Assembly (NCBI GenBank): GCA_964504275.1 | Contig: CAZDDV010000002.1 | Location: forward strand, 12,822-76,821 | Source of the DNA: an uncultured Candidatus Saccharibacteria bacterium | GTDB taxonomy: Bacteria > Patescibacteriota > Saccharimonadia > Saccharimonadales > JAGQNJ01 | DNA length: 64,000 nucleotides | Reading direction: 5' to 3' | Part shown: positions 1-64,000 of the stretch, one piece after another | How the letters are laid out: every line of letters begins with the position of its first letter | Position numbering within the stretch: position 1 is the first letter of the stretch | The notes under the pieces: model-generated | What the model saw: the letters and a program-made list of their open reading frames with translations, nothing else | Database searches by the model: none | Told to the model about the DNA's origin: nothing | Position numbers and translations under genes: made by a program

Positions 1-53
1 TTACATGCGACACATTCAGTTCGTCCTGATGTTGTAGCCGATAACAAAGCAGC

Positions 54-941
54 TTAAGATTTCTTTTTGGCTTCGTGCAGAGTGATTTGCGGGTAGGGGA
101 TTTCGATGTGATTTTTTTCGAAAGCTTTTTTGAGGTGTTTATAAAACGCGCCTTTTATTTTCCATTGTTCGCCGGGTGAGGTGCGGCCGAATACTCGCAC
201 AATCAAGCCATCTTTGTCAAAACCATCAATGCGCGCAAAATGCGGTGGTTCGATAATAAAACGTTTAATGTCTGGGTCGGCAGTTAGTTCTTCGCCAACG
301 TGATTGATGACGTGTTCCAATTTTTCGATGTCGGTATCGAGCGCAACCGTAAAGCGCTCGTTAATGCGCGCAAAGTTCATGGTTTTGTTGGTGGTTACCA
401 CAATGCTGCCGTTTGGAATGTGATGCAAGTTGCCATCCAGATCGCGAACAGCCGTGGTACGAATAGTAATTGCTTCGACCACACCAGAAATATTATTAAG
501 CTCGACAATGTCGCCAACGCGATACTGGTTTTCTGCAATAATAAAAAACCCGCTGGTAAAATCTTTGATCAGCGACTGGGCTCCAAATCCGAGCGCGATA
601 CCAAAAATTCCAGCACTGGCGAGTAGCGGTCCGGTATTTATGCCGATTTCTGTAATCAACATCATAATTGCAATAATCCAGATGCCAATTCGTGCAGTTG
701 CAGTTACCAATGCATCAAGTGTTTGCACGCGTTTTTTGCGGTCAAACTCTGTCGGGAACAAATCGTGCCTAATGGTGTGCTTGATAATTTTACGGAGGAA
801 CCGCTCGGCAAGTTTGCGCAAGATATAGGCACCCAGCAAAATAACGATTATATTAATAAGGTGTAAATCAATCCAATGCGATAAAACGCCGACAATATAA
901 TCAGTATTTTCAGCCAGTTTTTGTTGCAACGATTCCCACAT
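54..941 (-). CDS. MscS-family mechanosensitive ion channel
   Basis: 295-aa ORF with N-terminal hydrophobic helices, followed by LIKDFTSGFFIIAENQYRVGDIVE, which is typical of the MscS beta-domain. Confidence 0.85.
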   Translation of the reverse strand: MWESLQQKLAENTDYIVGVLSHWIDLHLINIIVILLGAYILRKLAERFLRKIIKHTIRHDLFPTEFDRKKRVQTLDALVTATARIGIWIIAIMMLITEIGINTGPLLASAGIFGIALGFGAQSLIKDFTSGFFIIAENQYRVGDIVELNNISGVVEAITIRTTAVRDLDGNLHHIPNGSIVVTTNKTMNFARINERFTVALDTDIEKLEHVINHVGEELTADPDIKRFIIEPPHFARIDGFDKDGLIVRVFGRTSPGEQWKIKGAFYKHLKKAFEKNHIEIPYPQITLHEAKKKS

Positions 942-985
942 ATTCTTAGCTAATAGTATAAACCATAACCGGTAAGGATTCTCAC

Positions 986-1573
986 GTGAAGTTAAACAAG
1001 CTCAGCCAAAAAGTAATCGATCAATTAAAAGCCGGCGAGATTGGCGTGATTCCAACGGATACTTTGTACGGAGTTGTGGCCTGCGCTACAGACGAACAAG
1101 CTGTCGGCAAACTATACGCGCTCAAAAAACGTGATAAAAAACCGGGCACAATTATTGCCGCAAACATCGAACAAGTCGAAGCGCTTGGAATTAAACGCCG
1201 GTATCTTACAGCAGTAGAAAAATTTTGGCCAAACCCGATTAGCATTATTATTCCAACAGGTTTTGCGCTGCCGTATTTAGATCAAGGCAAAATGAGTTTG
1301 GCGATTAGAATTCCAAACGACAATAACATGCAAGAATTTTTGCAAAAAACTGGGCCGCTCGTTACCAGCAGTGCTAATACTCCTGGCGAAAAACCTGCCG
1401 ATACAATTAAACAAGCCGAAAAGTATTTTGGTGATTCCGTAGATTTTTATATTGATGGCGGCGACTTGTCTGGCCGCGAACCATCAACAATTATTCGCAT
1501 CATTGACGACGCAATCGAAGTTGTTCGCGAAGGAGCTGTTAAGATAGATGAAAGTGGAAGGATCACAAAATGA
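986..1573 (+). CDS. tsaC: L-threonylcarbamoyladenylate synthase (YrdC/Sua5 family)
   Basis: 195 aa with a GTG start. Motifs IPTDTLYGVVACA and SSANTPGEKPA. The stop overlaps the next start (ATGA). Confidence 0.8.
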   Translation: MKLNKLSQKVIDQLKAGEIGVIPTDTLYGVVACATDEQAVGKLYALKKRDKKPGTIIAANIEQVEALGIKRRYLTAVEKFWPNPISIIIPTGFALPYLDQGKMSLAIRIPNDNNMQEFLQKTGPLVTSSANTPGEKPADTIKQAEKYFGDSVDFYIDGGDLSGREPSTIIRIIDDAIEVVREGAVKIDESGRITK

Positions 1574-1914
1574 CATTTGACGAATACCAAAAAGCGGCGG
1601 AATCAACCAACTTAACGCCGGGCGACACGGGTGTGGTAATGAGCATAAGTTTCATGGATAAAGTCTTAGGTTTAGTCGGTGAGAGCGGCGAGTTTGCTGA
1701 TCACGTTAAAAAAATTCTGCGTGATGACGATGCTAAAATGACTGACGAACGACGCCAAGTTTTAATCAAAGAACTCGGCGACGTGTTGTGGTACATCGCA
1801 TTACTCGCCAAACATTTAGACATGCCACTCGAAGAAATCGCCACCCGCAATATTGATAAACTAAAAAGTCGCCAAACCCGCGGCAAACTTGGTGGTAGCG
1901 GAGATCACCGATGA
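1570..1914 (+). CDS. MazG-like nucleotide pyrophosphohydrolase
   Basis: 114 aa with the ELGDVLWYIALLAKHLDMPLEEI helix typical of MazG-type enzymes. ATGA overlaps link it to both neighbours. Confidence 0.7.
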   Translation: MTFDEYQKAAESTNLTPGDTGVVMSISFMDKVLGLVGESGEFADHVKKILRDDDAKMTDERRQVLIKELGDVLWYIALLAKHLDMPLEEIATRNIDKLKSRQTRGKLGGSGDHR

Positions 1915-2375
1915 ACACTATGAGAACCGAAGAAAAAATTAGAAAATACTTACCCACAAAAAATGTTATACAACTTGCGACAGCTCGGGACAATCAACCG
2001 TGGGCCTGCAACGTGCATTATTTTTCAGATGAAGATTTAAATTTATACTGGATTAGCGAGCCGGGTCGGCGGCACTCACTCGAGATTCAGGACAATAAAA
2101 AAGTGGCTGCAGTAATAAAAATTCACGAAAACACTGAGCAAGAAAATTATGTGATTGGTATTGCAATTGAGGGCACAGCACAAGAAATGGAAAGCTTTGA
2201 CGAAACCATTGCAGCAAGTTATCGCGACAAGTTAAGTAAGGGCGAATCGTTCGTAGAAGATATGAAAAGCGGCAAAAAACCATATAAATTTTATAAGCTC
2301 ACTCCTAAAAAATTTGTATTGTTTGATACTCAAGATTTTACCGGCGACCCTCGCAAAGAGTGGATTCTAGCATGA
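1911..2375 (+). CDS. pyridoxamine 5'-phosphate oxidase-like (general stress protein 26-like) protein
   Basis: 154 aa. The family call rests on overall pattern recollection only. Confidence 0.5.
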   Translation: MNTMRTEEKIRKYLPTKNVIQLATARDNQPWACNVHYFSDEDLNLYWISEPGRRHSLEIQDNKKVAAVIKIHENTEQENYVIGIAIEGTAQEMESFDETIAASYRDKLSKGESFVEDMKSGKKPYKFYKLTPKKFVLFDTQDFTGDPRKEWILA

Positions 2376-2806
2376 GCGGCACTACGAATGTTCCGGGTGT
2401 CTGCATTCTAATACGCAAAAACGGTAAAGGGCTTTTTATTTTGCGCTCAAACACGGGCTGGAGAGATAACGAATATGCCGTGCCGAGTGGTCACGTCGAA
2501 AAGGACGAAACATTCAAACAGGCTGCTGTGCGTGAAACGCTCGAAGAAGTTGGGCTCAACATTCGGCCAGAAGATTTAATTTATAAGACAACCATACATC
2601 GTCAATCACCAGATAGCACAAGAATCGATGTCTGGTTTGAAGCGCTTGTGTGGAGTGGCGAACCCAAAAACATGGAAACCGACAAACACAGTAAAATCGA
2701 ATGGATCAAATTGGACGAGCTACCCGAAAATAGTATCGACTACATATCGTATGGAATCGAATGCATCGACACCGAACAAAGTTACGGCGAGATCGGCTGG
2801 AGCTAG
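2372..2806 (+). CDS. NUDIX hydrolase
   Basis: Nudix box GHVEKDETFKQAAVRETLEEVGL. The ATG at 2372 overlaps the upstream TGA; a GTG at 2360 is an alternative start. Confidence 0.8.
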   Translation: MSGTTNVPGVCILIRKNGKGLFILRSNTGWRDNEYAVPSGHVEKDETFKQAAVRETLEEVGLNIRPEDLIYKTTIHRQSPDSTRIDVWFEALVWSGEPKNMETDKHSKIEWIKLDELPENSIDYISYGIECIDTEQSYGEIGWS

Positions 2807-4098
2807 CTAGCGAACTTTTTGCGGAGCCATTCGTCGAGGCTGTTGCCACCACCACCGGCCATACCGATTACCATGTCGCCGGCTTTTAAATGTTCTTGAA
2901 CTTTCACTTTTAGTTTTTCGTCGCGATCCATGGGCACGGCGATTGTTGGATCGCTCAGATGTTCGATCATCTCTGATGGTTTAATAATACGTTGATCAGG
3001 ATCTTCGCGAGCTAAATAACTTGGCAGCCAATACAATTTTTTGGCGCCGGCAAAACAATCTTTGTATTCATCGATCATAAAATGCTGGCGACGATTATGT
3101 AGTGGTTCAAAAACTACCACAACGTCTTGGCCTTTTTCTTGGGCGAGTTCTAGTGCAGCGCTCATGCAACCGCGAACTTTTTCTGGCGTGTGCGCGTAGT
3201 CGCTGAACAAATTGGGATAAATTTCTTCCATACGGCGTTGCAGGCCCGGAAATTTATTTACCAGTTCTGTTAGTTTCACAATCGGCGCATTTGTAACTTC
3301 GTGCACTGCCTGGATCGCCAACCACGCATCGAGCCGATTGTATTTGCCCAAGATTTTTACACCTTCTTGGTCTGGCTCGGCCGCGTCAAGCACCGACAAA
3401 TGCGTCGAATCGCTCAGGCCCAAATACTCGTGATCTTCTTGCCAGATAAATGTCCAGCTGCTTTGCGAAATAAATTCTTTAAAAGCTTCTTGGTAATCTT
3501 CGCGGGTGGGGAAGATCTCGTGGTGATCCCAACTAACACCGGTAATTAAACTTAAATGCGGGTTAAAGGCTAAAAAGTTTCGGTCGAACTCATCGCACTC
3601 ATACACAAAGTATTCTGATTCTTTATTAAATTCGCCCATTTCGCCGTAACTTGTTTTGGCTGGCAAAATGTAGCTAATTGGAACTTCAAGTTGTTTGAAA
3701 AGCCACACGGTCATGGCAGTCGTTGTGGTTTTGCCGTGCGTACCGGCAATGGCGATCATTTTTTGTTTGGTGTCAGTCAGGATTTGGTTTAAAAATTCGT
3801 CGCGTTTAGAAAACTTAATGTTTTGTGCGCGGGCAAATAAAATTTCGGGGTGATTTGGGTTTTCTTTTTCGACAGCAGACGAAAACACAATCCAATCAAT
3901 TGGCTTTTTGGAGTGCAGCTCAGCAATTGCCTCTGAGGTTTGCCCGATGTGAATATTCGTAATGCCGTGCTTTTTTAAATAATCGGTGTATCCTGAGTTT
4001 TGCTTGTCCGAGCCCGAAACGTCGTAGCCAGCAGCCTTGGCAATTTGCGCCAGCGGCCCAACCCCAGTTCCACCAATTCCACTAATAAAAATATGCAT
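2803..4098 (-). CDS. Mur ligase family protein (MurC/Mpl-like)
   Basis: 431 aa. N-terminal Rossmann motif GIGGTGVGPLAQIAKAAGYDVSGSD and P-loop IAGTHGKTTTTAM. Confidence 0.7.
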   Translation of the reverse strand: MHIFISGIGGTGVGPLAQIAKAAGYDVSGSDKQNSGYTDYLKKHGITNIHIGQTSEAIAELHSKKPIDWIVFSSAVEKENPNHPEILFARAQNIKFSKRDEFLNQILTDTKQKMIAIAGTHGKTTTTAMTVWLFKQLEVPISYILPAKTSYGEMGEFNKESEYFVYECDEFDRNFLAFNPHLSLITGVSWDHHEIFPTREDYQEAFKEFISQSSWTFIWQEDHEYLGLSDSTHLSVLDAAEPDQEGVKILGKYNRLDAWLAIQAVHEVTNAPIVKLTELVNKFPGLQRRMEEIYPNLFSDYAHTPEKVRGCMSAALELAQEKGQDVVVVFEPLHNRRQHFMIDEYKDCFAGAKKLYWLPSYLAREDPDQRIIKPSEMIEHLSDPTIAVPMDRDEKLKVKVQEHLKAGDMVIGMAGGGGNSLDEWLRKKFAS

Positions 4099-4140
4099 AT
4101 TCTTATACTAGCAAGCAATCAGTTACAATAGAAACAGCTT

Positions 4141-4752
4141 ATGGCAAACAAACAATATTTGCGTCATGTCTGGAAAACCCTCAAGCCAATTAACGAGTGG
4201 CTGTTGCTGGCGTTATTTGTCGTGTTTGCGCTTATTGCGGCGTTTGCGCTTCGCCAGAATAATCTGCTAGCAATTGAGCTTCGTGATCAAGTGAGCGAAG
4301 TCGACAAGCAAAATGGCGATGTCGAAGTCGCTCTGCGTAACCTGCGAGCTCACGTCTACACACATATGAACGCTAATCTTTCGAGCGGTACGGGAATACA
4401 GTATCCGGTGCAACTAAAATATCGCTACGAGCGTTTAGTCGCGGCAGAAAAAAAGCGCGTCGACTCTGCAAACGGTAGCATTTATACTAAGGCACAGAAA
4501 TATTGCGAACGTAAATTTCCAGCAAGCAGTTCCGGCGGACCCCGCGTACCTTGTATAGCAGAATACGTAACCAAAAACGGCGAGAAACAGAAGAATATCC
4601 CAGATGATCTCTATAAATTTGATTTTGTGTCGCCGGTTTGGTCGCCAGATTTGGCAGGTTTTAGTATTTTGCTGTCAGGATTATTCTTGGTGCTATTTTT
4701 GCTGCGATTTGCAATGGATCGCTGGCTCAGTTACGAACTCAACGAAGACTAG
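4141..4752 (+). CDS. hypothetical membrane protein (N- and C-terminal TM helices)
   Basis: 203-aa ORF with hydrophobic segments at both ends and a terminator downstream. Confidence 0.5.
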   Translation: MANKQYLRHVWKTLKPINEWLLLALFVVFALIAAFALRQNNLLAIELRDQVSEVDKQNGDVEVALRNLRAHVYTHMNANLSSGTGIQYPVQLKYRYERLVAAEKKRVDSANGSIYTKAQKYCERKFPASSSGGPRVPCIAEYVTKNGEKQKNIPDDLYKFDFVSPVWSPDLAGFSILLSGLFLVLFLLRFAMDRWLSYELNED

Positions 4753-4760
4753 CGAAGACT

Positions 4761-4794
4761 AAAACACCCCACTTGTTCTAAGCGGGGTGTTTTT
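4761..4794. terminator. bidirectional rho-independent terminator
   Basis: AAAACACCCC ... GGGGTGTTTT hairpin between convergent genes, with an A-run and a T-run on either side. Confidence 0.55.
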
Positions 4795-4815
4795 CGATCA
4801 AATTCGATGACTCGA

Positions 4816-5379
4816 CTATTGAGCTTTTTTGTCGGTGACTGGCTTTTGTGTGGCAGCGTTGTCGTCACACTTTAGGCCTTCTGGATTCTGAGACTTAAAC
4901 TGTTTGACTGCTTGCGCAACTTTACCGTCATCTTTGAGGTTTTCCCAAAATATAACTTGTTCTTGTTTAACTACCATGCGGTCTTCTGGTCCGTGCAACT
5001 CACAACCCAGTTTTACGAGTGAAATATCATCAGGGTTCGGCTGTGAATCAGGCTGAACTTGCTGGTTGACGCGCAAATAATAGATGTCTTGCAAGACGAT
5101 ATTTTTTTCGTTTAGACCAGAAATTTTACCAAAGTAGACTTGGCCGCCATTCATGAATACAGCCTGCATTTTGCTGGTGTCCACGAGTCTGGATTCGCCC
5201 TGGCTGTTTCTGGCGAACACTGCGAATAACAGAACTGCAACGATTAAAATTGTTGATGAGAACAACAACACGATGGACGAAAGGTCCATAATTTTGTTGA
5301 CGCCTTTTTTACTGCGTTTTGTATTTTGTGGTGCTGGTGCATGACTGGAAGCAGGTGCTCCTTGTCGAGTGAAATCCAT
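4816..5379 (-). CDS. hypothetical membrane-anchored protein
   Basis: 187 aa. Basic N-terminus, a single TM helix (LSSIVLLFSSTILIVAVLLFAVFA), and a GAGGTAGG Shine-Dalgarno upstream. Confidence 0.5.
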   Translation of the reverse strand: MDFTRQGAPASSHAPAPQNTKRSKKGVNKIMDLSSIVLLFSSTILIVAVLLFAVFARNSQGESRLVDTSKMQAVFMNGGQVYFGKISGLNEKNIVLQDIYYLRVNQQVQPDSQPNPDDISLVKLGCELHGPEDRMVVKQEQVIFWENLKDDGKVAQAVKQFKSQNPEGLKCDDNAATQKPVTDKKAQ

Positions 5380-5569
5380 ATTTTTCCTACCTCTTTTGAA
5401 CTTATATACTAGTCAATAGTGTAATGCATAAGCGTCTTAAAAGGCAATGCTTGCTAGCTGCATTTTTGTCATAAAAACATCACAGAGATATACAACAGGG
5501 TTGACAACCAAAATACCTCTGGAGTATCGTAGGTATACCAACGTTAACCTAAGAGGGAGAGCTAATACA

Positions 5570-5767
5570 ATGGCTTACGAGCATACAAATAGCAAAGGTG
5601 TAACTTACTACTTAAACTGCAAAGACGTCGTACTACGTGGCGGCAAAACGCAAACAATTTATTACTTCAGCAAAGACCAACGCCCAGAGGCTTGCGATCT
5701 ACCTGAAGGCAAAGAAGTTACAGAAAATCCACGAAACGGCTTTCTAACTGTTAAAAAAATCGTCTAA
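5570..5767 (+). CDS. small hypothetical protein (65 aa)
   Basis: ATG at 5570 preceded by AGAGGGAGAG, with a terminator downstream. The longer track ORF (5447) has no RBS. Confidence 0.45.
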   Translation: MAYEHTNSKGVTYYLNCKDVVLRGGKTQTIYYFSKDQRPEACDLPEGKEVTENPRNGFLTVKKIV

Positions 5768-5792
5768 TCTAAACAATAGTCTGATTTTGAAA

Positions 5793-5828
5793 AGAGCGCT
5801 CCTGTAAAACGGAGCGTTCTTTTGTTTT
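5793..5828 (+). terminator. rho-independent terminator
   Basis: 10-bp stem AGAGCGCTCC/GGAGCGTTCT with one G-U pair, followed by TTTTGTTTT. Confidence 0.6.
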
Positions 5829-5846
5829 GTTTGCTATGATATAAGC

Positions 5847-6485
5847 ATGATAAAGCTTACGGCTAGTAGTTTACGTGTTTTTGCATGGAGTCTGAGTAGT
5901 GCTGTAACGCTGCTAGCGGTCTATGTCTGGTGGAACGGTTACGCGGGCAGTATTAGCTCGGTATATCAGGTGTTTCCGCTGTTCGGACTGTTGGCATTTA
6001 GTCTGATGTGGTCGCATTATATTGTGGCTGCAAAGCGTTTATATTTTGGTATCGAAGCAAAAGAAACCAAAGTGTATTTCGAAATTACTAGCGCCGTTGT
6101 ACTGGCTGCGATTTTGCTACACCCAGGATTGCTGATGTGGCAGCTGTGGCGCGATGGCTTGGGATTACCACCGGTTAGTTATATCCAGTTTTACGGTGAA
6201 GGCTTACTGTTGCCGCTGATGTTCGGCTCAATTAGTCTGACGATTTTTTTGGTGTACGAACTGCGCCGCAAGTTTAAAGACCGCTCGTGGTGGAAGTTCG
6301 TCCAATACGCCAATGACGGAGCGATGATTTTGATCTTTATCCACGGACTCAAATTAGGCAGCCAGCTACAGAGTAGTTGGTTTGTTTACGTGTGGTATTT
6401 CTATGGAGTAACCCTTATAGCATCGATCGCATATATGTACGGCCAAAAAATACTTAAGAATTCTAAGAAGCTTAAGAAAGCTTAG
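5847..6485 (+). CDS. polytopic membrane protein, unknown function
   Basis: 212 aa with about 6 hydrophobic helices. Confidence 0.5.
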   Translation: MIKLTASSLRVFAWSLSSAVTLLAVYVWWNGYAGSISSVYQVFPLFGLLAFSLMWSHYIVAAKRLYFGIEAKETKVYFEITSAVVLAAILLHPGLLMWQLWRDGLGLPPVSYIQFYGEGLLLPLMFGSISLTIFLVYELRRKFKDRSWWKFVQYANDGAMILIFIHGLKLGSQLQSSWFVYVWYFYGVTLIASIAYMYGQKILKNSKKLKKA

Positions 6486-7176
6486 TTTTTCTCTTTTTGC
6501 CGTCTGTATCTTTATTTTGCCGTCGTTTTTCTATAAATCCAACAACAACGAACAGGATCGCGAGTGATACGCCGATTCCGCCGGAAATCCACAGTTGCAA
6601 CCCTAGGTTTACGCCAGCCCAAAACAGTAAAACGCCCACTGCGCTAAAAGCCACTGAGCGCGTTGCTGGAGTATCGTCACCCCAAATCGAACTGATAGCA
6701 ACGTTACTTAAAAGGCTAATAATCGTCCAACCAACGAGTGCTAGGAGCGGCAGGTTGTACAGCGGGCCGTCTACCGCCCAATCAATCAGATTCATGCGCG
6801 TAAATGCAGCGCTCACAACGCTCAAACCGAATATTGATAGCAGTGTGGCAAGTAGAATTTGCTTGAACCCTTCACTCCGTTTGCTGGTCACCCAAAACGC
6901 GCTTAGGAAAATTGGCGGATAAACAAACGCAACGGCAACAGGGGCAAGCCCGAGCAATTTGTATCCCAAAAAGTCGCTATAACTGTATTGCAATGGCAGC
7001 CGAAGTTTTACCATAAGGGATTCTAGCCCCAGTGCAAGGACGACGAGCAGCACTAAAATCAGCAATCCGCGCCCAAACCCACGCTGGCGGAGCACGCCGA
7101 TGAAGCTGGGCAGTGCAAATGCGATAAACAGTACAACGCTCGCAATTGGAGCAGCAATAGAAACAAGCGAATTCAT
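6472..7176 (-). CDS. polytopic membrane protein, unknown function
   Basis: 234 aa, hydrophobic throughout, with a basic C-terminal tail. Confidence 0.5.
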   Translation of the reverse strand: MNSLVSIAAPIASVVLFIAFALPSFIGVLRQRGFGRGLLILVLLVVLALGLESLMVKLRLPLQYSYSDFLGYKLLGLAPVAVAFVYPPIFLSAFWVTSKRSEGFKQILLATLLSIFGLSVVSAAFTRMNLIDWAVDGPLYNLPLLALVGWTIISLLSNVAISSIWGDDTPATRSVAFSAVGVLLFWAGVNLGLQLWISGGIGVSLAILFVVVGFIEKRRQNKDTDGKKRKTKLS

Positions 7177-7302
7177 TATGCCTATTATGCCAATTCGCGG
7201 CCCATTATCAAAATTTGTTATGACTCAAATGATTAAAAATAAGTTTTAACAAAATTACTCGTCTATAGAAAAATTACCTGACATCAGTTAGCATAGGAAC
7301 AC

Positions 7303-8256
7303 ATGAATATTTTACAGAGGTTACCAAAACCATTTTTTGTACTCGCGCCGATGGATGACGTGACCGATACGGTTTTTCGTCAGATTGTAGCCGATTGTGC
7401 CGCGCCGGATTTGTATTTTACAGAGTTCGTTAATGTTGATGGCCTGCAAAGTCCTGGCCGACCAAAGTTAATCCATAAACTGCAGTTTACAGATAAAGAA
7501 ACGCCATTAATTGCCCAAATCTGGGGCCTAAAGCCAGAGAATTATTACAAAACGACGTTAGAAATCAAAGAAATGGGTTTCGCTGGTGTCGATATTAATA
7601 TGGGTTGTCCGGTCAAAACAGTGGTCAAAAACGGCGCTTGCTCGGCACTCATCGAAAATAGGGAAGCGGCGGGGGAGTTGATAGACGCTATGCGCCAGGC
7701 AGCCGGGGACGACTTCCCTATTTCTGTAAAAACGCGGCTAGGAACAAAAAAGGTTGATTTAAGTTGGATAGAATTTCTGCTCAATAAAAAACTTAACATG
7801 TTAACTATACACGGTCGAACGGCCAAAGAAATGTCTAAGGTTCCAGCCCATTGGGATTTAATTGGTGAGGTTGTGAAGTTGCGCGATAAACTCTCCCCTA
7901 CCACATTAATCGTTGGTAATGGCGATGTAGAATCTCGCGCCCACGGAGAACAATTAGCAAAGGAACACGGCTTGGACGGTATCATGATTGGCCGAGGGGT
8001 TTTTCATGATCCGTATGTGTTTGCAAAAAAAACTCCGTGGCCAGATATGACCAAACATCAAAAAATTGATTTATATACTAAACACGTTAAGCTTTTTGCC
8101 GAAACATGGAAAGGTTCCGATCGCAGAATCCAAACCCTCAATAAATTTTGCAAAATCTACATCAACGACTTCCCCGAAGCCAAAGAACTCCGCGAAAAAC
8201 TCATGGCCGCGAACTCGGCCGACGAACTAATCAAGCTTCTTTCGGATCAAGTGTAA
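7303..8256 (+). CDS. dus: tRNA-dihydrouridine synthase
   Basis: 317 aa with FVLAPMDDVTDTVFRQI and DINMGCPV motifs. Confidence 0.85.
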   Translation: MNILQRLPKPFFVLAPMDDVTDTVFRQIVADCAAPDLYFTEFVNVDGLQSPGRPKLIHKLQFTDKETPLIAQIWGLKPENYYKTTLEIKEMGFAGVDINMGCPVKTVVKNGACSALIENREAAGELIDAMRQAAGDDFPISVKTRLGTKKVDLSWIEFLLNKKLNMLTIHGRTAKEMSKVPAHWDLIGEVVKLRDKLSPTTLIVGNGDVESRAHGEQLAKEHGLDGIMIGRGVFHDPYVFAKKTPWPDMTKHQKIDLYTKHVKLFAETWKGSDRRIQTLNKFCKIYINDFPEAKELREKLMAANSADELIKLLSDQV

Positions 8257-8555
8257 ATAGCGCCCCAGTCGGCCATTTTACCGAGGACGGTTTTGAGCTC
8301 TTGGCCTTTTTTGGTCAGTGTGTAGTTATAGCGCGGTGGCCGTTCGCAGTACAAAATTTTTTCTAGGATTTTTGCGTTCTCGAGTTTAGCGAGTCGTTGG
8401 CTGAGTGTGCGCGGGCTAATACCTTCGACTGACTTTTCTAGCTCAGAGAAGCTGCAGGGCTGGCCAGAAAGCTCGTTTAAGATTAGGGCAGTCCATTTGT
8501 CGCCAATTATTTCTAAAGTTTTTTCGATGTTACACGGTGTGCACAGAGGCTTCAT
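8247..8555 (-). CDS. HxlR-family winged-helix transcriptional regulator
   Basis: 102 aa with IIGDKWTALILNEL and SPRTLSQRLAKLE. It is divergent from an FMN reductase gene. Confidence 0.8.
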   Translation of the reverse strand: MKPLCTPCNIEKTLEIIGDKWTALILNELSGQPCSFSELEKSVEGISPRTLSQRLAKLENAKILEKILYCERPPRYNYTLTKKGQELKTVLGKMADWGAIYT

Positions 8556-8584
8556 ATGCCAAATATATCAAAAAAGCTTTACAA

Positions 8585-8605
8585 AGTATAGCGAGTAACT
8601 ATACT
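8585..8605. promoter_or_regulatory. candidate HxlR operator (palindrome)
   Basis: AGTATAG-N7-CTATACT, with perfect 7-bp arms, in the divergent intergenic region. Confidence 0.35.
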
Positions 8606-8646
8606 AAGTAAAGTAAATAGAAATTCTAAAGTGAGGAATCAAAAAA

Positions 8647-9213
8647 ATGAGTTTAAAAATTGGCGTCATCATCAGCACTACCCGCCCTTCCCGCGTTGGC
8701 CCGGCTGTTGCCGACTGGTTTATGAATCAAGTTAAAAATAATCAAGACTTAGAATTTAAAATTATTGATCTTGGCAAAATTGATCTGCCGTTTTTGAACG
8801 AATCAAAATCACCAATGCACGGAGACTATGAACACCAACATACCAAAGATTGGGCAAAACTGGTTGATAGTTACGACGGATTTGTGATTGTGGCGGCCGA
8901 ATATAATCACAGTTTTACGGCGCCGCTAAAAAACGCGCTCGATTCTGCGTATCATGAATGGGGCAAAAAACCGGTGGCATTCGTCGGTTACGGCGCGCTC
9001 GGCGCGGTTAGGGCAATCGAGCAACTCGTAAATGTTGTTGCACAGCTAAAGATGGTTCCGATATCTGGCAACACAGTAAAAATTACAGAAGTTTGGTCGG
9101 CTTTCGACGAAAACGGCGGAATCAAACCAGAATACATCCACGGAGACCCTAGCAAACTAGTAGAAGAACTAACCTTCTGGACCAAACTCCTCGCACCCGC
9201 TCGAAAAAAATAA
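8647..9213 (+). CDS. NADPH-dependent FMN reductase family oxidoreductase
   Basis: 188 aa with a flavodoxin-like pattern: IGVIISTTRPSR ... FVIVAAEYNHSFTAPLKNALD. Confidence 0.75.
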   Translation: MSLKIGVIISTTRPSRVGPAVADWFMNQVKNNQDLEFKIIDLGKIDLPFLNESKSPMHGDYEHQHTKDWAKLVDSYDGFVIVAAEYNHSFTAPLKNALDSAYHEWGKKPVAFVGYGALGAVRAIEQLVNVVAQLKMVPISGNTVKITEVWSAFDENGGIKPEYIHGDPSKLVEELTFWTKLLAPARKK

Positions 9214-9406
9214 ACAGAACTATTAGATTTCTAACTGTACGCTTGTTTGTTGGACGCTCGCGGTTCGAGTTTGAAACACTTATCGCAATTGCTGCCTACG
9301 GCCTCCTGACTTGGTTGCTAATTCGCCTCGTGACTGTCGCGAACCAGCACGTCGACGTCTAATTTTAAGGGGTGAAAACGCTCGCTTTGTAGCGTATGAT
9401 ATGTAA

Positions 9407-9847
9407 ATGTCTGCAACTCGTTCGCGCAAAGACCATAGGCGTTACAAAAGATATCAGCAAAATCGTGGTGCTGGTGGTGATTGTATATTTTGCGAAATGA
9501 ACGAAAATACCGAGCAGATTTTAGAGCAAACTGAACATTTTAAAATCATTCGTAATATTTTTGCCTATTCGCGCTGGGACGAACAATCCGTTACCGATCA
9601 TTTATTAGTGGCGCCAAAACAACACACCGATACGCTCAAAGATCTGACTCCGTTAGAATCGCAAGAATTTGTGCGGATAATCACCGATTACGAAGACCAA
9701 GGATACAATATCTACGCTCGCGCGCCTGGGTCAAATATGAAATCAATTGTGCATCAACACACCCACCTAATAAAAACTGCCGGTAAGCTCAAGAAAAGCG
9801 TGGTTAATAATGTCGCCACAAAAATAATCAAAAAACTCAAACACTAA
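9407..9847 (+). CDS. HIT-family nucleotide hydrolase/transferase
   Basis: 146 aa with the histidine triad HQHTHLI near the C-terminus. Confidence 0.65.
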   Translation: MSATRSRKDHRRYKRYQQNRGAGGDCIFCEMNENTEQILEQTEHFKIIRNIFAYSRWDEQSVTDHLLVAPKQHTDTLKDLTPLESQEFVRIITDYEDQGYNIYARAPGSNMKSIVHQHTHLIKTAGKLKKSVVNNVATKIIKKLKH

Positions 9848-9939
9848 GAACAGGCTCTTAATCGAAACAGAGCACAATAGACGGCGCCGATTCGTTTTGA
9901 TATACTGACAAAAATAACTGGTGGGAGAAACGGATATAT

Positions 9940-10692
9940 ATGTCAGGAATGGAAAAAGGCCGACCAGCCGACCAGCGCAGCATCCTAGCTGTTGATACGA
10001 GCGAACGTAAACAGGCTCGCAACTTAGTTGCCATTGCGCGCGATGCAGGAGCGCCAATAGTAAAACTAGGGCTCCAGCTTTCTTCGGCCGAGTCTTGGAA
10101 GTGGTGCGGCAAACTTGCCTCAAGATACGACCGTGACTGGGTAGCAGACGCAAAAATTGACGATATTCCCACCACAACAAAGGGAATTGTCCGTAACTTA
10201 TTAGCACTAGATCACCCACCTGTGGGCATTACAATACATACCAATAGTGGAGTAGACTCTATGCGCGCCGCACAAGAACTGGCCGAGGAAGCAGATGTTA
10301 CTATGCTAGGTGTCACGCACCTTACTTCGATTGATGATGCTGAGTCCGAGTTAACTTACGGCTTTTTGCGCAAAACTTTAGTAGCTCGGCGTACTAATGA
10401 CGCAATTCGCGGTGGAATTGGTGGCCTTATTTCATCAGCACGCGAGGTTGGTGCTGTCGCAAATGATCCGCGATCAGCCCATCTTGTGACAATGATACCG
10501 GGCACCCGATCACTAAGCGCAGACGCTCACGATCAAAAGGCAATTGTTACGCCAGAACAGGCAATGATTGACGGCGCCGATTTTCTTGTGTTAGGCCGTC
10601 AAGTCACCAAAGCTTTAGACCCAGCCGCAGAACTAGCAGCTATTAATCAAGAGATACTACAAGGACTAATTACAAGAGGAGAAACAGCATAA
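9940..10692 (+). CDS. pyrF: orotidine 5'-phosphate decarboxylase
   Basis: 250 aa with a DAKIDDIPTT motif (K-x-x-DIP-x-T). It is adjacent to and coupled with a PRTase gene. Confidence 0.7.
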   Translation: MSGMEKGRPADQRSILAVDTSERKQARNLVAIARDAGAPIVKLGLQLSSAESWKWCGKLASRYDRDWVADAKIDDIPTTTKGIVRNLLALDHPPVGITIHTNSGVDSMRAAQELAEEADVTMLGVTHLTSIDDAESELTYGFLRKTLVARRTNDAIRGGIGGLISSAREVGAVANDPRSAHLVTMIPGTRSLSADAHDQKAIVTPEQAMIDGADFLVLGRQVTKALDPAAELAAINQEILQGLITRGETA

Positions 10693-11330
10693 TGTCACAC
10701 CCAGAATCACTCGGAGAAATAGCTCGATTTAGAGATCATATTATTGAAGGTGGCGTTCTTGATGCCGAAGGCACTCATCACGAATTCGTCAGCGGTATGC
10801 ATGGCCAAAAGCTAGATTTCGATATCATAAAAAATGAAGACCCGTTGTACCAAGAATGGATAACGGCGACCGCAAATTTTATTCGAAGAGAACTGCGTTT
10901 GCCAGAGGTAATTATCGGTGTGGCAAATGGCACGAACCGCGTGGCACTGGATGTAGCACGAAGATTCAACGGTGATGTTTTGGGCCTGGTGAGCGAAAAA
11001 GATCAGCAAAACTCAAAAATATTACGGCTTTCTAGTGCAGCTGAAAGAGTATTTGGATTAATGAGACCAGAGTTTGTTGTCGTCAAAGAAGACGTTGGAA
11101 CAACTGGTTCTAACTCTGTTCAGGTTGCTACGCAGGCGCTTGAAGCCGGCGCTCAGCATGTGTTGGTTCTTGCAACTTGGAAGCGACGCGCCCAGCTTGA
11201 ACGTTTGGACGAGGCCGGAATTGATTATGCTGCCATGATTGATGAGCCGCTTACAACCTACACGCCCGAAGAATGTACAGCGGAAGGATTTTGCGCTGAC
11301 GGTTGGAAATTTATTCCCCGCACCACATAA
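10692..11330 (+). CDS. pyrE: orotate phosphoribosyltransferase-like protein
   Basis: 212 aa with the PRPP-binding loop VVVKEDVGTTGSNS. Its start overlaps the pyrF stop. Confidence 0.6.
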   Translation: MSHPESLGEIARFRDHIIEGGVLDAEGTHHEFVSGMHGQKLDFDIIKNEDPLYQEWITATANFIRRELRLPEVIIGVANGTNRVALDVARRFNGDVLGLVSEKDQQNSKILRLSSAAERVFGLMRPEFVVVKEDVGTTGSNSVQVATQALEAGAQHVLVLATWKRRAQLERLDEAGIDYAAMIDEPLTTYTPEECTAEGFCADGWKFIPRTT

Positions 11331-11522
11331 ACAAACACTCACAAAACAAACACTAATCTGGTATACTGCCTCTGTTAGTGCGGTGCTTTTCCAAATTTAC
11401 AATCCAAGGAGCAACGCGACTGAATGTTAATTTGAGAGGAGATGGCTTGTTGGGGTAGCTACATTTGTCGAGCAAACTTGTTTTGTCGACGAATTGGCTG
11501 TCCAAACATTACACATCGACGC

Positions 11523-11598
11523 GGGGGTGTAGCTCACCGGTTAGAGCAGGACGCTCATAACGTTTTGGTAGATGGTTCAACTCCATCCACCCCCACCA
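11523..11598 (+). tRNA. tRNA with CAU anticodon (elongator Met or lysidine-type Ile2)
   Basis: Hand-folded cloverleaf. Acceptor GGGGGTG/CACCCCC, D arm GCTC-ACCGGTTA-GAGC, anticodon arm GGACG-CTCATAA-CGTTT, T arm GATGG-TTCAACT-CCATC, and an encoded CCA. G1-C72 is paired, so it is not an initiator. Confidence 0.85.
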
Positions 11599-11637
11599 GA
11601 CTAACACTGACATTTTTAAAGCTGTTATGCTAGTGAC

Positions 11638-12486
11638 ATGACATGGCTTGCTTATACTATCGTGGGTGTGTTCGCATTTGCCTTCTACTACACGCTCTCT
11701 AGGCTGTTTCTTAAAGCTAAGAATACAGACGCAATTTCGTACGCACTGCTATTCAACCTGGTTTGTGCGAGCTTACTTATTGCAGTATCGGTCAGTAAAG
11801 GGTTCGTGCTAGTAGACCTACACAAGTATGCCCTTAACTTAGTGGTTATGGGAGTTCTCTATACCGCATCCCAAATCTTTATATTCCAAGCTTCAAAAAC
11901 AATCGAAGCATCCGAAGTTATTATACTGTCTTCAACCCGAATCTTGTGGACAATTGGTGCAGCAATCGTATTCCTTGGCGAGAGCTTTGATCTAGCTAAA
12001 CTAATCGGTGCTGGGCTAATTCTTTACTCAGTTTACTTCGTGTCACACAAAAAGAAGCGGTTGAAGTTCGAGAAAGGTCATGTGTACGCAATATTAGCTG
12101 GAGTATGTTTGGGCGTGGGATTTGTGAATGACGCTTACGTTTTGAGAAACGCTGACGCTTTCTCGTATGCAGCCCTCGCTTTTATACTTCCGTCTATCCT
12201 AACTCTGTTAATTTTCCCCTCAGTTGTAGGTAAGATCAAGAAGCAGTTCGATATAGGGTTGCTTAGAAACACGGTCTTGTTGGGTATTTTCTATACGATT
12301 GGGATTATGGCATCGTACCTTGCATACCAAAAGGGAGGAACGGCTTCACAGATTGTGCCGATTGGACAGTCGGTGGTGATTGTCACGGTAATACTAGCCG
12401 CGATATTTATTGGTGAAAGAGATAACTTAATCAAGAAGCTTGTAGCTGCTGCACTCGTCACAGCCGGGGTTTTACTCTTGAAATAG
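11638..12486 (+). CDS. EamA/DMT-family transporter
   Basis: 282 aa with ten hydrophobic helices in a two-repeat EamA-like layout. Confidence 0.75.
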   Translation: MTWLAYTIVGVFAFAFYYTLSRLFLKAKNTDAISYALLFNLVCASLLIAVSVSKGFVLVDLHKYALNLVVMGVLYTASQIFIFQASKTIEASEVIILSSTRILWTIGAAIVFLGESFDLAKLIGAGLILYSVYFVSHKKKRLKFEKGHVYAILAGVCLGVGFVNDAYVLRNADAFSYAALAFILPSILTLLIFPSVVGKIKKQFDIGLLRNTVLLGIFYTIGIMASYLAYQKGGTASQIVPIGQSVVIVTVILAAIFIGERDNLIKKLVAAALVTAGVLLLK

Positions 12487-12679
12487 GTTGGATTAGTGGA
12501 TAGGTTCAACGCTCTTTACCTTACGGATACTTAGTACCGCCAACTCTGTTTTGTACTCACTTGCGAAGCCTCTTTGAGCTGTAACGACCACCCGGGCAAA
12601 GGGTTCTCAATCAGACACTCCACGACAGCCTCCAAAGGTTCAAAAGTCTTCGCTTTATCGCCACCAAAAGTGGCTTACG

Positions 12680-12723
12680 CGGACCACGACCATCTCGAGA
12701 TGGTCGTGGTCCGTTTGTTTCTT
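12680..12723 (+). terminator. GC-rich hairpin plus T-tract (orphan terminator inside the island)
   Basis: Perfect 15-bp stem CGGACCACGACCATC/GATGGTCGTGGTCCG followed by TTTGTTTCTT. There is no intact upstream gene. Confidence 0.5.
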
Positions 12724-13201
12724 CAGTGAGATTGCCAGAACCCGGCAGTTTTCCAGCCAGAAAAGTAGACTTACGCCCCGCGGAATTCCAAGCAGGTCCG
12801 CAACATCTCGAGGATCTCGTCGAGTTTCGTCTCAGTCTGCTCTCAGTCGTTGGTGCGGGCCGCTACGAACGCGTTATTATTCTAAGGACAAGGATGTTTG
12901 CCAGCTCCTCGTCGCCCTGACTCGTACTCGCAAGAGTTGCAACCTCGTCTCCACGCGCAGGCCCGGGGACCAAGCTAGTATTGATGTTCCGGCAGAAGAC
13001 GAAGACGCCGAATGGGCCGCGCTGAAAGCTGCGCTTTAGACATATTTTTAAGTGCGTCAATACTACGAGGTCTGAAGGCAAGATCTTCCATTTTTTAAAG
13101 CTGCCTGCAAATGCTATAATAACTGTAATGAAGCAAGTTTGGGTGCATGCTATTATCTCTCTGAATAAACGGTTATATATTCGTGGCTGGAGTCATGTCT
13201 A

Positions 13202-14257
13202 ATGAGCCGTCTCCCAACCCCAGGTAGTGATAATGGCACCTGGGGTGATGTGCTCAACGACTTCTTGAGTGTGTCTTTGGATGACGATGGCTCACTGCAA
13301 GACGACGCCGTTGGCCCCGGCGCACTAGCGGACGGCTCGGTCACCCAAGCCAAGATCGCCGATGGCACGCTCACTGACGTTCAGATTGATACCGCCAACA
13401 TTGATGGCACTTCCAGCACCCCGAGCTTGCGTACCCTTGGCACCGGCTCGACACAAGCGGCTGCCGGTGACGATGCTCGCATTACGGGCGCGCTACAAGC
13501 CAGTAACAACCTCAGCGAAGTTGCTGCAAGTGCGTCGACAAGCCGAACGAACTTGGGCCTGGCAGCGATTGCCGCCTCTGGCTCAGCGGCTGACCTGTCT
13601 GGCACCAAGACGCATACGTTCATCTCGGATTTTGACGCTGAAGCTGTGTCGGCTGGGGCTGGAACGTATGCACTACTCGCAACGGCAGGCGAGCTCATCA
13701 ACGGGCAGAACGGTGGCAACTCGTCGATCGTCCCTGTCTACAACCGGCGACACATTATGTCGTCGGACCAGACCACCAGCTCGGGCTCGTGCTACTTCAC
13801 CTACTTCGTTTCACCCGTCAACCGCACCATCTCAAACCTCGGCTATCCGAGCGCTACGACTACGGCGAGTTCAGGTCTGACAATCTGTCGATTCGGGCTG
13901 TACACCGTCGACCAGGCGACAGGTGACGTCACCCTCGTGGCCCGTACGGCGAGCGACACGACCGTCTTCAATACGCTCAACACCGAGTACACACGGGCTC
14001 TTGACGCGACGGGCGGCTACCCGGCCAGCTACAGCCTAGTTGCCGGTACCGAGTACGCCCTGTCCGTAACTCAGGTCGGCACCACAACCGCTCGGCTCTG
14101 GTGTCTCTCTGTCACCAATGCCGTGATCACGGGTGGATCCGGTCGCAGAGAGGCGAGCCTCTTGAGCGCCCAAGCCGACCTGCCCACCGGAACGACGACC
14201 GCAGTAACACTCGGGAACGCAACCGCGAAGGTGTTCTACGGCTTCTGCAAGGTCTGA
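13202..14257 (+). CDS. tail-fibre-like / receptor-binding-like protein of high-GC origin
   Basis: 351 aa with GC-rich third codon positions. It opens MSRLPTPGSDNGTWGDVLNDFLSVSLDDDGSL, followed by an Ala/Ser/Thr/Gly-rich region and a C-terminal domain. GGAG RBS, with TATAAT at 13115-13120. Confidence 0.6.
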   Translation: MSRLPTPGSDNGTWGDVLNDFLSVSLDDDGSLQDDAVGPGALADGSVTQAKIADGTLTDVQIDTANIDGTSSTPSLRTLGTGSTQAAAGDDARITGALQASNNLSEVAASASTSRTNLGLAAIAASGSAADLSGTKTHTFISDFDAEAVSAGAGTYALLATAGELINGQNGGNSSIVPVYNRRHIMSSDQTTSSGSCYFTYFVSPVNRTISNLGYPSATTTASSGLTICRFGLYTVDQATGDVTLVARTASDTTVFNTLNTEYTRALDATGGYPASYSLVAGTEYALSVTQVGTTTARLWCLSVTNAVITGGSGRREASLLSAQADLPTGTTTAVTLGNATAKVFYGFCKV

Positions 14258-14546
14258 GCAACCGACGCATTCAGACGGAAAGGACCGCACTACGAAATCA
14301 CTGATCTATGAACGCAACCGAGTTCGACCCACCACGTCAGAATTGACGTGCAGCCAAATTCAAAAAGCGGTGGACAAGGAGCGCTTTTTTATTTGGCCTT
14401 CGTTATTCTTTCTCTACCCCAAAAAAAACAGGCTTTGCGGGGACCCCAAACATATGGTTCACACAACAAGGCCACGCGCAGGAATGTTTTCCGAGCATGG
14501 CTGCAGCTTTTGCGTCCTATCCACCCCCTCGCTTCTGTTATAATTT

Positions 14547-15014
14547 ATGCTAATAATGCTTCAAAAAATAAAAAATAAAGTTCCAGAATATGTAAAACTG
14601 CTGTCTGATGTGCGCGTGCTCGGGCAGATTGTGTTTGTGGTGATTGTGTTACTGGTCAGCTGGAGCGGGGTAAAGGCGATTCAAACAAATTTTGAGCTGC
14701 AAAAAAAGATCGTAAAACTCGAGCAAGAAGTGGCCATTGCCGAGTTAGAAAACCAAAACTTGAGTTTGCAAAATCAGTACTTAGAAACCGATCAGTTTTT
14801 GGAACTCGCCGCCCGCAAACAATTTGGTAAAGCCGCCAGGGGCGAAAAGGTTTATTTAGTGCCGCAAGAGGTTGCGCTCAAACATGCACCTGCAGCGATG
14901 GAGCAAAAAACCGTCGGCGAAAAAAAGGCTGACAAGCCAAAATACCAGCAAAACCTGGAGGCGTGGGTAAACTTCTTCTTCCGCAACTCCGACAACAAAC
15001 TCCTCAGCAGCTAG
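14547..15014 (+). CDS. ftsB: septum formation initiator (FtsB/DivIC family)
   Basis: 155 aa with an N-terminal TM helix and the coiled coil QTNFELQKKIVKLEQEVAIAELENQNLSLQNQYLETDQFLELAARKQFG. Confidence 0.75.
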   Translation: MLIMLQKIKNKVPEYVKLLSDVRVLGQIVFVVIVLLVSWSGVKAIQTNFELQKKIVKLEQEVAIAELENQNLSLQNQYLETDQFLELAARKQFGKAARGEKVYLVPQEVALKHAPAAMEQKTVGEKKADKPKYQQNLEAWVNFFFRNSDNKLLSS

Positions 15015-15018
15015 TGTT

Positions 15019-15499
15019 ATCATTTTTTTCCAACAAACCCAGTGTTACTTTTGTTTTCGAACAAAAGTAACCAAAAACCATCACTGGACGGTTGCTCAAT
15101 CTTGAGGAAACTGTTGTCTAAAACAGGCTTGCTGTGGAACTCACAAGAAAGGAGCCATCGAGCTCCTTTCTTGCTCAAACAGTCCTCGCACTCAAAGGCG
15201 CCTCTTTTACACAACAGTTTCATCAGGATCTCACAAAGCCCAGACTTAGCTGCCTCCGACGAAGTCGGAGTAGTAATAATCTGCTTTGCAGATGCTGCTA
15301 AGGTGAGGCTCAGCAACACCGAAATAAAATATTCCCGTTTTGCTGAGTCAAGCCAAAAGTCAAGTCTGAAGCAAGCAAAAAAGAAATGGCGAAAGACCGA
15401 CCAAAGGGAGTCCTTTTGGCGCGGCAAAACGGGGATATTTTATTATCGCGTGGCTTCGGTCGCCTCGAAGTTTTAGCGTACCTTTTTAAAAAGGTACGG
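15019..15499 (+). other. hairpin-dense non-coding block, candidate structured RNA or decayed element (unassigned)
   Basis: Perfect 12-bp hairpins at 15044-15071 and 15144-15173. A 7-bp hairpin at 15254-15270. An 11-bp long-range pair between 15107-15117 and 15211-15221. A 21-bp helix between 15323-15343 and 15424-15444 that encloses an 8-bp helix (15352-15359 with 15413-15420). A 20-nt palindrome at 15478-15497. Confidence 0.3.
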
Positions 15500-15583
15500 A
15501 GCTAGTGTTTGTTTGAAACAAAAAGTAAAGAGTAGTGAATTCTTATTCTGTGAAAATATAATAGAAGTAATACTTCCCGGTAT

Positions 15584-15612
15584 TTGACAAAACTACCTCT
15601 GTTTGGTAGGAT
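15584..15612 (+). promoter_or_regulatory. candidate sigma70-type promoter of tRNA-fMet
   Basis: TTGACA-N17-TAGGAT, ending 27 nt upstream of the tRNA. Confidence 0.4.
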
Positions 15613-15639
15613 TACTTAGCTTCACTTTTAAGCAGATAT

Positions 15640-15714
15640 CGCGGGATGGAGCAGCGGCAGCTCGCGTGGCTCATAACCACGAGGTCCCAGGTTCGAGTCC
15701 TGGTCCCGCAACCA
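15640..15714 (+). tRNA. initiator tRNA-fMet (CAU)
   Basis: Acceptor CGCGGGA/TCCCGCA with the C1xA72 mismatch. D arm GAGC-AGCGGCA-GCTC, anticodon arm CGTGG-CTCATAA-CCACG, T arm CCAGG-TTCGAGT-CCTGG, and an encoded ACCA. Confidence 0.9.
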
Positions 15715-15723
15715 AAACAAACG

Positions 15724-15749
15724 CCCAACTTCGGTTGGGTTTTTGTTTT
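15724..15749 (+). terminator. rho-independent terminator after tRNA-fMet
   Basis: CCCAAC-TTCG-GTTGGG followed by TTTTTGTTTT. Confidence 0.6.
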
Positions 15750-15778
15750 GGTTGGGCCAAGCCTCGAACCTGGGACGC
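15750..15778 (-). repeat. inverted degenerate copy of the tRNA-fMet T-arm and 3' half
   Basis: The minus strand reads GCGTCCCAGGTTCGAGGCTTGGCCCAACC; the tRNA reads AGGTCCCAGGTTCGAGTCCTGGTCCCGCAACC. Confidence 0.55.
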
Positions 15779-15864
15779 AGATTTGCTTTAGTAAATATGC
15801 AAGTCCCCGGTTCGGTCGTTAGTCACAAGCCCCAGCGAAGCGGGCGCTTGGATTAATGTGCGCT

Positions 15865-15883
15865 GTCCTGGTCCCGCAACCAA
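15865..15883 (+). repeat. exact 19-nt direct copy of the tRNA-fMet 3' end (att-like scar)
   Basis: GTCCTGGTCCCGCAACCAA is identical to 15697-15715. Confidence 0.85.
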
Positions 15884-15895
15884 GTTGCATAACAA

Positions 15896-15928
15896 ATAGA
15901 GATTCACATTGTGTGAATCTCTATTTTT
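15896..15928 (+). terminator. rho-independent terminator following the duplicated tRNA end
   Basis: 13-bp stem ATAGAGATTCACA/TGTGAATCTCTAT followed by TTTT. Confidence 0.6.
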
Positions 15929-15984
15929 AGTACCCCTGTTATTTAGGTTCCAATGTTGCTTGGTCTCTGGTATGATATGGGTAA

Positions 15985-16845
15985 ATGAACTGGACTTTTT
16001 ACAGCTTGATGATGTTCTTTTCTTCTGTCGCACTATACCTTACTGTGCGAAAAGCATCGCTTCTAAAAACACCGAGTTATCTGACGAACCTGGCCATGTT
16101 CGCCATACCGCTAATTGCATATGTTGCGCTAGGTGTCATGACGAAAACACCCCTTGGCATTTCTTGGTGGCAAGCAGTTATTCTGATTTTTACAGCATGC
16201 GTATTTGCTTACGGGGGCAATAAGGCATCGCTTATCGCTTTTAGTAAAGCGCCAAACCCGGGCTATAGCTTAGTCTTATCTAAAAGTTACGTATTGTTCA
16301 CGACACTCGTTGCCGTAACACTTCTTGGCGCAGAACTTTCAGCTCAAAAGGCATTGGCGATTCTCATGATTGTTGGATTTTCAGTACTCATTTTAGTGAA
16401 TAAAAAAGGTGCGAAGAAAGTTAAAGACGAAAGATGGGTCTTGCTATCTTTCGCAGCTTTCTTTGCATGGGGAATGTTATCACTTGGCTCGAAGTACTTA
16501 TTTAACAATGGCGTCGATACTGTCGTATTTCTTATTTACCTATACGCGATTGTAACTATTTGCATCGTTTCTTTTGATAAAGTGCGCATCTCAAAATTTA
16601 AAGAGATATCTACTCAAATGAAGTTACTTCTAGTTGGCGTCGGCGTGTTCTCTGCTTTGTTTAATTTTGGTCAGTTTCAGGCCATCAAGCTGGCGCCAAA
16701 TATAGGCTAGGTCAATGCAGTCAATGCGGCTTCAATCTCAATGGTGACAGTTTTTGCCGTAATCTTGTTTAAAGATGAACTGACCGTAAAAAAAGCTATC
16801 GGTATTGCTGGTGCCACCATTGGCCTCATGTTGCTACTTGTCTAG
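15985..16845 (+). pseudogene. EamA/DMT-family transporter interrupted by an in-frame TAG
   Basis: The track ORF ends at the TAG at 16708-16710. The same frame continues for 44 codons (VNAVNAASISMVTVFAVILFKDELTVKKAIGIAGATIGLMLLLV) to the TAG at 16843-16845, which completes the last EamA helices. Confidence 0.7.
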
Positions 16846-17003
16846 GTGTAGTTCCACTATCGCACGGTAGAGCAGCTTAGCACTCTGTTCTTCCCTGATA
16901 GCTGCTTCCAACGAGTAATTTCAGTAATTAGGTTGTTCCATTCGAATGTACTTGCGCAGCTAACAAAAGCGTCTAAAATCTGTGGAGTGTTTTTGTTGGC
17001 TTT

Positions 17004-17540
17004 TTATTGTTCGACTACTTGAGGTTGTTGCCAATCGGTGGTGTCTAATCCTGTTATGTCAACGTCAAGCGAGAAGCCAATTGAGCGTATTTCTGGGTCT
17101 TCTTCATATTGTTCTGCACGCACGAGTGATTCCCGAACTTGATCCGTAGAAATATTCAGGGTTGGTTCTTGCTTGAATCGATCGGGGTCAGAAAATGTTA
17201 CATCCTGCCCAACAACATTTAACAATACATCGAGCCCATACTGTGATTCTACATCTGTTGGGAATGAGGTAGCACCCTGCGCCTTACCCCACGCAACGAG
17301 AGACCGCACCATGCGCTCGCCAAGTTTATGTCCACGAACAGATTTATCTACCCTCAAAAAGCCGCCGATAAGTCTTTTTGTAGTGGGGTTGAACATCCCT
17401 GAGTATTTGCATAACTCTTGTAATGAAAGTTCTATTTCATGCTCTGCGTCTTCAGTCCACGCCAGTGCCTTCACTGGTGCCGATTGTAATTCTTTGGCAA
17501 GCATATTTTCTGCTTCGCCATTTTTTTGTACATCACTCAT
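17004..17540 (-). CDS. hypothetical protein, weak GNAT-like motif
   Basis: ATG at 17540 (MSDVQKNGE...). The segment RGHKLGERMVRSLVAWGKAQGA resembles acetyl-CoA-binding motif A. The upstream part of the track ORF looks non-coding. Confidence 0.4.
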   Translation of the reverse strand: MSDVQKNGEAENMLAKELQSAPVKALAWTEDAEHEIELSLQELCKYSGMFNPTTKRLIGGFLRVDKSVRGHKLGERMVRSLVAWGKAQGATSFPTDVESQYGLDVLLNVVGQDVTFSDPDRFKQEPTLNISTDQVRESLVRAEQYEEDPEIRSIGFSLDVDITGLDTTDWQQPQVVEQ

Positions 17541-17720
17541 ATCAATAATGATACAACAGTATTCTATTGAACCCGCACAGAGCTGCTTCGCTAGAAGGCT
17601 CAGAAACCGTCGGCTAGTTGCTTTTACGATAAATGCCCATCCCCAAAACCGGGTCTTGGGGCACGAGAATCGCTTTTTTTTGCAAATAAACAGCGTATTA
17701 TTTAACCATAAGGAGAATTT

Positions 17721-18395
17721 ATGATAAGAAATAATCAAAAGGGTTTTAGTGCAGTAGAAATTTTAATAGTAACTGTAGCTATAGGGCTAATTGGTGCGAT
17801 GGGATATTTTGTTTATCAGCGTACTCAATCAAATAAAGCTGCGCCAGCAGAAGCAAACACAACGGCAGACCAAACAACTGCGCCACAAACAGATGATGAA
17901 CAAAAAAGTACCGAGGAGCGAACATACAAAGGCACACGTTACGCATCATCAAAGGGTGCATTTAGTATGGAGTTACTCAACGGCTGGACGGTTGAACAGG
18001 ATACTACGTATGATTATTTCTTTCAGTATGACACTGAAAAGTTAGAATATGACGCATCCAAAAAACCAGTAATTAAAACCACTGATTCAAGCGGTGCCGG
18101 TGGATTTATCCCAGGCATTAAAATATCTGTAAATAAGCACAACGAAGCAATCACAAAGGGTGACTCTTTTGAGCTTGATGATGGCACCACAGGAATTTGC
18201 GTGCAAGATGTAACGACACACAAGCAAGACGTCAATGATCTTATGCGCGAAAATGTAGGAAATTTTATTTCCAAAAACTGTTACTTTAAAAAAGGCAGCC
18301 TAAAAATGTCAGCATCGTACAGCTACTACGAGAAAGAGCCTATCGATATTAAAGCGATTGAAGCAGCGTTTAAAACAATCCAGTTCGAAAAGTAA
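17721..18395 (+). CDS. prepilin-type N-terminal domain protein (pilin-like)
   Basis: MIRNNQKGFSAVEILIVTVAIGLIGAMGYFVY is a class III signal peptide (G/FSAVE). AGGAG RBS. Confidence 0.7.
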   Translation: MIRNNQKGFSAVEILIVTVAIGLIGAMGYFVYQRTQSNKAAPAEANTTADQTTAPQTDDEQKSTEERTYKGTRYASSKGAFSMELLNGWTVEQDTTYDYFFQYDTEKLEYDASKKPVIKTTDSSGAGGFIPGIKISVNKHNEAITKGDSFELDDGTTGICVQDVTTHKQDVNDLMRENVGNFISKNCYFKKGSLKMSASYSYYEKEPIDIKAIEAAFKTIQFEK

Positions 18396-18681
18396 GAACA
18401 AAAAAGCAGAAGTTTACTTCGAGCACATTCGGAAATGTGGCGGTGGTGAAAACGGTGAAGGCAAATACGCAGAGTATATCAAGGACTTTGCCCAATACGT
18501 TACCGACAATATTAAACGGAATTGACACTTCAGCCAGTAGTAATTAGTACACATTATGGTTGCGCGGGTTTGTCGTCACCGGATTACGCATCTTCGGTGT
18601 GTCAAAGTTTTGTTGGATGGTTTCATTAAATTCTATCTTTTCAAATAGCGTATAATAAGGCCGAAACCTTAAGGAGTAGAT

Positions 18682-18741
18682 ATGTCTAAAGATCGTGGCC
18701 GTAAAGAAGTCAAAAAACCCAAAAAAGCAAAAGTAGTTTAA
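18682..18741 (+). CDS. candidate 19-aa Lys-rich micro-ORF (MSKDRGRKEVKKPKKAKVV)
   Basis: TATAAT lies about 25 nt upstream, and AAGGAG lies 7 nt before the ATG. Confidence 0.3.
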   Translation: MSKDRGRKEVKKPKKAKVV

Positions 18742-18896
18742 ACACCGATCCAACGCAGTGTAATTAAAGAGAGCCAGCAAAAATTAAAACATAAGTTTGT
18801 TGACATTAAAGCAAAAGCATGATAGTATGTAGTTACTGTTAAGAAACAAAAACAGTAGCAAAAATATCAAAAAACAAAAAGGATGGGCAAAAAATA

Positions 18897-18974
18897 ATGA
18901 ACGAACTAACATACGAGTTTGCTGCAACAATCGATGATCGCATTGCAAAAATCGACAAATTGCTACAAAGCTAA
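18897..18974 (+). CDS. candidate 25-aa micro-ORF (MNELTYEFAATIDDRIAKIDKLLQS)
   Basis: ATG preceded by AAAAGGATGG, and followed by a strong terminator at 19009-19030. Confidence 0.25.
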   Translation: MNELTYEFAATIDDRIAKIDKLLQS

Positions 18975-19008
18975 TCACAAACTAGCTAATTATTAAACCA
19001 GCAAAAGG

Positions 19009-19030
19009 CCTCTCGCAAGAGAGGTTTTTT
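19009..19030 (+). terminator. rho-independent terminator
   Basis: CCTCTC-GCAA-GAGAGG followed by TTTTTT. Confidence 0.65.
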
Positions 19031-19051
19031 GTTTAGTGGTAAAATATACAT

Positions 19052-19534
19052 ATGAATAAAAAACTTCTACTTATCGGTGTAATTTTGCTGGCAATTGCCA
19101 GTGCAGCTGTATTTTTGGTACTACGGCCAACAAGTCAGCAAGATCAATCAGTCGAACCAAATACAATTGAAACCATGACAAGTACGACAAGCGAAAAATC
19201 AAAACCCGCGGCACAAAGTGAAAATACGCCAGGCGAATATATTGATTACAAATCAGGAATTATCGACGAAACAAACGGCACAAAGATTCTATTTTTCCAT
19301 GCACCGTGGTGTCCACAGTGTCGCGATTTGGAATCTGACATCAAATCCAGTGGCATACCCGACGGTGTCACGATCATAAAAGTCGATTACGACACCAACC
19401 AAGCACTCCGCCAAAAATACGGCGTCACACTACAGACCACAGTGGTTTTAGTTGATGACGAAGGCAAGGCAATCAAAAAATTCGTAGCGTATGATGATCC
19501 AAGTTTAAGCGCCGTAAAGAAAAATCTGTTGTAA
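19052..19534 (+). CDS. membrane-anchored thioredoxin-fold protein
   Basis: 160 aa with an N-terminal TM helix and the active site FFHAPWCPQCRDL (CxxC). Confidence 0.75.
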   Translation: MNKKLLLIGVILLAIASAAVFLVLRPTSQQDQSVEPNTIETMTSTTSEKSKPAAQSENTPGEYIDYKSGIIDETNGTKILFFHAPWCPQCRDLESDIKSSGIPDGVTIIKVDYDTNQALRQKYGVTLQTTVVLVDDEGKAIKKFVAYDDPSLSAVKKNLL

Positions 19535-20274
19535 TGGTTTTATTTATTTTGTCATTTTTGGCTGGCGCGCTAACAATTTTAGCGCCGTGTATTCTGCCGC
19601 TGTTGCCAATTATTATTGGCGGATCTTTAGTCGGTAACGATCAAAAGAAGCAGGACAAACAGTGGTTACGTCCGCTCGTAATCGCGGCGAGCTTAGCAGC
19701 GTCGGTGGTTGTTTTTACGTTGCTGCTAAAAGCCAGCACGGCGCTACTAGGACTGCCAACAATGTTCTGGCAAGTTGTGTCGGGCGTGATTGTGCTGGCA
19801 TTTGGCTTCAGTATGGTGTTCCCAGAGATATGGGAAAAGATGTCGAGTAAATCAGGATTGTACACTAGCAGTAATAGATTGCTTGGTAAAACATTCAAAA
19901 AGAACGGACTATTCGGCGCGATGTTAATGGGAATGGCGCTCGGCCCGGTATTTAGTAGCTGTAGTCCGACCTATTCGTTAATTGTGGCGACCGTGTTGCC
20001 TGTGTCGTTTTGGGAAGGGCTGATTTATCTGAAGGCTTACGCAATTGGACTCGCCAGCGCGCTTTTGATTGTGTCTTACGTTGGGCAGAGTTTGGTGCAA
20101 AAACTTGGCTGGCTCAGCAATCCAAAAGGTTGGTTCAAGCGCAGTATCGGCGCGTTGTTTATTGTTGTCGGTTTGAGCGTTGTGTTTGGGCTAGATAAAA
20201 AAACGCAGGCGTATGTACTAGAGCGAGGTTGGTATGACCCAATCAGCAACATTGAAAAAAGCCTACGCGATTAG
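19534..20274 (+). CDS. ccdA: CcdA/DsbD-type thiol-disulfide electron transporter
   Basis: 246 aa with LAPCILPLLPIIIGG and a second Cys motif (PVFSSCSPTY). It is coupled to the thioredoxin gene (overlapping TAATG). Confidence 0.8.
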   Translation: MVLFILSFLAGALTILAPCILPLLPIIIGGSLVGNDQKKQDKQWLRPLVIAASLAASVVVFTLLLKASTALLGLPTMFWQVVSGVIVLAFGFSMVFPEIWEKMSSKSGLYTSSNRLLGKTFKKNGLFGAMLMGMALGPVFSSCSPTYSLIVATVLPVSFWEGLIYLKAYAIGLASALLIVSYVGQSLVQKLGWLSNPKGWFKRSIGALFIVVGLSVVFGLDKKTQAYVLERGWYDPISNIEKSLRD

Positions 20275-20309
20275 GGCACCTCTGTTTTTCGTGGTATAAT
20301 TATCAACAT

Positions 20310-20519
20310 ATGGAAGAAGATGAAATCAAGGCGGCTTTAAGCGTTATGGAAAAAGACGCTGGCATGCATACAAAATCAAGCTACGCTGCGAACGCTACGC
20401 TTTGGCCAAAAAATTCGATGACATTCACCGAAAAACACTTGGCGTATATCAAGGCGCACCCAACGTTGAACCCAAAGCATTATTTGTCGAATCTGCGACT
20501 TAAAATCACAAAACGCTAA
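20310..20519 (+). CDS. hypothetical protein (69 aa)
   Basis: ORF only. A TATAAT-like box lies upstream (GTGGTATAAT). Confidence 0.4.
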   Translation: MEEDEIKAALSVMEKDAGMHTKSSYAANATLWPKNSMTFTEKHLAYIKAHPTLNPKHYLSNLRLKITKR

Positions 20520-20585
20520 ATAACGTATTGTGTGAACCCCGAACAAAAGTAATCTTTTGTGCGGAAGAGGAGAAAGCACGGAGAT

Positions 20586-20626
20586 CAAACTAAAAAAGCG
20601 CTACTTGTTTGCGCTTTTTTAGTTTG
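20586..20626. terminator. bidirectional terminator (16-bp inverted repeat)
   Basis: CAAACTAAAAAAGCGC ... GCGCTTTTTTAGTTTG between a plus-strand ORF and a minus-strand tRNA. Confidence 0.6.
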
Positions 20627-20645
20627 ATTGAAGGGAATTTCGACG

Positions 20646-20722
20646 TGGTAGCGGTGACTGGATTTGAACCAGTGACCTCAGGCTTATGAGTCCTGCGCTC
20701 TAACCAACTGAGCTACACCGCC
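20646..20722 (-). tRNA. tRNA with CAU anticodon (probably elongator Met; Ile2 not excluded)
   Basis: Reverse complement folds as GGCGGTG-TA-GCTC-AGTTGGTTA-GAGC-G-CAGGA-CTCATAA-GCCTG-AGGTC-ACTGG-TTCAAAT-CCAGT-CACCGCT-A-CCA. Confidence 0.85.
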
Positions 20723-20831
20723 ACGATATAATTGTAATAGGTACGTTCGCATTGCGAAATTGGTTACAGCTAGATGTTTTTTGTTGGTTAGTGCTTACTC
20801 GCGATTATTATTTTTTTCGCCTTCGGCTTGG

Positions 20832-20850
20832 CCAACTGAGCTACACCGCC
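20832..20850 (-). repeat. exact 19-nt copy of the 5' end of the tRNA at 20646-20722
   Basis: CCAACTGAGCTACACCGCC is identical to 20704-20722. There is no cloverleaf around it. Confidence 0.8.
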
Positions 20851-20891
20851 GCGTCAGCGTTAGCTTGCTAACTTACCGCTACGCTTCCTTG

Positions 20892-20933
20892 CAAATTTTT
20901 AAACAGCAACAAGTTGCTTGGTTTAAAAATTTG
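20892..20933. repeat. long AT-rich hairpin flanked by 8-bp direct repeats
   Basis: 13-bp arms CAAATTTTTAAAC/GTTTAAAAATTTG with an inner AGCAAC/GTTGCT pair. ACCGCTAC occurs at 20875-20882 and 20935-20942. Confidence 0.5.
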
Positions 20934-20972
20934 GACCGCTACACATAATAATTGTAGCTGAGACGGGTGCAA

Positions 20973-21455
20973 CTATAACAGATGTGGGGCATCTTGGCCA
21001 CTGTTTGTTTGGAGCATAGCACGGACAATATAGTCAACGTGAGCAAACGTTCGTTCGGGCTCTAGCCAAGTTTCGACAGCAAGAGCAGGCGGCGCGTGGC
21101 GGAGTATGTAATCTACTTCCTTTGCATTTCCAGGTTGGTGAGCTTGATCGGCCTCTTGTGCCTCGAAATCTGCTAACGAAACTGAACTAGTGTCGCCAAA
21201 TATCCGAAGATAACGAAGCGAAGCCGGGCAAACAAGAGGCATCACTAGTCCGCCAAATTCTCGCAAGCGTAACAAATCGTAGCGATCAAAAAGCCCATCA
21301 ATAACCGCCACTGGCGCGTTACTTTTTTCAATTTCGGATAGTTCGATTATCTCGCCGCCAAATTCCGATGCGATGCGACGCGTAACAGTAGTTGCGCCAG
21401 CTCTGGGTTTGCCGACAATTGCCAACGTCAGTTGATTGATCCTTGGAGCACTCAT
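20973..21455 (-). CDS. hypothetical protein with degenerate P-loop
   Basis: 160 aa. LAIVGKPRAGATTVTRRIA resembles a Walker A motif but lacks the canonical GK[ST]. Confidence 0.45.
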   Translation of the reverse strand: MSAPRINQLTLAIVGKPRAGATTVTRRIASEFGGEIIELSEIEKSNAPVAVIDGLFDRYDLLRLREFGGLVMPLVCPASLRYLRIFGDTSSVSLADFEAQEADQAHQPGNAKEVDYILRHAPPALAVETWLEPERTFAHVDYIVRAMLQTNSGQDAPHLL

Positions 21456-21492
21456 AGATATATTTTACAACATATAAACGTAATCGTACAGG

Positions 21493-21522
21493 TTTACATA
21501 ACAAGCATTTTGGCTGTATAAT
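21493..21522 (+). promoter_or_regulatory. candidate promoter of the pyrB leader
   Basis: TTTACA-N18-TATAAT (21517-21522), with TG immediately upstream. Confidence 0.4.
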
Positions 21523-21561
21523 AAAATCTCAGTATGCAGGACAAAACCTACAACTGAACCG

Positions 21562-21596
21562 ACACCCCGCAAGAAAAGCGAGGTGTTTTATTTTTT
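21562..21596 (+). terminator. leader terminator (candidate attenuator) upstream of pyrB
   Basis: ACACC-C-CGC ... GCG-A-GGTGT hairpin followed by TTTTATTTTTT, ending 11 nt before the pyrB ATG. Confidence 0.5.
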
Positions 21597-21607
21597 AAGG
21601 GGATAAA

Positions 21608-22603
21608 ATGGCGCAAACCAAAATCAATTCTAAAACAAAACAGCAAGACTTAAGTTTTCAAGAGCTTATTAAAACGGCCGCGAGTAGCGCGCCAAAACAC
21701 ATCATCTCGGTCAACCAATTCGACGACAAAGTATTGCTGGCTAATATTTTTGCCCGAGCAGCCGAATTTAAATCGATGCAGCCTAAAGATTATCCAAAAC
21801 CATTACAAGACAAAATCATTGCTACGATTTTTTATGAACCAAGCACACGCACGCGCTTATCATTCGAAACCGCCGCACAACGTCTGGGCGGTCAAATAAT
21901 TAGTACCGAAAACGCCGCTCAATTTAGTTCGGCAGCCAAAGGTGAAACTTTAGAAGACAGCATACGAACTATCAACGGCTACGCGGATGCGATCGTGCTT
22001 CGGCATCCAGAAATTGGTTCAGCGCAAACAGCCGCCAATATATCACACATACCAATTGTGAACGCAGGTGACGGGGCGGGGGATCATCCAACGCAAGCAC
22101 TCTTAGATTTATTTACAATCAAAGAAGCCAAAGGCAAAATTGATGGATTAAAAATTGGGCTCGTGGGTGATTTGCTAAACGGCCGCACGGTTCACTCACT
22201 GGTTCACTTACTGTCCATGTATAAACCAGAAATTATTTGCATCGCGCCGAAAAAATTGCAGCTGCCAGTAAAATATCAGGATATTTTAAAACAAAACAAT
22301 ATTTCCTATAGTCTGGTTGAAAGTTGGGACGATTGCATCGATGATATCGATGTGTTGTACATGACGCGAATTCAGAAAGAGCGATTTGAATCAGTCGAAG
22401 ATTATAACGAGCACAAAGACCAGTTTATTTTAAACTCCACGGAGCTCAAAAAAGCTAAAAAAGATCTGGCAATTATGCATCCGCTGCCACGCGTGAACGA
22501 AATCGCGATTGATATTGATGACGACCCACGCGCGATTTATTTCGAACAAGCCCGCAACGGTCTGTTTGTGCGAATGGCCTTACTAACGTATATTTTTGAG
22601 TAA
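21608..22603 (+). CDS. pyrB: aspartate carbamoyltransferase catalytic subunit
   Basis: 331 aa with FYEPSTRTRLSFETAAQRLGG, HPTQALLD and HPLPR motifs. Confidence 0.9.
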   Translation: MAQTKINSKTKQQDLSFQELIKTAASSAPKHIISVNQFDDKVLLANIFARAAEFKSMQPKDYPKPLQDKIIATIFYEPSTRTRLSFETAAQRLGGQIISTENAAQFSSAAKGETLEDSIRTINGYADAIVLRHPEIGSAQTAANISHIPIVNAGDGAGDHPTQALLDLFTIKEAKGKIDGLKIGLVGDLLNGRTVHSLVHLLSMYKPEIICIAPKKLQLPVKYQDILKQNNISYSLVESWDDCIDDIDVLYMTRIQKERFESVEDYNEHKDQFILNSTELKKAKKDLAIMHPLPRVNEIAIDIDDDPRAIYFEQARNGLFVRMALLTYIFE

Positions 22604-22613
22604 GGAGAAACTC

Positions 22614-23701
22614 ATGCAACAAACAACACCAATTTATGATCCGAGCAAAACGTTCGACGAAAATTTTGACAAAGGCCCTTTTGGCGTTTTTTCTGAGCAA
22701 GTCGTGTATAAAAATGTTGGCGAGCCAACCAACACCTTTTTAGGTTCCAAAGTTTACGAACCATTTGGAATTGCGGCTGGTCCACTGCCAACAAGCAAAC
22801 ATACAACCGGTGCATTTAACTGCGGGTTTGACGTGGTTTGCTATAAAACTCAGCGTAGTGTTAGCGCGCCGTGTAATGCGTTTCCGAATGTTATTCCTGT
22901 GTAGAAGTCGATGGCGACGTTACGGTTGAAAAGGCGGCTGCGGGTTTAACGCTGCGCGACGAATTTAACGAAGATCCAAAAAAACTCACCATCACAAATT
23001 CGTTTGGTAATCCATCACGCGGACCGGAATTTTGGCAAGACGATGTTAAAAAAGCGCTTAAAAATGTTGGCAAGGGCCAGCTGCTGATAATGAGTGTTTG
23101 CGGAACAATTGTTGAGGGTCAGTCGCAAGATGAATACTTTGAAGATTTTGCCAATGCTGCAAAAATGGTCGCCGTTGCTGGTGTAGAAGTTATCGAGCTT
23201 AATCTGTCTTGCCCGAATGTCGCAAACGAAGGAATTATTTGCTATACGCCAGCGGCAGTTAGTGCAATCGTAGAAAAAACTCGAGCAAAAATTGGCGACA
23301 AAAAGCTGATATTAAAATTTGGTTATTTTACAAAAGACCAACAAGCAACATTAGAAAAAATCCTAGAAGACGTCGCTGGTAAAATTGATGCATTTTCATT
23401 GATCAATACAATTCCAGCCGCTGTCCGCAAAAAAGATGGTTCACAAGCTTTGCCAGGCGAAGGCCGTTTGGTTTCAGGTTTGTGTGGCGCCGGCATAAAA
23501 TGGGCCGGAATTGATATGGTTAAAAGCATGAGTGATTTGCGCAAAACCAAAGGATATACGTTTGAGATCATCGGTGTTGGTGGCGTCATGACGCCAGACG
23601 ACTACAAAGAATATCGCGCAGCTGGCGCAGACTGCGTACAATCCGCAACGGGTGCTATGTGGAACCCAAAACTGGCCCAAGAAATCAAAGCTAGCTTGTA
23701 A
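22614..23701 (+). pseudogene. pyrD: dihydroorotate dehydrogenase-like gene split by a frameshift
   Basis: AAGGAG then the ATG at 22614. Frame 0 stops at the TAG at 22902-22904. The -1 frame is open from 22877 (..VEVDGDVTVEKAAAGLTLRDEF..) and runs into the track ORF 23090-23701, which has ELNLSCPN and IGVGGV motifs. Confidence 0.75.
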
Positions 23702-24749
23702 TAAGCTGCGCGGAGCCAGGGCGAGAAATTATTTTTCCGTTTTCGTAAACTTTGTTGCCACGTAGATACACGGCGGTTACTTTGCCGATAACCTTTTGGC
23801 CGTCGAACGGGCTCCAACCACATTTGGTTTTAAGCTCACTATTTTTGATTGTGTACTCAGACATGTCGACTTCTACTTTTGTGGTGGCGTCGGTTTTTAT
23901 ATTAAAAATCTTGGCTGGATTGTGGTGCAGGCGATCTAGCAATTGTGTGCGACTCAGTTTGCCTTCGGCTTCTGCGGTTAGCATGAGCGATAGTTGTGTT
24001 TCTAAATTCGGCACGCCAAATGGTGGCTCCTTGCTTTGTTTTTCTTCAACAGTGTGCGGGGCGTGATCGGACTCGATAATGTCGATTGCGTCCAGATGAT
24101 TCCACAAAAAGTCTTGGTCTTTCCTGCTTTTAAGCGAAGGCTTCATCATGGCCCAGGCACCTTTTTGAGCAAAATCTTTGTCGGTCATTAACAAGTGATG
24201 GGGCGTGACGCCGCAGGTAATTGGCAGGCCTTTTTCTTTGGCTTTAATGACAAAACTTAGTTCGGCCTCACTTGATACATGGCAAATATGCGTCGGCGCT
24301 TTAATTTCTTTCATGGTTTTAAAAACGGTTTCGGATACGTCGTCTTCGGCGTGCAACAAAATTGGCTTGTTGGTTACGGCCGCCCAAGCTTTGTAGATTT
24401 CGATTAATCGATTGGCATCAATTATGAAATTTCCGGTTGTGACATTCATGTAGACTTTTAGGCCAGTCACGTAATTGACGACTTTTTCGAACTCATCAAA
24501 GTTATCGGCAAGCGTTCCAAAATGTAGTCCTACGTTGCATACGATTTGTTTTTTGGCGCTAGCCATTTTTGCCTCAAGTCGTTCTAGCGTGGTGATTGGC
24601 TCGGCATTGTTCGGCATATCCATAATAGTTGTATAGCCGCCAGCTAGCGCAGCGGACGTGCCGGTTAAAAAATCTTCTTTGTATGTTTGGCCGGGATCTC
24701 GCAAATGAACATGAGGGTCGATTAAGCCCGGAAGTGTAATTGTTTTCAT
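23691..24749 (-). CDS. pyrC: dihydroorotase
   Basis: 352 aa with LPGLIDPHVHLRDPG and amidohydrolase metal ligands. Confidence 0.85.
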   Translation of the reverse strand: MKTITLPGLIDPHVHLRDPGQTYKEDFLTGTSAALAGGYTTIMDMPNNAEPITTLERLEAKMASAKKQIVCNVGLHFGTLADNFDEFEKVVNYVTGLKVYMNVTTGNFIIDANRLIEIYKAWAAVTNKPILLHAEDDVSETVFKTMKEIKAPTHICHVSSEAELSFVIKAKEKGLPITCGVTPHHLLMTDKDFAQKGAWAMMKPSLKSRKDQDFLWNHLDAIDIIESDHAPHTVEEKQSKEPPFGVPNLETQLSLMLTAEAEGKLSRTQLLDRLHHNPAKIFNIKTDATTKVEVDMSEYTIKNSELKTKCGWSPFDGQKVIGKVTAVYLRGNKVYENGKIISRPGSAQLITS

Positions 24750-24858
24750 ATACTAGTTATAGCATTAAATGTGTTGTCGATGATACGTTGTGATGAGCAA
24801 ATTTTGGGAGTACACTAAAAATAATATGGTTCGAACATGGTAAAAGTATGGCAGTAAA

Positions 24859-25845
24859 ATGGTAAGGGCAAGGGGACGACATTTAAAAGTTTTGACTGGC
24901 CGCGCTCATCCGGCGTTGGCAAAAGAAGTCGCAAAACATCTTGGTGTGCCACTCGGCAAAGTCGATCTTGGCAATTTTGCAAACGGCGAAATAAGCTGTA
25001 AACTCGGCGACTCGGTCCGCGGCGAAGATGTGTTTATTGTCCAGTCGCACAGCGCAGTGATGGGCGCCGGCTCGGTTAACGATGCCCTAATGGAACAACT
25101 GCTGATGATCGACGCCGCCAAGCGCGCATCGGCCCGATCAATTACCGCAGTTTGTCCTTTTTTGGGCTACGCTCGTCAAGATCGAAAAGCCAGCGGCCGC
25201 GAACCAATTACAGCGCGTTTAATCGTAGACCTCATTGCAGCTTCTGGTGCCGATAGAATTATCAGCATTGATTTGCACTCTGGCCAGACGCAAGGATTTT
25301 TCTCGGGCCCGTTTGACCATTTAATTGCAGCGCCAACTCTACTTAAATATATCCAAAAAAACTTTGGCAAAGATTTAGTGATTGTATCGCCCGACGCCGG
25401 CCGCGTAAAAATGTCCGAACGTTATGCTAGTGAGCTTAAAACCGACATGGCGATTATTCATAAGCATCGCTCAACCACCAAGAAAAATTCGGTCGAGGCC
25501 AAATATCTAATCGGCGAAGTCAAAGGCCGAAACTGCTTGATCATGGACGACATGATCGACACAGCTGGCACAATTTGTGCGGCCGCAGATTTGCTAGCAA
25601 AAAATGGTGCCAAAAAAATCTACGGCGCCGCAACGCATGGAGTTTTGTCTGATCCAGCACTAAAGCGAATCCAAGATTCTGCGTTCACAAAAGTTGTGGT
25701 CACAAACACGCTGCCGTTAGTTGCTGGCAAAAAAGATTCCAAAATTGCCACAGTTACGATCGCACCATTAATTGCCGACGCCATAAATGCAATTTTTGCC
25801 TACAGCTCTGTCTCAGCAATCTTTGGCGGCAAAAATCAGTTTTAG
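24859..25845 (+). CDS. prs: ribose-phosphate pyrophosphokinase
   Basis: 328 aa with GYARQDRK and the PRPP loop LIMDDMIDTAGT. Confidence 0.9.
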   Translation: MVRARGRHLKVLTGRAHPALAKEVAKHLGVPLGKVDLGNFANGEISCKLGDSVRGEDVFIVQSHSAVMGAGSVNDALMEQLLMIDAAKRASARSITAVCPFLGYARQDRKASGREPITARLIVDLIAASGADRIISIDLHSGQTQGFFSGPFDHLIAAPTLLKYIQKNFGKDLVIVSPDAGRVKMSERYASELKTDMAIIHKHRSTTKKNSVEAKYLIGEVKGRNCLIMDDMIDTAGTICAAADLLAKNGAKKIYGAATHGVLSDPALKRIQDSAFTKVVVTNTLPLVAGKKDSKIATVTIAPLIADAINAIFAYSSVSAIFGGKNQF

Positions 25846-25883
25846 GCTAATCCTAGGCTAGTTTTAAGTTAAGATTAGACGTA

Positions 25884-26762
25884 ATGGAAGTTCAGCTAAA
25901 AACAGGTACATATATTATTGCCGTTTCTGGCGGCGTGGATTCGGTCGTGCTTTTAGACGTTTTGTCGCGCAATAAAAACCTGCAATTAATCGTGGCGCAT
26001 TTTGAACATGGCATTCGTAGGGATTCAAATGATGATTTGGAGTTTGTAAAAAACTTGGCAAAAAAATACGATTTAACGTTTGAGTTTGCGCATGGGAACT
26101 TGGGAAAGAATGCGAGTGAAGAAACTGCGCGCAATGCTCGCTATAATTTTTTGCGCGCAACTAAAGCCAAGCATGGTGCAGATGCAATAATTTTGGCGCA
26201 TCACCAAGATGACATTATCGAAACGATGCTCATAAATATTATGCGTGGCACAAATCGCCGAGGCCTAAGTTCGCTCAAAAATACGCACGAGTTTTTGCGA
26301 CCATTTTTAGAAACACCAAAATCAGAAATCAAAACGTATGCCAAAGAAAAGAATTTGCAGTGGCGCGAAGATTCCACGAACAGTGACCCAAAATATTTAC
26401 GAAACTGGCTACGCACACATGTGACACCAAAACTGACCGCGGCTCAAAAAGTTCAGTTATTACAAATAAATGCTGATCTTAAAGTGTTAAATTCTGAAGT
26501 CGAGGAAATCCTACAAGCAGAGTTCGGCACAAAAGAATCGGAACTTGAAAAATCAGTAGTTATAAATGTGTCGTATGATGTAGCCTGCGAAATCATCGCC
26601 GATTGGCTGCGCAACAATAATGTAGCTGGGTTTAATAAGGCTACAATTGGACGAATTGTTATTGGCGCCAAAACGCTGCAGTCCGGCAAAATGATCGATG
26701 TAATAAACGGCGTAAAAGTGCTTGTTAGTACAAAATCACTTAAAATTAACCATAACAATTAG
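25884..26762 (+). CDS. tilS: tRNA(Ile)-lysidine synthase
   Basis: 292 aa with the PP-loop IAVSGGVDSVVLLDVL. Confidence 0.8.
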   Translation: MEVQLKTGTYIIAVSGGVDSVVLLDVLSRNKNLQLIVAHFEHGIRRDSNDDLEFVKNLAKKYDLTFEFAHGNLGKNASEETARNARYNFLRATKAKHGADAIILAHHQDDIIETMLINIMRGTNRRGLSSLKNTHEFLRPFLETPKSEIKTYAKEKNLQWREDSTNSDPKYLRNWLRTHVTPKLTAAQKVQLLQINADLKVLNSEVEEILQAEFGTKESELEKSVVINVSYDVACEIIADWLRNNNVAGFNKATIGRIVIGAKTLQSGKMIDVINGVKVLVSTKSLKINHNN

Positions 26763-26796
26763 TCTGAGCTCTGTTCATCTTGTATAATACCTGCGC

Positions 26797-28671
26797 ATGG
26801 ATAAAAAACCTTTCAAGAAGAAACCTACAAATGATTATGGAAAGCGCCGCGGATTCAAAAATGTTGGATTTGTAGCGCTCATTATTTTAATCGGTTTGGT
26901 GATTTTTGCCGCCACTAACCAGCCAAATCCATTGGCCGAAAAACCTCTGTCAGATGTTGTAAATCGAGCCAACGAAGGCCAAGTTAAAAAGATCAGTATT
27001 AAAGGTAATAACCTTGAAGTTACCAAGCAAGGTGAAGATAAACCAAGCGAGAGATCAAGCAAAGAAGCAGGATCGAGCATTTACGAACAGGGGCTTAATA
27101 AGAACATCCAAGGTTTGGAAGTTGAAGCTAAGGCAGATTCTGGCAACGACACATTGGTGCAAATCGGCGTTTCACTCATCCCAGTAATTATTATCGCGGG
27201 GATTTTATTCTTTATGTTGCGGAGTGCTCAAGGCCAGGGAAACCAAGCTATGAGTTTTGGCAAAAGTCGCGCTCGTTTGTACGGAAACGAAAAAGACAAA
27301 GTTATGTTTAAGAATATCGCCGGCACGCAAGAAGCCAAACAAGATCTTGAAGAAGTTGTAGAGTTTTTGAAGTTCCCTAAAAAGTTTGAATCTGTGGGCG
27401 CGAAAATTCCAAAAGGCGTGCTTTTGGTCGGTCCTCCCGGTACCGGTAAAACAATGTTGGCGCGAGCTGTTGCCGGCGAGGCAGGCGTGCCGTTCTTTAG
27501 TATTTCTGGCTCAGAATTTGTGGAAATGTTTGTGGGCGTCGGTGCTTCACGCGTGCGTGATTTATTCGCCAAGGCTAAAAAGAATGCGCCGTGTATTATT
27601 TTTGTCGACGAAATCGACGCTGTTGGACGCCGCCGCGGCTCAGGCATGGGCGGTGGTCACGATGAACGCGAACAAACACTCAACCAGATTTTGGTAGAAA
27701 TGGATGGATTCGAGCAAGGCCAAAATGTAATTGTTCTGGCCGCTACAAACCGCGCCGACGTATTAGACCCAGCACTGTTGCGACCAGGCCGTTTTGATCG
27801 CCGCGTTAATATCAGTCTGCCTGACCGAAAAGACCGCGAAGCAATTTTGAAAGTTCATTTTAAAGACAAGCCAATCACCAAAGGCGTTGATGTGTCAGCT
27901 TTGGCTGCTAAAACCGCAGGATCTTCTGGAGCTGATCTTGGAAATATCGTAAACGAATCAGCAATTATTGCAGCTCGTCACGACCGCAAAGAAATCACTC
28001 AAACCGATGTAACCTCTGCATTCGAAAAAGTTGCCATTGGCCCAGAGCGAAAAGGCAAGATTATGAGCGAGCACGAAAAAGAACTAACTGCATACCACGA
28101 AGCAGGTCACGCAATCGTTGGTCATGTTTTGCCCGACAGCGACATGGTCCACAAGGTTACGATTATTCCGCGCGGCGGTACTGGTGGCGTGACATGGTTT
28201 ATTCCACCAGAAGACAAAAGTTACCACAGTATTATCGAGTTTAAAGATGTGTTGGCCCGCATGATTGGTGGCCGCATGGCAGAAGAAGTGATTTATGGCA
28301 AAGATCGCGTAACAACAGGTGCGGGTTCTGATCTGCCAAAAGCCGCCGAGCTTGCTCGTGACATGATTGTCGAGCAAGGAATGGGAAGCGGAAAATTACG
28401 AAACCAAGTTTTCCACGTAGAAGAGGGCATGATGATGGATCGCATGATGCACGAAAAGCAGTATTCTGAAGAAACAGCCAAAGCAATCGACTACGAAGTC
28501 GAAGGACTGATCGCCGAAGCTACAGACCGAGCCAGAGTTGTGATCAAAGCAAACCTCGACAAACTAGAAAAACTCAAAGATGCCTTGATAGAAAAAGAAA
28601 CCGTTGAAGCCGAAGAAGTGCTGGATATCCTCAAAGGCTCAAAAATGCCAAAAGCCGCCAGTTTGTACTAA
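26797..28671 (+). CDS. ftsH: ATP-dependent zinc metalloprotease FtsH
   Basis: 624 aa with GPPGTGKT, the second region of homology, and HEAGHA. Confidence 0.95.
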
Positions 28672-28739
28672 AAAGTTTCTCTAGTTTTTTGAAAAATCAT
28701 CTGTAAAACCTACGCCGAAACAGCTATACTTCTAGGTGA

Positions 28740-30326
28740 ATGAAACAAATATTTCGCCGGGCAACATCACGTTTGTCGGTGAGCGGTGCGGCAAGCTTAT
28801 TAATTGGCGTCACGCTCATCAGTCAAGTCTTGGGTTTTTTGCGCAGCCGTTTAATTGGTACTAATATTGCACAAATTGATCCAGGTGCATCAGACGCATT
28901 TTTTGCGGCGTTTCAGATTCCTGACTTTTTTTATTTTACGATTTCAGCTGGCGTACTTGGTGTAGCGTTTATTCCGTTTTTGAATGATCGCCTGCAAGCC
29001 GGCGACAAAAAAGGTGTGTGGGATTTAACAAACAGCCTACTAAATGTTTTATTGATTGTGATGGCGGCTTTGGGTGTGTTGATTTTTGTTTTTGCGCAGC
29101 CAATTATTCACTCGCTTTTTCCGAATATGAGGCCAGAAAATCTTGCCCAAGCGGTAACTATTACGAAATTGATTGCATTTAATCCGCTATTTTTTGCACT
29201 GGCAGGAGTTATTACAAGCACGCAGCAGACGTTTGGACGATTTTTCTTTTTTGCGATTTCCCCGCTTGCCTACAACCTGGCAATTATTGCCAGTCTTTTT
29301 ATATTCAAGGATAGCCTGGGTGTTATTGGACTAGGTGTCGGCGCATTAGCCGGTAGCATTTTGCAGTTGTTGATTGCGCTGGTCGGTATGGTTGGCTTGG
29401 GTTACAAATACCGCTGGCACATTGGCTGGAAAAACCCTCGTTTGCGGGGAATGCTCCGGCAGTTACCACCGCGCTCGTTAGATCAAGGAATCGACCAGAT
29501 CAATAGTATTGTTGAGGTTAACCGCGCTCAAACGTTGGCGGTTGGATCTGTTAGTAACTATAGCTTTGCTTTCACGCTGCACAATGTCCCAGTCATGTTA
29601 CTCGGAAACGCAATTGCAATTGCAGCGTTTCCCAGGCTTACAGAGCGACTCAGTCAAGGCCGCCCCGATTTGTTTAAGCGAGATTTTTTACGAATTTTGG
29701 GTGTCATGATTTGGATTTCACTGCCGGTCGTTGTTATTAGTTATTTTGCGCGTGCCTATTTGGCGCGCATGATTTATGGCGATGTAAAACAAGAAATTGC
29801 ACTGATTTTTGGCTTTTTGGCGGCAGCCATATTTTTTAGAATTATGTACAGTATTATTTCGCGGTATTTTTATGCGCACAAAGATACTAAAACGCCGTTG
29901 TTTGTTTCGATCCTTGCAATTGGTTTAAATATATACTTGGCGTTCACACTTGCAAGCCCAAACGCATATGGCGTTGCAGGCCTGGCTCTGGCACAATCGA
30001 TTGTCGCCGGCGCCGAGGTTTTTATTTTGGCGGCACTGATTGTTATTCGTGATCGACACTTCTTTTCTGCGCAGTTTATGGAAGTTATGATTCGTATGCT
30101 TTCGGCTACTGGTTTTACGATTGTGGTTGCATTTGCGATGATTCGTTTTTTGCCGCTCGAGACGACCGATCGGGGATTTGTGACACTTGCAAGCAAACTC
30201 GTGGTTATCAGTGGAGTTGTACTCGGTGTCTATTTAATAGTTTCGCTTATGCTGCGACTTGAAGAGCCAAAACCAGTAATTGATCGCATTAAACGCATTA
30301 TTCTTAAACCCATAAAAATTCAATAG
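28740..30326 (+). CDS. murJ: lipid II flippase MurJ/MviN
   Basis: 528 aa with about 14 TM helices and a MviN-like N-terminus. Confidence 0.85.
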   Translation: MKQIFRRATSRLSVSGAASLLIGVTLISQVLGFLRSRLIGTNIAQIDPGASDAFFAAFQIPDFFYFTISAGVLGVAFIPFLNDRLQAGDKKGVWDLTNSLLNVLLIVMAALGVLIFVFAQPIIHSLFPNMRPENLAQAVTITKLIAFNPLFFALAGVITSTQQTFGRFFFFAISPLAYNLAIIASLFIFKDSLGVIGLGVGALAGSILQLLIALVGMVGLGYKYRWHIGWKNPRLRGMLRQLPPRSLDQGIDQINSIVEVNRAQTLAVGSVSNYSFAFTLHNVPVMLLGNAIAIAAFPRLTERLSQGRPDLFKRDFLRILGVMIWISLPVVVISYFARAYLARMIYGDVKQEIALIFGFLAAAIFFRIMYSIISRYFYAHKDTKTPLFVSILAIGLNIYLAFTLASPNAYGVAGLALAQSIVAGAEVFILAALIVIRDRHFFSAQFMEVMIRMLSATGFTIVVAFAMIRFLPLETTDRGFVTLASKLVVISGVVLGVYLIVSLMLRLEEPKPVIDRIKRIILKPIKIQ

Positions 30327-30366
30327 CTCTATTCTTATCTGTTCACCTCTGTTATAATCGAGCAGA

Positions 30367-32145
30367 ATGAATCAATCTCATATTAGAAACTTCTGCATTA
30401 TTGCACATATTGATCACGGCAAGTCGACGCTGGCCGATCGTTTGCTGGAATTGACTGGCACGGTCGCAAAACGCGACATGAAAAACCAGCTGTTAGACCG
30501 CATGGATTTAGAACGCGAAAAAGGAATTACGATCAAGCTGCAACCAGTTCGAATGGATTACAAGGATCACGAACTTAACTTGATTGATACTCCGGGGCAT
30601 GTTGATTTTAGCTACGAAGTATCCCGTAGTTTGCAAGCCTGCGAAGGAGCGTTATTGGTTGTTGACGCCAGTCAGGGGATCCAAGCCCAAACGCTGGCCA
30701 ACGTGTATTTGGCGATGGAGCAAGACCTGACGATTATTCCGATTTTAAACAAAATTGATTTGCCGGCGGCGGATGTCGAACGTGTGAGTGCCGAAGTTGT
30801 GTCACTACTTGGCTGCAGCAAAGAAGAAATCTTGCATATTTCTGCTAAAACCGGCCAGGGCGTTGAGGCAGTGTTGGATCGAATCGTTGCAGAAGTTCCA
30901 CCACCACGAAACGAACCAAATGATGACACCCGGGCGCTAATTTTTGACAGCTACTATGATGATTATCGCGGCGTTATTTTGTACGTAAGAGTTTTTAACG
31001 GCGAAATTCCAAAGGCTGCCGAAATTACCATGATGGCTACAAAAACCGACGGCATTGCGCTGGAAGTTGGCGCACTCAAACCAAGCATGAAAGCATTGCC
31101 GAGCTTGGCTGAGGGTGAAATCGGCTACATTGTTACCAACCTTAAATCTACGCGTGAAGCAAAAGTTGGTGATACAATCACGCTCGCCAAACAAAGGGCA
31201 ACAAAACCATTGCCGGGCTACAAAGATGTTCAGCCATTTGTCTACGCTGGATTTTTCCCGGACAGCAACGAAAATTATAATTTGCTAAAAGAAGCGATTG
31301 AAAAATTAAGTCTGAGCGATTCAGCGCTTAGGTTTGAACCAGAAAATTCACCAGTCTTGGGCTTTGGTATGCGCGTCGGATTCTTAGGACTTTTGCACAT
31401 GGATATCGTCAAAGAGCGATTAGAGCGCGAATATAGTATTGGACTTATCATTACAAATCCATCGACCGATTATCATGTCATGATGACAAATGGCGAGCAA
31501 ATTGATATTCGTTCGGCCGCAGACTTGCCAGACGTCTCGCAAATTTTAGAAATAAAAGAACCATGGATTGTTGGCGAAATTGTCGTCCCAAAAGATTATG
31601 TCGGCCCGGTCATACAATTAATTACTAGCAAACGTGGTGTGCAAAAAAACTTGAGCTACGTCGACGAACTCACGGTGGTAAGTTTTGAAGCACCGCTGGC
31701 AAATTTGTTGACAGATTTTTACGATCAACTAAAAAGTGTGACGTCCGGTTACGGCTCGTTTAATTACGAACTGGCTGATTACCGCGCCGAAGATTTAGTT
31801 CGCGTTGATTTTTACGTAGCTAGTGAAATCGTAGAAACACTTTCTATCATGGTTCATCGCAGCGAATCAGTTAGTTTGGGTCGCGAAATTGTCGAAAAAC
31901 TAAAGGATGTCATTCCGCGCCAAAACTTTAAAGTTGCTCTGCAAGCCGCAATTGGCGGCAAGTTCATCGCCCGTGAAGATATTAGCGCTTACCGAAAAGA
32001 CGTCACCGCAAAATTGTATGGTGGCGATGTCACGCGTCGCAAAAAGTTACTAGAAAAACAAAAAAAGGGTAAAGCCCGCGCCAAAATGTTTGGCAACGTC
32101 GAAATCCCAGCCGAAGCCTTTACCGTTATGCTCAAACGCGATTAG
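30367..32145 (+). CDS. lepA: elongation factor 4 (LepA)
   Basis: 592 aa with IRNFCIIAHIDHGKSTLADRLL and DTPGHVDF. Confidence 0.95.
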   Translation: MNQSHIRNFCIIAHIDHGKSTLADRLLELTGTVAKRDMKNQLLDRMDLEREKGITIKLQPVRMDYKDHELNLIDTPGHVDFSYEVSRSLQACEGALLVVDASQGIQAQTLANVYLAMEQDLTIIPILNKIDLPAADVERVSAEVVSLLGCSKEEILHISAKTGQGVEAVLDRIVAEVPPPRNEPNDDTRALIFDSYYDDYRGVILYVRVFNGEIPKAAEITMMATKTDGIALEVGALKPSMKALPSLAEGEIGYIVTNLKSTREAKVGDTITLAKQRATKPLPGYKDVQPFVYAGFFPDSNENYNLLKEAIEKLSLSDSALRFEPENSPVLGFGMRVGFLGLLHMDIVKERLEREYSIGLIITNPSTDYHVMMTNGEQIDIRSAADLPDVSQILEIKEPWIVGEIVVPKDYVGPVIQLITSKRGVQKNLSYVDELTVVSFEAPLANLLTDFYDQLKSVTSGYGSFNYELADYRAEDLVRVDFYVASEIVETLSIMVHRSESVSLGREIVEKLKDVIPRQNFKVALQAAIGGKFIAREDISAYRKDVTAKLYGGDVTRRKKLLEKQKKGKARAKMFGNVEIPAEAFTVMLKRD

Positions 32146-32164
32146 TTTTCTGCTAATTGTACAA

Positions 32165-32626
32165 TCAGTTTTTTTGTAGCGATTGCAGATCTTTGATAAT
32201 TTCGGCGGCGTGATTTTTTGGCGTAACTTTCGGATAGTGTTTTACGATGTTGCCTCGCGGATCGATTATAAACGTCGAGCGGATTATTCCCATGTAGACT
32301 TTGCCGTACATGCTGCGTTCGCCCCAGGCGTTGTAAGCTTTGATGGTGTCCATAGACTCGTCGCTGAGCAATGTAAAATTTAGATTGTACTTGTCGGCAA
32401 ATTTCTTGTGTGATGCAACGGAATCTTTGCTGATTCCGATTACTTCGGCTTTACCGAGCTCGGCAATTACGTCGCGTTCGTCCCGAAACGTGCAGGCTTC
32501 GGTTGTGCAACCCGGCGTGTCGTCTTTTGGGTAAAAGTATAAAACCACCCACTTGCCACTGTAGTTTTGCAGCGTCTTTGTTTGACCATTCTGATCTTGC
32601 AGACTAAAATCCGGTGCTTTGTTCAT
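32165..32626 (-). CDS. bcp: thioredoxin-dependent peroxiredoxin (Bcp type)
   Basis: 153 aa with FYPKDDTPGCTTEAC. Confidence 0.85.
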   Translation of the reverse strand: MNKAPDFSLQDQNGQTKTLQNYSGKWVVLYFYPKDDTPGCTTEACTFRDERDVIAELGKAEVIGISKDSVASHKKFADKYNLNFTLLSDESMDTIKAYNAWGERSMYGKVYMGIIRSTFIIDPRGNIVKHYPKVTPKNHAAEIIKDLQSLQKN

Positions 32627-32693
32627 ACATCCAGTGTAACAAAATAATCACACGAACCTGTACAAAAATGCCGGGCTATTATAAGGTATACAG

Positions 32694-33263
32694 ATGAAAA
32701 AGCAGATTATAACGATTGCCGGCCGGCCAGGTAGCGGTAAATCAACAACCGCAAAGCTTGTTGCTGAAAAACTAGGGTTCGAGCATTTCTCGTCGGGCGA
32801 TTTGTTCCGTCAAATTGCAAAAGAAAGTAACATTGACGTTCTGCAGGCAAATCTAAGTGCTGAGGATAATTATGAGATTGACCACAAAGTTGATGGTCGA
32901 TTGCAAGAAATTTATAAAACAAAAGATAAATTAGTTATAGATTCTCGAACCGCATGGCACTGGATGCCCAGTTCGTTCAAAGTTTTTTTAGATTTAGATT
33001 TAGACGTAGCTGCCGAGCGAATTTTAAAAGCACTCGAAGAGCGAGATGATCATAACGAGGATATTCCACCCAGTCCTAAAGATTATGCACAGACATTACA
33101 ACAGCGTTTGGATAGTGAAAACAAACGCTACCAGGCTTTGTATGGAATTAACCCAGCTGATATGAGTAATTATGACTTAGTGGTTGATACACAAACTAAT
33201 AATATCGAACAAGTAGTGAGCCAGGTTCTACTAGAATTTCAAGATTGGCAAAAAACAGATTAG
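32694..33263 (+). CDS. cytidylate-kinase-like / NMP-kinase family protein
   Basis: 189 aa with the P-loop IAGRPGSGKST. Confidence 0.6.
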   Translation: MKKQIITIAGRPGSGKSTTAKLVAEKLGFEHFSSGDLFRQIAKESNIDVLQANLSAEDNYEIDHKVDGRLQEIYKTKDKLVIDSRTAWHWMPSSFKVFLDLDLDVAAERILKALEERDDHNEDIPPSPKDYAQTLQQRLDSENKRYQALYGINPADMSNYDLVVDTQTNNIEQVVSQVLLEFQDWQKTD

Positions 33264-33318
33264 AAAACAAAGTAATTAACACTCTTGAAACGAGTCAAGA
33301 ATCCACATAAAATCGCAA

Positions 33319-33345
33319 TTAGCACTCTTGACTCGTGAGTGCCAA
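33319..33345. promoter_or_regulatory. CIRCE operator (HrcA binding site)
   Basis: TTAGCACTC-N9-GAGTGCCAA, compared with the consensus TTAGCACTC-N9-GAGTGCTAA. Confidence 0.85.
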
Positions 33346-33355
33346 CTTGGTAAAA

Positions 33356-33382
33356 TTAGCACTGTAAAAGGTAAAGTGCTAT
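33356..33382. promoter_or_regulatory. second, slightly degenerate CIRCE element
   Basis: TTAGCACTG-N9-AAGTGCTAT, ending 3 nt before the hrcA ATG. Confidence 0.6.
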
Positions 33383-33384
33383 TT

Positions 33385-34086
33385 ATGCTTACTGAGAGAC
33401 AAGAAAAATTACTAGCTGCAATTATCGAACAGTACGCCGAAGTCGCCGTGCCGGTCGGTTCTAGTTTGTTGGCGAAAGTTTTTGATGTGTCATCCGCCAC
33501 TATTCGTAGCGAGATGGCCGAACTCGAAAAACAAGGGTTTATAAAACAACCGCACACCAGCGCTGGCCGTGTGCCGACAGACAAAGGTTACCGACATTTC
33601 GTCAATAGTTTGGGCGAAAACACTGGCGAGAGCACTTCGCGCCAAGCCCACGCAATCGAGCGCCAAATTAACGATTCTGGCGAAGCCGAACAAGCAATCA
33701 AAAACGCCGTGCAAGCGCTGGCGTCTGCTACTAACAATTTGAGCATTGGCATTTGGGGCGGGCGCGTCTATCAATCTGGATTGTCGTCGCTGTTTAGCCA
33801 GCCAGAATTTTTTGGCGGTATCGAAGCTCAAGAAATCGCCCGTTTGGTAGAAAACCTACCAGAACTTATCGATCAGATCTACGAAGACGACAACCGCATT
33901 ACGGTGTATATCGGCCGCGAAAACCCAATTTTTAAATCTGCTGGCGCCAGTTCAATTATTGGCCGAGTTAAAACAGCCGATGGGCAAAGTTTTGTTGGTG
34001 TGGTTGGGCCAACTCGCCAAAACTACGGCCAAGTTGTTGGTTTGGTAGATTACGTGAGCCGGTCATTAGAAAGGGCGCTAAATTAG
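33385..34086 (+). CDS. hrcA: heat-inducible repressor HrcA (short form, 233 aa)
   Basis: MLTERQEKLLAAIIEQYAEVAVPVGS ... SSATIRSEMAELEKQGFIKQPHTSAGRVPTDKGYRHFV. Confidence 0.8.
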   Translation: MLTERQEKLLAAIIEQYAEVAVPVGSSLLAKVFDVSSATIRSEMAELEKQGFIKQPHTSAGRVPTDKGYRHFVNSLGENTGESTSRQAHAIERQINDSGEAEQAIKNAVQALASATNNLSIGIWGGRVYQSGLSSLFSQPEFFGGIEAQEIARLVENLPELIDQIYEDDNRITVYIGRENPIFKSAGASSIIGRVKTADGQSFVGVVGPTRQNYGQVVGLVDYVSRSLERALN

Positions 34087-34087
34087 T

Positions 34088-34561
34088 ATGAGCAAAATGA
34101 AAAAACCAGTAGCAGTAGAATTGCAGCAAAAAATTGATGAGTTAACAGATGCGTTGCAGCGCGAACGCGCCGATGCGCAAAATATTCGTCGCCGCCACGA
34201 CGCGCAATACGCGAGTTTGCAAAGCTCGGTGAAAGCAAATGTTGTACGCGAACTTTTGCCGGCAATTGATAACTTGGAGCGCGCGCTAAAGCACACGCCG
34301 CAAGAACTCGAAGGCAACGATTACGTCAAAGGCGTGCAAGGCGTCGTTAAGCAATTCGAAAAAACGCTGAGCGATATTGGTGTCACGCGCATTAAAACTG
34401 TCGGTGAAGTTTTTGACCCGAAACTTCACGAAGCAGTTTCAATGGAAGACGAAGGCGGAGAAGTTGAAGTCATTTGCGAGGAACTTCAACCTGGCTACGT
34501 TTTAAGCAATGAAGTCGTCCGCCACGCCATGGTTAAAGTAAAAACGGAGGCAAAAAAATGA
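34088..34561 (+). CDS. grpE: nucleotide exchange factor GrpE
   Basis: 157 aa with LLPAIDNLERAL and FDPKLHEAV. Confidence 0.9.
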   Translation: MSKMKKPVAVELQQKIDELTDALQRERADAQNIRRRHDAQYASLQSSVKANVVRELLPAIDNLERALKHTPQELEGNDYVKGVQGVVKQFEKTLSDIGVTRIKTVGEVFDPKLHEAVSMEDEGGEVEVICEELQPGYVLSNEVVRHAMVKVKTEAKK

Positions 34562-34808
34562 GTTCACAAGATCCCATAACTGATTCGTACGAAAGACTCG
34601 AAAGAGCGCGTGCAGCTGGGTGGCCCGAAGCTTTTGTTGTTGAGCGCCAGAAATTATTAAGTGGATCCTGAAATGTATCTTGCTGAGTTAGCAGTAATAA
34701 ACGGCGACTTGGATCATTGTGCATATAAGGAAGAAGAGGCGTCACGGCTCGAGCTAGGCATCGATCAAGATGTATGGATGAAAGAAATTTAAGAAAGGAA
34801 TATAAAAT

Positions 34809-36722
34809 ATGGGAAAAATAATTGGAATAGATTTAGGAACAACAAACTCAGCAATGGCGGTAATGCAATCTGGTAAGCCAGAAATTATTGCCAACAGCGA
34901 GGGTAATCGCACAACTCCATCAGTTGTAGCGATCAATAAAAACAACGAACGTTTGGTGGGGCAAGTTGCTAATCGCCAGCGTGTTACAAATGCGACCAAC
35001 ACGATTTTTGGTGTCAAACGTTTGATCGGCCGTAAGTTTGGCGACAAAGAAGTGCAAAAAGATTTGCACCTAATGCCGTACGACATTATCAAATCTGGTA
35101 ATGGCGTCAAAGTAAAAATGGCCGACAAAGAATTTAGTCCAGAAGAAGTTTCGGCAATGATTCTATCAAAACTAAAAGCCGACGCCGAAGCGTTCTTGGG
35201 TGAACCAGTTACCGAAGCGGTCATTACCGTGCCAGCCTATTTTGACGATTCGCAGCGCCAAGCAACCAAAGACGCCGGTAAAATTGCCGGTTTGGAAGTA
35301 AAACGAATTATTAACGAGCCAACCGCTGCGGCATTAGCCTACGGACTCGACAAGGGCAAGGAAGAAAAAATTGCCGTGTTTGACCTTGGTGGTGGAACAT
35401 TCGACGTTTCAATCTTGCAACTCGGTGACGGTGTGTTTGAGGTTTTGGCGACAAACGGCGACACGCACTTAGGCGGCGAAGACTTTGATATGAAGATTGT
35501 TGACCATCTTGTTGAGGCTTTCAAAAAAGACTCTGGTGTTGATGTAAAATCCGATAAAGCTGCTATGCAACGTCTAAAAGAAGAAGCAGAAAAATCTAAG
35601 AAAGAACTTAGTACAACCGAAGTTGCTGATATTAACTTGCCATTCTTGACAGCTGACGCTGAAGGCCCAAAGCACTTTGAATACAAATTGACTCGCGCAA
35701 AACTGATCGATCTTGTACAAGACATGATCGACAAAACTGCCGATCCATGCAAAAAAGCTTTGAAAGACGCCAAGCTCGATGCCAAAGATATTAACGAAGT
35801 TATCTTAGTTGGTGGAATGACGCGCATGCCAGCCGTGATCGAAAAAGTAAAAAGTATTTTTGGTAAAGATCCAAAACAGGGCGTCAACCCAGACGAAGTT
35901 GTAGCTGTGGGCGCTGCTATTCAGGGTGGAGTTTTGCAGGGCGATGTTAAAGATGTGCTTTTGTTAGATGTTACGCCCCTGAGTTTAGGAATCGAAACGC
36001 TTGGTGGAGTTTCTACAAAACTTATCGAACGAAATACTACGATCCCTTCAAGCAAATCCGAAACATTTTCGACAGCTGCTGATAATCAACCGCAAGTTGA
36101 AATTCACGTGTTGCAAGGCGAGCGCGAAATGGTTGCTGACAACAAATCACTTGGACGCTTCGTGCTGGATGGAATTCCAAGTGCGCCGCGTGGTGTGGCA
36201 CAAATCGAAGTCACGTTTAATATTGATGCCAACGGAATTTTGAACGTAGCTGCCAAAGACAAAGGCTCAGGCAAAGAACAATCAATTACCATTCAAAACT
36301 CCGGAAACCTAGACAAAGCCGAAGTAGAAAAAGCAGCTAAAGACGCCGAAGCTCACGCCGAAGAAGACAAGAAAAAGCGTGAAGTGATCGAAGTGCGAAA
36401 CCAACTTGACGGTGCGGTATACCAAGCCGAAAAAATGAAGAACGACAACAAAGAAAAGTTGAGTGAAGACGATATTAAAACTTTGGACGAAGCAGTCGAA
36501 GCCGCTAAGAAAGTTTTGGCCGACGAAGGCGCCGACAAAGAAAAACTAGAATCCGCAGCAAAAGAACTCACCGACAAAATCATGCCAATCGGCGCGAAAA
36601 TGTACGAAGAAGCTGCAAAAGAAGACAAATCTGAAGGCGATGAAAAATCGGAAGACAAGAAAGACGAACCAGTCGAAGGCGAAGTCGTAGAAGAAAAAGA
36701 AGACAAGAAAGACAATAAGTAA
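34809..36722 (+). CDS. dnaK: molecular chaperone DnaK
   Basis: 637 aa with [10 protein letters not shown] and DLGGGTFD. Confidence 0.97.
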
Positions 36723-36767
36723 CAAGATCTTTAGTAGTTGACCACCAAAAAAAAGGAAAACACAACA

Positions 36768-37040
36768 ATGCCAGAACGAAACTATAAAAAAATAACCGAG
36801 CGAGTTGCGCTGGTGGCCGGTGTGCTCCAGCCACTCATGACGGTGCCACAAGTTTGGATGATTTATAGTACGGGCAAGGTTTCTGGTGTTTCGCTCGCCA
36901 CGTGGGTTGGTTACGCAGTGTTTGGGCTAGCATTTTTGGTCTACGGCTTTGTTCATAAACTACGGCCAATTTGGATGACGCAGATACTGTGGCTTATTTT
37001 GCAAGTAGCCGTAGTAGTGGGAATTTTAATCTATGAGTAA
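36768..37040 (+). CDS. SemiSWEET / PQ-loop-like small membrane protein
   Basis: 90 aa from the ATG at 36768. Three TM helices, with a PQ motif (LMTVPQVWMIY) in helix 1. It overlaps the dnaJ start by 8 nt. Confidence 0.55.
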   Translation: MPERNYKKITERVALVAGVLQPLMTVPQVWMIYSTGKVSGVSLATWVGYAVFGLAFLVYGFVHKLRPIWMTQILWLILQVAVVVGILIYE

Positions 37041-38157
37041 GCGCGACTATTACGAATTGTTAGGGATTAGTAAGTCGGCGAGTGCTGATGAAATCAAGAA
37101 GGCTTTTCGTAAAAGTGCGGTTGAACATCATCCAGACAAAGGTGGTGACGAAGCCAAGTTTAAAGAAATTAACGAAGCTTACGAAGTTTTAAAAGACCCA
37201 AGTAAGCGCCAACGCTACGATCAATTTGGTCATGCTGGTGTTGGCTCGTCTGCGGCCAGCGACGGCATGGGCGGAAACCCATTTGCTGGATTTGGCGGTG
37301 GGCAGGGCCAGAACGTTCACTTTGATTTTGGGGATGGCGGACTTGGCGATATTTTTAGTAGTTTTTTTGGCGGCCAACAACCAGGTGGCGGACGAAGTTC
37401 ACGCCAGCGTCGCGGCCACGACATTCAAACAGAAATTAATCTAAGTTTTGAGCAAGCTATATTTGGTGCCGAAATTGATTTGAACTTAAACATCGAAGAC
37501 ACCTGCAAGCATTGCAAAGGCACAACAGCCGAACCTGGACACGAGTTAAAAACCTGCGATCAATGTAAAGGCTCTGGCCAAGTCGTAAGCGTTACCCGCA
37601 CAATTTTTGGCGACATTCAACAGGCAAATACCTGCAACAAATGCGAAGGCTCCGGTAAGATTCCAGAAAAAGTTTGCTCTGTTTGCCACGGCAAAGGAGT
37701 AAAACTTAGTAAACAAGAAGTGAAGCTGAAAGTTCCGGCAGGAATTGACGACGGCTCAACAATACGACTCCGCGAACGTGGCGAAGCGATAGCGCGCGGT
37801 GAAAAAGGCGACTTGTACGTAAACATCCACGTGAAGCCTCACAAAAAATTTATGCGCGAAGGCGATTTAATTCTAAGCGACGAGCATATTCACATGGTTG
37901 ATGCCGCACTTGGTACCGAAATAGATATTGAAACAGTCGATGGAAACGTAAAAATGAAAATCCCGGCCGGCACTCAAAGCGGCACTGACTTTAAATTATC
38001 CGATCACGGCGTGCCACACCTTAGATCAAAAAACCGTGGCGCCCACATCGTTACGATTATTGTTGATATTCCCGAAAAACTCAGCAAAAAACAAAAAGAA
38101 TTACTCGAAGAATTCAAAAAACACTCTGACCACTCAACCAAAAACTTTTGGCGCTAA
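37033..38157 (+). CDS. dnaJ: co-chaperone DnaJ
   Basis: 374 aa with a J domain (HPDKGG), a G/F region and four CxxCxGxG repeats. Confidence 0.95.
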   Translation: MSKRDYYELLGISKSASADEIKKAFRKSAVEHHPDKGGDEAKFKEINEAYEVLKDPSKRQRYDQFGHAGVGSSAASDGMGGNPFAGFGGGQGQNVHFDFGDGGLGDIFSSFFGGQQPGGGRSSRQRRGHDIQTEINLSFEQAIFGAEIDLNLNIEDTCKHCKGTTAEPGHELKTCDQCKGSGQVVSVTRTIFGDIQQANTCNKCEGSGKIPEKVCSVCHGKGVKLSKQEVKLKVPAGIDDGSTIRLRERGEAIARGEKGDLYVNIHVKPHKKFMREGDLILSDEHIHMVDAALGTEIDIETVDGNVKMKIPAGTQSGTDFKLSDHGVPHLRSKNRGAHIVTIIVDIPEKLSKKQKELLEEFKKHSDHSTKNFWR

Positions 38158-38163
38158 AATTCG

Positions 38164-38457
38164 CTAAAGTTTTACTGGAGATTTTTTGCGGAGTTGTGAA
38201 AGTAAAAACACGGCTCCAACAGCACACATTGCAATACTTGCCACAATAATTATTTGCGTAGATTCACCGGTATCGGCTAAAACATCATCAGATGTCTCTA
38301 CTGTTTCGAACGGAGATATTTCGCTAGTCGATCCATAGCTATAACTATCTGGGTCAGGTGTAATTTCTGCCGCGTAAATTGTTGTCGAAAATAGGCCGAT
38401 AACCATCGCAATCATGATGCTGATGATACTGAGCTTTATAGATAAATTTTTATGCAT
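38164..38457 (-). CDS. small cell-wall-anchored protein with LAxTG sorting signal
   Basis: 97 aa from the ATG at 38457. It has a signal peptide and an acidic Ser/Thr-rich core, then LADTG, a TM helix and an RKKSPVKL tail. Confidence 0.55.
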   Translation of the reverse strand: MHKNLSIKLSIISIMIAMVIGLFSTTIYAAEITPDPDSYSYGSTSEISPFETVETSDDVLADTGESTQIIIVASIAMCAVGAVFLLSQLRKKSPVKL

Positions 38458-38473
38458 ATTCACCATTCCTTTA

Positions 38474-40336
38474 TTAATCTGAACAATTATCGGAAGGGTA
38501 GCCGTATGGCGGGCCATCGCCAACACGGTCGTTAGTATTTAGACACCCTCCGGATAGTTGGGTTGCTGGTCCTGGGTTAGTGGTCCATAGAACAGTTGCT
38601 GTCGCGGTGACGACGCTTGAAGCGTTGAACGATTCTACGTCTTCAAAGGTGTGGGTTGCGTTTGCTTCGCTACTGTCAATAATAAAACTGCCAATATGCA
38701 CTTTGGCCTGTGAACCGTCGGCTTCTGACCCGTCCTGGCCGTCATTTACATAAAAATCTAATTGATACCCAACAAGATCATCTTCTAAAAGACTATAGCC
38801 ATCCGGACTATCTTCGACAGAATTTGCAATAAAATCATAAGTAACCGTTAGATCGTCTCCGTCCGCTTCGGCACTAACAATAACCGGTGAGTTAATATAA
38901 TTGTTGGCTTGCTCGGCTGGATAAGTGAGCAAGAGACTATTAATCGGGTTAGCGCCCAAGTCTTCACTTGCCGAGCCGTCGCCTTCTTCGTCTACTGCAA
39001 GATTTATTCCCAAACCGCCGTTGCTATAAATTTTGTTTTTAAGCACCGAAATACTAAACACGTTTGTGTGTTCACTTGAATCATCAGGGTTTACATACTG
39101 GAAAATTCGTATTCCATCACTGTCGTTGCCTACGATTGTATTTGGCTCGTTGTCGCCCGCGCCGCCAATTTGATGTGAAAATATCGACTCTCCACATGTC
39201 CCCGGATTTTCGTTTATTGAGATTCCCGATGCGCCATTGCCGTAGGTTGCTTCGACCGCACCATCGATATTGCCGCCAATAATGTTCCCCGTGAATGTGC
39301 CGTGGGTAATTTGCGCACAGTCACCAGTTCCGTTTTCTGCCACTACTTCGATTCCATTGCTATCGTTTGCCGAGACTACATTACCTTTAATTTCAAACCC
39401 ACTGGTCGTACCATTACTTTGTCGTATTAATATGCCATTATTGGCGTTACCAAGGGCATTGCCTCGTAGATCAACGCCGATGAAATTATCTTGGGCTTGT
39501 GCTGAATTGGCAGATTCAAGCACTAATCCGTCTCCGCCATTACCACTTATAACGTTGTTGGTTACCACGGAATTATCTCTCAGTGAGCTACCTGTAAGGT
39601 TTGGTATTGCCGCCGTGCCTGCTGCGTTTGTACCAATGAGGTTGTTCTCGATGACATTTTGACTAACAGAGACCCCGGTCTCTAACCCGGCAATTTCGTT
39701 ATTCGAAATTGTACTATCGCCTCCACTACCTGCAATTCCTCTACCTGTACCTTCAAGCGCCGCCGCTGTGCCTGCTGCGTTTGTACCAATATAATTACAT
39801 TCGATGGTTGAGTTGCTTCCGTCGAGCTGAATATTTGCGGATGCGGCGCTATTGATAGTAAGTCCGCGAACAATACTATCTGTGGCATTGATCGTTAGTA
39901 TATTTGTTACTGCGGTACCATCAATTTCAACAAGAAGAGTATGTGGAATATTGCTGTTTGCGGGCAGGCTTGGCACAAGTGTTCCGCATGAAGCTCCAGT
40001 TTGGGTTGTGCCGTCAATGGTTAGCTGTTCATCGATGTACGGAAATTCAGATGCTGGCGTTATGGTATGTAGGCCAGATCCGGCAATATTGAACTCAATC
40101 GCATCAGCACCAGCTTGTGCGTTGGCAGCTTCTATCGCCGCACGGAGTGTGCAAGTGTCTTCACTAGTATCACAGCTTACGCTGGCATCAACCGCCGCTT
40201 CGTCGCCAGTACTATCAACTGTAAAAGTCGCCGCAGATACTGAACCGGTAAAAATAAATACACAGCCCAAAAGTAGCGAAGTAAATATGCTGCAACTAAT
40301 TCTTTTTGTATTTATCAAATCTAACTCCAAAACCAT
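38474..40336 (-). CDS. secreted CSLREA-domain / right-handed beta-helix repeat protein
   Basis: 620 aa. Signal peptide (..FTGSVSA/ATF), CTLRAAIEAANAQAGADAIEF, and repeated IGTNAAGTAA / NNxISGN beta-helix turns. It has no anchor of its own. Confidence 0.7.
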   Translation of the reverse strand: MVLELDLINTKRISCSIFTSLLLGCVFIFTGSVSAATFTVDSTGDEAAVDASVSCDTSEDTCTLRAAIEAANAQAGADAIEFNIAGSGLHTITPASEFPYIDEQLTIDGTTQTGASCGTLVPSLPANSNIPHTLLVEIDGTAVTNILTINATDSIVRGLTINSAASANIQLDGSNSTIECNYIGTNAAGTAAALEGTGRGIAGSGGDSTISNNEIAGLETGVSVSQNVIENNLIGTNAAGTAAIPNLTGSSLRDNSVVTNNVISGNGGDGLVLESANSAQAQDNFIGVDLRGNALGNANNGILIRQSNGTTSGFEIKGNVVSANDSNGIEVVAENGTGDCAQITHGTFTGNIIGGNIDGAVEATYGNGASGISINENPGTCGESIFSHQIGGAGDNEPNTIVGNDSDGIRIFQYVNPDDSSEHTNVFSISVLKNKIYSNGGLGINLAVDEEGDGSASEDLGANPINSLLLTYPAEQANNYINSPVIVSAEADGDDLTVTYDFIANSVEDSPDGYSLLEDDLVGYQLDFYVNDGQDGSEADGSQAKVHIGSFIIDSSEANATHTFEDVESFNASSVVTATATVLWTTNPGPATQLSGGCLNTNDRVGDGPPYGYPSDNCSD

Positions 40337-40403
40337 CGCATTGCTAACTGGGGTTTATTATAAACGTAAGCACTAAAAACCACAACAGTCGAAAGGAGGC
40401 TCG

Positions 40404-41096
40404 TTAGCGAGAATCTTCCGGCTTGTCTGCCAGCATTCGGTTATCGGCCTCCCGCAGGATTTCTTCTACTGAACCTCCAATCCAAACTGCGCCACCAACG
40501 GCTGCTGAAACGTCAGCAAAACGTGGATCCTCCTGGCCAATTTCAATCATGATTTTATGAATGTTTTCTTCGTGGCTTGCCAGACGCCGCTGCGGCGTTA
40601 GCTGTCTATTTTTATCTGTGGAAGAAAGATCAACCATAGTTATAAATTCATCGCCGCCGGCTCGTGCAGTATGGTCACCAAAAATTCCATGGATCTTATT
40701 AGCAAAGGTTTTTAAAAGCTCGTCGCCAACTGCGTGCCCAAGCCGATCATTCACGGGCTTGAACTGATTAAAGTCAATAAACAGCACTCCAAAGCTTCTT
40801 TTTTCGGCTGTGATAATTTTTTCGTCAATTATCTTTTCTATACCCTGCAGATTGAGTAGTCCTGTTAGATTGTCGTGGAATTGTGCCTCGATAAGCTCTT
40901 TGCTAATTTGAACATTTTCGCCTGTAAGTTGTTCGTTTTCCCGCATTTTTCGAGCTGCACGATATGCGGTTTTCTGCACTTGATCCTCAAGGCTTGTTGG
41001 TTCTGTCAATCCACTGGGCGACGGAACATCAAGAGGTTTCTGGATGTTCATATTTGCTTGTTGTCGCAGGTGACTAATATTTGATTCTTCGCCCAT
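40404..41096 (-). CDS. GGDEF-domain diguanylate cyclase
   Basis: 230 aa with RAGGDEFITMV and no obvious sensor domain. Confidence 0.85.
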   Translation of the reverse strand: MGEESNISHLRQQANMNIQKPLDVPSPSGLTEPTSLEDQVQKTAYRAARKMRENEQLTGENVQISKELIEAQFHDNLTGLLNLQGIEKIIDEKIITAEKRSFGVLFIDFNQFKPVNDRLGHAVGDELLKTFANKIHGIFGDHTARAGGDEFITMVDLSSTDKNRQLTPQRRLASHEENIHKIMIEIGQEDPRFADVSAAVGGAVWIGGSVEEILREADNRMLADKPEDSR

Positions 41097-41148
41097 TTTT
41101 TATTGTTCGTTTTAATTTTTACTTGTTTTAACTATAATGAATTATAAC

Positions 41149-41268
41149 ATGAAAATGCGCCTCAAGCCGTTGAACCAGGATGGCCTCATCCCAATGTTAT
41201 TGTTCTTTTTTGCCCTGATTATTGCCGCAATTATCTTTGTGTATTTGCGAGTTATAAATGCCGGTTAG
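41149..41268 (+). CDS. candidate 39-aa single-TM micro-protein
   Basis: MKMRLKPLNQDGLIPMLLFFFALIIAAIIFVYLRVINAG. ORF only. Confidence 0.2.
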   Translation: MKMRLKPLNQDGLIPMLLFFFALIIAAIIFVYLRVINAG

Positions 41269-41319
41269 CGCTGGCTGATATTTATTTCTCACCCCTGATA
41301 TGACATACTAAGTATAAGC

Positions 41320-42621
41320 GTGAATAATAACGAACTACCAATAATTGATTTGCTTAGCGCAATTACAACCAAGCACGATGAATCAAATCGGCTGCTTTAC
41401 CCAAATCTAAAAATTGCGGTCGATTTGCAAACGCCGTTTGTAGCGCAACGCGAACGCGAACTTGCTGCGCTGCAAACAGGCTCGTTGGTTTGGCTGCATG
41501 CGCACTACAAATTAACCCAGGTTTATATCAAAAAAACGGCGCTAGAATACGTCACTGCGCCAGCCGCAAAGAAGAGCAAGCTCGCAATAAAGTTTACACA
41601 TTTGTCTGCTCAGTTATACGGAAAACCAGACGCGGCGACACTCCATAATTTAATAAAAAGCGAACTCGCCGATTTGCGTGAACTACAAGACAAAGTTCAC
41701 CCGGCAAACATTCCAGATTGGGAACGGGTGATAGAAGTGTACTCTGCATTATTGACTGACGATGCGCGCATGCCGGAAACCGACCATAGCTTGGCGGCCG
41801 CGGCGATGTGCGAACATTTACAAACTCATTATAAAAAAGTGTTTAAAGTTGTAAAATCTCGGCGCAAACTGATTGATCCACTGCAATTAAAAAAGATTTT
41901 TGTGCGGGCAATAAAGCAACTGGCAAAAGCTGATTCGGATTGGAAAAAGTGGCAGGTTGTACTTGTTGATACATCAATTGTTTCGGTTGATGGTGATAAA
42001 AAAACTATACGGATTGGTTCGCGCCGCTCGAAGTTAGAACGAGTAGAACTTGCGCCACTGCTAGCTCACGAATTGCTGGTTCATGCCCAGCGTTGTATAA
42101 ATGCCCAAAAAATTGATGACGAAATTTTGCGCAGTCCACTGGCGGGTTACGAGCAAGCCGAGGAAGGTTTGGGCGTGTATGTAGAGTGGATTTTTAGCGG
42201 TACGTTGCCGCAAAAAATGAAAGATCGCTACATTGATATTGCGCTGGCACTCGGGATGAATAAAAAATTTGGGCGGTTTAAACGAACGGAGCTTTTTGAA
42301 TTTGCACTGCAACGAGCGCAAGTTCGTGCATCCGCAAACGAAGAAAACATTACGCCAGCCCAACTGATGAAAAAAGTCTGGACTCATGTAGATAGAATTT
42401 TTCGGGGTACGCCGGGCGATGATTCTGAGGGCGTTTTTACTCGCGACACCGTGTATTACGCTGGATTTATAAAAATGCGCCGGTATATTTCGCGGCAGTA
42501 TCGTGCTGGCCGTAGCGCTCCGCGAATTTGGCGATACCTTTCGGCCGCAAAGTTTGATCCGACCAACCATATTCACGTTGACTATCTAAACGAAAAAACC
42601 GGCAAAAACTTAGATTTTTAA
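41320..42621 (+). CDS. DUF1704 / QEGLA-motif (MATCAP-like) metallocarboxypeptidase family protein
   Basis: 433 aa with a GTG start. Zinc motif LLAHELLVHAQR (HExxH) and YEQAEEGLGVYVEW. Confidence 0.65.
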   Translation: MNNNELPIIDLLSAITTKHDESNRLLYPNLKIAVDLQTPFVAQRERELAALQTGSLVWLHAHYKLTQVYIKKTALEYVTAPAAKKSKLAIKFTHLSAQLYGKPDAATLHNLIKSELADLRELQDKVHPANIPDWERVIEVYSALLTDDARMPETDHSLAAAAMCEHLQTHYKKVFKVVKSRRKLIDPLQLKKIFVRAIKQLAKADSDWKKWQVVLVDTSIVSVDGDKKTIRIGSRRSKLERVELAPLLAHELLVHAQRCINAQKIDDEILRSPLAGYEQAEEGLGVYVEWIFSGTLPQKMKDRYIDIALALGMNKKFGRFKRTELFEFALQRAQVRASANEENITPAQLMKKVWTHVDRIFRGTPGDDSEGVFTRDTVYYAGFIKMRRYISRQYRAGRSAPRIWRYLSAAKFDPTNHIHVDYLNEKTGKNLDF

Positions 42622-42625
42622 ATTT

Positions 42626-43858
42626 TTAGGAAAGCGTTTCTATCGCGACGTTGTTGTTTACGAACTCTAAATCGGCCGCAAATACTTCTGGATCTTTGTT
42701 GTGTAGCATGATGACAGCCGCAGCTTTGTGCCCGTCTGCTGATTTGCCGATCACATCACCAACTTCGGGTTTAATCGACAAATAATTGATTGATTCAAGG
42801 CGGCGCACTCTTTCTTCATTGCGCAAACCCTTAAAAACTCCAGGATGACGCGGAAATAATTCTAGCACTGCGCATGGTTCGTTTTTAGTAGCAGTAATAT
42901 TTAGTCTTTGGTTGGTGTACGTGGCGAGCGCTGCGCCAGGAATATCAATTCCGTTGGCTATTTTGTGCATTCGTTCGCGGTAGCCACCGTTCCGTGCGCC
43001 GATTTCTACAATTCGCGGGCCGCTTTTTGTCATGATAATTTCGACGTGTGCCGGAGAGTTTTTCATGCCGAGCGCTTTGCAGCCAACGCTTGCAACGTGC
43101 CGCAATTTGGTTTGGTCTTGTTCGGAAAGTTTTGATGGCAAAATGCGGCTGTAATGAAAATTGTCCTCGTATCCGATGTCGTAGCCCGTTTGATAATCAA
43201 CAATATTTTCTAAAACCTCTGGCTGGCCTTTGCCATCAACAAATGCGTCTACAGAATGAATTGAGCCGACCAAAAATTCCTCGATAATCATTTTTGGTTT
43301 GCGGTTCGGTGCGTATTTTTTGTAAATGTCACCAACGACGTCCATGGCTTTTTGGTAGTTGCGCTCTAACTCTGCCAGGTCGTGATTTTTTGTAACCAAT
43401 AAACTTTTTGCTAAGTTGGCGGGTTTGAGGATCAATGGAAACTCATGTTCGGCCGCAAATTTTTTACAATCTTGCCAGGAATCTACTTCTGCGAATCCGG
43501 GCGAAATTTTTTCGGGCGCTTGTGCGAATAGACTGCGCATTAAGTATTTGTCGGTGCAGGCTTCAGCCGCTTTAATCGGAAGTCCAGGAATACCAAGATG
43601 TTCGACAATCCAAGACGTTGGCAAAATGTAGTTTTCGTAAATGCAAATTGCACCGGTGATTTTTTGCTTGATAGAATCGACAGTTTTTATGACAGAATCT
43701 TTGCTACTAAAATCGCAGACGACGCGTTTTTTGTGTTTCGTTTCTGGTTTTTTGGCCGCAAGAATATCTTTCAATACAATATAGTCGTAACCGGATTCGT
43801 CCAGATATTCACGTAAGCTGCTAAAACTGCTACCTATAATTAGTATTGTGGGTTTCAT
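42626..43858 (-). CDS. ATP-grasp ligase (L-amino-acid-ligase-like)
   Basis: 410 aa with IIEEFLVGSIHSVDAFVDGKG and IVEIGARNGG. Confidence 0.7.
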   Translation of the reverse strand: MKPTILIIGSSFSSLREYLDESGYDYIVLKDILAAKKPETKHKKRVVCDFSSKDSVIKTVDSIKQKITGAICIYENYILPTSWIVEHLGIPGLPIKAAEACTDKYLMRSLFAQAPEKISPGFAEVDSWQDCKKFAAEHEFPLILKPANLAKSLLVTKNHDLAELERNYQKAMDVVGDIYKKYAPNRKPKMIIEEFLVGSIHSVDAFVDGKGQPEVLENIVDYQTGYDIGYEDNFHYSRILPSKLSEQDQTKLRHVASVGCKALGMKNSPAHVEIIMTKSGPRIVEIGARNGGYRERMHKIANGIDIPGAALATYTNQRLNITATKNEPCAVLELFPRHPGVFKGLRNEERVRRLESINYLSIKPEVGDVIGKSADGHKAAAVIMLHNKDPEVFAADLEFVNNNVAIETLS

Positions 43859-43910
43859 CTACGGTGTAATAACTCTTGTAAATTAGTTAATTTCACTTAA
43901 AGTATAGCGT

Positions 43911-44402
43911 ATGAATGCCCAAACCAAAGACGACAAAATGCTAATTGGCCGCAGCGAGTATATTTATTTTGTTGACGCCGGCAACCGACCCGTGCCAGCA
44001 AAAATTGATACTGGTGCGTTTCGCTCGGCGGTGCACGCAACTAATATTGTAGAAAAAGACGGTGTTTTGCATTTTACGCTGCTCGGCGATCATCCGGTCG
44101 GCAAAGGTTTTGCGGCCGATTTGACTGCCAATGAATTCCAGAAAGTAAACGTCTCTAACTCATTCGGCGAAGAAGAAGAACGCTACGAGATAAAACTGCA
44201 AGTAACAATGGCGAACCAAACATTTCCGGCGCGTTTTACGCTTGCAAACCGATCAAAAAAGATTTACCCGATTTTGATTGGACGTAAACTACTAAACGGC
44301 CGTTTTATTATCGATACATCCAACTCAACGATTAATCGCGTTGAGCTCAAAAAACAGTACGGTATCGAATTGCCGACAGATGAAGAGGAGGGCAAATCAT
44401 GA
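43911..44402 (+). CDS. retropepsin-like protease of the RimK-associated (COG4067 / RimB-like) family
   Basis: 163 aa with IGRSEYIYFVDAGNRPVPAKIDTGAFRSAVHA (DTGA). Its TGA overlaps the rimK ATG. Confidence 0.7.
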   Translation: MNAQTKDDKMLIGRSEYIYFVDAGNRPVPAKIDTGAFRSAVHATNIVEKDGVLHFTLLGDHPVGKGFAADLTANEFQKVNVSNSFGEEEERYEIKLQVTMANQTFPARFTLANRSKKIYPILIGRKLLNGRFIIDTSNSTINRVELKKQYGIELPTDEEEGKS

Positions 44403-45301
44403 AAATAGCTATTTTATCGCGCGGACCGGGCAATTATTCTACAAAGCGACTAAAATCGGTCGCCGAAGAGCGCGGTCATCATGTTCGAGTTATAAACCAC
44501 GCCGAATGTTACGTAACTGTAGAGCAAAGCAAGCCGGTGGTGCGTTACGAAGGTGTAGATCTTGGTGATATCGACGTGATTATTCCGCGAATCGGTCACA
44601 GTATTACCAAATACGGCACTGCAATAGTGCGCCAGTTCGAAATGCAGGGGGTGTTTAGTACTGTCAGCTCGATTTCTATAAACAGGTCGCGTGATAAATT
44701 GCGCACCATGCAGCTACTGGCAAGAGCCGGAGTTGGCATTCCAAAAACAGTGTTCGCCCGTGAAACCGCCGATGTAGACGACGTTATCGAACAAGCTGGC
44801 GGCGCGCCACTGATTATCAAAGTTGCGCGTGGAACGCACGGCAATGGTGTGGTACTCGCCGAAACTCGCAAAGCTGCGCAAGCGGTAATGCAGGCTTTTT
44901 ATGTCGAAGGCGTGAACTTTGTAGTCCAAGAATACATTGAAGAATCCGCCGGAACAGATATTCGGGCATTTGTAGTCGGTGGCAAAGTTATCGCCAGTAT
45001 GAAACGCCAAAGTCTAGACGACGATTTTCGCTCAAACTTGCACCAAGGCGGCGAGGGAACTTCTATAAAACTGACCGAAGAAGAGCGAAAAACCGCCCAA
45101 AAAGCAGCCCGCGCCATGGGATTATCGATTTGTGGCGTAGACATGCTGCGCTCCAAACGCGGACCGTTGGTGCTCGAAGTAAACCCAAGCCCAGGCTTTG
45201 GAATAGAAAAAGTTACTGACCGCAACGTCGCTGGCGCAATCATTGATTACATCGAACAAAACGCAACCAAACAACACCGCCGTGACCGTGTTGGCGCGTA
45301 A
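44399..45301 (+). CDS. rimK: alpha-L-glutamate ligase RimK (ribosomal protein S6 modification)
   Basis: 300 aa, colinear with E. coli RimK as I recall it: MKIAILSR, RDKLRTMQLLARAG, GAPLIIKVARGTHGNGVVLAE, DFRSNLHQGG, GPLVLEVNPSPG. Confidence 0.9.
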   Translation: MKIAILSRGPGNYSTKRLKSVAEERGHHVRVINHAECYVTVEQSKPVVRYEGVDLGDIDVIIPRIGHSITKYGTAIVRQFEMQGVFSTVSSISINRSRDKLRTMQLLARAGVGIPKTVFARETADVDDVIEQAGGAPLIIKVARGTHGNGVVLAETRKAAQAVMQAFYVEGVNFVVQEYIEESAGTDIRAFVVGGKVIASMKRQSLDDDFRSNLHQGGEGTSIKLTEEERKTAQKAARAMGLSICGVDMLRSKRGPLVLEVNPSPGFGIEKVTDRNVAGAIIDYIEQNATKQHRRDRVGA

Positions 45302-45740
45302 CATTCGACCTCAAAAAATACACATTATTGTGGCTTTGGTCATAGTTATTTTTGCCGTAATTAGTTTCGTGACGCTAAGCAGTGTCAAACAGGATGTTAC
45401 AAAAATCGGTAGCAAAAATTACGAACTCGAGGTCGCCGACAGCGAACCCGAGCGAACACGCGGATTGTCGGGTCGCACAATGTTGGCAGATAACACAGGA
45501 ATGTTATTTGTGTTTGATGCGCCAGCCAAACATTGTTTTTGGATGAAAGACACGCTTATCAGTTTGGATATTGTGTGGCTGGATGCAGACAAAAAAGTTG
45601 TTGATACATTTGCCAGTATGAGCCCCGCAAGTTACCCAGAGTCATTCTGTCCCAAAAGGAACGCGCAGTTTGCGATTGAGTTATCTGCTGGCGAGCTGCA
45701 ACGCTCTGGTGTACAAAACGGCGATTTGATTCAGTTGTAG
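45243..45740 (+). CDS. DUF192-domain protein
   Basis: PERTRGLSGRTMLADNTGMLFVF ... FWMKDTLISLDIVWLD. The start is uncertain (TTG at 45243; GTG at 45285 or 45291). Confidence 0.7.
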   Translation: MITSNKTQPNNTAVTVLARNIRPQKIHIIVALVIVIFAVISFVTLSSVKQDVTKIGSKNYELEVADSEPERTRGLSGRTMLADNTGMLFVFDAPAKHCFWMKDTLISLDIVWLDADKKVVDTFASMSPASYPESFCPKRNAQFAIELSAGELQRSGVQNGDLIQL

Positions 45741-45781
45741 CCCCTGTTATTTCTGTGTTTGTCATGGTAGTATAAGCGTAA

Positions 45782-46270
45782 GTGGAATATCTAGTATTAT
45801 TGATTGCGATCGTGTCATTCCCGCTGGTTTTGGGGGTGTTTTTTCGTGTGTCGGCGTCGGCGTTATTTTTTAGTATCATGGCTGGCGAATTGTTGGCGAG
45901 GTTTTTTCATGTCGAAGCCGAACGCGCGCTGAAAGTGATGATCGGCGAAAGCGCTAGCCACTACGGCGAAGCGTTAATTTTGCTCATTCCGGTTTTGCTG
46001 ACAGCGATTGTAATGCGAAAGACCTTGCCGCGCACTAGATTGATCCTCAGTATTATTCCGTTGATGATTGCCGGAATTGTATTAGCGGTATTTTTGCTGC
46101 CAATTTTACCTGCCGAACTACAAGCAAGCCTGCAAAATAATCAGTATGCAAAAATTATTTTAGAACTAAACTCGGCATTTGTCGGAATCATTATTCTTTC
46201 ACACTTGGTCCTGATGTGGGTGTTTGACCGCAACGAACACAAAGGCAAAAGACGCCGCAAAAAAGACTAG
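45782..46270 (+). CDS. hypothetical membrane protein
   Basis: 162 aa with a GTG start, 4-5 TM helices and a basic tail. Confidence 0.45.
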   Translation: MEYLVLLIAIVSFPLVLGVFFRVSASALFFSIMAGELLARFFHVEAERALKVMIGESASHYGEALILLIPVLLTAIVMRKTLPRTRLILSIIPLMIAGIVLAVFLLPILPAELQASLQNNQYAKIILELNSAFVGIIILSHLVLMWVFDRNEHKGKRRRKKD

Positions 46271-46415
46271 TTAAAACAGCTCTTGTATATCTTGGGCTAG
46301 AATATCCACGAAAAAGGCCGAACATATAAATCTACTTTTTTAGCGGCGGATCTTTTTGCTGATACGATTCTTATGCAAAATAACGCACAGACTTCTAGCG
46401 TGCTAAAATAGCCTT

Positions 46416-46970
46416 ATGAAATATATCATTGGAATAATAGTAGTCGTTTTAATAGCTGGCGGAGTATTCTTGGGTTTTAATCTTGGAAAAAACGGCACAA
46501 CAACATCCGAAAAATCATCTTCTAGTGCAAAGGTACTAGACTTAAGTAATACGGGACTAACAAAAGTTACTTCAGACGTGTACGGCCGAACAGGTACTAC
46601 AGATTTAATACTTTCCAATAATAGTATCCAAACGTTGCCTTCAGAAATGGGCAAAATGACCAGTGTGATAATTTTTAAGATAGACCACAATATTTTAGAA
46701 GGAAGTTTGATTGGCGAGATTCGTCAAATGTCTAAGCTAAAACATCTGGATGTCAGCTACAATAGCATGACTGGAATGCCAGCTGAAATTGGCCAATTAA
46801 GTAATTTAGAAACTTTGGACTATAGCCACAATAATATTTCTGGGCTACCGAATGAGCTAACCAACCTAAAGAACGGCCTAAAAGAGTTCGATCTTACTGG
46901 CAATCCGCTTAGTCGGGAAAAAATCAGTAATTTAAAAGTATCCCCACCCAACACAAAAATCATTTTTTGA
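46416..46970 (+). CDS. membrane-anchored leucine-rich-repeat protein
   Basis: 184 aa with an N-terminal TM helix followed by about 6 LRRs (LxxLxLSxNxIxxLPxEIGxL). Confidence 0.7.
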   Translation: MKYIIGIIVVVLIAGGVFLGFNLGKNGTTTSEKSSSSAKVLDLSNTGLTKVTSDVYGRTGTTDLILSNNSIQTLPSEMGKMTSVIIFKIDHNILEGSLIGEIRQMSKLKHLDVSYNSMTGMPAEIGQLSNLETLDYSHNNISGLPNELTNLKNGLKEFDLTGNPLSREKISNLKVSPPNTKIIF

Positions 46971-46994
46971 TATAACCCGCGTAAGTTATCGTGC

Positions 46995-48938
46995 CTATAG
47001 CCCAAAGCCTCTTTTGAATAAAGACTTCGTACCGTTTTGGGTGCCGCCGCTCGCATTAGTAGGTACTTGCTGCATGTCCAGTGGCCATGTTATAGGCAAC
47101 CTGGCTTTGAATTGACTGCGTCCAAATAAAACATCGGCAACACCGCCACCCTCACTACCTGGGAGCCAGGCAGCTACTGCCGCATCCCAAGACAATATCT
47201 GATCGCTAATTATAAGTGGTCTTCCAGATAGAATAATTACAATAACTTTTTCAGACGATTTTTTCAGATTTTCTATTGCTTGAATATCCCGGGCATCTAT
47301 AACTGGATTGGCATTGTCTCCCCAACCTTCCGCGTAAGGTTTTTCGCTGACAACGGCAATACCTACGTCGGCCTTTTTATTATCAAGCTTAAAGTTACCA
47401 TCTATTTCGTAATCAATCTGAGTGTCGTCGCTTGCTACTTGCCGTATCCCTTGCAGGATTGATGTTCCTCCTGGCATCCAGTTTCCATCTACGCCTTGCC
47501 ACTCGACGGTCCAAGCACCGCTTTGCCTGCCAACGTTATCCGCCCCGCTGCCTGATACAAGAATTTGATCAGTATTTTCTGGCAAAGGTAATAGGGAGTT
47601 TTCATTTTTTAGTAACACGGCAGACGAAGCCACGGCTGTACGGGCAAGTTTACGGTGTTTTTTGGAACCGACAGTATCCAGACTAATGTTGCTCAAAGAT
47701 ACATCAAATAAGCCAGCTTTGAATTTTTGATACAAAATACGACTGACAGCATCATCGATTCTCGCTTGGCTAATCTCGCCATTTTTTACAGCCTTACGTA
47801 CATCACCCAGAAATGCTTTGTAGTCGTACGGCAGCATGGCCATATCTAAGCCAGCATTTATAGTTTTTATATTCGCTTTATATTTGCTCGTTCTGGAGTA
47901 TTCATAAATCCCATACCAATCCGAAACAACAAAACCTTTAAAACCTAATTCGGTTTTAAGCTTATCAGTTATCAAATATTTGCTATCAATAACACGCTCG
48001 TTACCCCATTGGTTCAGACCTATCATTACAGAAGCAACGTCTGCTTCGATAACTTTTTTGTATGGCGGAAGGTATTCGTTTACTAATGCTTGGTTATCGG
48101 CTGTGGTTTTTCCTTGGTCAATTTTGAATTTCTTATGATTTGATTTGCCCCATTCCATGGCTCCGGTGGCCAAATAGTGTTTTGCCGATGCAAGTACGTA
48201 CGTTTTGTCGTCAAGCGGTAACTGAGTGCTTTTAACATGTGCTCTGCCAAGTTGGCCATTCAGCGCAGCATTATCAGAAAAAGCTTCGTAAACTCTACCC
48301 CAACGGATATCTTTAGGTGCATCGAGTGAAGGAGAGTAGTTCCAGTTTATTCCGGTCGCGTTCAATTCCTCGCTTGTAGCAATCGCCACGTCACTGACTA
48401 ACTTAGTGTCCCGGGCCGCTCCTAAACCTATTGCGTGCGGAAAAACTGTTGCTCCCAATACATTTGAATGGCCGTGATTAGCATCAATTCCGTATAGAAT
48501 CGGTATCCCTAGCCTTGATTTCAGCGCCTGGCTCTTCATGTCATTTACCATGCTCTTCCACCCTTGAGGCGTATTAGTCTTTGGTTTGGAACCGGCGCCG
48601 CTCAGAACACCGCCTAAATAATATTTGCTAATGTCGTCCATTTTTCCGAGGCTATTCTTATCGACCAAAGCCATTTGACCAATCTTTTCCTCTAACGTCA
48701 TACGAGGCACTAAGTCTCGCACCCTAGCTTCTATGGGTTGGTCTGCCTGTTTGTACAGAGCATCTGCTGGCGGTGGCGGCAATTGCATGCCCAAATCTTC
48801 CGGTTGTAACGAGTAAGTAACGAGGCTAACAATTAAAAGCACAAATATAACAAAAATAATCCAGCGGTTACGAGGGGTGTTAACTTTTTTAAAAGTAGTT
48901 TTCTTGTATTTACGGTGATTTTTATTTCGACTGGTCAT
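46995..48938 (-). CDS. glycoside hydrolase family 3 protein
   Basis: 647 aa from the ATG at 48938. N-terminal TM anchor, the GFKGFVVSDW nucleophile motif, and a GH3 C-terminal domain. Confidence 0.85.
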   Translation of the reverse strand: MTSRNKNHRKYKKTTFKKVNTPRNRWIIFVIFVLLIVSLVTYSLQPEDLGMQLPPPPADALYKQADQPIEARVRDLVPRMTLEEKIGQMALVDKNSLGKMDDISKYYLGGVLSGAGSKPKTNTPQGWKSMVNDMKSQALKSRLGIPILYGIDANHGHSNVLGATVFPHAIGLGAARDTKLVSDVAIATSEELNATGINWNYSPSLDAPKDIRWGRVYEAFSDNAALNGQLGRAHVKSTQLPLDDKTYVLASAKHYLATGAMEWGKSNHKKFKIDQGKTTADNQALVNEYLPPYKKVIEADVASVMIGLNQWGNERVIDSKYLITDKLKTELGFKGFVVSDWYGIYEYSRTSKYKANIKTINAGLDMAMLPYDYKAFLGDVRKAVKNGEISQARIDDAVSRILYQKFKAGLFDVSLSNISLDTVGSKKHRKLARTAVASSAVLLKNENSLLPLPENTDQILVSGSGADNVGRQSGAWTVEWQGVDGNWMPGGTSILQGIRQVASDDTQIDYEIDGNFKLDNKKADVGIAVVSEKPYAEGWGDNANPVIDARDIQAIENLKKSSEKVIVIILSGRPLIISDQILSWDAAVAAWLPGSEGGGVADVLFGRSQFKARLPITWPLDMQQVPTNASGGTQNGTKSLFKRGFGL

Positions 48939-49109
48939 TGCCGTAATTATAGCAAAAACAGAGGTGTTTAAACATGATCGGAGTGGAGAGACCACTGGGT
49001 ATGTTCTTTTCAAGAACCATTGTTGCAACCAAAAAACCAAGCCGACACGCAAACCCAAATTAACAATGCGGCAAAAACGAGCGTTTCAAATAATTTATCT
49101 GGTTTCGGG

Positions 49110-49517
49110 TTAATTTATAACTACTCTGAGTATCAATACTGCAACAATAGAAACAGCGGCAGTCAGCACTGTTCCCCATAATAAATCGACAATAGTAACT
49201 ATAGGTGGCCAGTTTTTTAATGTTGCCTGATTGGTTAGATCATACGTGGCGTACGTAACCAGACCGTACAATGCACCAAGTAACCCAATTTTCACTAAAC
49301 TGTCTATATTTTTCCACCCTGGGTAGACAATGAATATCGTAACGCCCAAAATAAATATTAAATAAAAGGCTATTGCCGCCCACCAGTTTGGTTTATCGGC
49401 CATTATGAATCCAATATGCTTTTTGTAGAACGCTGGCGCTATCAAACCGAGCCATGCTGCATCAAGCACTGTCATTGTCCCAAGCGAAGTTAAGAATGCA
49501 TAGAAGTAATTAGTCAT
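49110..49517 (-). CDS. DUF2177-like membrane protein
   Basis: 135 aa with four TM helices. The family call is from recollection. Confidence 0.5.
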   Translation of the reverse strand: MTNYFYAFLTSLGTMTVLDAAWLGLIAPAFYKKHIGFIMADKPNWWAAIAFYLIFILGVTIFIVYPGWKNIDSLVKIGLLGALYGLVTYATYDLTNQATLKNWPPIVTIVDLLWGTVLTAAVSIVAVLILRVVIN

Positions 49518-49559
49518 ATGAATATTGTAACAAAAACTCCCTTGCAGGAGTTCTTATTT

Positions 49560-49636
49560 TGGAGGGCCCACTGGGACTCGAACCCAGGACACCCTGCTTA
49601 AAAGGCAGGTGCTCTAACCGGCTGAGCTATGGGCCC
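49560..49636 (-). tRNA. tRNA-Lys (UUU)
   Basis: Reverse complement folds as GGGCCCA-TA-GCTC-AGCCGGTTA-GAGC-A-CCTGC-CTTTTAA-GCAGG-GTGTC-CTGGG-TTCGAGT-CCCAG-TGGGCCC-T-CCA. Confidence 0.9.
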
Positions 49637-49893
49637 ATATTTATGGTGAATGAAAGGTGTTGCTCATGATAAAAGCTCGTTCGTGCTGCTCGGTTAGAAC
49701 ACGGTGCTTATTATTATCTTTTCGATGAAACAAGTTCATCGAGGGCGGCTGAGTTACGAGCCCTTGTTTGGCTTACGTGCAAGACGTAAAACAGGGTAAA
49801 TTATCTCTGTTTTTGGTAAAAAAGTCAACGGTAGCTTTGATTACTACGGATCTGTGATTTAATACGATTAATCACCAGGGCATTTGGAAAAAC

Positions 49894-51339
49894 GTGAATC
49901 AAACAAAAATTTGGCGGTGGACGAGTGTGCTGATTGTGGCTTTGACTGTTTTTTTGGGCGGTCTAGGTTTTGCGCGGCTAGCGTTTTGTTTGCTGATTAT
50001 TTTTTGTGCGTCGGTATTTTTCTTGGCTTTTGGATTTTTGTTACGAACGCGAAAGCCAAAAGTTTTTTACATTTTATTTATAATCTTTGCGTTTGTGGCG
50101 GGCTGGATGCAAGGAACTATTCATATGCAAAAACTCGCCGCCTACCAAACGACATTTGGGCAGGCTGTTGTTTTGGAAGTTACCGCGCGCGAAGATTCGT
50201 ATTATAACGACAAATCGCAAATGGAGTTTTCGGCGAGTAATGTTGTACAGACCGAACCAGCACAAACAAAACTGCCCGGGCAAATTATTGTTAATGGCCG
50301 CGGCGTGCCGATGGTCTACCGCGGTGACCGATTGAAAATATCGGGCAAGTTGTTTCCACGGCGCGGAGCAAACCAGGCTGGCATGGGCTTTGCAAATATT
50401 GAACTTTTGGCTCGCTCACCCACAAAGCTCGACACGTTTCGCCGAAACTTCGCCGCCAGCATGCAAAATGTTTTGCCAGAACCGCTGGCTAGTTTTGGCC
50501 TAGGCTTACTAATCGGCCAACGAACATCGTTGGGCTCAGCGGTTAATGATCAACTTACAAACGTTGGGCTGATTCATATCGTCGCGGTTTCGGGCTATAA
50601 CCTGACGGTGATTGTAATGATTGTGCGTCGGCTGTTCGAAAAAAGATCGCGCTACCAAGCATTCATAATTTCTAGCGTTTTAATCGGATTATTTTTGTTA
50701 ATTACTGGAGGCAGTCCGTCGATTGTACGCGCGGCGGTGGTGAGCGGCGTGAGTTTGGTGCTGTGGTATTTTGGCCGTAAGATTCGCGGTGTTTTGATTT
50801 TGATGATTTCTGCTGCATTAACCGCTGGCGTGAACCCCCTGTATATTTGGGGAAACATTGGCTGGTATTTGTCGTTTACAGCTTTTTTTGGCGTGCTGGT
50901 GTTGGCGCCGTTGTTGCTGGTAAGGTTCAAAAAAGCTTGGCGCGAAAATATGCTCATTCAGGTTTTGGCCGAAACCACCGCCGCTCAACTTTGCACATTG
51001 CCAATTATTTTATTCATATTTGGCAGGTTGTCGGTCGTCAGTATTATTGCAAATTTGCTCGTCGTGCCACTCGTGCCGCTGGCAATGTTTTTTAGTTTGG
51101 TTGCTGGTTTGGCGAGTTTGTTTCATGCGCCGTTGTTATTTTTGTTAGCACTGCCTGCACGATTGTTGCTGCGATATATGATTGATATTTCTTCACTGCT
51201 GGCGCGAGTGCCATACGCAAATGTTGAGTTTCAGATATCTAGCTGGCAGATGATTGCGTTGTACATTTTGATTTTGCTGCTGACGATTATACTTTGGTTC
51301 AAAAATAAAAATGGTACAATAACAGGGAAGAAAACATAG
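49894..51339 (+). CDS. comEC: ComEC/Rec2 DNA internalisation channel (no beta-lactamase-like domain)
   Basis: 481 aa, polytopic, with GLIHIVAVSGYNLTVIV. Confidence 0.8.
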   Translation: MNQTKIWRWTSVLIVALTVFLGGLGFARLAFCLLIIFCASVFFLAFGFLLRTRKPKVFYILFIIFAFVAGWMQGTIHMQKLAAYQTTFGQAVVLEVTAREDSYYNDKSQMEFSASNVVQTEPAQTKLPGQIIVNGRGVPMVYRGDRLKISGKLFPRRGANQAGMGFANIELLARSPTKLDTFRRNFAASMQNVLPEPLASFGLGLLIGQRTSLGSAVNDQLTNVGLIHIVAVSGYNLTVIVMIVRRLFEKRSRYQAFIISSVLIGLFLLITGGSPSIVRAAVVSGVSLVLWYFGRKIRGVLILMISAALTAGVNPLYIWGNIGWYLSFTAFFGVLVLAPLLLVRFKKAWRENMLIQVLAETTAAQLCTLPIILFIFGRLSVVSIIANLLVVPLVPLAMFFSLVAGLASLFHAPLLFLLALPARLLLRYMIDISSLLARVPYANVEFQISSWQMIALYILILLLTIILWFKNKNGTITGKKT

Positions 51340-51348
51340 GGAGCAATC

Positions 51349-52062
51349 ATGTCCGGACACTCAAAATGGGAGACTATCAAAAGAGCCAAAGGCGCTAACG
51401 ACGCCAAGCGCGGCGCTTTGTTTACCAAACTTGGAAACATGATTGCGATTGCTGCTCGCGGCGGCGCTGACCCAGACACAAACTTTAACTTGCGATTAGC
51501 GATCGATAAAGCAAAAACGGCCAATGTTCCGAATGCAAATATTCAGCGATCAATCGACCGTGGCAGCGGAAAACTTGGCGGCGAACAAATACAAGAAGTC
51601 ATGTACGAAGGTTATGGACCGGGTGGCGTAGCAGTTTTGGTTTCGTGCGCAACTGACAACGTAAACCGAACGTATCCGATGGTAAAATTGGCGTTTAGTA
51701 AACACGGTGGAAACATCGCCGAAAAAGGTTCAGTGGCCTATCAGTTTGATCGCAAGGGTGTGATCCGCGTCAAAGGTATTGGCGAAGATTTACTACTGCA
51801 AGTTTTAGATGCTGGCGCAGATGACGCTGCCGAAGAAGAGGGCGAAATGACTGTTTTTACTGATCCAAAAGAGTTGGCAAAAGTTCGCGAAAACTTGCAA
51901 GCCGCAAATGTCGATATTGAAAGTGCCGAACTCACATTTGTACCAAAAAAAACCGTTCTTGTTGATGATGAAGCGACGATCGGCAAAGTCATGCGCGTTA
52001 TGGAAGCGCTTGAAGACCTCGACGACGTTGTCGATACCTACACAAACTTTGATAGTAAATAA
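51349..52062 (+). CDS. yebC: YebC/PmpR-family regulator
   Basis: 237 aa starting MSGHSKWETIKRAKGANDAKRG. Confidence 0.9.
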   Translation: MSGHSKWETIKRAKGANDAKRGALFTKLGNMIAIAARGGADPDTNFNLRLAIDKAKTANVPNANIQRSIDRGSGKLGGEQIQEVMYEGYGPGGVAVLVSCATDNVNRTYPMVKLAFSKHGGNIAEKGSVAYQFDRKGVIRVKGIGEDLLLQVLDAGADDAAEEEGEMTVFTDPKELAKVRENLQAANVDIESAELTFVPKKTVLVDDEATIGKVMRVMEALEDLDDVVDTYTNFDSK

Positions 52063-52156
52063 TTTTTCGGGGTAAGCAAAAGAATTTTGTTGACAGCAAT
52101 TTTTTTGCGTGTATAGTCATCGGCATTAAGCAATGAAAGTCCAAAAAGGAGGCATC

Positions 52157-53773
52157 ATGAGCTTTTATTTTTTTACCCCAAAATTCGCAGTACGAATTTT
52201 TATCGCAGCGCTTTCGCTAGCGATTTTTTTAAACGGTTTGTTGCCCGGCTTTGCTTTTGCAGATACACAAAGTCTTGTTATTAATGAAGTTCAAACCGGA
52301 GGCATTGGCACCGGAAACGCGGGCCAAGAATTTATCGAACTAAAAAATACCAGTGCGGAATCCACAAATGTTTCCGGCTGGAAAGTCGTCTATTCGTCTA
52401 GTACTGACGCATCGAAATACACAATCGTCGAACTGCAAGGCGAAGTTATCGCGGGAGGTTTTGTGTTGCTCGTTTCCAACTCGTATCTTGTGCCTGGTGG
52501 CGTCACGCCCGATCTTTTGTTTGCATATAACAGCGGGATGTCAGGAGTTGGTGGTCACATCAAACTTGTCGACAATTTGAACCAGGAGCGCGATCGATTA
52601 GGTTGGGGGAGTGCGCAATTCGCCGAAACACTACCTGCTTTAGCGCCAGATCCAGGGAAATCTTTGCAGCGCGAAGGGGAAGATAGCGACGATAATTCAA
52701 AAGATTTTTTGGTGGACAGTCCAACGCCAAGTGGCGGGGATTTAAAACCAGTCACAGAACCAGAACCCGAGCCTGAACCAGAACCAACCGAATATTTGCC
52801 GATTACAATTACCGAACTTTTGCCCGATCCGGCCAGCCCAAAACTTGATAGCGAAGATGAATTCATAGAATTATATAACCCAAACGACGAAGCAGTATTA
52901 TTAAAAGATTATGTATTGCAAACCGGCAGTAGTTTCCAGTATTCGTATAAATTGCCGGCGTTTAGTATTGAGCCCAAAAAATACATGGCGCTGTATTCGA
53001 GCGAAACAAACTTGACCCTAAGTAACACTTCCAGTAAAGCAAGAATCAGTGACCCAAACGGCAAAATTTTATTTACGACGGATGAGTATAATTCGGTTAC
53101 CGAAAATAACGCGTGGGGATTGTTCGATGAATCGTGGCAGGCGACAAATCAACCCACGCCCGCCAGCGCCAACAAAGCGAGTAGCATCGAACAAGAAATT
53201 GTAGAATCAGAAAATGACGAAGAAGGTCCTGTGCCCTGCCCGGCTGGCAAGTTTCGAAACCCCGCCACAAACAGATGTAAAATGATTGATTCAGAATCCG
53301 GGCTAAAACCCTGCAATCCTGATCAGTTTAGAAATCCAGAAACCAATCGATGTAAAAAAATTGAAACTTCCAATGGTCTGCTGCCTTGCTTGGCTGGACA
53401 ATATCGTAACCCTGAAACTAACCGGTGCCGCGCAACCGCGAGTGCGAGCTCTGTTTTGAAACCCTGCAATCCCGATCAAGTGCGCAACCCGGCTACAAAT
53501 CGTTGCAAAAAGAAAGATTCAGACTCTGATCTCAAACCATGTGCCGCCGGGCAAGAACGAAACCCTGATACAAATCGTTGCCGAAAAGTTGCTGGTGTGT
53601 CAACAACAAATCCGCTTGCCACCCCCGCCGCTGCAGCAACGACAAAAACTAGTGTTAGCTACCCGGCAATGATTGCTGTTGCGGCATTGGCAGTTGGATA
53701 CGGCGTGTTTGAATATCGTCAAGAAATAAAGCGGCGCGTGCTAAAAATATTTTCTAAATCTTCGTCTAAATAA
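52157..53773 (+). CDS. surface protein with two lamin-tail domains, five Cys-bracketed repeats and a C-terminal TM anchor
   Basis: AAAGGAGG then the ATG at 52157. Signal peptide ..GFAFA, LTD motifs LVINEVQTGG..EFIELKN and ITELLPDP..EFIELYN, and a PEPEPEPEP linker. TTGACA-N16-TATAGT lies at 52090-52117. Confidence 0.7.
   Translation: MSFYFFTPKFAVRIFIAALSLAIFLNGLLPGFAFADTQSLVINEVQTGGIGTGNAGQEFIELKNTSAESTNVSGWKVVYSSSTDASKYTIVELQGEVIAGGFVLLVSNSYLVPGGVTPDLLFAYNSGMSGVGGHIKLVDNLNQERDRLGWGSAQFAETLPALAPDPGKSLQREGEDSDDNSKDFLVDSPTPSGGDLKPVTEPEPEPEPEPTEYLPITITELLPDPASPKLDSEDEFIELYNPNDEAVLLKDYVLQTGSSFQYSYKLPAFSIEPKKYMALYSSETNLTLSNTSSKARISDPNGKILFTTDEYNSVTENNAWGLFDESWQATNQPTPASANKASSIEQEIVESENDEEGPVPCPAGKFRNPATNRCKMIDSESGLKPCNPDQFRNPETNRCKKIETSNGLLPCLAGQYRNPETNRCRATASASSVLKPCNPDQVRNPATNRCKKKDSDSDLKPCAAGQERNPDTNRCRKVAGVSTTNPLATPAAAATTKTSVSYPAMIAVAALAVGYGVFEYRQEIKRRVLKIFSKSSSK
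53237..53587 (+). repeat. five tandem ~25-aa coding repeats C-x3-[QK]-x-RNP-x-TNRC-[KR]
   Basis: CPAGKFRNPATNRCK, CNPDQFRNPETNRCK, CLAGQYRNPETNRCR, CNPDQVRNPATNRCK, CAAGQERNPDTNRCR. Confidence 0.8.
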
Positions 53774-53795
53774 CCCTGCGCTATAATACAGGCAG

Positions 53796-54266
53796 ATGAA
53801 AATTTTGGGGATCGATCCAGGAACGGGAATTTTGGGCTTTGGCGTCATTGAAGCGACGAAGTCTAGTATGGTTTGTATAGATGCCGGCGTAATTAGAACT
53901 CCGCCCAAACAAGCCGATGCCGATCGTTTGGAAACTATTTTTGATGAACTGTCACAAATTATCAAACAGCACAAACCGCAAGCCATGTCGGTCGAGAAGT
54001 TATTTTTTGCTAAAAACGTAACGACGGCAATGAGTGTCAGCCAAGCCCGCGGCGTGGTTTTGTTACTGGGCAAACAACACAAACTTGATTTATACGAGTA
54101 CACGCCAATGCAAATAAAGCAGGCAATAACAGGTTACGGAAAGGCCGACAAGCCACAAATGCAAGAAATGGTGCGAGTTATTTTAAAGCTTAAAGAAACC
54201 CCAAAACCCGACGACGCCGCCGACGCCCTCGCTGCCGCTATCTGTTGCAGCATGAGTATGTCATAA
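53796..54266 (+). CDS. ruvC: Holliday junction resolvase RuvC
   Basis: 156 aa starting MKILGIDPGTGILGFGVI. Confidence 0.9.
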   Translation: MKILGIDPGTGILGFGVIEATKSSMVCIDAGVIRTPPKQADADRLETIFDELSQIIKQHKPQAMSVEKLFFAKNVTTAMSVSQARGVVLLLGKQHKLDLYEYTPMQIKQAITGYGKADKPQMQEMVRVILKLKETPKPDDAADALAAAICCSMSMS

Positions 54267-54275
54267 TATAGCGAC

Positions 54276-54839
54276 ATGATTGCAACACTCGAGGGAACGG
54301 TAAGCGAAAACAACGCAGACTACATCGTGCTAGATGTTGGCGGTGTTGGGTATGGCGTGTTTGTGGCCGGCGAAGATCACAGCGTTTTGCAAACGGGAAC
54401 AAAAACAAAATTATACATTTACGAACACATTCGCGAAGTTGCGCACGATTTGTTTGGGTTTGTTTTGCCTGAATCTAAAAAACTATTCGAACAACTATTA
54501 AGCGTAAATGGCGTTGGCCCAAAAATGGCGCTGAGTATTTTAAATCTTGGTAGCTCAAAAAATGTTGCCAGCAGTATTGCCAACCAAGACGCCGAATATA
54601 TAAAACAGGCCAGTGGCGTTGGTAAAAAAGTTGCCGAGCGAATCGTACTAGACCTAAAAGACAAAGTTGGCATCGCCGGATCGTTCGTTGGCGCAACGCA
54701 ATCAACCAGCGACGAAGCCGTGCAAGGTTTGATTGCACTCGGCTATACCCTGCCAGACGCCCAAAACGCCCTCGCCGAAATCAACCCAAAACTCCCAACC
54801 GCCGATCGCATAAAACAAGCCCTAAAAGGAAAATCATGA
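54276..54839 (+). CDS. ruvA: Holliday junction helicase subunit RuvA
   Basis: 187 aa with MIATLEGTV and LLSVNGVGPKMAL. Confidence 0.9.
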   Translation: MIATLEGTVSENNADYIVLDVGGVGYGVFVAGEDHSVLQTGTKTKLYIYEHIREVAHDLFGFVLPESKKLFEQLLSVNGVGPKMALSILNLGSSKNVASSIANQDAEYIKQASGVGKKVAERIVLDLKDKVGIAGSFVGATQSTSDEAVQGLIALGYTLPDAQNALAEINPKLPTADRIKQALKGKS

Positions 54840-54894
54840 ATTCCCTATTTTCTGATTACTTTTTACTAATTACTAAAATCCAAAGGATTTTTTA

Positions 54895-55929
54895 ATGGCG
54901 ATTGAACGAATAGTGCAGACTAGTTCTGATGGTGAGGACAAGCAAGAAGAGCAGTTCGAGAATACGCTGCGGCCAAAAGATTTTGCAAATTATACCGGAC
55001 AAGAATTAATCAAAAAAAATTTAAAACTGGCAATTGCGGCTGCAAAGAAACGCGGTGAACCAATTGATCACGTGCTTTTGTACGGCCCGCCGGGTTTGGG
55101 TAAAACAACTTTGGCGAGTGTGATTGCCAACGAAATGGGTGCGCAAATTAGAATCACCAGCGGCCCAGCAATCGAGCGGGCCGGTGATTTGGCGAGTTTG
55201 CTGACAAATTTGCAAGACGGCGACGTATTATTTATTGACGAAATTCACCGACTCCACCGCACGGTTGAAGAAGTTTTGTACAGTGCCATGGAAGATTTTA
55301 AGCTGGACATTATGCTGGGCAAAGGTCCGAGCGCAAAAAGTCTGCGGCTCGATTTGCCGAAGTTCACAATCATTGGAGCCACAACCCGAACCGGCGAACT
55401 AGCCGCGCCACTGCGCGATAGATTTGGCATGATTCACCGACTAGATTTTTATAACGAACAAGAAATTACTACAATTATTAAACGCGCCGCCAGTATTTTA
55501 GGAATCAAAATTGACGAGGCGGCTGCCAAAGAACTTGCCAAACGTTCACGATTAACGCCGCGCATTGCCAATAGACTATTAAAACGCATGCGCGATTACG
55601 CGGATGTAAATGGCGACGGAATTATCGACACGCCAACAACAAACAAGGCGCTCGAACTACTAGAGATTGATGAGTTGGGGCTCGACCCAAGCGACAGACG
55701 TTTACTAAAGGCAATCATCGACCATTACAATGGCGGCCCAGTTGGCGTAGAAACCATTGCGGCAATTATTGCCGAAGAGCGCCAAACAATCGAAGATGTT
55801 CATGAGCCATACCTCATGCAAATCGGGATGTTAGAGCGAACGCCGCGCGGCCGCAAAACAACCAGCAAAGCACACAAGCATATTGGCCAGAGTAAAAAGA
55901 CCACCGATAATCAGCAGTCACTGGTATAA
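54895..55929 (+). CDS. ruvB: Holliday junction helicase RuvB
   Basis: 344 aa with [14 protein letters not shown] and FIDEIHRL. Confidence 0.95.
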
Positions 55930-55936
55930 TATATCC

Positions 55937-56542
55937 ATGCACGAACAGCCCAAAATCCATAAAACAGCCGACCAAGGCCGTAGCCACTTATCGGCAACCG
56001 GTAAGCGCTTTTTTGGATTGATAGAATTTGATGACAGTGAAGAGCTATTACTCGAAATTCGCAAGCACCCATTCGGCCTATTTATAATCGTTCTCGGTGG
56101 TGCGTTAATTTCGATAACAGTTTTGTTGTCTTCGTTGGGGCTGGCTGCAAGTGGAGTTTTGGCCGAGGTAGATATTACGGGTGCCGAACAATTTTTGGCC
56201 CTGATTGGTTTTGTGCTTTCGGTGCTCACTTTTGTAGTGACATTTGTTTACGCATATTTGTATCAAAGCAACGTCGTGTATATCACTAACGAAAAAGTTG
56301 CCCAAGTTTTATACATCACACTTTTTAACCGCAAGATTTCACAGCTTAATATCGGTGATGTCCAAGATGTAACCGTTACACAAAAAGGTATTTTTGCTCA
56401 CGCATTTAACTACGGAACATTAGTAATCGAAACAGCTGGTGAGCAACAAAACTACAGTTTTAGTTTTGTGCCAAATCCGTATATGGTGTCAAAAGTGATT
56501 ATTGTGGCGCACGAAGTAAACCTCAAGCAATACGGAAACTAA
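55937..56542 (+). CDS. bacterial PH-domain (YdbT/DUF304-like) membrane protein
   Basis: 201 aa from the ATG at 55937, with LLLEIRKHPFGLF followed by two TM helices. Confidence 0.6.
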   Translation: MHEQPKIHKTADQGRSHLSATGKRFFGLIEFDDSEELLLEIRKHPFGLFIIVLGGALISITVLLSSLGLAASGVLAEVDITGAEQFLALIGFVLSVLTFVVTFVYAYLYQSNVVYITNEKVAQVLYITLFNRKISQLNIGDVQDVTVTQKGIFAHAFNYGTLVIETAGEQQNYSFSFVPNPYMVSKVIIVAHEVNLKQYGN

Positions 56543-56579
56543 AACTAACCAAAACTACATATCCGAACTTTTGTACTAA

Positions 56580-57038
56580 CTAGTTAAAACTTTTTTGTAC
56601 GTACACCCCACCGCCTTCGTATGTTGCGGTTAGTGTATAGCTTTCACACAATTTTTCTTTTGAGTTGTCGCAGCCATCTGGCGTTACTTGATATGAATAC
56701 GCGCCCGGAGCAGGTTCTGCAACAAGTACGCCGTCTTCGCCTTTTGGATCTTGCAGCATTGCTTGGCTAAGTCCGCGTAAGTTTTCGGCTCGCCAGCCTT
56801 CAAAACCGGCTAACTCGTTAACTTGTGCGAGCGACGGATAGTGATCTTTCTGGCCATAGTAGTATTCTACTCGGTTGTGGATTTCTTTTACTTCGGCTTC
56901 GCGGTTGCGGTTTCTGTCATTGCGTTGAATATCACCCAAGGTTGTAATAATAAGCGTTGCCAAAATACCAATGACAATAATGACAATCAACAGTTCGATA
57001 ATTGTAAAACCTTGATTTTCCTGTTTTAGCGAGATCAT
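56580..57038 (-). CDS. type IV pilin (PilA-like)
   Basis: MISLKQENQGFTIIELLIVIIVIGILA. A GGAAGGTGG RBS sits before the ATG at 57038. Confidence 0.8.
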   Translation of the reverse strand: MISLKQENQGFTIIELLIVIIVIGILATLIITTLGDIQRNDRNRNREAEVKEIHNRVEYYYGQKDHYPSLAQVNELAGFEGWRAENLRGLSQAMLQDPKGEDGVLVAEPAPGAYSYQVTPDGCDNSKEKLCESYTLTATYEGGGVYVQKSFN

Positions 57039-57310
57039 GTAATCCACCTTCCGTGAAATGTGCGTGCTGACTATATTTGTAGTCTTGCTACACGCGCCCT
57101 ATCTAACAAATCTGTACATAATATATAGCCTTAAGCATGAAGCGGTCAAGTAGTAACTGTGTTTGCGGGGTGAGCGAACTTGTCCAAGATTGCCTAATTT
57201 TAACGTAGCAATTAGTACTACGCAAAATAGGCGCATCAAGGACTGCCAGATGTGCAGGCATGATATACTTGGACCACACAATCACCGGGTGAGGAGTGGA
57301 GGAAAACTAT

Positions 57311-58363
57311 ATGGCGAGCGCGAAAAAATCTGCAAAAGCAGATAAATCTGAAATTATTGATACAAGCGAGGCAACTGGCAAAGACAAGGCTTTGGGCTTA
57401 GCGCTTGACCAAATTGAAAAGCAGTTTGGCAAAGGTTCGATTATGAAACTTGGCGAATCCACGCACGCAAATGTCGAGACCGTTTCGACTGGAGCGATTT
57501 CATTGGACATGGCGCTGGGCGGCGGTTTGCCAAAAGGCCGCATTATCGAAGTTTACGGTCCGGAATCTTCTGGTAAAACGACGCTGACACTGCACGCAAT
57601 TGCCGAAATTCAAAAAAACGGCGGCACGGCTGCATTTATTGATGCCGAGCATGCGCTTGATCCGCAGTACGCCAAACGCATTGGTGTAAAAGTCGAGAAT
57701 TTATTACTAAGCCAACCAGACAACGGCGAGCAAGCGCTGGAAATCGTCGAGACTTTGGTACGATCAAACGCCGTAGATTTAATTGTCGTAGACTCTGTTG
57801 CGGCACTAGTACCACGAGCCGAAATCGAAGGCGACATGGGTGATTCGCACATGGGTTTGCAAGCGCGACTAATGAGCCAGGCGCTTCGAAAACTCGCCGG
57901 AGTTATTAACCGCTCTAACGCTACAATTATTTTTATTAACCAAATTCGTATGAAAATCGGTGTGATGTTTGGCAACCCAGAAACCACAACTGGTGGAAAC
58001 GCCCTGAAGTTTTACGCGTCAGTCCGCATGGATATTCGCCGCATCGGGCAAATCAAAGCTGGCGACGAAATCATCGGCAACCGAACTCGCGTCAAAGTTG
58101 TAAAAAACAAAATTGCGCCGCCGTTTAGGCAAGCCGAATTCGACATTATGTACAACCAAGGCATCAGCATGTCGGGCGACGTTTTGGATCTTGCCGCCGA
58201 AGCCGGCGTCGTAGAAAAAGCCGGTGCGTGGTACGCATACAATGAAGAAAAAATTGGCCAAGGCCGCGAAGCCGCCAAAAAATACCTCGAGGAAAATCCA
58301 AAAGTCTTAACCGAAATCACCAAAAAAGTCCTCTCGGCCGAAAAAACCAAAAAAGAGGACTAG
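57311..58363 (+). CDS. recA: recombinase RecA
   Basis: 350 aa from the ATG at 57311, with [10 protein letters not shown] and a GAGGAGTGGAGG RBS. Confidence 0.97.
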
Positions 58364-58365
58364 TA

Positions 58366-58944
58366 ATGAAACGAGCGGTTATTTTGCATGGGACTGGTGG
58401 GGGTCCAGATCAAATCTGGCAGCCTTGGGTAAAAAAGCAACTTGATGATGCGGGTTATGAAGTTTTTGCTCCAGTACTGCCAAGCAATGATCGTCCGAAA
58501 AGAGCCACTTACGACAAGTTTTTACATGAATCTGGATGGGATTTTTCGGACAACATTTTGATTGGGTATTCCTCTGGTGCTACGACGGTTTTAAATTTAC
58601 TTATGGCCGATTGGTTCCCAAAAGTTAAAGCCGCTGTTTTGGTTGGGGCTTTTTTGAACGAAAAATTAACCGAGCATTTGAGCGATTTTCCTCGAGACCT
58701 TTTTAACGAACTTTTTCTAAAAGATTACGATCCCGCAAAACTCAAGCAAAAATCTGAAGCGTTTTATTTCATTCATGGTGATAACGACCCATATTGCGAT
58801 ATCGAAGACGCAAAGGCTATGTGTCAAAAAGTTAATGGAAAATTTCTGATAATAAAAAACGGCCATCACCTTGGTGATACCTGGGGCAACAAAGAATTAC
58901 CACAGCTACTCGAGATGCTCGAGTACGATAAACTGTTAGCATGA
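58366..58944 (+). CDS. RBBP9/YdeN-like alpha/beta hydrolase
   Basis: 192 aa with AVILHGTGGGPDQIWQPW and a GYSSGA nucleophile elbow. Confidence 0.6.
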   Translation: MKRAVILHGTGGGPDQIWQPWVKKQLDDAGYEVFAPVLPSNDRPKRATYDKFLHESGWDFSDNILIGYSSGATTVLNLLMADWFPKVKAAVLVGAFLNEKLTEHLSDFPRDLFNELFLKDYDPAKLKQKSEAFYFIHGDNDPYCDIEDAKAMCQKVNGKFLIIKNGHHLGDTWGNKELPQLLEMLEYDKLLA

Positions 58945-59543
58945 AGCTTACGGATATTAAGCAGCAGGTTAAACGGCAAGATCGCTACTCGATTTTTGTT
59001 GATGGCAAATATGTGTTTAGTTTTTCTGAGAATGAGCTGCTGAATTTGCATCTAAAAATCGGGCAAGAATATACAGAGCAAAGTTTGGATGAGCTCAAAA
59101 AAAACGCTATCGAAGACAAAGCCTACATGCGCACACTCGATATGTTAATGCGCCGCAGCCGCTCTGAGTGGGAACTGCGCGACTATTTAAAACGAAAAGA
59201 TTATGAACAAGACGTGACAGAAAAAACTATCGCTCGGCTCGTTCGTGCTGGTTTTGTTGACGATAAAAAGTTTGCTACCGCGTGGGTCGAAAACCGCCGA
59301 CTGCTAAAAGCAACTTCAAAGCGAAAACTCCAAATGGAACTAAAACAAAAACGCATTGACAGCCAAATAATCGACCAGGTTTTGAGCGAAGACGAAACCG
59401 ACGAGCGCGATGTACTAAAAGATTTAATCGCCAAAAAATCCCAGCAAACTCGCTACCAAGACCCACAAAAACTAATGGCGTATCTAATGCGGCAGGGTTT
59501 TAATTATCAAGACGTCAAAGACACACTTGAAAACCATGAGTAA
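58941..59543 (+). CDS. recX: RecA regulator RecX
   Basis: 200 aa with a three-repeat helical pattern. It lies downstream of recA. Confidence 0.8.
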   Translation: MKLTDIKQQVKRQDRYSIFVDGKYVFSFSENELLNLHLKIGQEYTEQSLDELKKNAIEDKAYMRTLDMLMRRSRSEWELRDYLKRKDYEQDVTEKTIARLVRAGFVDDKKFATAWVENRRLLKATSKRKLQMELKQKRIDSQIIDQVLSEDETDERDVLKDLIAKKSQQTRYQDPQKLMAYLMRQGFNYQDVKDTLENHE

Positions 59544-59925
59544 ACGGATTCCACGCGAAGGCGGTGAGGGCTTAATCTCGCGCCAAAGTGAGATTAAGAA
59601 GCTGGTGGAAGCGTCACCAGCACATCTCGAAACGTTGCGATATCAAGCCGCTTACGAACTCGGGCGACTGATTATTGATACATCGCTGCGTGAAAAATTG
59701 CGACACCCACATAGATACTGGCGCTATAAACGCACGCAAGTAGGAGCGGCGCGAGAATTTACTGTGGCAATTGGTATCGCCGAAGAATATCTGGACTCAC
59801 AACAAATTTCACAAACAGTTACTGAGCCGGCATTGGAGCAGGCGCCGCAACCGAGCCCCGAGCTGTTGACTCACGAACCACAATCTTTCGATCTGTTACC
59901 TCTACCACCTGCTGACGACCAATAA
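59527..59925 (+). CDS. hypothetical protein
   Basis: ORF only. Its 3' 107 nt overlap the convergent gene. Confidence 0.3.
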   Translation: MKTMSKRIPREGGEGLISRQSEIKKLVEASPAHLETLRYQAAYELGRLIIDTSLREKLRHPHRYWRYKRTQVGAAREFTVAIGIAEEYLDSQQISQTVTEPALEQAPQPSPELLTHEPQSFDLLPLPPADDQ

Positions 59926-60343
59926 TCCGTGTGCCGCCGCTGAGACTTTTAAACACTGATTCGCCAACATAAATTTTCTCTATAAAAAAACTGTCCTTTT
60001 CAAAGGCAAAATCGGTAACTTTGCCAACGCGTCTCTTGCCATCGGTGAACACGATTTTTCCGGGCAATTCAAAATTTATTTTCAAAACGTTCTCTAGCCG
60101 AACAAGTTCGTGCGCATCTGTGATGGCATCGTGATCATTGACTACAAAACCTTGCGGCAACACATCGCGGATATCTTGGCTGAGCAAAATGCCCCGTTTT
60201 TTGGTAAAGCGATCCTCGGCGTGCCAGCCCACAATCTTTAGATTATTTGGGTCAATAATGGGCGCAAAGGTTTGACCGATTGGTGATCCAGTACGCAAAC
60301 TCAAAATTGGCTTAACAGTAAATTGTTCCCCCAAATGCAACAT
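59819..60343 (-). CDS. PRC-barrel-like domain protein
   Basis: 174 aa. Two PRC-barrel-like halves (ILSLRTGSPIG..., VGKVTDFAFEKDSFFIEKIYV). Confidence 0.5.
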   Translation of the reverse strand: MLHLGEQFTVKPILSLRTGSPIGQTFAPIIDPNNLKIVGWHAEDRFTKKRGILLSQDIRDVLPQGFVVNDHDAITDAHELVRLENVLKINFELPGKIVFTDGKRRVGKVTDFAFEKDSFFIEKIYVGESVFKSLSGGTRIIGRQQVVEVTDRKIVVRESTARGSVAAPAPMPAQ

Positions 60344-60419
60344 ACATATGATTATAGCGCACGTGCTTAGCTGCGTGTAAATTTTGGGAATAGTTATTTA
60401 TTCGGTAGCATAGGTGTAG

Positions 60420-60878
60420 ATGAAAAAAGTATTCAAGACAACCAGTCACCAGCAAACAGAAGCTTTGGCAGCGAAAATTGGCGCCAACTTAAAAGGTGGC
60501 GAAACGATTGAGCTAGTCAGCGATGTTGGTGGCGGTAAAACGACGTTCGTGCGCGGGCTTGCCAAAGGCTCGGGCAGCAAAGACCACACATCGAGCCCAA
60601 GTTTTACGATTAGCAATCAGTACAAAACGCCAAATTTTGTGATTCATCATTTTGACTTTTACCGATTGCACAACGCCGGAATCGTGGAGCACGAATTGAA
60701 AGAAAAAGTTCAAGACACCAGCGACGTTGTGGCTGTAGAATGGTCCGATATCGTCGAGCACGTTTTGTCGGCGCAAAGACTCAGCGTACGCATAATTGCA
60801 ACAACAGAAACTGAGCGTGAACTTACGATAGACTGCGCGCCACAACTAGACTATCTGCTAAAGGATTTACCGCAATGA
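60420..60878 (+). CDS. tsaE: t6A biosynthesis ATPase TsaE
   Basis: 152 aa with the P-loop SDVGGGKTTFVRGLAKG. Confidence 0.85.
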   Translation: MKKVFKTTSHQQTEALAAKIGANLKGGETIELVSDVGGGKTTFVRGLAKGSGSKDHTSSPSFTISNQYKTPNFVIHHFDFYRLHNAGIVEHELKEKVQDTSDVVAVEWSDIVEHVLSAQRLSVRIIATTETERELTIDCAPQLDYLLKDLPQ

Positions 60879-61267
60879 TAATTCTTAGTATTCGCAGCGA
60901 TAACCCGCAAGCCGAAATTGGGTTGTTTGATGACAGTAAAAAACTAGCCTACGAAACGTGGCAAGCTCACCGCGAGCTTTCCAGCACAATCCATACAAAA
61001 ATCGAAAAGCTGCTAGCCGATCAAAACAAAGCTTGGCAAGACATAGAAGGAATTATTTGCTACAAAGGTCCGGGAAGTTTTACTGGTTTGCGGATTGGGA
61101 TCACGGTTGCAAACACCGTTGCAGCCGAGCTAAAAATTCCGATTGCGTCTTCGACTGGCGATGATTGGGCGGACTGCGCAATAGCCGATTTAGGGCGCGG
61201 AGCAAACGAAAAGCTAGCTTTGCCAGAGTACGGCGGCGAAATCCACATCACGCAGCAAAAGAAGTAG
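60875..61267 (+). CDS. tsaB: t6A biosynthesis protein TsaB, N-terminal-domain-only form
   Basis: 130 aa with YKGPGSFTGLRIGITVANTVAAEL. It is coupled to tsaE (ATGA). Confidence 0.7.
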   Translation: MIILSIRSDNPQAEIGLFDDSKKLAYETWQAHRELSSTIHTKIEKLLADQNKAWQDIEGIICYKGPGSFTGLRIGITVANTVAAELKIPIASSTGDDWADCAIADLGRGANEKLALPEYGGEIHITQQKK

Positions 61268-61457
61268 TACTTTTTTAGGCGCGTTTGATTTATAATTTTT
61301 GTAGGAACGAACAGCTTTTGGGAGCTAGCCGGGTCCACATAAGAATTTTTATTATTATTTCAAACGAACTTTTGAGCGATTAACTGCCAGCGACTAATGA
61401 AGTGAAAGTGATGTCGTAGCAGAGAATTTTCTCATACAAAAAGAGAAAGGACTACAC

Positions 61458-62975
61458 ATGGATCCAATTACCATCGTTGTAATGGGAGTTATTGGTATTG
61501 GCGTTGGATACGGCGCGAGTACAACAATCACCAAAAAGAAGCTCGGCTCAGCAGAGGCAGAAGCAAAAAAATCATTAGCAAATGCTAAAAAAGAGGCCGA
61601 CAAACAAATTTCTAAGGCTAAAGAAGAGGCCTTGCAAATTGCCGAAGACGCGCGCAAAGACGAGCAAAACCGTCGCCGCGAAGTCAAAGAAATTGAAAAA
61701 CGATTGTTGGATCGCCAAGAGGGCTTGGACAAAAAACTCGACCAGTTAGACAAACGCGCCGAAGCCGCCCGAAAAGGCGAAGAAGAAGTAGAAGAACTCA
61801 AAAACGAGATTCGTGCAATTCGCAGCAAGCAGCAAGAAAAGCTAGAAAAAATCGCTAAGCTTAGCAAACAAGATGCCGCCGAAAAACTCATGCAAATGAC
61901 CGAGCGAGACATCAGGGGCGATTTGCTCGGGCTGGTTAACAAACTGCAAAACGAAGCCAAAGATAACGCCGAAGAAAAAGCGGCGTACATTATTACGAGC
62001 GCGATGGAACGCATGGCCAGCGAAGTTACTGCTGAGCGAACCGTCACGAGCGTAAAACTCGAAGACGAAGAAATGAAAGGCCGAATTATCGGCAAAGAAG
62101 GCCGCAACATTCAAGCGCTACAAAAAGCGACTGGTGTCGACATCATGGTAGACGACACGCCTGGCTACATTGTGCTTTCAAGCTTTGATCCGATTCGCCG
62201 CGAAGTCGCGCGCCAAGCTTTGGAGATGCTACTAAAAGACGGCCGTGTACACCCAGGCCGCATCGAAGAAGTCGTAGAAAAAGCCCAGGCCATCGTACTA
62301 AAAGACGTCGTTCGGGCCGGTGAGGACGCTGCGCGCGAAGTTGGAATCATTGGCATTCCAAAAGAAGTTTTGCAATTACTTGGCGAATTAAAATACCGCA
62401 CTAGTTATGGCCAAAACGTTTTGAAGCACAGCACCGAAATGGCGCACATTGCTGGAATCATTGCCGAAGAAGTTGGCGCCAACGTAAAAACATCCAAGTA
62501 CGCCGCGCTGGTACATGATTTGGGCAAAGCATTGACGCACAAAATGGAAGGCAAACACCACCATATTTCTGGCGAAATGCTGCGTAAATACGGTGCTCCA
62601 GAAGAAGTCGCACTAGCCGCCGAACAGCATCACGACGACGTCGAGGCAACCACAACCGAAGCATTAATTGTGCGCGTGGTTGACGCCATGAGCGCTTCAC
62701 GACCAGGTGCGCGGAACATCTCGGCCGAGAACTTTATCGAGCGCATGAAAGATCTAGAAAACGTCGCCAACAGCTTTAAGGGAATCGAAAAATCCTACGC
62801 CATTTCTGCTGGGCGCGAAGTCCGCGTATTTGTTCGGCCAAAAGATATCGACGATTTAAGCGCCATTCGACTCGCTCGAGACATTGCCAACAAAATTGAA
62901 TCGACCATGCAGTTCCCAGGAACCATAAAAGTAAACGTCATCCGCGAAACCCGCGCGATCGAATTCGCGAAATAA
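61458..62975 (+). CDS. rny: ribonuclease Y
   Basis: 505 aa with an N-terminal TM helix, a Lys/Glu coiled coil, a KH domain (GRIIGKEGRNI) and an HD domain (LVHDLGK). Confidence 0.9.
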   Translation: MDPITIVVMGVIGIGVGYGASTTITKKKLGSAEAEAKKSLANAKKEADKQISKAKEEALQIAEDARKDEQNRRREVKEIEKRLLDRQEGLDKKLDQLDKRAEAARKGEEEVEELKNEIRAIRSKQQEKLEKIAKLSKQDAAEKLMQMTERDIRGDLLGLVNKLQNEAKDNAEEKAAYIITSAMERMASEVTAERTVTSVKLEDEEMKGRIIGKEGRNIQALQKATGVDIMVDDTPGYIVLSSFDPIRREVARQALEMLLKDGRVHPGRIEEVVEKAQAIVLKDVVRAGEDAAREVGIIGIPKEVLQLLGELKYRTSYGQNVLKHSTEMAHIAGIIAEEVGANVKTSKYAALVHDLGKALTHKMEGKHHHISGEMLRKYGAPEEVALAAEQHHDDVEATTTEALIVRVVDAMSASRPGARNISAENFIERMKDLENVANSFKGIEKSYAISAGREVRVFVRPKDIDDLSAIRLARDIANKIESTMQFPGTIKVNVIRETRAIEFAK

Positions 62976-63008
62976 TTCGTCAAGTAATTCACGGAGCATT
63001 ATAGCGAT

Positions 63009-63548
63009 ATGTCAAAGAAAATATTTGTTGTACGTCACGGAGAGAGCGAAGCAAATGCCGCGGGCTTAATGGCAGGCACCTACGACACCCCGCTCACTAA
63101 ATCTGGACACGCTCAAACTAAAAAGGCTGGTACAGATTTGAAAGGTGAAGGGATAGAGTTGGTGGTTTGTTCGCCACTAACCCGCACCCGTCAAACTGCA
63201 GCAAACATTGCCCGAGAAGTTGGCTATGACCCAGATAAAATCGTAGAGAACGAGCTTTTCATTGAACGAAACTTTGGCCCGTACGAAGGCCGGGACTATC
63301 AGGAGTATCTTGCTCACCACGATGCCGGAAAGCTAGAAGACGGAGTTGAGGAAATTGCAGATTTGCATGCGCGCGTTGTGCGTGGTTTTGATTGGTTGCG
63401 GAGTCGCCCAGAAAAAGTAATCGTTGTCGCAAGTCATGGTTCGACAGGACGAATGGTAAAGATTGTGGCTCGCGAAATGCCGCACAGTGATTTTCATTTG
63501 ATCGAGCGCATCGGTAACGCCGAAGTTTTTGAATTCACCCTGGACTAG
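63009..63548 (+). CDS. histidine phosphatase (phosphoglycerate-mutase-like) family protein
   Basis: 179 aa with VVRHGESEANA. Confidence 0.8.
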   Translation: MSKKIFVVRHGESEANAAGLMAGTYDTPLTKSGHAQTKKAGTDLKGEGIELVVCSPLTRTRQTAANIAREVGYDPDKIVENELFIERNFGPYEGRDYQEYLAHHDAGKLEDGVEEIADLHARVVRGFDWLRSRPEKVIVVASHGSTGRMVKIVAREMPHSDFHLIERIGNAEVFEFTLD

Positions 63549-63718
63549 CTTTTTACAGAGTAATCGTTTATACTTTCCCCTGTTCGAGTTTCTTAAAAAT
63601 CAGAAACCAAGACTTGTCTGTTTATGATTTTTGAAGGAGCAGTCGACAAAGATTGCAGCTTGGCAAAATAGATTTATCTACTTTTGGCACAGCGGAAGTC
63701 GGTGTCGCACTGCGACGC

Positions 63719-63795
63719 CGGGGTGTAGCTCAGTTGGCTAGAGTGCGCGGTTTGGGACCGTGAGGTCGAAGGTTCGAGTCCTTTCACCCCGACCA
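63719..63795 (+). tRNA. tRNA-Pro (UGG)
   Basis: Folds as CGGGGTG-TA-GCTC-AGTTGGCTA-GAGT-G-CGCGG-TTTGGGA-CCGTG-AGGTC-GAAGG-TTCGAGT-CCTTT-CACCCCG-A-CCA. Confidence 0.9.
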
Positions 63796-63810
63796 AGAGA
63801 AACTTTTGAT

Positions 63811-63840
63811 AAATCCACCATCAAATCGTATGGTGGATTT
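63811..63840 (+). terminator. hairpin after tRNA-Pro
   Basis: 11-bp stem AAATCCACCAT/ATGGTGGATTT. The T-tract is weak. Confidence 0.4.
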
Positions 63841-64000
63841 AGCTTTATAACAGATATAACATCGTCACCAGCTCGTAGGTTCAACACTAGTTCCTGATAG
63901 ACAGTGTCTTCTTCAATCAAATCAGTCGTTTTTAGTAGTGTTTCCAGATACGACCTGACTAGTTCAACAAATTGCTGGCGTGTCGGTAATCCCTCATCAA

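Follow-up and report, generated by a model that had tools for sequence, protein, structure and literature searches.

The window analysed here is a 64,000-nt stretch of DNA from a member of the Candidatus Saccharibacteria, which are tiny parasitic bacteria. Within it, the ftsB/DivIC gene (14547-15014, plus strand; Pfam PF04977, E = 4e-9), which has homologues in Saccharibacteria MAGs, ends with a TAG stop codon at 15012-15014, and 4-10 nt further on lies the left end of a non-coding repeat unit of ~510 nt. Beyond the unit are a sigma-70-like promoter, TTGACA-17-TAGGAT (15584-15612, plus strand), which is kept in one relative (L001), and a tRNA-Met(CAT)/fMet gene (15640-15714, plus strand) whose first acceptor pair is flagged as non-standard in the Rfam alignment. 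The ftsB gene, the promoter and the tRNA gene lie outside the unit and serve as context. Finding a PF04977 gene and a tRNA-Met(CAT) on the two sides agrees with an earlier sequence-only reading, which had described a structured block between ftsB and tRNA-fMet. The block, hereafter copy 1, spans 15019-15530 (ends good to about ±10 nt), the extent of its homology to two other copies (copy 2 in L021, L022 and L025; copy 3 in L024); its nhmmer match is 15031-15516, and we assign it to no strand.

The further copies were found by back-translating a spurious ORF of the block and scanning metagenomes with the resulting patterns, all of them derived from this ORF. Using this approach, we identified two further, diverged copies in the microbial-mat samples that also contain copy 1; data sets from these mats are JGI 3300020203, 3300020219 and 3300020596 and ENA ORBV01. 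Copy 1 follows ftsB (the window and L012-L015), copy 2 is flanked by a DUF4367-domain gene and gltX (L021, L022, L025), and copy 3 is found just after rplY (L024, L023). The ~510-nt unit therefore recurs entire, with its domains in the same order, at no fewer than three unrelated intergenic sites, at least three copies in all. The unit starts or ends 4-25 nt from the stop codon of ftsB, rplY or the DUF4367-domain gene, and its orientation relative to the upstream gene is one way in two copies and the other way in the third. All three sites are present in sample 3300020219, and two ENA contigs have nearly the same coverage (5.10 and 5.06); we infer that the three copies reside in one genome. 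No additional copy was found in the 64-kb window or in 76 kb of related loci, and hairpins like the first one of the unit (H1) were absent from the rest of the window with 3 mismatches allowed, a 13-nt match at 20540 being at chance level. The contigs themselves are affected by the unit: L023 stops within a tract shared between copies, and in L020 the rplY flank is joined to the interior of copy 1 precisely at 15037. The join between rplY and copy 1 is also present in a 14.2-kb JGI contig and could be either a true recombinant or a chimera. Both the stop and the join look like repeat-induced assembly behaviour.

In relatives with 75-78% FtsB identity, the block is absent from the ftsB site. 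DUF6325 and SHOCT genes occupy this site in L001 and L016, other genes are found there in L017 and L018, and in L008 the tRNA lies 146 nt past ftsB without a repeat unit. Since the block is missing at the ftsB site of these relatives, we interpret copy 1 as an insertion of ~510 nt (~15019-15530). None of the 14 related Saccharibacteria loci that we fetched has the unit adjoining ftsB, and nhmmer searches of these loci gave no match to it. Cross-species conservation was accordingly not seen among these 14 loci, and the metagenome matches represent one population. The identity of FtsB relatives is either 100% or at most 78%, with nothing between, which leaves no intergenic orthologue at an intermediate distance.

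Two ORFs run across the block, one of 144 aa on the plus strand and one of 135 aa on the minus strand. The reading that one of them is a protein-coding gene draws on the coincidence of their third codon positions, as in a gene with an antisense shadow ORF, and on the fact that the 144-aa ORF is called by a gene caller. However, searches of 5.8 billion proteins and of 1.84 billion cluster representatives returned no homologue of either ORF beyond the same locus; the lone extra match, P0122 in the search of representatives, is an artefact of low complexity. The search with the minus-strand pseudo-ORF returned nothing, and Pfam gave no match for the ORFs of the block. Stop codons and a 1-nt length change disrupt both frames in copies 2 and 3, yet beyond the breaks the nucleotide sequence is still ~97% identical. 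As the ORFs are broken in both other copies, the unit is non-coding. A related suggestion, that the block is the decayed remnant of a DUF6325/SHOCT gene, meets no similarity at the protein or DNA level (tblastn and blastn negative). A coding origin of either kind is thus effectively refuted and, in our judgement, highly improbable, and the sequence-only reading was right to see no credible coding sequence here.

The unit is built of several ordered domains, given here in the coordinates of copy 1. Domain 1 (15039-15087) is 100% identical among all copies and consists of H1, a perfect 12-bp hairpin with a TTCG loop (15044-15055/15060-15071), set within a 5-bp outer helix (15039-15043/15083-15087). 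In consensus folds of the copies, a long-range closing helix (helix 3) pairs 15072-15079 (CAAAAACC) with 15469-15476 and encloses domains 2-4; it has 8 pairs, with 96.9% of cells paired across copies. Domain 2 (15088-15241) is a long imperfect hairpin whose outer arms (15099-15128/15200-15229) show 93-100% identity among copies and whose 38 pairs (helix 11) are 98% paired. An 11-bp perfect pair noticed earlier (15107-15117/15211-15221) is the core of the 30-nt inverted repeat formed by these arms, which is 87% complementary. Within domain 2 sits a variable module, I6, a perfect 12-bp hairpin (15144-15155/15162-15173) whose counterpart in copies 2 and 3 is a 13-bp hairpin of other sequence (CTAMTTTTYAGCC/GGCTAAAAAKTAG); both sides have changed in 7 of 14 pairs of this module (helix 14), which is nonetheless 100% paired.

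Domain 3 (15245-15302) combines a conserved 7-bp hairpin (15254-15260/15264-15270) with a small variable hairpin, hp4 (15279-15293; ATCTGC TTT GCAGAT), in place of which copy 2 has GTTCTGG AAAGT CCAGAAC. The helix enclosing this domain (15245-15253/15294-15302) is found in copies 1 and 3 and not in copy 2; in copy 1 a pair 15245-15256/15291-15302 is present. Domain 4 (15304-15466) is a long hairpin of ~163 nt in which GAGGC (15304-15308) pairs with GCCTC (15462-15466) to close the structure. The 21-bp core helix (15323-15343/15424-15444) is the centre of a 40-nt inverted repeat (15312-15351/15416-15455) and is followed inward by an 8-bp helix (15352-15359/15413-15420). Copy 2 differs from copy 1 in this domain by many compensatory changes, with 10 pairs altered on both sides in helix 6 for example. 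In copy 3 the sequence of domain 4 is unrelated, and the hairpin form, the closing helix and the length (161 nt, within a range of 161-164 nt among copies) are kept. The last elements are H6, a perfect palindrome that forms a hairpin (15477-15498) and persists in copies 2 and 3 with one pair and the loop altered (helix 2), and a degenerate hairpin at the right end (15503-15527) that is related to H1. Every helix listed by the sequence-only reading is present where it was placed, and its palindrome had to be lengthened from 20 nt to 22 nt.

The two ends of the unit are related to each other. In copy 1, 15045-15065 matches 15528-15508 at 86% over 21 nt, and in copy 3 the reverse complement of the right end has 17 bases identical to H1. 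As judged from these matches, H1 and the right-end hairpin give the unit ends that resemble inverted repeats. Each of the two hairpins is also palindromic by itself, and H1 is subterminal, lying ~25 nt in from the left end. Self-comparison of the block yields almost exclusively inverted matches and no spaced direct repeats; its sole direct self-match is between the first and last hairpins, both palindromes, and the hairpins inside the block are mostly unrelated to each other. A CRISPR- or TIGR-type guide array and an integron attC array were rejected, there being no spaced direct repeats in the block; the genes neighbouring the copies are ftsB, a tRNA gene, gltX and rplY. A 10-nt direct repeat, AGCTAGTGTT, does occur on the plus strand at 15009-15018 and 15500-15509 in copy 1 only. 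An equal length was reached in 10 of 2000 shuffles, and the right member falls within the region homologous to the other copies.

The fold of the unit is unusually stable, as had been claimed from the letters. The minimum free energy (MFE) of the plus strand of copy 1 is -184.5 kcal/mol compared to -126.6±6.2 kcal/mol for shuffles (z = -9.3), the minus strand reaches z = -10.0, and the z-scores of the individual copies lie between -5.8 and -14.8. In a 150-nt sliding scan of GC-regressed MFE, most of the most-structured windows in the 64 kb come from 15000-16000. An assignment to the minus strand by MFE was rejected: the energy of this strand is lower in all copies, but the difference is gone after dinucleotide shuffling, with which both strands fold equally well and have equal z-scores. 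Among pairs predicted on both strands, the count favours the minus strand by 10 to 3. The cells of domain 2, I6 and the 7-bp hairpin that depart from Watson-Crick pairing are G-U when read on the minus strand, with zero A-C. In domain 4 of copies 1 and 3, G-U pairs point to the plus strand. The strand signal thus conflicts between domains and neither strand is clearly favoured; an earlier preference for the plus strand does not hold up over all helices and copies. No promoter common to the three copies was found by eye, no promoter-like site occurs inside copy 1, and inspection of the three copies found no intrinsic terminator conserved within the unit. The one terminator-like site inside copy 1 is weak and on the minus strand (15093-15076).

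Comparison of the copies reveals a combination of divergence and conservation. Overall identity between copies is only 64-76%, and the copies are mosaics in which some stretches, including long unpaired ones, are 93-100% identical while three stem-loop modules have been rewritten with pairing kept. Copies 1 and 3 have a common tract of 108 nt with 100% identity. For hp4, copies 1 and 3 are 94% identical versus 38% to copy 2; for I6, copies 2 and 3 are 87-97% identical versus 45-48% to copy 1; and for domain 4, copies 1 and 2 are 74% identical versus 42-46% to copy 3. These modules group the copies in three incompatible ways, which indicates that modules have been exchanged by recombination. 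Differences between alleles follow a similar pattern: 7 of the 8 differences between two alleles of copy 2 fall inside the unit, and 3 of these 7 match the state of copy 3. Across the three copies, 95.2% of cells are paired, and both sides have changed in 22 pairs, compared to 8.3±2.2 in shuffles (0 of 500 reached 22) and 5-7 in slid controls, a count that comes from three independent copies with block exchange among them. To judge from this count, the stems are maintained by compensatory change while their sequence changes, and the unit is not decaying. This contradicts the decay proposed in the sequence-only reading, and recurrence of the unit as one piece with a fixed domain order contradicts its proposal of a stack of independent elements.

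The same covariation also argues for a functional RNA. According to this explanation, the copies form a small multigene family encoding a new, large (~500 nt), multi-domain structured ncRNA. A single strand would be transcribed, and the product would work in trans or as a ribonucleoprotein; conserved stretches would be functional and the variable hairpins peripheral, with only their pairing mattering. The 22 both-side changes, the multi-domain architecture with a long-range closing helix in all copies, the invariant or nearly invariant stretches beside wholly rewritten stems, the retention of domain 4 length and closing helix despite unrelated sequence, and the minus-strand G-U pairs and 10 to 3 pair count all fit such a family. 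The lack of an Rfam match would make it a new class. We scanned all 4227 families of Rfam 15, including RNase P, tmRNA, 6S, SRP, group I and II introns, ROOL, GOLLD, OLE, HEARO and T-box. At gathering thresholds no family matched the block, and the whole window gave five tRNA matches only; at E <= 10, both strands of copies 1-3 gave only chance-level miRNA and sRNA matches far below threshold. ARAGORN found no tmRNA or extra tRNA in the block. Specific candidates fared no better. On the minus strand, AAGUCUGGGCU looks by eye like CR-I of RNase P, but the partner sequence is not on the side required, and none of the covariance models gives a score. A T-box leader of gltX was considered for copy 2; however, neither copy 1 nor copy 3 precedes a tRNA-synthetase gene, and a putative promoter of gltX itself lies, by eye, between the unit and the start codon. 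A group II intron was rejected for want of a domain V-like hairpin and of an Rfam match.

Several observations nonetheless speak against an RNA gene family. Neither a promoter nor an intrinsic terminator is conserved within the unit, the z-scores of the strands are equal, and in copies 1 and 3 domain 4 leans to the plus strand. The unit is found in one population only and is absent at the ftsB site of the nearest relatives. A conserved RNA gene would not normally show perfect stems of 12-23 bp or have 7 of 8 allele differences concentrated within it, and module incongruence implies that part of the covariation was inherited or transferred in blocks and does not represent independent compensatory events. 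We consider an RNA gene family of this kind possible but on balance rather unlikely. The unit could likewise be, with a similarly tentative standing, an unrecognised class of large (~500 nt), multi-domain structured RNA of Saccharibacteria, in which a small family of paralogous genes swaps peripheral hairpins around a fixed core; this core would comprise H1, junction sequences such as CACAAAGCCCAGACUUA and the outer domain 2 helix.

The related ends of the unit raise another explanation, that it is a palindrome-associated transposable element (PATE), a non-autonomous derivative of a single-strand transposon of the IS200/IS605 type, whose mobilisation would depend on a Y1 (HUH) transposase acting in trans at the subterminal hairpins. 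Related hairpins near both ends, H1 having 17 bases in common with the right end of copy 3, are consistent with such an element, as are the exclusively intergenic insertions. With respect to target-site duplications, copies 2 and 3 have no direct repeat longer than 6 nt and none is common to the copies, as expected for this transposon family; no clear inverted repeat was found at the extreme termini. However, the sequences to the left of the copies (...TTATCA, ...CAGCTTT and ...CGATGT) have no common 4-5-nt target motif. No transposase could be linked to the unit, with no TnpA, TnpB or RAYT gene beside any copy. Moreover, such a mechanism would explain the end hairpins and not the maintained internal domains. 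We therefore regard a PATE as improbable. A phage or plasmid origin was also rejected: blastn against phage and plasmid collections left the block unmatched, as did exact and degenerate pattern scans of IMG/VR.

Based on these data, we propose that the block is one copy of a dispersed, recombining, modular, non-coding repeat of ~510 nt, similar to MITE, BIME or ERIC elements, in a Saccharibacteria population, the most probable reading, to which we give about an even chance. Dispersed copies, absence from the orthologous site and signs of recombination among copies together indicate the behaviour of a repeat element, and the equal folding of both strands is as expected of palindromic DNA repeats. 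Preservation of the fold through complete turnover of whole-stem sequence indicates in addition that something selects for the fold. The unit may spread, or may once have spread, as a non-autonomous element, and its copies would swap modules via homologous recombination or gene conversion. The fold would be under selection because the unit must act as a single strand, possibly a transposition intermediate or, alternatively, a segment of the transcript that reads through from the upstream gene. In such a transcript, a stable stack of hairpins would block 3' exonucleases or stop transcription, both of which have been described for REP/BIME and ERIC elements. The inconstant orientation to the upstream gene counts against a simple strand-specific role in the 3' UTR.

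Parts of the data fit a dispersed repeat less well. Three sites is a low copy number for a MITE, and dead transposon copies should decay, yet the internal stems and domain 4 length are kept. The copies also share no target-site duplication, have no clear inverted repeat at their extreme termini and could not be linked to a transposase. There are several independent domains within a long-range closing helix rather than one fold-back, and the maintained stems together with the 93-100% conserved unpaired stretches look more like a functional RNA. The choice is thus between a small mobile repeat and a new structured RNA that occurs in several copies. The sequence-only reading had posed a similar choice, between an unrecognised RNA of ~450 nt and a stack of decayed palindromes, and each half of it is partly right with neither right as written. 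It had also held that many dispersed copies would reveal a simple repeat element; at least three copies in different contexts do point, mildly, to a repeat, although not to a decayed stack.

The genomes of Saccharibacteria and other CPR bacteria are tiny and gene-dense; to our knowledge, dispersed repeats and large ncRNAs are hardly documented in them, and our search of the literature on this subject found nothing relevant. If mobile, the unit would be a new type of structured non-autonomous element and a source of genome rearrangement as well as of MAG assembly errors, such as the L020 join and the L023 break. As an RNA gene family, it would join a small number of large RNAs whose function is unknown, and be the first of them that is CPR-specific. 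Under either reading, the three copies are a ready seed alignment for a covariance-model search.

The unit shares features with several known systems. As in PATEs derived from IS200/IS605, hairpins related to each other lie subterminally at its two ends, target-site duplications are absent and there is no ORF; unlike PATEs, the unit has no conserved target motif and no transposase nearby, and it maintains internal structure beyond what the mechanism needs. Like ROOL, GOLLD, OLE and raiA, it is hundreds of nucleotides long with many covariation-supported helices. ROOL and GOLLD are often found beside tRNA genes and in mobile DNA, and copy 1 adjoins a tRNA-fMet gene, the 3' end of which we take to be an integration site. 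Copies 2 and 3, in contrast, are not near tRNA genes, and the unit differs from all four RNAs in its unusually long perfect stems, the absence of clear strand asymmetry and the absence of an Rfam score.

ERIC/IRU and BIME elements are non-coding extragenic repeats of enterobacteria, often located just 3' of genes. They are imperfect palindromes that form hairpins on either strand, BIMEs being modular and mosaic, and they are co-transcribed with their neighbours, whose transcripts they may stabilise or terminate. Our unit is similarly non-coding, extragenic, close to gene stop codons, modular and able to fold on either strand. However, ERIC and BIME elements are 35-130 nt long and occur in tens to hundreds of copies, whereas this unit is ~510 nt long, has five or six ordered domains and is present in at least three copies. 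It also differs from the short repeated palindrome (20-40 nt) of REP/BIME in that H1 occurs once in the 64-kb window and it is the whole unit that recurs. MITEs such as the Correia elements of Neisseria, the RUP and BOX elements of pneumococci and bcr1 of Bacillus are short, ORF-less, dispersed sequences with related ends that are strongly structured when transcribed and whose site occupancy differs between related genomes. The unit resembles them in being ORF-less and dispersed, in having related ends and in the empty ftsB site of relatives. Unlike MITEs, it has few copies and lacks a common target-site duplication or an inverted repeat at its extreme termini, and while MITE copies are nearly identical and decay neutrally, the copies described here are 64-76% identical with stems kept by compensation.

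The window is from a Saccharibacteria (TM7) genome, and FtsB-based searches returned only Saccharibacteria MAGs. The hairpin-rich block at about 15019-15530 lies between the stop codon of the FtsB/DivIC gene (14547-15014, plus strand; Pfam PF04977) and the sigma-70-like promoter (15584-15612, plus strand) of the tRNA-Met(CAT) gene (15640-15714, plus strand). We recovered every helix listed by an earlier sequence-only reading where it had been placed, and two of them are extended by inverted-repeat arms of 30 nt (15099-15128/15200-15229) and 40 nt (15312-15351/15416-15455). The structure is also as unusually stable as that reading had held: the folding energy of the block is well outside chance on both strands (z = -9.3, plus; -10.0, minus), and a sliding scan across the window places most of the top-structured stretches in 15000-16000.

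A coding or pseudogene reading of the block is effectively excluded. Its 144-aa plus-strand and 135-aa minus-strand ORFs carry no Pfam domain and find no homologue beyond the same locus in sets of 5.8 billion proteins and 1.84 billion representatives, in agreement with the earlier claim that there is no credible CDS here. The block matches no Rfam family, even at E <= 10, nothing in phage and plasmid collections, and nothing in IMG/VR in eight pattern scans. We also considered decayed copies of the DUF6325 and SHOCT genes that occupy the site in the closest relatives; by comparison, the block is not derived from them.

Across the block region, same-population contigs match the window at 99.97-100% identity, and the next-nearest FtsB relatives are at most 78% identical. 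Among these relatives, DUF6325 and SHOCT genes fill the space after ftsB in two (L001 and L016), unrelated genes follow ftsB in two others (L017 and L018), and in L008 the tRNA-fMet promoter comes directly, 146 nt past ftsB. A short stretch immediately past the ftsB stop in L001 is similar to window 15551-15569, beyond the block, as expected if a unit of about 510 nt had been inserted. Relative to other Saccharibacteria, the block is thus an insertion.

Using six degenerate DNA probes drawn from the spurious 144-aa ORF, we searched a metagenome collection and recovered the locus of the block (copy 1) twice, together with two contigs (L021 and L022) that carry a diverged copy 2, 76% identical overall to copy 1. 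Copy 2 is flanked by the stop codon of a DUF4367-domain gene on one side and by the gltX promoter (judged by eye) on the other, with neither ftsB nor a tRNA nearby. On L020, found as a copy-1 locus, an rplY flank meets copy-1 sequence exactly at window 15037. Following rplY led to a third, distinct copy after this gene (L024) and to a contig that terminates within the shared segment (L023). A 108-nt tract is 100% identical between copies 1 and 3 and accounts for both the break in L023 and the join in L020; this join reflects either chimeric assembly or real recombination. Copy 2, copy 1 and the start of copy 3 occur together in JGI microbial-mat sample 3300020219 (L025, L015 and L023), the two ENA contigs were covered at 5.10 and 5.06, and the L021 flanks have the highest tetranucleotide-profile correlation with the window (0.88) among the loci compared. 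Given the shared sample, like coverage and tetranucleotide match, the three copies most likely belong to one population and probably to one genome.

The ENA contig ORBV01014175 (L020) comprises the rplY flank of copy 3, the copy-1 interior, tRNA-fMet and a recombinase (L020 2954-3000 compared with L023 and L024). A 14.2-kb JGI contig, the longest listed for both the copy-1 ORF product and an rplY variant, probably has the same join. Either chimeric joining through the 108-nt tract recurs in assemblies, or the recombinant arrangement is real, and MAGs of this organism may be misjoined there.

Each copy spans 490-520 nt with its domains in one common order, and conservation differs sharply by module. 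The H1 hairpin (15044-15071) with its closing strand is 100% identical in all three pairings, and the outer arms of domain 2 (15088-15241) are 93-97% (copies 1 and 2), 93-100% (1 and 3) and 93% (2 and 3) identical. For the same pairings, identity is 48%, 45% and 87-97% in hairpin I6 (15144-15173), 38%, 94% and 38% in the linker with hairpin hp4 (15279-15293), and 74%, 46% and 42% in domain 4 (15304-15466). The three variable modules thus group the copies in three incompatible ways, which indicates that modules pass between copies. Over 2370 nt, eight positions separate the two alleles of copy 2; the unit contains seven of them, and three of the seven match the copy-3 state of I6, as would result from gene conversion.

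Pairing is kept through these sequence changes. The I6 stem is swapped from CAAGAAAGGAGC/GCTCCTTTCTTG to CTACTTTTTAGCC/GGCTAAAAAGTAG and the hp4 stem from ATCTGC/GCAGAT to GTTCTGG/CCAGAAC, both with pairing intact, and in the 21-23 bp core of domain 4 ten pairs have changed, on both sides each time. Domain 4 of copy 3 is unrelated in sequence, yet it is again a single long hairpin of 161 nt (164 and 162 nt in the other copies), with the GAGGC/GCCTC closing helix unchanged. Across four distinct sequences 95.2% of cells are paired, and every copy is far more stable than its own shuffles (z between -5.8 and -14.8). Both-side pair changes number 22, versus 8.3±2.2 in column shuffles (22 reached in 0 of 500) and 5-7 when partners are slid 1-3 columns, although these counts come from only three independent copies that exchange blocks and so overstate the number of independent events. 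Two helices of the sequence-only reading stand less firmly: the one around domain 3 (15245-15253/15294-15302; domain at 15245-15302) forms in copies 1 and 3 and is missing from copy 2, and the 11-bp core of domain 2, intact in copy 1, has two adjacent mismatches in the copy-2 allele L021. A functional structured RNA would be expected to keep such a multi-domain fold and invariant junction sequences, and the unit could be a new multi-copy structured RNA, a reading that we consider somewhat unlikely.

An earlier weak preference for a plus-strand RNA did not hold, as mismatch types conflict between domains and z against dinucleotide shuffles is equal on both strands. In domain 2, I6 and the 7-bp hairpin the minus strand carries the G-U pairs; in domain 4 of copies 1 and 3 the plus strand does. 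The minus strand, which is U-rich, has the lower MFE in each copy (consensus energy -162.7 versus -126.7 kcal/mol for the plus strand). By eye we found no conserved promoter in the copies, and the only terminator-like site inside copy 1 is weak and on the minus strand. Relative to the unit, ftsB and rplY point in the plus direction and the DUF4367-domain gene in the minus direction, so orientation to the upstream gene varies among copies.

Beyond the unit, a direct repeat of the tRNA-fMet 3' end, CCTGGTCCCGCAACCAA (about 15698-15714), lies some 165 nt further downstream (about 15866-15882), with an inverted T-arm copy (15754-15776) and a strong terminator hairpin in between; this stretch (15698-15883) is the top-structured one in the whole window. 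Same-species contigs L012 and L020 part from the window exactly after 15715 and have a large serine recombinase (Resolvase, Recombinase and Zn ribbon) past the tRNA instead. The tRNA-fMet 3' end is therefore a strain-variable integration site, and in the window just a remnant of some 150 nt is left. L008 (3639-3836) has a duplication of this kind as well. Just upstream of the true tRNA-fMet in L001 (4290-4500), the closest relative, a degenerate leader with the tRNA 5' part occurs twice in tandem (about 105 nt per copy); these copies may be left over from repeated rounds of integration and excision or may reflect an assembly artefact. The 5' part of the minus-strand tRNA-Met (20704-20725) is duplicated 128 nt away at 20832-20853 with 95% identity (region 20646-20853), and an 18-bp perfect hairpin (20584-20628) flanks this tRNA, possibly another tRNA-associated integration scar. 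Between the EamA transporter gene and ftsB, window 12487-14290 has 50-56% GC (genome about 44.8%) and is probably inserted foreign DNA; it holds 715 nt with short ORFs only (<=72-73 aa), including a 34-nt perfect palindrome (12680-12713), followed by a 351-aa ORF without a Pfam match (13202-14257). Lastly, a 63-nt direct repeat present three times at 53296-53586 (70-71% identical; spacing 153 and 75 nt), within ORF 52133-53773, is probably a repeated protein motif.

At the right end of the unit is a degenerate H1-related hairpin, with 17 bases identical to H1 in copy 3. In copy 1 only, the unit is bracketed by a direct repeat of 10 nt, AGCTAGTGTT (15009-15018 and 15500-15509); its right member falls within sequence homologous to the other copies, copies 2 and 3 have no equivalent, and a repeat as long arose in 10 of 2000 shuffles. 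A specific IS200/IS605-type origin for the unit seems to us quite improbable. The unit differs from a strict MITE in that its copies share no target-site duplication, the extreme termini carry no clear inverted repeat, and the copy number is low (three sites, from the window and the probed metagenome collection). The sequence-only reading had offered a structured RNA or a stack of decayed MITE/REP-like elements; the repeat-like behavior and the RNA-like fold both stand, and the decay does not, since the stems are kept paired. On a repeat-element reading, selection might act on the fold because it serves mobilization in single-stranded form or influences read-through transcripts. Based on the variable sites by stop codons, the absence in relatives, the mosaic copies and the assembly breaks, our preferred reading, at about an even chance, is that the unit is a dispersed non-coding repeat whose copies recombine, nearest to MITE, BIME and ERIC-type elements.

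Follow-up and report, generated by a model that had tools for sequence, protein, structure and literature searches.

A core Saccharibacterial membrane protein with lamin tail domains and a juxtamembrane array of cysteine-bracketed hairpins

The gene at 52157-53773 of the 64-kb stretch of DNA analysed here (the window) encodes a type I membrane protein and is a core gene of Saccharibacteria. Its product joins two lamin tail domains (LTDs) to a membrane-proximal array of five cysteine-bracketed hairpin units, and the core of these units appears to equal that of the 2-cysteine adaptor (PF08793), a motif described as giant-virus-specific and thus also found in bacteria, in an experimentally accessible setting. 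Saccharibacteria are tiny parasites that live attached to other bacteria; to our knowledge, roles have been established for very few of their surface proteins. The gene described here (the LTD gene) is phylum-wide, invariant in design and required for growth on the host in the sole genome-wide fitness data set, that of Southlakia epibionticum. It was not discussed in the text of any paper found, and the Tn-seq study gives the Southlakia gene, SEML1_0775, in a supplementary table without discussing it. We consider it concrete and tractable for studies of how CPR bacteria attach, build their envelope or capture nucleic acids.

Gene, protein architecture and family

The encoded protein was 100% identical to a 538-aa product present in databases (P0001). 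The longest mechanical ORF call ran from an in-frame upstream ATG (52133-53773); we preferred the start at 52157 because a GGAGG sits 4 nt upstream of it. The promoter proposed in a sequence-only reading of this DNA corresponds to a promoter-like site in the yebC-LTD gene intergenic region, the top sigma-70 consensus match (11/12) across 49500-56700 (7.2 kb). The closest relative (L001) has the same hexamers at the same spacing, and most other relatives checked have boxes of the TTGACA type; the gene probably has its own promoter. The features of the gene and protein are as follows.

52090-52117, + strand: promoter-like site TTGACA-N16-TATAGT (consensus match only)
52148-52152, + strand: Shine-Dalgarno GGAGG, separated by 4 nt from the start codon at 52157 (read from sequence)
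52157-53773, + strand: CDS of the 538-aa LTD/Cys-repeat membrane protein (ORF; stop codon included)
52157-52261, + strand: putative signal peptide, residues 1-35 (K9/R12, hydrophobic core, cleavage-type site between AFA and D; AlphaFold2 helix 9-26)
52265-52726, + strand: lamin tail domain 1, residues about 37-190 (PF00932, AlphaFold2; net charge -11)
52727-52798, + strand: acidic Pro/Glu linker including PEPEPEPEP (translation, Tandem Repeats Finder)
52799-53161, + strand: lamin tail domain 2, residues about 215-335 (PF00932 best stretch 215-304, AlphaFold2; net charge -10)
53162-53227, + strand: acidic spacer, residues 336-357 (net charge -6; low pLDDT at 350-355)
53228-53590, + strand: five Cys-bracketed hairpin units in tandem array, repeating every 25-26 aa (net charge +11)
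53591-53653, + strand: low-complexity Ala/Thr/Pro-rich pre-membrane segment, residues 479-499 (pLDDT <50 at 481-497)
53654-53713, + strand: C-terminal TM helix (AlphaFold2 helix 502-519), with the conserved motif G-Y-G-x-[YFW]-E-[YW]-R at its end
53714-53770, + strand: short basic cytoplasmic tail, net charge +6 (predicted amphipathic helix; AlphaFold2 helix 521-536)

Pfam, AlphaFold2 and the translation thus bore out the domain order first read from the sequence: signal peptide, two LTDs, PEPEPEPEP linker, five units and TM anchor. The PF00932 match comprised two stretches (E 1.1e-24, 87.3 bits against a gathering cut-off of 34.3), and AlphaFold2 predicted two confident beta-sandwich domains (residues 40-187 and 217-330, pLDDT >90 in both). 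Foldseek placed these closest to the Ig folds of lamin A/C and B1 (TM (target) 0.67-0.74, E 2e-6 to 1e-5), for example 3gef, a lamin Ig fold, for LTD1 (E 2e-6). Both LTDs were strongly acidic (net -21 together), and across the family the median net charge was -29.5 for the LTD ectodomain versus +7 for the array. The linker differed in length between relatives; the DNA under its PEPEPEPEP is a (CAGAAC)n tract spanning 52755-52786 (Tandem Repeats Finder).

The N-terminal hydrophobic segment was kept across homologues (alignment A1), and at the other end of the protein E519 and R521 were invariant and Y515 nearly so. A C-terminal sorting signal of the LPXTG, PEP-CTERM or GlyGly-CTERM type was rejected: no such Pfam or NCBIfam model matched, and the conserved motif terminates the helix on its cytoplasmic side instead of preceding it. 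Signal peptide, C-terminal TM helix and the presence of DsbA and VKOR in a relative all agree with the surface location proposed at the outset, and we predict an extracytoplasmic, membrane-anchored module.

We defined the family by a signal peptide, one to three LTDs, two to six C-x5-R-N-x2-T-N-R-C units with a pitch of 25-26 aa, a TM helix and a [YW]E[YW]R motif, all of which the protein of the window carries. A homology search returned 2176 homologues, and at least 542 species genomes contained the family, nearly all of them with a Saccharibacteria or Saccharimonadales label. The C-terminal module was found in 2202 representative 50%-identity clusters, at the C-terminus in all, and PF00932 was matched in 8/8 longer members tested and in all 87 aligned members. 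Repeat-only homology and exhaustive representative searches gave no free-standing or differently fused bacterial repeat; the repeat-only search yielded nothing but short C-terminal fragments of this same family. The LTD/Cys-repeat architecture is fixed across Saccharibacteria.

The hairpin unit and its likenesses

The five units share the consensus C-x2-[GD]-[QK]-x-RNP-x-TNRC.

53237-53278, + strand: unit 1, CPAGKFRNPATNRC
53312-53353, + strand: unit 2, CNPDQFRNPETNRC
53387-53428, + strand: unit 3, CLAGQYRNPETNRC
53465-53506, + strand: unit 4, CNPDQVRNPATNRC
53540-53581, + strand: unit 5, CAAGQERNPDTNRC

All 10 cysteines of the protein fall inside these units, and the motif was found in no other ORF of the window. 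Each full-length homologue carried 2-6 copies, with 732 of 843 neighbouring pairs at the 25-26-aa pitch and a median distance of 78 aa between the start of the last unit and the C-terminus; the motif is not a chance one, since it recurs in every full-length homologue at fixed spacing. Across the family the C, R, T, R and C of the unit were invariant and the two N nearly so, and the first unit carried a position-specific signature, CPxGK[YF]. After the second Cys, Saccharibacterial units run on as [RK]-[KSN]-[IV]-x-S/T-rich-L-x-P (488 units). Structure prediction, which the sequence-only reading had proposed as a check, gave two short strands per unit beside the LTD beta-sandwiches (unit pLDDT 86-94 in an AlphaFold2 model of the C-terminal module). 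The same reading had called the units strongly basic, which overstates their charge: the array has a net charge of +11 in 121 aa (roughly +2 for each unit), due mainly to the [RK][K] that follows the second Cys, 72% of units of the family have Glu or Asp as the tip residue next to Pro on its C-terminal side, and many 14-residue cores are net neutral. The unit sequence E-T-N-R-C resembles an N-glycosylation sequon, but with Cys in place of Ser/Thr.

At the DNA level the five units were 55-71% identical with synonymous sites scrambled, from which we infer that they are old and under purifying selection. Tandem Repeats Finder detected no DNA-level repeat under the five units; on this null and the scrambled synonymous sites, recent duplication or slippage was rejected. 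An intramolecular disulfide in every unit is suggested by the extracytoplasmic location and by the disulfide machinery of Southlakia epibionticum, which comprises a DsbA (SEML1_0787, class II essential) and a VKOR (SEML1_0178). We regarded zinc binding by pairs of units as unlikely, given the frequently odd number of units and their extracytoplasmic location.

The earlier reading did not recognise the repeat as a named domain. This held insofar as no model matching the repeat reached its curated threshold in this protein; the unit core nevertheless equals that of PF08793 and gives weak matches to PF25314. The repeat would thus be a bacterial cousin of a motif earlier described only in giant viruses. 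In common with PF08793 and the CPxGK-x-RNP-x-TGRC arrays of NCLDV, its two cysteines lie exactly 13 residues apart and bracket Gly (+3), [QK] (+4), Arg (+6), Asn-Pro (+7/+8), Thr (+10), [GN] (+11) and Arg (+12), and the viral units too form tandem arrays, often at a 25-26-aa pitch. These positions come from the column composition of the 488 Saccharibacterial units set against PF08793-positive units; hhalign of Saccharibacterial with PF08793-positive units gave a probability of 98% (E 2.5e-13, 19 core columns), statistics that are partly circular because the viral units were gathered with motif-derived queries. In a Foldseek search of BFVD the leading matches were proteins of Heterosigma akashiwo virus and Feldmannia virus (E 2.5e-5 to 6e-4), and rank 8 went to a protein annotated as a 2-cysteine adaptor.

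The differences are also clear. PF08793 itself (cut-off 22 bits; 25-31.6 bits in positive controls) was matched neither by the whole protein at E<=1 nor by the isolated array at E<=10, nor by any of 87 family members at E<=0.1. The hhalign alignment ends at column 20, and the C-terminal half of the profile, V-K-x-x-G-x-x-G-[KR]-K-I (positions about 19-31), is absent from Saccharibacterial units. These have Asn for the viral Gly at +11, an acidic hairpin tip versus Lys or Ala, and Ser/Asp-rich versus Lys/Pro-rich linkers, and they are extracytoplasmic and bacterial whereas the counterparts belong to eukaryotic viruses, as intracellular or virion proteins. The loci belong to Saccharibacterial genomes with bacterial neighbours and the viral counterparts are separate proteins, which sets these units outside the 'virus-specific' (NCLDV) definition of PF08793.

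A second likeness is to TNFR-like modules. PF25314 (TNFR_nem) was weakly matched in 49/87 family members (best E 2.9e-6); the protein of the window scored 14.8-17.7 bits against a gathering cut-off of 27 over positions 18-34 only, and relatives seldom reached 27 bits (P0074, 27.6), in every case with only positions 17-34 of the 34-position profile, its second half, covered. DPAM places a segment of the Southlakia protein in the ECOD group 'TNF receptor-like' (PMC10633639). The common element, as in the A1-type TNFR module, is a small single-disulfide hairpin of the C-x2-G-x-[YF] type that serves as a bead in extracellular stalks; Saccharibacterial units are parted by 11-12-residue linkers, whereas TNFR modules pack as A1+B2 pairs, and a sequence search of the PDB found no TNFR chain. 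Together with the BFVD 2-Cys arrays, these weak matches hint at a fold class akin to disulfide-rich bead-like modules. A literature search on PF25314, and on LTDs in Saccharibacteria or Patescibacteria, returned nothing relevant.

Elsewhere, NCBIfam held no family covering the repeat, and PDB-chain searches with the repeat region and a 22-column unit profile gave no real match; actinohivin, the sole sequence match (E about 3), was rejected as a chance 'RNAQTGRC' likeness. Foldseek of a repeat-only model against the PDB found nothing significant, the best match being megalin EGF/LDLa arrays (E 0.024, TM <0.25), which in a predicted model says only 'beads of small disulfide modules'.

Genomic neighbourhood and fitness data

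The LTD gene lies in a co-directional cluster in which comEC is 818 bp away, in line with the 0.8 kb first noted.

49894-51339, + strand: comEC (Pfam), upstream neighbour, ending 818 bp before the LTD gene
51349-52062, + strand: yebC, TACO1/YebC family (Pfam)
53796-54266, + strand: ruvC (Pfam, ORF), 22 nt past the LTD gene stop
54276-54839, + strand: ruvA (ORF)
54895-55929, + strand: ruvB (ORF)

No terminator-like site was found on the + strand between 53773 and 53796, and with a gap of 22 nt co-transcription of ruvCAB from the LTD gene promoter is possible; the LTD gene probably heads a transcript that runs on into ruvCAB. The initial description of the gene as inserted into, or interrupting, the yebC-ruvC arrangement is misleading because this is the phylum's ancestral arrangement and not a recent insertion: the order comEC-yebC-X-ruvCAB (X, the LTD gene) was found in 41/80 related loci. 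Just upstream and on the same strand, comEC was present in 57/80 loci, yebC was adjacent in 47/80 and RuvC lay within 2 kb downstream in 52/80, mostly with a gap of 9-86 nt. In 16 further loci comEC-X occurred with neither yebC nor ruvC nearby, 11 loci had none of the three neighbours, and comEC adjacency was kept in at least two clades without yebC and ruvC in the neighbourhood. The gene is thus neither absent from relatives nor randomly placed in them. Its position after comEC-yebC may or may not reflect a functional link. A transglycosylase/PBP gene lies between ruvC and ruvA in Southlakia and several relatives and is absent from the cluster of the window.

Southlakia epibionticum provides fitness data for what is probably the orthologue. 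SEML1_0775 likewise lies in the order comEC-yebC-X-ruvC, and its product has two PF00932 domains with a TNFR-like segment after them (PMC10633639); we infer its orthology and unit content from synteny and the domain layout in the published table. In Tables S1/S2 of that study it is class II essential (Tn-seq calls NE/ES/ES), with insertion sites falling from 53 in the input to 30, 6 and 1, and comEC and yebC are NE throughout, that is, dispensable. In the same study comF and dprA are also not essential, insertions in ruvC are less depleted than those in the LTD gene, and several adhesin-like proteins of the envelope are reported among those essential for growth as an epibiont (PMC10633639). 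Transposon polarity on the downstream ruvC, PBP and ruvA may contribute to the depletion.

These data bear on the DNA-uptake link proposed at the outset. Its genomic part stands, since the comEC adjacency is non-random; because SEML1_0775 is essential and comEC dispensable, a role confined to ComEC-dependent DNA uptake is unlikely.

Candidate roles

We tentatively favour, at somewhat less than even confidence, an essential envelope protein in which the disulfide-stapled hairpin array is a juxtamembrane stalk and the two acidic Ig-like heads are the binders. The signal peptide would be cleaved and the C-terminal helix, with its [YW]E[YW]R motif, would hold the protein in the membrane, followed outward by the low-complexity segment, the beta-hairpin array of 4-6 units (five here) and the two acidic LTDs with their acidic Pro/Glu linker. 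A DsbA/VKOR system would make one disulfide per unit, giving protease-resistant beads, and the mildly basic array, in or across the anionic cell-wall zone, would act as a spacer or anchoring stalk of set length. The acidic LTD heads would thereby be pushed outward and would bind a ligand, of the host cell or the envelope, on which epibiotic growth depends. Conservation of the hairpin loop (R-N-P-x-T-N-R) is very high, which suggests that the loop also contacts a conserved partner, for example a self envelope component or polyanion. Any 'adhesin' label for the protein would rest on analogy and one Tn-seq data set, and host-binding proteins usually vary.

Two observations sit apart from this model. 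The membrane-proximal array is conserved far beyond the need of a passive spacer, which counts against a stalk, and the comEC adjacency in the two or more clades that lack yebC and ruvC nearby is not explained by a pure adhesin.

Other prokaryotic LTD envelope proteins, namely ExeM/Xds nucleases and the haloarchaeal MBL+LTD ComA-like proteins, share with this one a signal peptide, N-terminal LTD(s), a C-terminal membrane or envelope anchor and an association with DNA-processing functions. The Saccharibacterial protein differs from these in having two LTDs and a Cys-hairpin array and no catalytic domain (Pfam detected no nuclease domain), and it is anchored by a simple TM helix whose motif lies on the cytoplasmic side, not by a GlyGly-CTERM or similar sorting signal. 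The NCBIfam ExeM model NF033680, which takes in OB and EEP nuclease domains and a GlyGly-CTERM, scored 14.7 bits against a cut-off of 1300, over the N-terminal LTD region only.

Such parallels enter into a rather unlikely alternative, that the basic array is a DNA receptor which binds incoming DNA at the membrane beside ComEC as an analogue of ComEA, possibly also capturing extracellular nucleic acid for nucleotide salvage. The comEC adjacency points this way, as does the domain content of ComEC, which here comprises the OB (DUF4131) and Competence domains and, as in Southlakia, no metallo-beta-lactamase (MBL) nuclease domain; no ComEA (PF12836, K02237) is annotated in Southlakia. LTDs accompany extracellular nucleases and MBL hydrolases in other prokaryotes, and ExeM without its LTD degrades DNA more slowly in vitro (PMC6085458, PMC5118699). 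With ComEA the protein shares a single-pass anchor, an extracytoplasmic basic module near the membrane and a gene beside comEC; this is a functional analogy only, as the anchor polarity is opposite, HhH and SLBB domains are lacking (no PF12836 in Pfam or NCBIfam scans of the protein), and there is no sequence or fold relationship. Furthermore, the essentiality of the Southlakia gene, versus the dispensability of comEC, comF and dprA, means that ComEC-coupled uptake cannot be its sole job. If the reading were true, it would fill the missing DNA-receptor step of Patescibacterial competence.

The DNA-receptor reading would make each unit a disulfide-stapled finger with an R-N-P tip like the DNA-inserting beta-arm tip of HU/IHF. 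That tip is G-R-N-P-x-T-G (GRNPQTG in HU), and R-N-P-x-T-[GN] likewise lies at the turn of a two-stranded beta ribbon with basic flanks; NPxTG is also a generic turn former. There is no HU body, and the hairpin base is Cys-stapled versus part of a dimer in HU. Viral units gave weak, sub-threshold PF00216 matches, but the likeness is a 6-residue turn motif with an hhalign probability of 12-15%, and homology to HU/IHF was rejected in favour of motif analogy only. Giant-virus units do sit in DNA-associated contexts, between SPKK-like basic linkers and in proteins fused to SAP/Rho_N/HeH, HHH_8 and BRCT domains, and the half of ascovirus P64 that contains the 2-Cys adaptor precipitates DNA; its authors, however, credit this to an Arg-rich insert and not to the 2-Cys motifs (PMC6163548). 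Against DNA binding by the Saccharibacterial array stand its acidic tips and neutral cores, its Ser/Asp-rich rather than basic linkers and the very acidic LTDs.

An extended form of this idea, which we judge improbable, holds that the Saccharibacterial array and its giant-virus counterpart are both nucleic-acid-binding fingers with an HU/IHF-like R-N-P tip, and that the array is the missing ComEA-type receptor beside the MBL-less ComEC, feeding essential nucleic-acid scavenging. Such scavenging would explain why the LTD gene is essential and comEC is not. If correct, the nucleic-acid-finger reading would give the 2-Cys adaptor its first function and link a core CPR surface protein to giant-virus chromatin proteins.

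We give similarly little credence to an envelope organiser, in which the array would bind the cell's own peptidoglycan or an anionic wall polymer and the protein would contribute to wall architecture or division instead of binding host or DNA. In its favour are the basic charge, periodicity, membrane-proximal position and fixed length of the array, and a loop that is extremely conserved over species with presumably different hosts. The PBP gene of the Southlakia cluster fits as well, and in the Tn-seq study the slow class II depletion of SEML1_0775 resembles that of this neighbouring gene (PMC10633639). Countering this, the window's cluster has no PBP, and Pfam and NCBIfam matched no LysM, SH3b, PG_binding or choline-binding module.

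Last, a recombination or repair accessory working with yebC-ruvCAB, suggested by position inside the cluster and by the tight ruvC spacing with probable co-transcription, is already disfavoured and very improbable, as the protein is predicted to be nearly all extracytoplasmic, with about 19 residues in the cytoplasm, and loci of the two kinds described above, the 16 without yebC or ruvC and the 11 without all three neighbours, keep the gene.

The LTD gene, its protein and its neighbours

The mechanical open reading frame at this locus runs from 52133 to 53773 on the + strand. Because GGAGG at 52148-52152 lies 4 nt upstream of the ATG at 52157 and an identical 538-aa protein is present in databases (P0001), the gene likely extends from 52157 to 53773, as a sequence-only reading had placed it. 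The window features discussed here are:

49894-51339, + strand: comEC, encoding a 481-aa ComEC
52090-52117: promoter-like site TTGACA-N16-TATAGT, the top consensus match within 7.2 kb
52157-53773, + strand: lamin tail domain (LTD) gene, likely extent
52755-52786, + strand: (CAGAAC)n tract, hexanucleotide x 5.3, at the PEPEPEPEP linker
53237-53581: five Cys-bracketed units of the LTD gene
53783-53788, + strand: perfect TATAAT
55883-56542, + strand: membrane protein with a bacterial PH domain (bPH_2)
56580-57047, - strand: 155-aa type IV pilin-like protein

Pfam detected two lamin tail domains in the protein (PF00932; 87.3 bits, E 1.1e-24). The AlphaFold2 model, built from an 87-sequence alignment (mean pLDDT 85), contained a helix at residues 9-26 corresponding to a signal peptide that ends AFA before D, two beta-sandwiches modelled with confidence (residues 40-187 and 217-330), and C-terminal helices at 502-519 (TM) and 521-536. 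Both sandwiches matched lamin Ig folds (3gef, 1ifr and 3umn) by Foldseek with E values of 2e-6 to 1e-5. The signal peptide, paired LTDs, PEPEPEPEP linker and C-terminal anchor described from sequence were thus confirmed. Net charge was -11 for LTD1, -10 for LTD2 and -12 for the linkers (family median for the ectodomain, -29.5). A type I membrane protein with two acidic Ig-like heads and a juxtamembrane hairpin-bead array is well supported. The (CAGAAC) tract varies in length among close relatives and may therefore be slippage-prone. In some family members, L030:5989-7686, P0074 and P0100 among them, the stretch between LTD1 and LTD2 (about columns 270-310 of the family alignment A1) holds one or two additional units of ~25 aa that are also Cys-bracketed but follow another pattern, C-x-N-[LI]-x-G-[VI]-Q-x-x-[LV]-P-x-G-Y-x...C.

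The promoter previously proposed for the gene holds up as a consensus match and is identical in the closest relative. No terminator-like site was found in the 22-nt gap between the LTD gene and ruvC, so this candidate promoter may also serve ruvCAB. Within the same gap, the TATAAT lies 7 nt upstream of the ruvC start codon with no recognisable -35, and could mark a leaderless ruvC start or be chance. The bPH_2 gene, whose mechanical open reading frame overlaps the ruvB end, comes after ruvB in most related loci and so belongs to the conserved cluster. Between this gene and recA is the pilin-like gene (N-terminal methylation motif GFTIIELLIV, PF07963); of the 80 related loci, only 2 have a homologue of it in this position.

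Family spread and gene order

A full-length search returned 2176 homologues, and every full-length one has 2-6 units. The best 120 of the 2176 were all LTD proteins, mostly of 480-620 aa, and those with names were Saccharibacteria. Among 599 matches listed (one genome per species), relatives were encoded in at least 542 stretches, nearly all of them from MAGs of Saccharibacteria or Saccharimonadales. The C-terminal module (repeats and TM), searched exhaustively as an HMM, recovered 2202 50%-identity clusters, 962 of them at E<=1e-30; the module was always located at the C-terminus, and LTDs were present in 8/8 longer members tested. The LTD gene therefore represents a phylum-wide family.

Order of the window's neighbour genes, located by tblastn, in 80 related loci (X, LTD gene; contig ends cut several loci of the incomplete classes)
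comEC-yebC-X-ruvC: 41/80
comEC then X directly, without yebC or ruvC nearby: 16/80
yebC-X-ruvC: 5/80
yebC-X: 1/80
X then ruvC: 6/80
X without any of comEC, yebC or ruvC: 11/80

The gene had been taken for an insertion into a yebC-ruvCAB cluster, which is contradicted by both the family's spread and the commonest gene order; the distribution of classes shows instead an arrangement that is ancestral and slowly decaying. Adjacency of comEC and X was its most persistent part (57/80 loci, with comEC upstream). On a rough NJ tree, the 16 loci with comEC directly followed by X were spread over two or more distinct clades; in one of these loci, L030, the gap is 41 nt with a convergent gene next. The family was already in databases under a generic name; the definition of its invariant architecture and its ancestral placement after comEC are new.

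The repeat array and the giant-virus 2-cysteine adaptor

The five tandem units of ~25 aa first noticed in the sequence read C-x2-[GD]-[QK]-x-R-N-P-x-T-N-R-C. All ten cysteines of the protein lie in them, and the motif occurs nowhere else in the 64-kb window. Counting from the first Cys (C0) to the second (C13), C0, R6, T10 and C13 were invariant across 488 distinct units and N7, N11 and R12 nearly so; G3 (76%, otherwise Asp), P8 (88%), [RK]14 and an L-x-P right before C0 were also conserved. Unit pitch was 25-26 residues in 732/843 cases, and the median distance from the start of the last unit to the C-terminus was 78 residues. First units carry the signature C-P-x-G-K-[YF] and last units usually Q-E or Y-E, indicating that units are individually conserved orthologous positions. 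The five units share 55-71% DNA identity with synonymous positions randomised, and TRF found no DNA-level repeat beneath them. The array is ancient and kept by protein-level selection.

When the C-terminal module was modelled alone with AlphaFold2, each unit (pLDDT 86-94) formed two three-residue strands (+4..+6 and +13..+15) flanking the N-P-x-T-N-R loop. Linkers were less certain and pTM was low (0.30); the model suggests beads whose mutual orientation is undefined. The description of the units as strongly basic is overstated: the array has a net charge of +11 (family median +7), mostly through [RK][K] after the second Cys, many 14-residue cores are net neutral, and 72% of units have Glu or Asp next to the Pro on its C-terminal side. 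In P0195 and L082:3342-5213 another pair of cysteines stands ahead of the RNP unit, giving a four-Cys module (C-x2-G-Y-E-Y-x4-G-K-C-Y-K-K-C-...RNPxTNRC). Near-threshold scores of such variants for DUF4215 (PF13948) and Furin-like_2 suggest a continuum with furin/TNFR-type repeats.

That the repeat is no named domain was correct insofar as Pfam and NCBIfam gave no above-threshold match for it in this protein; its core, however, is common to PF08793, the 2-cysteine adaptor domain of giant viruses. Weak matches to PF25314 (TNF receptor-like) occurred in 49/87 family members, mostly under the cut-off and covering only the second half of the 34-position profile. Neither sequence search nor Foldseek with the repeat model found anything significant in the PDB. 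Among predicted viral structures, Foldseek matched one protein of Heterosigma akashiwo virus (E 2.5e-5) and two of Feldmannia virus (E 4e-4 and 6e-4); the eighth-ranked match (E 0.013) carries the annotation '2-cysteine adaptor domain-containing'.

Scanning viral contigs with the Saccharibacterial family pattern recovered units such as LKPCKQGWVRNPETNRCRK on large eukaryotic-virus contigs, N-terminal to DUF6940 or beside Lys/Pro-rich tracts. A G-x2-RNP-x-TGRC DNA pattern matched at least 120 viral stretches, to which giant-virus MAGs contributed many. In 126/154 of the viral matches listed, a Cys, which is outside the search pattern, stood exactly three residues before the Gly, and the consensus among them was C-P-[EP]-G-K-[VI]-R-N-P-x-T-G-R-C-[IV]-K, often in tandem at 25-26-aa pitch with SPKK-like Lys/Pro linkers. 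Giant-virus contigs rich in such units include L081:4986-5849, L084:4809-5591, L083:4716-6173 and L082:3342-5213, and L085-L204 (e.g. L126, L090, L136, L146 and L159) hold very many; on phaeovirus-sized contigs (335,593 and 154,641 bp) units lie N-terminal to DUF6940 (PF22086).

Most giant-virus units are missed by PF08793; several proteins with the viral array exceed its Pfam threshold (25-31.6 bits). In profile coordinates, the two cysteines of PF08793 bracket the same 14-residue loop as the Saccharibacterial unit. Profile-profile comparison of Saccharibacterial with PF08793-positive units gave 98% probability (E 2.5e-13, 19 core columns), statistics that are inflated for the shared columns because the viral sets were collected with motif-derived queries; the first Cys, Pro at +1 and [QK] at +4 are independent agreements. 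The viral domain runs on as V-K-x-x-G-x-x-G-K-K-I, whereas the alignment with the bacterial unit ends there. We read the bacterial unit, on this comparison, as a putative core-only relative or close convergent copy of the 2-cysteine adaptor, and place it in the broad class of single-disulfide TNFR-A1-like hairpins. That the repeat shares the core of a domain thought giant-virus-specific is a new recognition. Assignment to PF08793 or PF25314 themselves was rejected, their curated thresholds not being reached.

Viral units were fused to SAP/Rho_N/HeH, HHH_8 and BRCT domains. A DNA- or chromatin-related setting is recurrent for the 2-Cys unit, as in the viral or metagenomic proteins P0355, P0437 and P0438, which combine it with SAP/Rho_N/HeH, HHH_8 (Pol X-type) or BRCT. 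The adaptor is also fused to OTU peptidases and kinases, and in the virion protein P64 of ascoviruses, which condenses DNA, it makes up the N-terminal half (PMC6163548). The R-N-P-x-T-[GN] loop is identical to the HU/IHF beta-arm tip, but as a six-residue turn motif only (hhalign probability 12-15% against an HU sequence).

Fitness data and possible function

Fitness data for the family were already available in a supplementary table for Southlakia epibionticum (PMC10633639), whose text leaves the gene, SEML1_0775, unmentioned. Its 630-aa product has two PF00932 domains and then a segment assigned 'TNF receptor-like' by DPAM, the sole such assignment in the proteome, and is flagged as a core, Patescibacteria-enriched family. 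SEML1_0775, whose orthology we infer from synteny and domain layout, was called non-essential/essential/essential by Tn-seq, with insertion sites falling from 53 (input) to 30, 6 and 1; polarity on downstream essential genes is possible. Depletion was milder for insertions in ruvC, which separates the LTD gene from the PBP gene, than for those in the LTD gene itself. ComEC and YebC were non-essential throughout, and comEC deletion was viable and abolished transformation (PMC10633639).

This phenotype, unlike that of comEC, leads us tentatively to favour an essential envelope or surface protein, in which the acidic LTD heads would be the binding end and the array would form a disulfide-stabilised stalk of fixed length within the anionic wall zone. 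That screen also found other adhesin-like envelope proteins to be essential, the charge polarity fits, and stalk modules belong to the same fold class.

We consider it unlikely that the protein is instead a DNA receptor: comEC adjacency and the DNA-related setting of viral units would suit this role, but it is weakened by the fact that the gene is essential, by hairpin tips that are acidic and linkers between units that are not basic, and by the very acidic LTDs. Also in its favour, no ComEA (PF12836, K02237 or SLBB) appears in the Southlakia annotation tables (PMC10633639), and the window ComEC (DUF4131 (OB) plus Competence channel domain) lacks the metallo-beta-lactamase (MBL) nuclease domain, as does Southlakia ComEC (SEML1_0777). 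LTDs, too, are associated with nucleases: those of prokaryotes are typically joined to nucleases or phosphoesterases that associate with membranes. MBL and LTD occur together in ComA-like proteins of haloarchaea (PMC5118699), and deletion of the ExeM LTD slowed DNA degradation in vitro, the LTD being dispensable in vivo (PMC6085458). A self-wall-binding or envelope-organising role would account for the extreme loop conservation and seems rather improbable, and participation in recombination with RuvABC is hardly credible because the topology conflicts.

The protein is a variant that joins LTD envelope proteins with 2-Cys/TNFR-like hairpins, both of them known kinds, and offers an experimentally tractable, essential, CPR-specific predicted surface protein. 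The Southlakia DsbA-family protein SEML1_0787 shows the same non-essential/essential/essential pattern as SEML1_0775, which would fit a need for disulfide-bonded surface proteins that are essential, the predicted LTD protein among them, and VKOR is also listed in the Southlakia tables (PMC10633639).
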